From: a virus
Taxonomy: Duplodnaviria > Heunggongvirae > Uroviricota > Caudoviricetes
Reading direction: 5' to 3' (one strand)
Length of the DNA stretch: 4,470 bases
IMG/VR virus record: IMGVR_UViG_2675903409_000005
Shown: positions 1 to 4,470 of the stretch, piece after piece
Layout of the letters: each line of letters begins with the position of its first letter
Position numbering within the stretch: the first letter of the stretch is position 1
The notes under the pieces: model-generated
What the model was told of the DNA's origin: nothing
Database searches by the model: none
Seen by the model: the letters and a program-made list of their open reading frames with translations, nothing else
Position numbers and translations under genes: made by a program

Positions 1-55
1 GGGGAATATCTCCCCGGCAGCCTTCAGGGAAAAATATCATCAGATGGCTGCTTAA
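1..55 (+). CDS. Possible 3' end of an upstream gene (frame 2, stop TAA 53-55); product unknown
   Basis: Frame 2 is open from the window edge to TAA at 53-55 and uses mostly common codons. Frame 1 is also open, to TAA at 103-105, so the frame and end are uncertain. No start codon is in the window. Confidence 0.2.
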   Translation, partial: GNISPAAFREKYHQMAA

Positions 56-117
56 AAAAAGAACAAATGGTAGTGTCCGCTATTGCCAGTACACCTCAAG
101 GATAAGGCTAAAAAATC

Positions 118-1614
118 ATGACGATAAGTTTTAATACTGTTCCGTCGAATACGCTGGTGCCGTTGTTCTACGCCGAGATGAACAATTCTGCGGCAAATAC
201 AGCGGTGACCAGCGCGCCTGCATTACTGATCGGGCATGCCAGCAACGATGCAGCCATTGAGGTTAACAGCCTGGTGCTGATGCCATCGGCAGATTATGCC
301 CGCCAGATTTGTGGGGCGGGGAGCCAGCTGGCGCGTATGGTGGAAGTCTACCGTCAGACAGATCCTTTCGGTGAACTGTATGTTATTGCAGTACCGGAAG
401 CCAGAGGGGCGGCGGCGACGGTCAGGGTGACGGTTGCCGGAGAAGCAGAGGAAAGCGGCACCCTGAGTCTGTATGTCGGGCGCTCCCGTGTACAGGTGCC
501 TGTGGTGAATGGCGATGATGCCACTGCGGTTGCCACCGCGATTAAGGAAGCGGTAAACGGGGTTATCACCCTGCCGTTTACGGCGTCATCTGATGCAGGT
601 GTGGTGACGCTGACTGCCCGTCATAAGGGGCTGTATGGTAATGAGTTACCGGTCTGTCTGAATTATTATGGTTCTGGTGGTGGTGAGATTCTGCCAGCAG
701 GGCTTCGGGTGGTGACGGAAGTCGGTGCTGCCGGTAGCGGAGCGCCTGATCTTACCGCCGCTGTTGCTGCTATGGGCGATGAGGCATTCGACTTTATCGG
801 TCTGCCGTTCAACGATGCCGCCTCCATCAATATGATGATGACCGAAATGAATGACAGCAGCGGTCGCTGGAGTTATGCGCGCCAGTTATACGGGCATGGC
901 TATACCGCAAAACTGGGAACGCTGTCAGAGCTGGTTGGTGCCGGAGATATGCATAATCAGCAACATATCACGCTTGCCGGTTACGAAAAAGAAACCCAGT
1001 CGCCTGTCGATGAACTGGTTGCCAGTCGCCTTGCCCGTGAAGCGGTATTTATCCGGAATGATCCTGCCCGTCCGACACAGACGGGGGAGCTGGTGGGGAT
1101 GCTTCCGGCACCGAAAGGTAAGCGATTCATCATGACAGAGCAGCAGACCCTTTTATCTCACGGCGTGGCGACGGCTTATGTGGAAGGCGGCACGTTGCAG
1201 ATCCAGCGTTCCGTAACCACCTACAAAAAGAATGCGTATGGCGTGGCAGACAACAGCTATCTGGACAGTGAAACTCTGCATACCAGTGCATATGTTCTTC
1301 GCAAACTGAAATCGGTCATCACAAGCAAGTACGGACGTCACAAGCTGGCAAATGATGGTACCCGTTTTGGTCCGGGGCAGGCGATTGTCACTCCTGCCGT
1401 TATCAAAGGGGAACTTCTGGCGACATATCGTCAGATGGAGCGTGCCGGTATTGTGGAAAATTACGATCTGTTTAAACAGTATCTGATAGTTGAGCGTGAT
1501 GCAGATAACCCGAACCGACTGAATACGCTGTTCCCGCCGGATTATGTTAATCAGTTACGTGTCTTTGCGGTGGTTAACCAGTTCCGTCTTCAGTATTCAG
1601 AGGAGTCAGCATAA
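118..1614 (+). CDS. Contractile phage tail sheath protein (Mu gpL-like)
   Basis: 498-aa ORF, first ATG after in-frame stops at 103-105 and 109-111. AAGG at 104-107 lies 10 nt upstream of the ATG. Length and N-terminal sequence fit the ~500-aa Mu-type sheath family as I recall it. It is followed directly by tube, chaperone and tape measure genes on the same strand. Its stop overlaps the next start (TAATG at 1612-1616). Confidence 0.85.
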   Translation: MTISFNTVPSNTLVPLFYAEMNNSAANTAVTSAPALLIGHASNDAAIEVNSLVLMPSADYARQICGAGSQLARMVEVYRQTDPFGELYVIAVPEARGAAATVRVTVAGEAEESGTLSLYVGRSRVQVPVVNGDDATAVATAIKEAVNGVITLPFTASSDAGVVTLTARHKGLYGNELPVCLNYYGSGGGEILPAGLRVVTEVGAAGSGAPDLTAAVAAMGDEAFDFIGLPFNDAASINMMMTEMNDSSGRWSYARQLYGHGYTAKLGTLSELVGAGDMHNQQHITLAGYEKETQSPVDELVASRLAREAVFIRNDPARPTQTGELVGMLPAPKGKRFIMTEQQTLLSHGVATAYVEGGTLQIQRSVTTYKKNAYGVADNSYLDSETLHTSAYVLRKLKSVITSKYGRHKLANDGTRFGPGQAIVTPAVIKGELLATYRQMERAGIVENYDLFKQYLIVERDADNPNRLNTLFPPDYVNQLRVFAVVNQFRLQYSEESA

Positions 1615-1970
1615 TGGCAAAGATCGCCGGAACCTGTTTTTTTAAAGTGGATGGTCAGCAGTTATCGCTGACAGGTGGCATTGAAGTGCCGATGAACACC
1701 AATGTCCGGGATGACATCGTCGGCATGGCAGGGGATGTGGATTACAAGGAGACCTGGCGGTCACCTTACGTTAAGGGCACGTTTAAAGTGCCCAAAAACT
1801 TTCCGGTCGACAAAATTACCACCTCAGACCAGATGACGATTACCGCTGAGCTGGCAAACGGCATGGTGTATGTGCTTTCGGCGGCATGGCTGCACGGAGA
1901 GGCTAATCATAATGCCGAAGAAGGCACGGCAGATCTTGAATTCCACGGCGAAGAGGGAGGGTATCAGTAA
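1614..1970 (+). CDS. Phage tail tube protein (Mu gpM-like)
   Basis: 118-aa ORF. AGGAG at 1601-1605 lies 8 nt upstream of ATG 1614. Start overlaps the sheath stop and its own stop overlaps the next start (TAATG at 1968-1972). The small size and position directly after the sheath gene are typical of myovirus tube proteins. Confidence 0.8.
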   Translation: MAKIAGTCFFKVDGQQLSLTGGIEVPMNTNVRDDIVGMAGDVDYKETWRSPYVKGTFKVPKNFPVDKITTSDQMTITAELANGMVYVLSAAWLHGEANHNAEEGTADLEFHGEEGGYQ

Positions 1971-2305
1971 TGGCAATGAACGTTACAGAAATAGTTTTAA
2001 AAAAACCGGTGACAGCGCATAACGAAATGCTGCATGTGCTGGAGTTGCGCGAGCCCACGTATGACGAAATCGAGGCGCTGGGTTTTCCTTTCATTATTTC
2101 CGGTGAAGGCAGTATTAAACTGGACAGCCAGGTGGCACTGAAATATATCCCGTTGCTGGCGGGGATCCCGCGTTCATCGGCGGCGCAGATGGCAAAACTG
2201 GATATTTTTAAGACCAGCATGCAGATCCTGCGTTTTTTTACCCAGTCGGAGACGGGAAGCACCTCCGGAAACGACTCTACAATGTTGCCTGGTTCTGGAA
2301 ACTGA
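1970..2305 (+). CDS. Tail assembly chaperone (lambda G / Mu gp41-like), zero-frame product
   Basis: 111-aa ORF between the tube and tape measure genes. GGGAGG at 1955-1960 lies 9 nt upstream of ATG 1970. The conserved position and an overlapping -1 frame ORF reaching the tape measure start are the hallmarks of chaperone genes. Confidence 0.7.
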   Translation: MAMNVTEIVLKKPVTAHNEMLHVLELREPTYDEIEALGFPFIISGEGSIKLDSQVALKYIPLLAGIPRSSAAQMAKLDIFKTSMQILRFFTQSETGSTSGNDSTMLPGSGN

Positions 2306-2397
2306 ATCCACTGGAGCTGCGACGGGGGGCTGTTTCGCAGTTTACAGAACTGGAAGCCGAGGCCGTCCGCATTAACGAGGAGATGAAGCATGGCTGA
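1970..2397 (+). CDS. Tail assembly chaperone, candidate -1 frameshift fusion product (GT-like, about 142 aa)
   Basis: Frame 1 is open from 2212 to TGA at 2395-2397. A T-TTT-TTT heptamer sits at 2233-2239 in the zero frame (codons cgT TTT TTT). After a -1 slip, translation continues YPVGDGKHLRKRLYNVAWFWKLNPLELRRGAVSQFTELEAEAVRINEEMKHG and ends 5 nt into the tape measure ORF. Confidence 0.5.
2233..2239 (+). promoter_or_regulatory. Candidate -1 ribosomal frameshift slippery heptamer (T TTT TTT)
   Basis: Seven consecutive T in X-XXY-YYZ register relative to the chaperone zero frame. It lies inside the only interval (2212-2305) where both the zero frame and the -1 frame are open. Confidence 0.45.
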
Positions 2398-4203
2398 CAG
2401 TTTTCAGCTGAAGGCGATCATCACTGCCGTGGATAAGGTATCGGCACCGCTGAAGGGAATGCAGCGCCAGCTGAAAGGTTTTAAAAAGGAGTTTGCCAGC
2501 CTGTTACTGGGCGCAGCGGGTGCCGGAACCGCAGTACTGGGGGCGCTGGCGCTCCCNNNNNNNNNNNNNNNNNNNNNNNNNNNNNNNNNNNNNNNNNNNN
2601 NNNNNNNNNNNNNNNNNNNNNNNNNNNNNNNNNNNNNNNNNNNNNNNNNNNNNNNNNNNNNNNNNNNGCAGAAGAATCCGGTCAGATGATGGCGCAGTGG
2701 CGCACTGCCTTTAAACTGACACAGGGAGAGGTGGCAGGGCTTGCGGATAAGATTAACTATCTTGGTAATACCGGTCCTGCAAGTGCGAAAAAGATTTCTG
2801 ATGTTGTGACCCGTATTGGCCCTTTAGGCAGTGTTGCGGGTGTGGCCTCCGGAGAGATTGCCGCAATGGGGGCAACCATTGCCGGAATGGGGGTGGAGTC
2901 AGAAATTGCTGCGACGGGGATAAAGAATTTTATGTTGTCGCTGACAGCGAGGGATTCTGCCACCAAATCGCAGAAAAAAGTGCTCCGCTCGTTGCGCATT
3001 AGCCCGAAAAAACTGGCGGCGGATATGCAGAAAGACGCCCGCGGGGCCATGCTGCACGTACTGGATTCTCTGGCAAAAGTGCCGAAAGAAAAACAGGCTG
3101 CTGTGCTGAAAGCGCTGTTCGGGAAGGAATCCCTGGGGGCCATTGCGCCGCTGCTCACGAATCTGGATTTGTTGCGAACCAACTTTAATCGTGTGGCGGA
3201 TGCGCAGCAGTATGGCGGCTCAATGCAGAAAGAATATGCCGCCCGTGCCGCGACGACAGAAAATCAGTTGTTGCTGCTGCAGAACCAGATCAATGCGATT
3301 TCTTCCACGCTGGGGGAAACCTTCCTGCCTTCACTCAATGAAGGCATAAAAGAGATGAAGCCTTTTCTGGAAGAAGTGCGCACGTTTGTCAGAGAAAATC
3401 CTGAGGTCGTAAAAACCATCGCGAAAACTGGTGCGGCATTACTGACGATGGGCGTGGCGATTGGCACATTGACACGCATAACAAAAATCATGGGTAGCGT
3501 GATGAATATGACGCCGGCAAAGGGATTAATTGCGCTTCTCGTCGGTGGTGCATATCTCATAATTGATAACTGGGAAACGGTCGGTCCGGTTGTGAAAAAA
3601 GTCTGGCAGGAGGTTGATCAGGTTGTCAGAGCAATGGGGGGATGGGAACAGGCAGTAAAAACAATAGCAACGGTTTCTGCCCTGTATATTGGTGTGAAGG
3701 CGGTGGCAAGTATTCGTGCGGCAACAGTCGCCCAGAATCAATGGACAACGGCGGCAGGAAAAACAGGGCTGAAATTAAAGGGCCTCGGAAAGATCAGTCT
3801 GATTGGTGGATTGCTTGAACTGGGCATGATGGCGCAGGAGTTTGAAAAAGCACATCCCTGGCTTGTTAAAAATTTTGTGGCTGATGCACTGAACAGTGGA
3901 TTTGGTCTGAATGATAAGTTCGACGAGTGGGGCAAACAGTTCCATGATTTTGTCTATGACATGACCGGATGGCAGATGCCACGTGGTGATGGGTATTTAT
4001 CTCCCGATAAACGCTACACCCCGAATGTATCACTGGAAAGGAATCAGCTGTTAAGCCTTGCATCTTCACCGGCAACCCGCAGCGAACTTAAGGTGACGTT
4101 TGACAACGCGCCGCCTGGAATGCGCGTTATCGATTTGCCGAAAACAGGCGATCCCTTTATGAAAATCACCCATGATGTTGGGTATTCTCCATTTAAAAGG
4201 TGA
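2390..4203 (+). CDS. Phage tail tape measure protein, interrupted by the N run at 2557-2667
   Basis: GAGGAG at 2377-2382 lies 7 nt upstream of ATG 2390. The N-terminal part (MADSFQLKAIITAVDKVSAPLKGMQRQLKGF...) runs into the N run. After the N run, frame 1 is open immediately (AEESGQMMAQW...) and continues to TGA at 4201-4203. The protein is long, Ala/Gly/Lys-rich and largely helical-looking, with hydrophobic segments (GLIALLVGGAYLII, ISLIGGLLELGMM) typical of tape measure proteins. Frames before and after the N run differ by one, so the N count is not the true length or the gene carries a frameshift. The ATG at 2686 from the ORF track is probably internal. Confidence 0.8.
2557..2667. other. 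Run of 111 N (assembly gap or masked sequence)
   Basis: Directly visible in the sequence. It lies inside the tape measure coding region. Confidence 0.95.
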
Positions 4204-4270
4204 GTTCTTTTTTTGTGGTGAAAGATGAGGCAAAATTATCGCGTAACATGCTAACAATGGAGTTTGTTTT

Positions 4271-4402
4271 GTGATAAAGCCATTTTTAATGACGGTTGCA
4301 ATATTAACCTCTTGCTGTGCTCAGGCGAAAATACTAACAAATGAGGAGATTGTTTCACGATTTATTAGTAACGTTAAAACGGTGATGCTGCCAACTTACT
4401 GA
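4271..4402 (+). CDS. Hypothetical small ORF with a lipoprotein-like signal peptide, 3' end replaced by IS1 sequence
   Basis: GGAG at 4259-4262 lies 8 nt upstream of GTG 4271. Translation is (M)IKPFLMTVAILTSCCAQAKILTNEEIVSRFISNVKT, with a short hydrophobic N-terminus and a lipobox-like LTSC. From codon 37 onward the ORF reads into the IS1 terminal repeat, so the native C-terminus is unknown. It is not in the supplied ORF track. An alternative ATG at 4341 (MRRLFHDLLVTLK) is also cut by IS1. Confidence 0.2.
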   Translation: MIKPFLMTVAILTSCCAQAKILTNEEIVSRFISNVKTVMLPTY

Positions 4403-4470
4403 TTTAGTGTATGATGGTGTTTTTGAGGTGCTCCAGTGGCTTCTGTTTCTATCAGCTGTCCCTCCTGTTC
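4381..4470 (+). mobile_element. IS1 insertion sequence, left end (terminal inverted repeat and 5' region), partial at the window edge
   Basis: GGTGATGCTGCCAACTTACTGATTTAGTGTATGATGGTGTTTTTGAGGTGCTCCAGTGGCTTCTGTTTCTATCAGCTGTCCCTCCTGTTC matches the canonical IS1 left end as I recall it, including the ~23-bp terminal repeat GGTGATGCTGCCAACTTACTGAT. insA begins at element position 56, as in IS1. Confidence 0.9.
4436..4470 (+). CDS. insA: IS1 InsA (transposition regulator), 5' partial, continues beyond the window
   Basis: GTG start at 4436 with GAGG at 4425-4428 7 nt upstream. Translation (M)ASVSISCPSCS matches the InsA N-terminus, including the start of its CxxC zinc-finger motif. Confidence 0.85.
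   Translation, partial: MASVSISCPSC

Follow-up and report, generated by a model that had tools for sequence, protein, structure and literature searches.

The tail gene module

The stretch of DNA analysed here (the window, 4470 bases) is, by its list of open reading frames and their Pfam matches, the tail module of a contractile-tail prophage. Its features are the following, all on the + strand:

118..1614, + strand: tail sheath gene (Pfam Phage_sheath_1, Phage_sheath_1C and Phage_sheath_domII)
1614..1970, + strand: tail tube gene, directly 5' of the chaperone gene and defining the G/GT position (Pfam PF10618, Tail_tube, E 1e-33)
1970..2305, + strand: zero-frame ORF of the putative tail assembly chaperone, 111 aa, probable equivalent of P2 gpE (PF10109)
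2233..2239, + strand: slippery heptamer T TTT TTT, of the X XXY YYZ form in the zero frame (cgT TTT TTT, Arg-Phe-Phe)
2239..2397, + strand: -1 frame extension, 52 codons plus TGA, reached only by recoding, probable equivalent of P2 E'
2240..2305, + strand: dual-frame overlap, with the zero-frame tail TQSETGSTSGNDSTMLPGSGN over the -1 frame YPVGDGKHLRKRLYNVAWFWKL
2306..2389, + strand: apparent intergenic gap of 84 nt, coding in the -1 frame according to codon-position entropy
2377..2382, + strand: GAGGAG, putative Shine-Dalgarno sequence of the tape measure gene, read directly from the sequence and lying within the conserved ..NEE.. codons of the extension
2390..4203, + strand: tape measure protein gene (Pfam PF10145, PhageMin_Tail, E 3e-28; also labelled tape measure in relatives)

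The ORF at 1970-2305 matches Pfam family PF10109 (Phage_TAC_7) with E 6e-7 and 29.8 bits, against a cut-off of 25 bits, and the family phrog_166, 'tail protein', with E 3e-24; its RefSeq relatives are labelled 'phage tail assembly protein'. The title of PF10109 is 'Phage tail assembly chaperone proteins, E, or 41 or 14' (the P2 E / Mu gp41 type), and the same model scores above its gathering threshold in all 20 of the family members compared with it (best E 1.7e-20). No match for the window protein was found in NCBIfam, nor was any found in a search of PDB sequences with the family profile. The gene lies between a tube gene (PF10618) and a tape measure gene (PF10145), which is the position that characterizes the lambda G/GT class, and the records of phages ST64B and SfV cite the Mu sheath and tube as relatives of this module. 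By analogy with these systems, we take 1970-2305 to be the tail assembly chaperone gene of an E. coli/Shigella prophage with a contractile tail of the Mu/SfV kind; the product of this gene presumably acts as a chaperone.

In the tape measure gene a block of N at 2557-2667 interrupts the reading frame; because this mask stands in place of 247 nt present in relatives, the gene appears to change frame there. The GAGGAG at 2377-2382 is located 7 nt 5' of the tape measure ATG at 2390, and would serve as its ribosome-binding site. Compared with a prophage of E. coli FDAARGOS_944, the DNA of the window shows 99.8% identity; the value is 99.7% over an overlapping 2.1 kb for prophages in one Shigella flexneri and one E. 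coli genome, and approximately 96.5% for the Stx phage phiP27. The host prophage carries IS elements, among them an IS1 insertion downstream of the module, as a consequence of which the tail module may no longer be expressed in the host strain.

The proposed slip site and its reading frames

An initial annotation of this DNA had proposed that a T TTT TTT heptamer (2233-2239), in register with the zero frame of the chaperone gene, directs a -1 frameshift, and that the -1 frame, open from 2212 to 2397, adds a 52-aa extension. Both points were reproduced: the zero-frame codons at the site are cgt (2231), ttt (2234), ttt (2237) and acc (2240), which places the heptamer in the proper register, and our translation of the extension is identical to the peptide given there. 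This heptamer is the only one of the form X XXY YYZ in the segment 2212-2305 of the open -1 frame. The first codon past a -1 slip is tac at 2239 (tac cca gtc...), from which the extension reads YPVGDGKHLRKRLYNVAWFWKLNPLELRRGAVSQFTELEAEAVRINEEMKHG (52 aa); the predicted fusion is 142 aa long, with 90 N-terminal residues shared with the zero-frame product and 52 of its own. The extension had been described as ending 5 nt into the tape measure ORF, which is correct for its last sense codon (ending at 2394), but with the TGA, which ends at 2397, the overlap with the ORF starting at 2390 amounts to 8 nt.

In total the window contains 10 in-frame X XXY YYZ heptamers. Three others in the chaperone gene, T TTA AAA (1996), A AAA AAA (1999) and G GGT TTT (2080), were discarded as they yield -1 peptides of merely 5-6 aa. 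The second T TTT TTT of the window, at 1637 in the tube gene, is followed immediately by a -1 stop, and relatives read tgt tat ttc at this place, so that it is not conserved; it was also rejected as a slip site. Two heptamers in the tape measure gene, at 2820 and 3636, are followed by -1 ORFs of 58 aa, and for the former the -1 frame fails the coding test described below, which eliminates it as a candidate. Since two other in-frame heptamers of the window have -1 ORFs of this length, the site at 2233 would be weak evidence if judged on a lone sequence; the case for it is a comparative one: relatives give strong evidence for 2233, whereas the outcome at the control sites is negative.

Conservation of the proposed slip site

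When the fused protein was used as a tblastn query against a phage collection, 19 of the 30 matches listed were split into two frames, including those in phiP27, SfIV, ST64B, three Yersinia phages, Pantoea phage AH07, Edwardsiella phage EPP-1 and Paraburkholderia phage IPK. For the main survey the query was the N-terminal domain alone, in order to avoid selecting for the extension, and both viral and genome contig collections were searched, the contigs with an alignment of 4 sequences. The resulting sample consisted of 120 related loci with 81 distinct sequences of the region, down to approximately 32% identity, and ranged from Enterobacteriaceae to Pseudomonas, Burkholderia and Rhodocyclaceae.

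An in-frame slippery heptamer occurs at the same Phe-Phe position, which closes the shared domain, in 78 of the 81 distinct sequences (T TTT TTN in 77 and G GGT TTT in 1), and each of these 78 has a -1 ORF of 48-64 aa, at least 50 aa long in all but one; the expectation of the initial annotation that homologues would retain both the site and the frame is therefore borne out. Of the three exceptions, two encode the fused protein in frame, one by a T8 run (locus L073) and the other by a 1-nt insertion of G downstream (locus L013), while the third, in the record of Paraburkholderia phage IPK (marked UNVERIFIED), has C TTC TTC in place of the heptamer and two -1 stops after the Phe-Phe. Among 12 loci (the window and 11 annotated relatives) the -1 ORF ends from 3 nt before to 10 nt after the start of the tape measure gene, and all 11 annotated relatives have a gap of 84-141 nt before this gene. 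The nearest relatives in sequence, the chaperones of phiP27 (L46), SfIV (gp12), ST64B (Sb15) and SfV (orf13), whose N-terminal domains are 44-100% identical, agree in the placement of the heptamer and in the extension; in the SfV-type relatives the heptamer is T TTT TTC and the zero-frame stop comes 3 codons past it. The two-frame arrangement is present in isolated plaque-forming or inducible phages (phiP27, SfIV, SfV, ST64B, YeP1-3, AH07, EPP-1, PG1 and BgVeeders33), and the phages that have it come from several bacterial orders.

The nucleotides of the heptamer are not equally constrained. The codon 5' of the Phe-Phe pair is cgT, aaT, ggT, agT, ccT or gaT, that is, it specifies six different amino acids but keeps its final T; the Phe codon that follows is invariably TTT, while the final base of the heptamer is T, C or G. 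In 14 of 68 distinct heptamer contexts the run is of T6 only (T TTT TTC or T TTT TTG). This constraint acts at the nucleotide level and follows the X XXY YYZ rule, as would be anticipated if two adjacent tRNAs slip in tandem.

Coding constraint on the extension

We have examined the apparent gap by calculating the entropy at each codon position in 54 distinct sequences that share the geometry of the window. Over 2306-2394 the mean column entropies at positions 1, 2 and 3 of the -1-frame codons are 0.33, 0.21 and 1.04, respectively; the same pattern is seen in the upstream zero-frame part of the chaperone gene, used as a control (0.46, 0.28 and 1.05). The negative control, the 58-aa -1 ORF after the heptamer at 2820, gives 1.00, 0.27 and 0.10: here the variability follows the zero frame. 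The apparent gap evolves as -1-frame coding sequence, in agreement with the proposal of the initial annotation that the extension fills the 84 nt between 2305 and 2390, and the third-position variability across homologues is phased to the -1 frame downstream of the site. An antisense ORF of 162 aa (1903-2391) would be the sole candidate for an origin of this conservation in an opposite-strand gene, but the variability observed is phased to the -1 frame of the + strand.

At the protein level, the mean pairwise identity is 0.59 for the zero-frame tail, versus 0.69 for the -1 frame in the overlap and 0.81 for the -1 frame downstream of it; the zero-frame tail after the site is rich in Ser, Thr, Gly and acidic residues. 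The extension keeps the motif Y-N-V-A-x-F-W-[KR]-x-N-P...A-x-R-I, which answers favorably the question of its conservation, and in an alignment of 20 diverse fused proteins it is conserved down to approximately 30% whole-protein identity. It also has weak matches to the small PHROG families 32181 and 11318.

We have also considered an independent start for the extension, and this was rejected: the -1 ORF of the window has no ATG, GTG or TTG that would leave at least 20 codons. Likewise, a start usable by this measure is missing from 43 of 69 distinct -1 ORFs; the remaining ORFs do contain start candidates, but their placement is not conserved, and most fall inside the conserved motif or 3' of it. 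From the coding test together with the missing starts it follows that the extension is a real coding region, reachable solely by recoding from the chaperone ORF.

Relationship to the chaperones of P2, Mu and lambda

The synthesis of a longer second chaperone through a -1 slip is well known in tailed phages, and is best proven in lambda and P2. In lambda, whose tail is non-contractile, the slip is also -1, on the heptamer G GGA AAG. Xu et al. 2004 are said to have recognized a conserved class of tail assembly chaperone frameshifts of the lambda G/GT type. The mechanism of G/GT, as well as its conservation in long-tailed phages, has been reviewed (PMC5009743), and conservation of the chaperone frameshift is also described in the KS10 paper, in a passage that follows Xu et al. 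2004 (PMC2628397).

The closest known system appears to be that of P2. A profile of 20 fused proteins was aligned by hhalign to P2 E+E' with a probability of 92.6% and E 4.4e-7 over 124 columns; the alignment spans the shift site and takes in the extension, with GFF opposite the GFL of P2. The P2 record annotates a -1 frameshift at ggT TTT TTG (position 679 of our locus L120), an E protein of 91 aa, an E+E' protein of 142 aa and an overlap of 8 nt with gene T; a -1 frameshift at T TTT TTG in E/E+E' is attributed to Christie et al. 2002 as cited in PMC3091744. The likenesses extend to the N-terminal domain family, PF10109, common to both phages, to the length of the fused protein (142 aa) and its 8-nt overlap with the tape measure gene, which are the same in the window, and to the placement of the heptamer at the same ..G-F-F/L spot (ggT TTT TTG in P2, ggT TTT TTC in SfV, cgT TTT TTT in the window). 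There are also differences: pairwise identity detectable by BLASTP is absent (the window fusion found no match in P2 E+E'), the zero-frame product is of 111 aa rather than 91, with 21 rather than 7 residues past the site, the last base of the heptamer is T instead of G, and the neighbouring genes for sheath and tube belong to the Mu/SfV type, not to P2 FI/FII. Furthermore, the frameshift has been demonstrated in P2, whereas in the present lineage it is predicted. The window extension has no match to Pfam PF06528 (Phage_P2_GpE) at E<=0.1, and 1 of 20 family members matches this model (1.2e-5); since PF06528 is not matched by the window extension, membership in the E' family rests on the profile alignment. 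Altogether, Pfam PF10109 and one profile comparison argue for homology of the fused protein to P2 E+E'.

The relationship to Mu is less direct. The order of sheath, tube, chaperone and tape measure genes is homologous, with a gap of approximately 140 nt before the tape measure gene; Mu gp41 is named in PF10109, and an E'-like segment (...GPEWALSLPLSRFFRHCQQAKTL...) is encoded. In Mu, however, it is the +1/-2 frame that encodes this segment, and a T-run heptamer is lacking, while the extension of the window is in the -1 frame. The frame of the Mu segment agrees with the -2 frameshift that Xu et al. 2004, as quoted in PMC2628397, report for this phage, and the comparison of the family profile with a hand-joined Mu fusion gave a weak match (probability 16%, E 0.0016). 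Membership of the window chaperone in the Mu gp41 (-2) type is ruled out by the -1 frame of its extension.

With lambda the window shares the location of the gene, which is flanked by the major tail/tube gene and the tape measure gene, and would share two products with a common N-terminus made by a low-level -1 slip for which no structure is required; the chaperones of the two would presumably act by a common mechanism. The heptamer is different, and the window holds a myovirus tail module. No sequence similarity of the window chaperone to lambda G was detected, the sole Pfam match being to the P2 E/Mu gp41 type. The initial annotation had likened the locus to the G/GT arrangement of lambda and had suggested an alignment with lambda- and Mu-type pairs: position, -1 ORF, heptamer and conservation are indeed those of this arrangement, but the alignment that runs through the shift site is to P2 E+E', with no similarity to lambda and a weak one to Mu. 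As judged by these comparisons, lambda G/GT is a functional analogy, and P2 E/E+E' is the true homologue.

Probable mechanism of the proposed frameshift and alternative explanations

The analysis establishes the anatomy of the site, its conservation, the -1-frame coding constraint and the homology to P2 E+E'; from these we infer that the slippage is ribosomal, as well as what its efficiency might be. We consider it highly probable that the heptamer at 2233-2239 is the site of a programmed, ribosomal -1 frameshift. According to this model the majority of ribosomes would read through to the stop at 2303-2305 and produce the 111-aa protein, while a minority would slip with one tRNA-Phe in the P site (TTT 2234-2236) and another in the A site (TTT 2237-2239): each would shift back by one base and re-pair, with 2233-2235 and 2236-2238, respectively, and reading would restart in the -1 frame at tac (2239) and continue to the TGA at 2395-2397, yielding the 142-aa protein. 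If the analogy with P2 E/E+E' and lambda G/GT holds, the two proteins would coat the tape measure protein through their common N-terminal domain, and the domain carried by the rarer extended form would recruit tube subunits; correct tail assembly would need a fixed ratio of short to long protein, and neither protein would be part of the virion. In lambda, the tape measure protein is bound by G and by the corresponding part of GT, and the tube subunit by the T domain; the G:GT ratio is approximately 30:1 (PMC5009743).

A stimulatory RNA structure is apparently not involved. Neither of two downstream segments folds better than shuffled sequence (z-score -0.19 for 2240-2330, +0.23 for 2240-2290), and RNAalifold predicted zero pairs downstream of the site over 14 homologues; inspection by eye, without scoring, of the homologue contexts upstream of the heptamer revealed no Shine-Dalgarno-like motif. 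As neither a stimulatory structure nor an upstream Shine-Dalgarno-like motif was found, the efficiency of the slip may be low. A paper on P2-like phages describes P2 likewise as lacking a downstream structure (PMC3091744), and both U_UU.U_UU.U and U_UU.U_UU.C belong to the heptamers for which, in E. coli and with no stimulator, -1 frameshifting exceeds 0.1%; apart from this, UUUUUUU is under-represented in the genes of this bacterium (PMC4066793).

Among the alternatives, the one that best survives is slippage of the polymerase instead of the ribosome: one U would be added on the T7 run, and normal translation of such a message would give the same ...RFFYPVG... fusion. Reading of the sequence confirms that a one-base insertion in the T7 run gives an identical protein; the avoidance of UUUUUUU in E. 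coli genes is thought to be due in part to transcriptional slippage or indels (PMC4066793), and alleles with T8 in the DNA (L073, and WP_001676089.1 on 20 Salmonella contigs, which encode the fused protein alone) indicate that the run is prone to indels. This explanation is nevertheless improbable, because 14 of the 68 heptamer contexts, and P2 itself, have a run of T6 only, and the G GGT TTT of one homologue is no homopolymer at all. To our knowledge, T6 is shorter than the runs that give useful polymerase slippage. Moreover, the asymmetry of the constraint, with the 5' wobble T fixed and the 3' base free, fits the re-pairing of tandem tRNAs and not a requirement for run length. Polymerase slippage may contribute a minor share at T7. 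A bolder idea, to which we give little credence, is that the indel-prone T7 tract serves resident prophages as a heritable switch of tail production (on/off, or in ratio), or that it combines polymerase and ribosome slippage to set the ratio of short to long protein; if true, either would depart from the fixed-ratio model of lambda.

It is very unlikely that the two-frame arrangement of the window is a pseudogene, derived from an ancestral single ORF of 142 aa (T8) by an inactivating one-base deletion in a decaying prophage. In-frame fused alleles are known (the T8 run of L073 and the downstream G insertion of L013), a fused protein of the ST64B type is deposited as an ordinary protein, and the host prophage bears IS elements; but fused alleles are rare, and the arrangement in two frames is that of 78 of 81 sequences, including plaque-forming or inducible phages from several bacterial orders. 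In addition, lambda tail assembly reportedly depends crucially on the ratio of short to long product (PMC5009743). Equally hard to credit is a fortuitous -1 ORF, with an intergenic 84-nt gap and only the 111-aa protein made: chance in-frame heptamers with 58-aa -1 ORFs do occur twice more in the window and a second product is annotated in none of the 11 annotated relatives examined, but the third-position variability of the gap in the -1 frame is at the level of real coding sequence and differs from that of the chance-ORF control, the extension is conserved to approximately 30% whole-protein identity and apparently homologous to P2 E', the non-functional T7 of the tube gene is not conserved in relatives, and the entropy tests with their control effectively refute this reading.

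Significance for the phage lineage

Programmed ribosomal frameshifting in a tail assembly chaperone gene is a textbook phenomenon, and the case of this lineage is possibly already contained in the table of Xu et al. 2004 (SfV, ST64B, phiP27); a literature search on frameshifting in SfV or SfIV returned nothing relevant. The main value of the present analysis is one of annotation, as the records of the lineage show one 'tail protein' and a gap of 84-141 nt for which they give no explanation. A joined CDS is found in 0 of 11 annotated records (RefSeq E. coli, phiP27, SfIV, ST64B, SfV, YeP2, AH07, EPP-1, DVM-2008, PG1 and BgVeeders33), and a collection of 15 billion proteins does not contain the fused sequence of the window. 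For the biology of recoding the finding holds nothing new; it extends the solution of P2 E/E+E' to modules with a Mu-like sheath and tube. On the strength of the sequence comparisons, temperate myoviruses and prophages of the phiP27/SfIV/SfV/ST64B type in E. coli, Shigella and Salmonella, together with their relatives in Yersinia, Pantoea, Pseudomonas and Burkholderia, very probably also make a frameshifted chaperone of approximately 140 aa. The addition of a joined CDS would correct their records, and would help to explain tail-defective alleles such as the fused variants with T8.

Other in-frame heptamers and the antisense frame

Besides the T TTT TTT at 2233-2239, the in-frame heptamers of slippery type in the window include those at the first two places below, and an open reading frame lies on the opposite strand:

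1637-1643, tube gene: second in-frame copy of T TTT TTT (tgT TTT TTT aaa)
1996-2005, close to the start of the chaperone gene: overlapping T TTA AAA and A AAA AAA, in frame
1903-2391, minus strand: antisense ORF of 162 aa, covering the whole chaperone/extension region

The tube-gene copy was used as a negative control for the chaperone heptamer. A −1 slip at this site meets TAA immediately, and the heptamer is probably a lineage-specific accident of sequence, as it is missing from most relatives, which read tgt tat ttc. The heptamers at 1996-2005 are common to the window and phiP27 and are not found in more distant relatives; the −1 frame that follows them shuts within 5-6 codons. The antisense ORF is probably spurious, because the variability of the region is phased to the frames of the plus strand.

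Relatives that depart from the T-run heptamer, and a reported family member outside tail assembly

Paraburkholderia phage IPK (L008 1765-1812, an UNVERIFIED record) still encodes an E'-like extension in frame −1, but there C TTC TTC replaces the T-run and is followed by two −1 stops. A shift could take place only within about 8 nt (GAG GGC GCG TAA). Either the sequence is in error here or this phage recodes at another site. In the gap between gp41 and gp42 of phage Mu (L121 2553-3131), where gp41 is the sole product annotated for the region in the RefSeq record, the +1/−2 frame past gp41 encodes a segment, ...AIGVILKSGPEWALSLPLSRFFRHCQQAKTL..., that resembles the E' motif. The presence of this E'-like segment fits the −2 frameshift reported in Mu.

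A homologue of the window chaperone is also carried by the Burkholderia gladioli phage BgVeeders33 (L012). Separately, PMC5581363 reports that Bg_9562, a B. gladioli protein with a Phage_TAC_7 domain, is secreted and acts as an antifungal effector; the claimed role is unexpected for a member of the PF10109 chaperone family.

Junction with the tape-measure gene

The start signals of the tape-measure gene are embedded in the end of the extension:

2377-2397, plus strand: putative Shine-Dalgarno GAGGAG and ATG of the tape-measure gene, within this interval and inside the codons for the conserved end of the extension, ..INEEMKHG*

The fused ORF overlaps the tape-measure ORF by 8 nt, the identical overlap by which E+E' and T are joined in P2. 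The embedded start signals and this overlap suggest that translational coupling is possible. Further downstream, the change between the frame starting at 2390 and that at 2686 is only apparent: a run of N at 2557-2667 (111 bases) replaces 247 bases of close relatives (L001 4958-5204, in the prophage of E. coli FDAARGOS_944), in which the tape-measure is one gene of about 1950 nt.

Prophage decay and natural fused alleles

Two features at the end of the window point to an insertion:

4381-4470 (last 90 bases): IS1 end, identified by 100% matches to sequences that carry an IS1 transposase annotation
4271-4402: lipoprotein-like ORF (MIKPFLMTVAILTSCCAQ...), interrupted by IS1

The 100% matches to the IS1 end come from thousands of plasmids, and the match to the FDAARGOS_944 prophage stops at position 4380; in that prophage the interrupted ORF corresponds to a 161-aa hypothetical protein. 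The FDAARGOS_944 prophage is the closest complete relative, and an ISEc60 insertion divides its sheath gene (L001 1215-4015); the sheath gene of the window is unbroken. Both copies therefore look like prophages in IS-mediated decay, with the damage at different sites.

The chaperone and its extension are joined in frame in two natural alleles:

L073 (ST64B-type contig) 1752-1759: T8 run, in-frame fusion
L013 (window-type contig) near 1800: 1-nt G insertion, in-frame fusion

The ST64B-type fused protein, of 139 aa, is deposited as an ordinary protein (WP_001676089.1) and is seen on 20 contigs, one of them named for Salmonella Dublin. Such alleles would yield the long form only. They may mark tail-defective prophages if the fixed ratio of short to long chaperone reported to be needed for tail assembly in lambda holds here.

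Follow-up and report, generated by a model that had tools for sequence, protein, structure and literature searches.

A frame offset in a tape measure gene of a draft Shigella sonnei assembly most likely reflects a scaffold gap of wrong length

Results

A run of N interrupts the tape measure gene

The window, by which we mean the whole 4470-bp stretch of DNA analysed here, carries a run of N inside a phage tape measure gene whose reading frame changes across the run. We conclude with high confidence that these N stand for a scaffolding gap, given a wrong length, in the draft assembly of a Shigella sonnei isolate, and that the gene is one continuous open reading frame (ORF) of 649 aa belonging to a defective prophage. 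In the sequence of events that we propose, two contig pieces of a short-read S. sonnei draft would have been joined by read pairs, and the gap between them would have been filled with an estimated 111 N, 136 below the real 247. The actual tape measure gene would most likely be uninterrupted, 1950 nt long and 649 codons without its stop, and would lie in a defective phiP27-like prophage with a Mu-like tail.

The features of the window are as follows, with coordinates counted from its first base.

1..105, plus strand: 3' end of IS600 (IS3 family) at the left contig end; homology to phiP27 begins at 99
118..1614, plus strand: contractile tail sheath gene, 498 aa (PF17481, PF04984, PF17482)
1614..1970, plus strand: tail tube gene, 118 aa (PF10618)
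1970..2305, plus strand: tail assembly chaperone gene, 111 aa (PF10109)
2233..2397, plus strand: candidate programmed -1 frameshift, with the canonical slippery heptamer T TTT TTT at 2233-2239 (zero frame) and a -1 frame open to a TGA at 2395-2397
2390..2556, plus strand: 5' part of the tape measure gene, residues 1-55 and two bases of codon 56; identical in closed S. sonnei genomes; called a 56-aa partial gene in the source record
2557..2667, no strand: 111-N scaffold gap, its length very probably estimated and wrong; 247 bp in finished genomes, where it covers tape measure residues 56-138
2668..4203, plus strand: 3' part of the tape measure gene, residues 139-649 and the stop; PF10145 at E 8e-30, profile positions 54-201; WP_052972332.1, 511 aa
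4271..4402, plus strand: small ORF with a lipoprotein-like N-terminus (VIKPFLMTVAILTSCCAQ...), of which the first 36 or so codons (4271..4378) precede the point where IS1 truncates it
4379..4470, plus strand: left end of IS1, 92 bases, at the right contig end; homology to the uninterrupted E. coli locus ends at about 4380, and the IS1 InsA/DDE genes come next in closed genomes

The sole N run of the window occupies 2557-2667 and is exactly 111 N long. The ORF that enters it starts with an ATG at 2390 (2390 mod 3 = 2), crosses the run and, with the N taken as 111 real bases, ends at a TGA at 2687-2689. The long ORF downstream lies at positions equal to 1 modulo 3; it is open from 2668, the first base past the N, has its first ATG at 2686 and stops at 4201-4203. 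The initial annotation had described 111 N at 2557-2667, entry in frame 2, exit in frame 1 and a stop at 2687-2689, and we reproduced every one of these details. The offset is a deterministic reading of the sequence, to which a chance test does not apply.

The window is the entire WGS record CWUA01000221.1 (4470 bp, N included) of the draft S. sonnei assembly GCA_001252735.1. The N run is present in this draft record as deposited and was not introduced afterwards. In a look-up from protein to contig, the 511-aa protein encoded by 2668-4203 occurred on just one record, CWUA01000221.1, whose annotation at this site consists of a partial gene on each side of the gap and directly next to it (2390-2556 and 2668-4203). 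In NCBI this protein is entered as 'phage tail tape measure protein, partial [Shigella sonnei]' (WP_052972332.1). GenBank also has a 505-aa 'putative tail protein' (CSG11907.1), located on a contig of 4470 bp and called from the internal ATG at 2686, next to the 511-aa RefSeq partial protein from 2668; one and the same gap has put two truncated versions of the protein, of different length, into public databases. A mask that preserves the length of the sequence was considered as the main reading and rejected, since the deposited record has the 111 N itself and finished relatives have 247 bp.

Finished genomes hold 247 bp between the same flanks

We projected the two flanks of the run, 1-2556 and 2668-4470 (2556 + 1803 = 4359 observable bases), onto ten finished chromosomes, among them that of S. 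sonnei Ss046 (CP000038.1). Both flanks matched without mismatch in nine of the ten and with a single mismatch in the tenth, and all ten chromosomes hold one identical 247-bp sequence between them. The flanks are thus collinear with uninterrupted finished loci, at a real distance of 247 bp against 111 N. The interval is also 247 bp long in Escherichia coli FDAARGOS_944 (99.8% identity) and in phage phiP27 (96.4% identity). Among the E. coli matches listed, 25 of 25 span 786-787 bp for a query of 650-651 bases, which is 136 more. The difference of 136 between 247 and 111 equals 3 x 45 + 1, or 1 modulo 3, exactly the one-base shift observed. Because the N count is 136 short and 136 leaves a remainder of 1, the downstream part of the tape measure gene looks shifted by one frame.

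Placing the 247 bp in the gap yields a single tape measure ORF, 1950 nt long, that encodes 649 aa and has its only stop at the end, equal in length to L47 of phiP27 and to the gene in annotated E. coli genomes. The N run conceals residues 56-138, and codon 139 begins at base 2668. The exact 649-aa protein is recorded on at least 1000 contigs. In every finished relative, as in the reconstruction, the ORF is uninterrupted; the isolate's own sequence in the interval is hidden by the N. We infer that the same 247 bases are present in this isolate and that the length of the gap was estimated by the scaffolder. These results support the first alternative of the initial annotation, that the 111 N are not the true length, and its expectation that the sequence, once closed, would contain a single tape measure ORF of some 600 aa or longer; the alignment of both flanks to intact homologues that it had proposed for estimating the missing length is the comparison that returned 247 bp.

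The protein domain carried by the gene points the same way. With the Pfam gathering score of 33.2 bits as the threshold for membership, the right flank alone matches PF10145 (PhageMin_Tail) with 104.6 bits over profile positions 54-201, and the reconstructed 649-aa protein matches it with 152.8 bits over positions 2-201, at residues 88-290. The domain therefore joins the right flank at position 54 of 201, and it starts at residue 88 in the complete protein. Entry at this position implies that about 83 residues are needed between the flanks, and 111 N give just 37. Judged from the profile match, a check that is independent of close relatives, 37 codons would be too few for the missing part of PF10145 and the linker that precedes it.

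The gene lies in a contractile-tail module of a decayed prophage

The genes of the window make up a contractile-tail module. They stand in the order sheath, tube, chaperone (PF10109) and tape measure gene, which is the place of a tape measure gene; the genes for DNA circularization and the baseplate come next both in phiP27 and in finished chromosomes. A conserved programmed frameshift is a known rule for tail assembly chaperones. The T TTT TTT at 2233-2239 agrees with a chaperone frameshift, and by that rule the candidate site may function as one. The -1 frame of the chaperone overlaps the start of the tape measure gene, and the predicted fusion product has 142 aa. The candidate frameshift is unannotated in the records examined.

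Short-read contigs typically end inside IS elements. The tail module of the window is bracketed by IS600 and IS1, and the contig ends are assembly breaks induced by these repeats. The terminal sequence at 4379..4470 is recognisable as that of IS1. Scans of a genome contig collection and a metagenome contig collection for the window's IS1 junction gave no match in either. A search for the right end of IS1, made with a view to a target-site duplication, found no match at three or fewer mismatches. Beyond the window, the prophage is decayed upstream of the sheath gene in finished S. sonnei chromosomes (ten loci, 2900-6000), where an IS4-family element, a 120-aa fragment of a prohead protease (PF04586) and IS600 replace the head and neck genes of phiP27. 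The sheath gene of the E. coli FDAARGOS_944 prophage is split by ISEc60 (locus 515-3315). The tape measure gene of the window sits in an IS-riddled, defective phiP27-like prophage. The exact sheath protein occurs in 2065 blocks of public assemblies, and in 1888 of these blocks the longest contig that carries it measures only 2-5 kb; it occurs in finished chromosomes too, from which the ten used for the projection of the flanks were taken.

The small ORF truncated by IS1 matches about the first 37 residues of a 160-aa hypothetical protein whose gene, in E. coli FDAARGOS_944 (locus 6108-6590), lies 3' of the tape measure gene. This small lipoprotein-like gene is absent from phiP27 and may therefore be a moron, that is, an accessory prophage gene.

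Alternative explanations of the frame offset

The offset as recorded would also agree with a frameshifted pseudogene, the alternative named in the initial annotation. Either the N run would have its true length or it would conceal an indel, the isolate having lost 136 bp or differing by some other length not equal to 247 modulo 3. Gene decay is a known trait of S. sonnei, and selection on this gene is probably weak, since the prophage around it is decayed, with IS600 and IS1 flanking the module and IS elements in place of the head genes. Against such an indel, finished S. sonnei genomes in which the gene is intact agree with the window at 4359 of the 4359 observable bases, at least 1000 contigs carry exactly the intact protein, and the record's own annotation shows a gap here, flanked by partial genes. 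A private deletion would moreover have to fall entirely within the unassembled stretch. We found neither an indel nor a stop in real sequence, no observable base differs from the intact genes, and the apparent shift depends solely on the N count; a pseudogene is thus unsupported and highly improbable. We rate just as low the variant in which the N would conceal a rearrangement peculiar to this isolate, for instance a loss of 136 bp or a short insertion, that at once caused the assembly to break and disabled the tape measure gene of a prophage already defective. A misjoin of flanks from two different genes or from two copies of the prophage would draw on the observation that related tape measure genes are present in two copies in some E. 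coli genomes (2 places in several records). It is contradicted by the flanks themselves, which align collinearly and in one orientation, at 100% identity, with a single contiguous locus of finished genomes, and by PF10145, which continues as one domain from one flank into the other across the gap. We regard a misjoin as having almost no chance of being correct, and with it falls the initial annotation's scenario of flanks that belong to two genes.

A different question is why the assembly broke at this place. Tandem repeats occur in the tape measure genes of some phages, and breaks in this region recur, several other Shigella drafts having fragments that begin at residues 87-205; both points would suit a break at a repeat internal to the gene, as the initial annotation had supposed, or at a repeat common to another locus. 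Tandem Repeats Finder at its lowest score threshold reported no tandem repeats, however, and the longest repeats internal to the gene are imperfect and only 17-25 nt long. No 14-mer of the 247-bp interval is repeated within the 13.5-kb locus, and E. coli FDAARGOS_944, the nearest of the complete E. coli genomes, has the interval just once. The break points also differ between assemblies, where the edge of a repeat would give a fixed point. Over the gene, the 13.5-kb locus and this E. coli genome, the repeat explanation found no support, and we rate it as very unlikely.

In at least 12 other Shigella drafts, tape measure fragments start at residues 87, 89, 116, 126, 135, 142, 151, 154, 163, 166, 185 and 205, a set that is possibly biased by the way the clusters were constructed. 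The records of two drafts that bear such fragments measure 4464 and 4533 bp, about the size of the window. A break within the first third of this gene thus recurs in a small minority of assemblies; the presence of the exact full-length protein on at least 1000 contigs means that most assemblies traverse the region. We infer the cause of the break at the tape measure gene from these positions: scattered break points fit a stochastic dip in coverage better than the edge of a repeat. The interval lies within a local maximum of G+C (0.56-0.61 in 100-base windows), and this G+C-rich stretch is a weak lead.

Discussion

The closest counterpart of the reconstructed gene is the tape measure gene of S. 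sonnei Ss046 (CP000038.1, about 2888608-2890557). All observable bases of the window are identical to this locus and to other finished chromosomes, and the surrounding order is shared: IS600, sheath, tube, chaperone, tape measure gene and IS1. The sole difference between Ss046 and the window is 247 bp (CP000038.1, about 2888775-2889021) in place of the 111 N. The prophage of E. coli FDAARGOS_944 has 99.8% DNA identity to the window. The tail module of phiP27 (L44-L47, with L47, NP_543099.1, as the tape measure protein) has 96.4% DNA identity over 99-4194 of the window, and its gene order, its gene length of 1950 nt and its 247-bp interval are as in the window or the reconstruction. phiP27 is a complete Stx2e phage in which a DNA circularization gene lies directly 3' of the tape measure gene, without IS600 or IS1; the window's copy, unlike that of phiP27, is part of an IS-disrupted remnant.

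The gap itself resembles other scaffold gaps of estimated length in draft assemblies, which likewise appear as a run of N in a WGS record with partial genes on both sides and a length that is off relative to finished relatives. We see no visible difference between these and the gap of the window.

Essentially all S. sonnei genomes contain this phiP27-like prophage remnant, whose tape measure gene is well known, and nothing about the gene is new. The relevance of the finding is one of data quality alone. The frame offset is not to be taken for a pseudogene or a recoding event, and runs of N in draft scaffolds are not to be read as true lengths.

Follow-up and report, generated by a model that had tools for sequence, protein, structure and literature searches.

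Simple insertion of IS1 into a small accessory gene at the end of a probable contig from a defective phiP27-like prophage of Shigella sonnei

The IS1 sequence that closes the stretch of DNA analysed here (4,470 nucleotides of the IMG/VR record IMGVR_UViG_2675903409_000005, hereafter the window) is a simple insertion, accompanied by neither deletion nor rearrangement. Our best explanation, which we consider highly probable as a whole and against which none of the observations speaks, is that the window comes from the chromosome of Shigella sonnei, where it covers the genes for sheath, tube, chaperone and tape measure in a defective phiP27-like prophage (i.e. one with a Mu-type tail), and that IS1 was inserted into this prophage in the simple manner described. 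The insertion is already visible in public S. sonnei genomes, including that of Ss046 (CP000038.1), and is an ordinary, known event.

By BLAST, nine S. sonnei chromosomes (including Ss046, the region of which is referred to as locus L010) were found to match the window with 100% identity over positions 1-2556 and 2668-4470. These nine records (4.78-4.87 Mb; eight of them complete chromosomes and the ninth a large contig; from independent projects) were chosen by an exact match to the 498-aa sheath protein (window 118-1614), and the sequence lying 3' of window position 4470 was inferred from the identical complete S. sonnei genomes. The IS-free comparison locus (L001) was taken from the closest relative with an empty IS1 site, Escherichia coli FDAARGOS_944 (NZ_CP065613.1).

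The window closes with 90 nt (4381-4470, + strand) that form the beginning of a 768-bp IS1, as established by an exact inverted-repeat match: the 23-bp left inverted repeat (GGTGATGCTGCCAACTTACTGAT, 4381-4403) shows 0 mismatches, occurs a single time in the window and was matched by 0 of 200 shuffled sequences. The insA gene starts with a GTG at 4436 (IS1 nt 56), in agreement with the gene calls of the source genomes, and only its first 11 codons (4436-4470) fall inside the window. An earlier note, made from the letters of the window, had recognised in these 90 nt an IS1 left end with the insA start, placed about 180 bp downstream of the tape measure gene; the identification proved exact, and the distance is 177 nt from the tape measure stop codon (which ends at 4203). 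The end segment (window 4380-4470) is 100% identical over 91 nt to a second IS1 copy of the same genomes, and it also matches thousands of E. coli records annotated as ‘IS1-like element IS1A family transposase’.

The complete element in Ss046 (L010 14400-15167) measures 768 bp and carries both inverted repeats, the right-hand one (GGTAATGACTCCAACTTATTGAT, read inward from the end) being exact at L010 15145-15167. Its insA frame (91 aa) is intact, the A6C motif lies at IS1 nt 305-313, the conceptual -1 frameshift product InsAB' (232 aa; the transposase with zinc ribbon, HTH and DDE domains) is likewise intact, and the called IS1 genes are matched by the Pfam profiles PF03811, PF12759 and PF03400. 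All the defining features of IS1 that were tested (inverted repeats, 768-bp length, insA/insB frameshift layout and target duplication) were found. Judged from its sequence, the copy is apparently functional, and its intact frames, along with its identity to the second copy 4.4 kb away, would be consistent with recent IS1 activity.

The nature of the event is recorded in the flanks. The 9 bp that precede the element (cgttaaaac, 4372-4380, the left copy of the target-site duplication) recur directly 3' of the IS1 right inverted repeat (L010 15168-15176), and from this matched 9-bp duplication, with a full IS1 in between, we conclude that the element arrived by simple transposition. The search for the full 768-bp element and for the repeat at its far end, as well as the comparison with an IS-free relative, had been proposed in the earlier note, and both gave clear answers: the empty site of E. 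coli FDAARGOS_944 (which reads ttattagtaacgttaaaacatctgcag) holds a single cgttaaaac (L001 9473-9481), located inside a 160-aa coding sequence, the accessory gene, which in this genome is followed by the DNA circularization and baseplate genes. Both IS1 junctions were recovered in nine of the nine S. sonnei chromosomes, and in eight of them the two are separated by exactly 768 bp. Ten further E. coli genomes match the locus up to the junction with 96.5-99.4% identity (most of them exactly, two falling 1-2 nt short), and none of the ten has an IS1 at the junction. The local target is AT-rich (35-40% GC), as had been noticed before, and IS1 prefers AT-rich targets; this preference is not strict, since the second IS1 of the locus took the GC-rich GGGGGCGCA. 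As a separate observation, the junction span of the chromosome CP151301.1 (L007 14400-16434) amounts to 2035 bp (768 + 1264 + 3), with a copy of IS600 nested within IS1; the excess matches a 1264-bp IS600 together with a duplication of 3 bp.

Seen from within the window, where only IS1 comes after the tape measure region, it could be argued that IS1 mediated a deletion or rearrangement in which the genes for hub, baseplate and fibre were lost, leaving a tail module that ends at the tape measure, the more so as the prophage as a whole is IS-degraded. We regard this reading as extremely improbable, given the perfect 9-bp duplication around a full IS1, the fact that the DNA after IS1 resumes exactly where it stopped (by comparison with the empty site of L001) and the presence of baseplate and fibre genes directly downstream in all nine chromosomes. 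In these chromosomes IS1 gives way to the remainder of the interrupted gene and then to DNA_circ_N, GpP-like, Gp45, GP46, Baseplate_J, Gp48 and fibre genes (of the last, the start is called 3' of Gp48). The stretch L010 15168-19580 is colinear with L001 9473-13883 (98.9% identity) and L010 20348-21497 with L001 13874-15023 (99.7% identity); from the colinearity of both stretches we conclude that nothing is missing after IS1. Hence, where the earlier note had left the choice between insertion, deletion and rearrangement, the duplication and the empty site speak for the first, and colinearity with L001 disposes of the other two. Its suggestion that the tail module is cut off does not hold: baseplate genes lie directly after a cleanly inserted IS1 flanked by a duplication, which is the very arrangement that the note itself had named as telling against such a truncation.

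The second IS1 (L010 19580-20347) lies in inverted orientation and splits the baseplate J gene; all of its 768 positions agree with the first copy, and it is flanked by a 9-bp duplication of its own, GGGGGCGCA. With two such copies in opposite orientation (L010 14400-15167 and 19580-20347) bracketing the 4.4-kb segment from gpN to baseplate J, one may ask whether they recombined or form a composite unit, so that the segment was inverted or moved as a block. An inversion would, however, have split the duplication pairs, while each copy keeps its own matched duplication (cgttaaaac vs. GGGGGCGCA), and the orientation and order of the segment are as in IS-free relatives. The matched duplications and the unchanged gene order therefore indicate that no inversion took place between the two IS1 copies, and we deem this explanation highly improbable.

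We also considered that the IS1 junction might be an artefact of assembly (a chimera created in a draft contig by a false join between repeats), as repeats close the window at either end and a run of N lies within it. To this we give next to no credence, for the junction and the full element are present in nine chromosome-scale S. sonnei records from independent projects, and the junction recurs in the independent draft contigs L012 (4666 bp) and L013 (4498 bp), both of which start within IS600 and end within IS1, like the window. An exact search for the junction returned one 4498-bp contig from IMG/VR and no match from the species-representative genome collection. The sheath protein was indexed in 2065 collection blocks, and in 1888 of these the longest contig carrying it was only 2-5 kb long. 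We infer that the two ends of the window were most likely set by collapsed repeats, in which case it would be a short-read contig; the module looks truncated at IS1 because the sequence breaks off within a multi-copy repeat, as the short-read contigs of this region typically do. The site that extends from IS600 to IS1 (approx. 4.4 kb) appears to be fixed in S. sonnei, and it explains the recurrent 4-5 kb contig of S. sonnei short-read assemblies. We stress, as a lesson of method, that a contig ending inside a multi-copy insertion sequence mimics truncation even where the insertion is a simple one.

The DNA between the tape measure gene and IS1 had been described as an AT-rich spacer, a description that has to be withdrawn for most of its length: positions 4271-4380 are the 5' end of a 160-aa coding gene, and only 4204-4270 (from the tape measure stop to the start of the accessory gene, as read from the sequence and the annotation of L001) are intergenic. 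The accessory gene (+ strand) starts with a GTG at 4271, preceded by a ribosome-binding site (GGAG, 4259-4262), and the window holds its first 110 nt (36 codons and 2 nt); its product has a signal peptide with the lipobox L-T-S-C. Its intact homologue in E. coli FDAARGOS_944 (L001 9372-9854) encodes a protein of 160 aa (WP_000594909.1) that matches the profile phrog_5586 with E = 9.7e-89 (residues 1-160 vs. profile positions 1-161), residues 1-36 being those present in the window. IS1 cuts the gene after codon 36, and the truncated frame (4271-4402, 43 aa) runs into the element. A hypothetical protein of S. sonnei, SS323385_3177, also has 43 aa and belongs to the cluster of the accessory protein; its likeness to the stub is one of length and cluster. 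Another lesson of method is that what passes for a short ‘AT-rich spacer’ 3' of a late gene in a phage may turn out to be an accessory gene that was overlooked.

The position of this gene family is fixed: in the phiP27-like prophages of Escherichia, Shigella, Salmonella and Yersinia it has the tape measure gene on one side and the DNA circularization gene on the other, and homologues in Yersinia enterocolitica (L014 5001-5459) and in a metagenome contig (L015 5001-5423) were likewise located at this place behind the tape measure gene. The cassette that contains it has 35-40% GC, against 48-59% in its flanks, and a strong intrinsic terminator stands at its end; a simple scan found no sigma-70-like promoter upstream of the gene, and an Rfam scan of the window gave no match. 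On the side of S. flexneri, draft contigs (approx. 5.0-5.4 kb) extend from the tail terminator gene to variable ends within or just after an intact accessory gene, which suggests that the repeat or IS boundary in this species differs from the S. sonnei one.

The relatives of the accessory protein form only nine clusters among 5.8 billion proteins, and searches with the 160-aa protein against Pfam, NCBIfam, PADLOC and PDB sequences yielded no match. In one clade of the family the signal peptide contains a lipobox (L-T-S-C), in the other it is of the ordinary cleavable kind; C150 is invariant throughout the family, and a second cysteine (around residue 57) is kept in most members. Based on the signal peptide or lipobox and the cysteine pattern, we reason that the product is probably an exported envelope protein. 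An AlphaFold2 model built from an 8-sequence alignment reached a mean pLDDT of 40.8 and was unusable for a fold search. By its features in the sequence, the gene looks like a phage moron. That it encodes an envelope factor expressed in the lysogen (serving, e.g., superinfection exclusion or host interaction) is a speculative and rather doubtful proposal; if it were true, the inactivation of the gene in S. sonnei would represent another IS-driven loss of a surface protein.

For the simple insertion the following course may be envisaged, in line with the established mechanism of IS1 transposition, which we extend to the present copy. The InsAB' transposase, which owes its synthesis to -1 frameshifting at the A6C motif, would have cut the two strands of the target 9 bp apart, and these 9 bp would have been duplicated on repair. 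The target was codon 37 of the small AT-rich accessory gene, which has the tape measure gene on its 5' side and the DNA circularization (Mu gpN-like) gene on its 3' side. The insertion truncates the accessory gene to the 43-aa stub, with a probable loss of its function, and is presumably polar on the downstream tail genes; nothing was deleted.

The decay of the prophage is to be sought elsewhere. The window opens with the right-hand terminal 98 nt of an IS600 (IS3 family; 1-98, + strand; annotated as ‘IS3-like element IS600 family transposase’), which are matched exactly by an independent IS600 copy in L007, and phage DNA resumes at position 99, in the last 23 bp of a DUF2635 gene. In Ss046 the full IS600 (L010 8718-9981) is 1264 bp long, starts with TGAGG and ends with CCTCA, and its OrfAB transposase has the expected Pfam domains (HTH_Tnp_1 and rve). 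The 3-bp target duplication of IS600 is absent in L010 (the flanks are GAC and AGG), and the element replaces approx. 3.5 kb of L001 (the remaining prohead protease sequence, the genes for the major capsid, the connector, head closure and the tail terminator, and the greater part of DUF2635), which points to an IS600-associated deletion or recombination and not to a simple insertion. Upstream of IS600 in S. sonnei, an IS4 joins a fragment of the prohead protease gene to the bamD region. The gene set of a functional prophage or tailocin is thus incomplete, as IS600 stands in place of the head genes, IS4 in place of the region upstream of the protease fragment, and IS1 splits baseplate J. The S. 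sonnei prophage is a dead remnant with IS4, IS600 and two copies of IS1, and its decay was not caused by the IS1 at 4381; the earlier note was right in proposing a prophage tail cluster decayed by insertion-sequence activity, and wrong in attributing the decay to this particular copy, the degradation being the work of others (IS600, IS4 and the second IS1).

Unlike the S. sonnei copy, the related prophage of E. coli FDAARGOS_944 lies at tRNA-Ser/mtfA and has a full early region. It also carries ISEc60 insertions in its portal and sheath genes, and beside its fibre end we observed a frameshifted gene for the T3SS effector ipaHe (L017 8903-10544; L016). This strain may be an EIEC or a Shigella-like organism, and its prophage may be of the ‘ipaH island’ type.

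The remainder of the window is taken up by tail genes, all on the + strand: the tail sheath gene (118-1614; Phage_sheath Pfam domains; 96% DNA identity to phiP27 L44), the tail tube gene (1614-1970; PF10618, Tail_tube), the tail assembly chaperone gene (1970-2305, with a -1 frame extending to 2397; Pfam Phage_TAC_7) and the tape measure gene (2390-4203), which in complete genomes is an intact 649-aa PhageMin_Tail. The chaperone gene contains a T7 slippery run (2233-2239), and the -1 frame is open over 2212-2397, ending in a stop at 2395-2397 and overlapping the tape measure start at 2390. A programmed frameshift of this arrangement is reportedly conserved among tail chaperones (Xu et al. 2004), and the -1 extension may have gone unannotated here. 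At 2557-2667 a run of 111 N takes the place of 247 real bases (L010 12440-12686), so that the run does not preserve length, and it is because of this run that the tape measure gene is artefactually split into two open reading frames in the window. Together with the downstream genes, the complete series conforms to the phiP27-like (Mu-type) contractile order, i.e. sheath, tube, chaperone, tape measure, DNA circularization, gpP, gp45, gp46, J, gp48 and fibre.

The correspondence with phage phiP27 (NC_003356) is close. Its genes L44-L47 (sheath, tube, chaperone and tape measure) share 96% DNA identity with those of the window and stand in the same order, and the downstream genes of S. sonnei (DNA circularization, hub, gp45, gp46, J and gp48) follow the order of L48-L53 (L48-L54 if the fibre gene is included). 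In phiP27 the tape measure and DNA circularization genes are separated by a 15-bp gap with no gene in it, and its homology to the window stops at 4194, whereas the prophages of S. sonnei and FDAARGOS_944 possess at this place an extra AT-rich cassette (approx. 0.6 kb) with the accessory gene. With phage morons for exported proteins or lipoproteins, such as lambda Bor, phi80/N15 Cor and T5 Llp, which serve here as an analogy only, it shares a small AT-rich format within the late operon, a terminator of its own and a product with signal peptide and lipobox; as a difference, no named family of Pfam, NCBIfam, PADLOC or PDB shows detectable sequence similarity to the accessory protein.

The inserted element itself shows no structural difference from the IS1 copy located at yrhA in E. 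coli K-12 (IS1A/IS1E type): both have 768 bp, 23-bp repeats, insA at nt 56, the A6C motif, a 232-aa InsAB' and a 9-bp duplication, and they are identical at 765 of 768 positions (with substitutions at IS1 nt 127, 262 and 265), the present copy being the variant expanded in S. sonnei. These properties agree with IS1 as published (768 bp, a duplication of 8-9 bp and a frameshift-dependent InsAB' of 232 aa; PMC12428005). Regions of phiP27-like prophages have likewise been reported in S. sonnei (PMC5447701). The finding carries little biological weight; in Shigella it is usual for prophage remnants to have IS1 insertions. According to Hawkey et al. 2020 (PMC7373316), who seem not to treat this particular site, five IS types (IS1 and IS600 among them) account for 85% of the IS burden of S. 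sonnei, with IS1 having the most insertion sites, and the locus described here is a textbook example of the IS-driven degradation of Shigella genomes.
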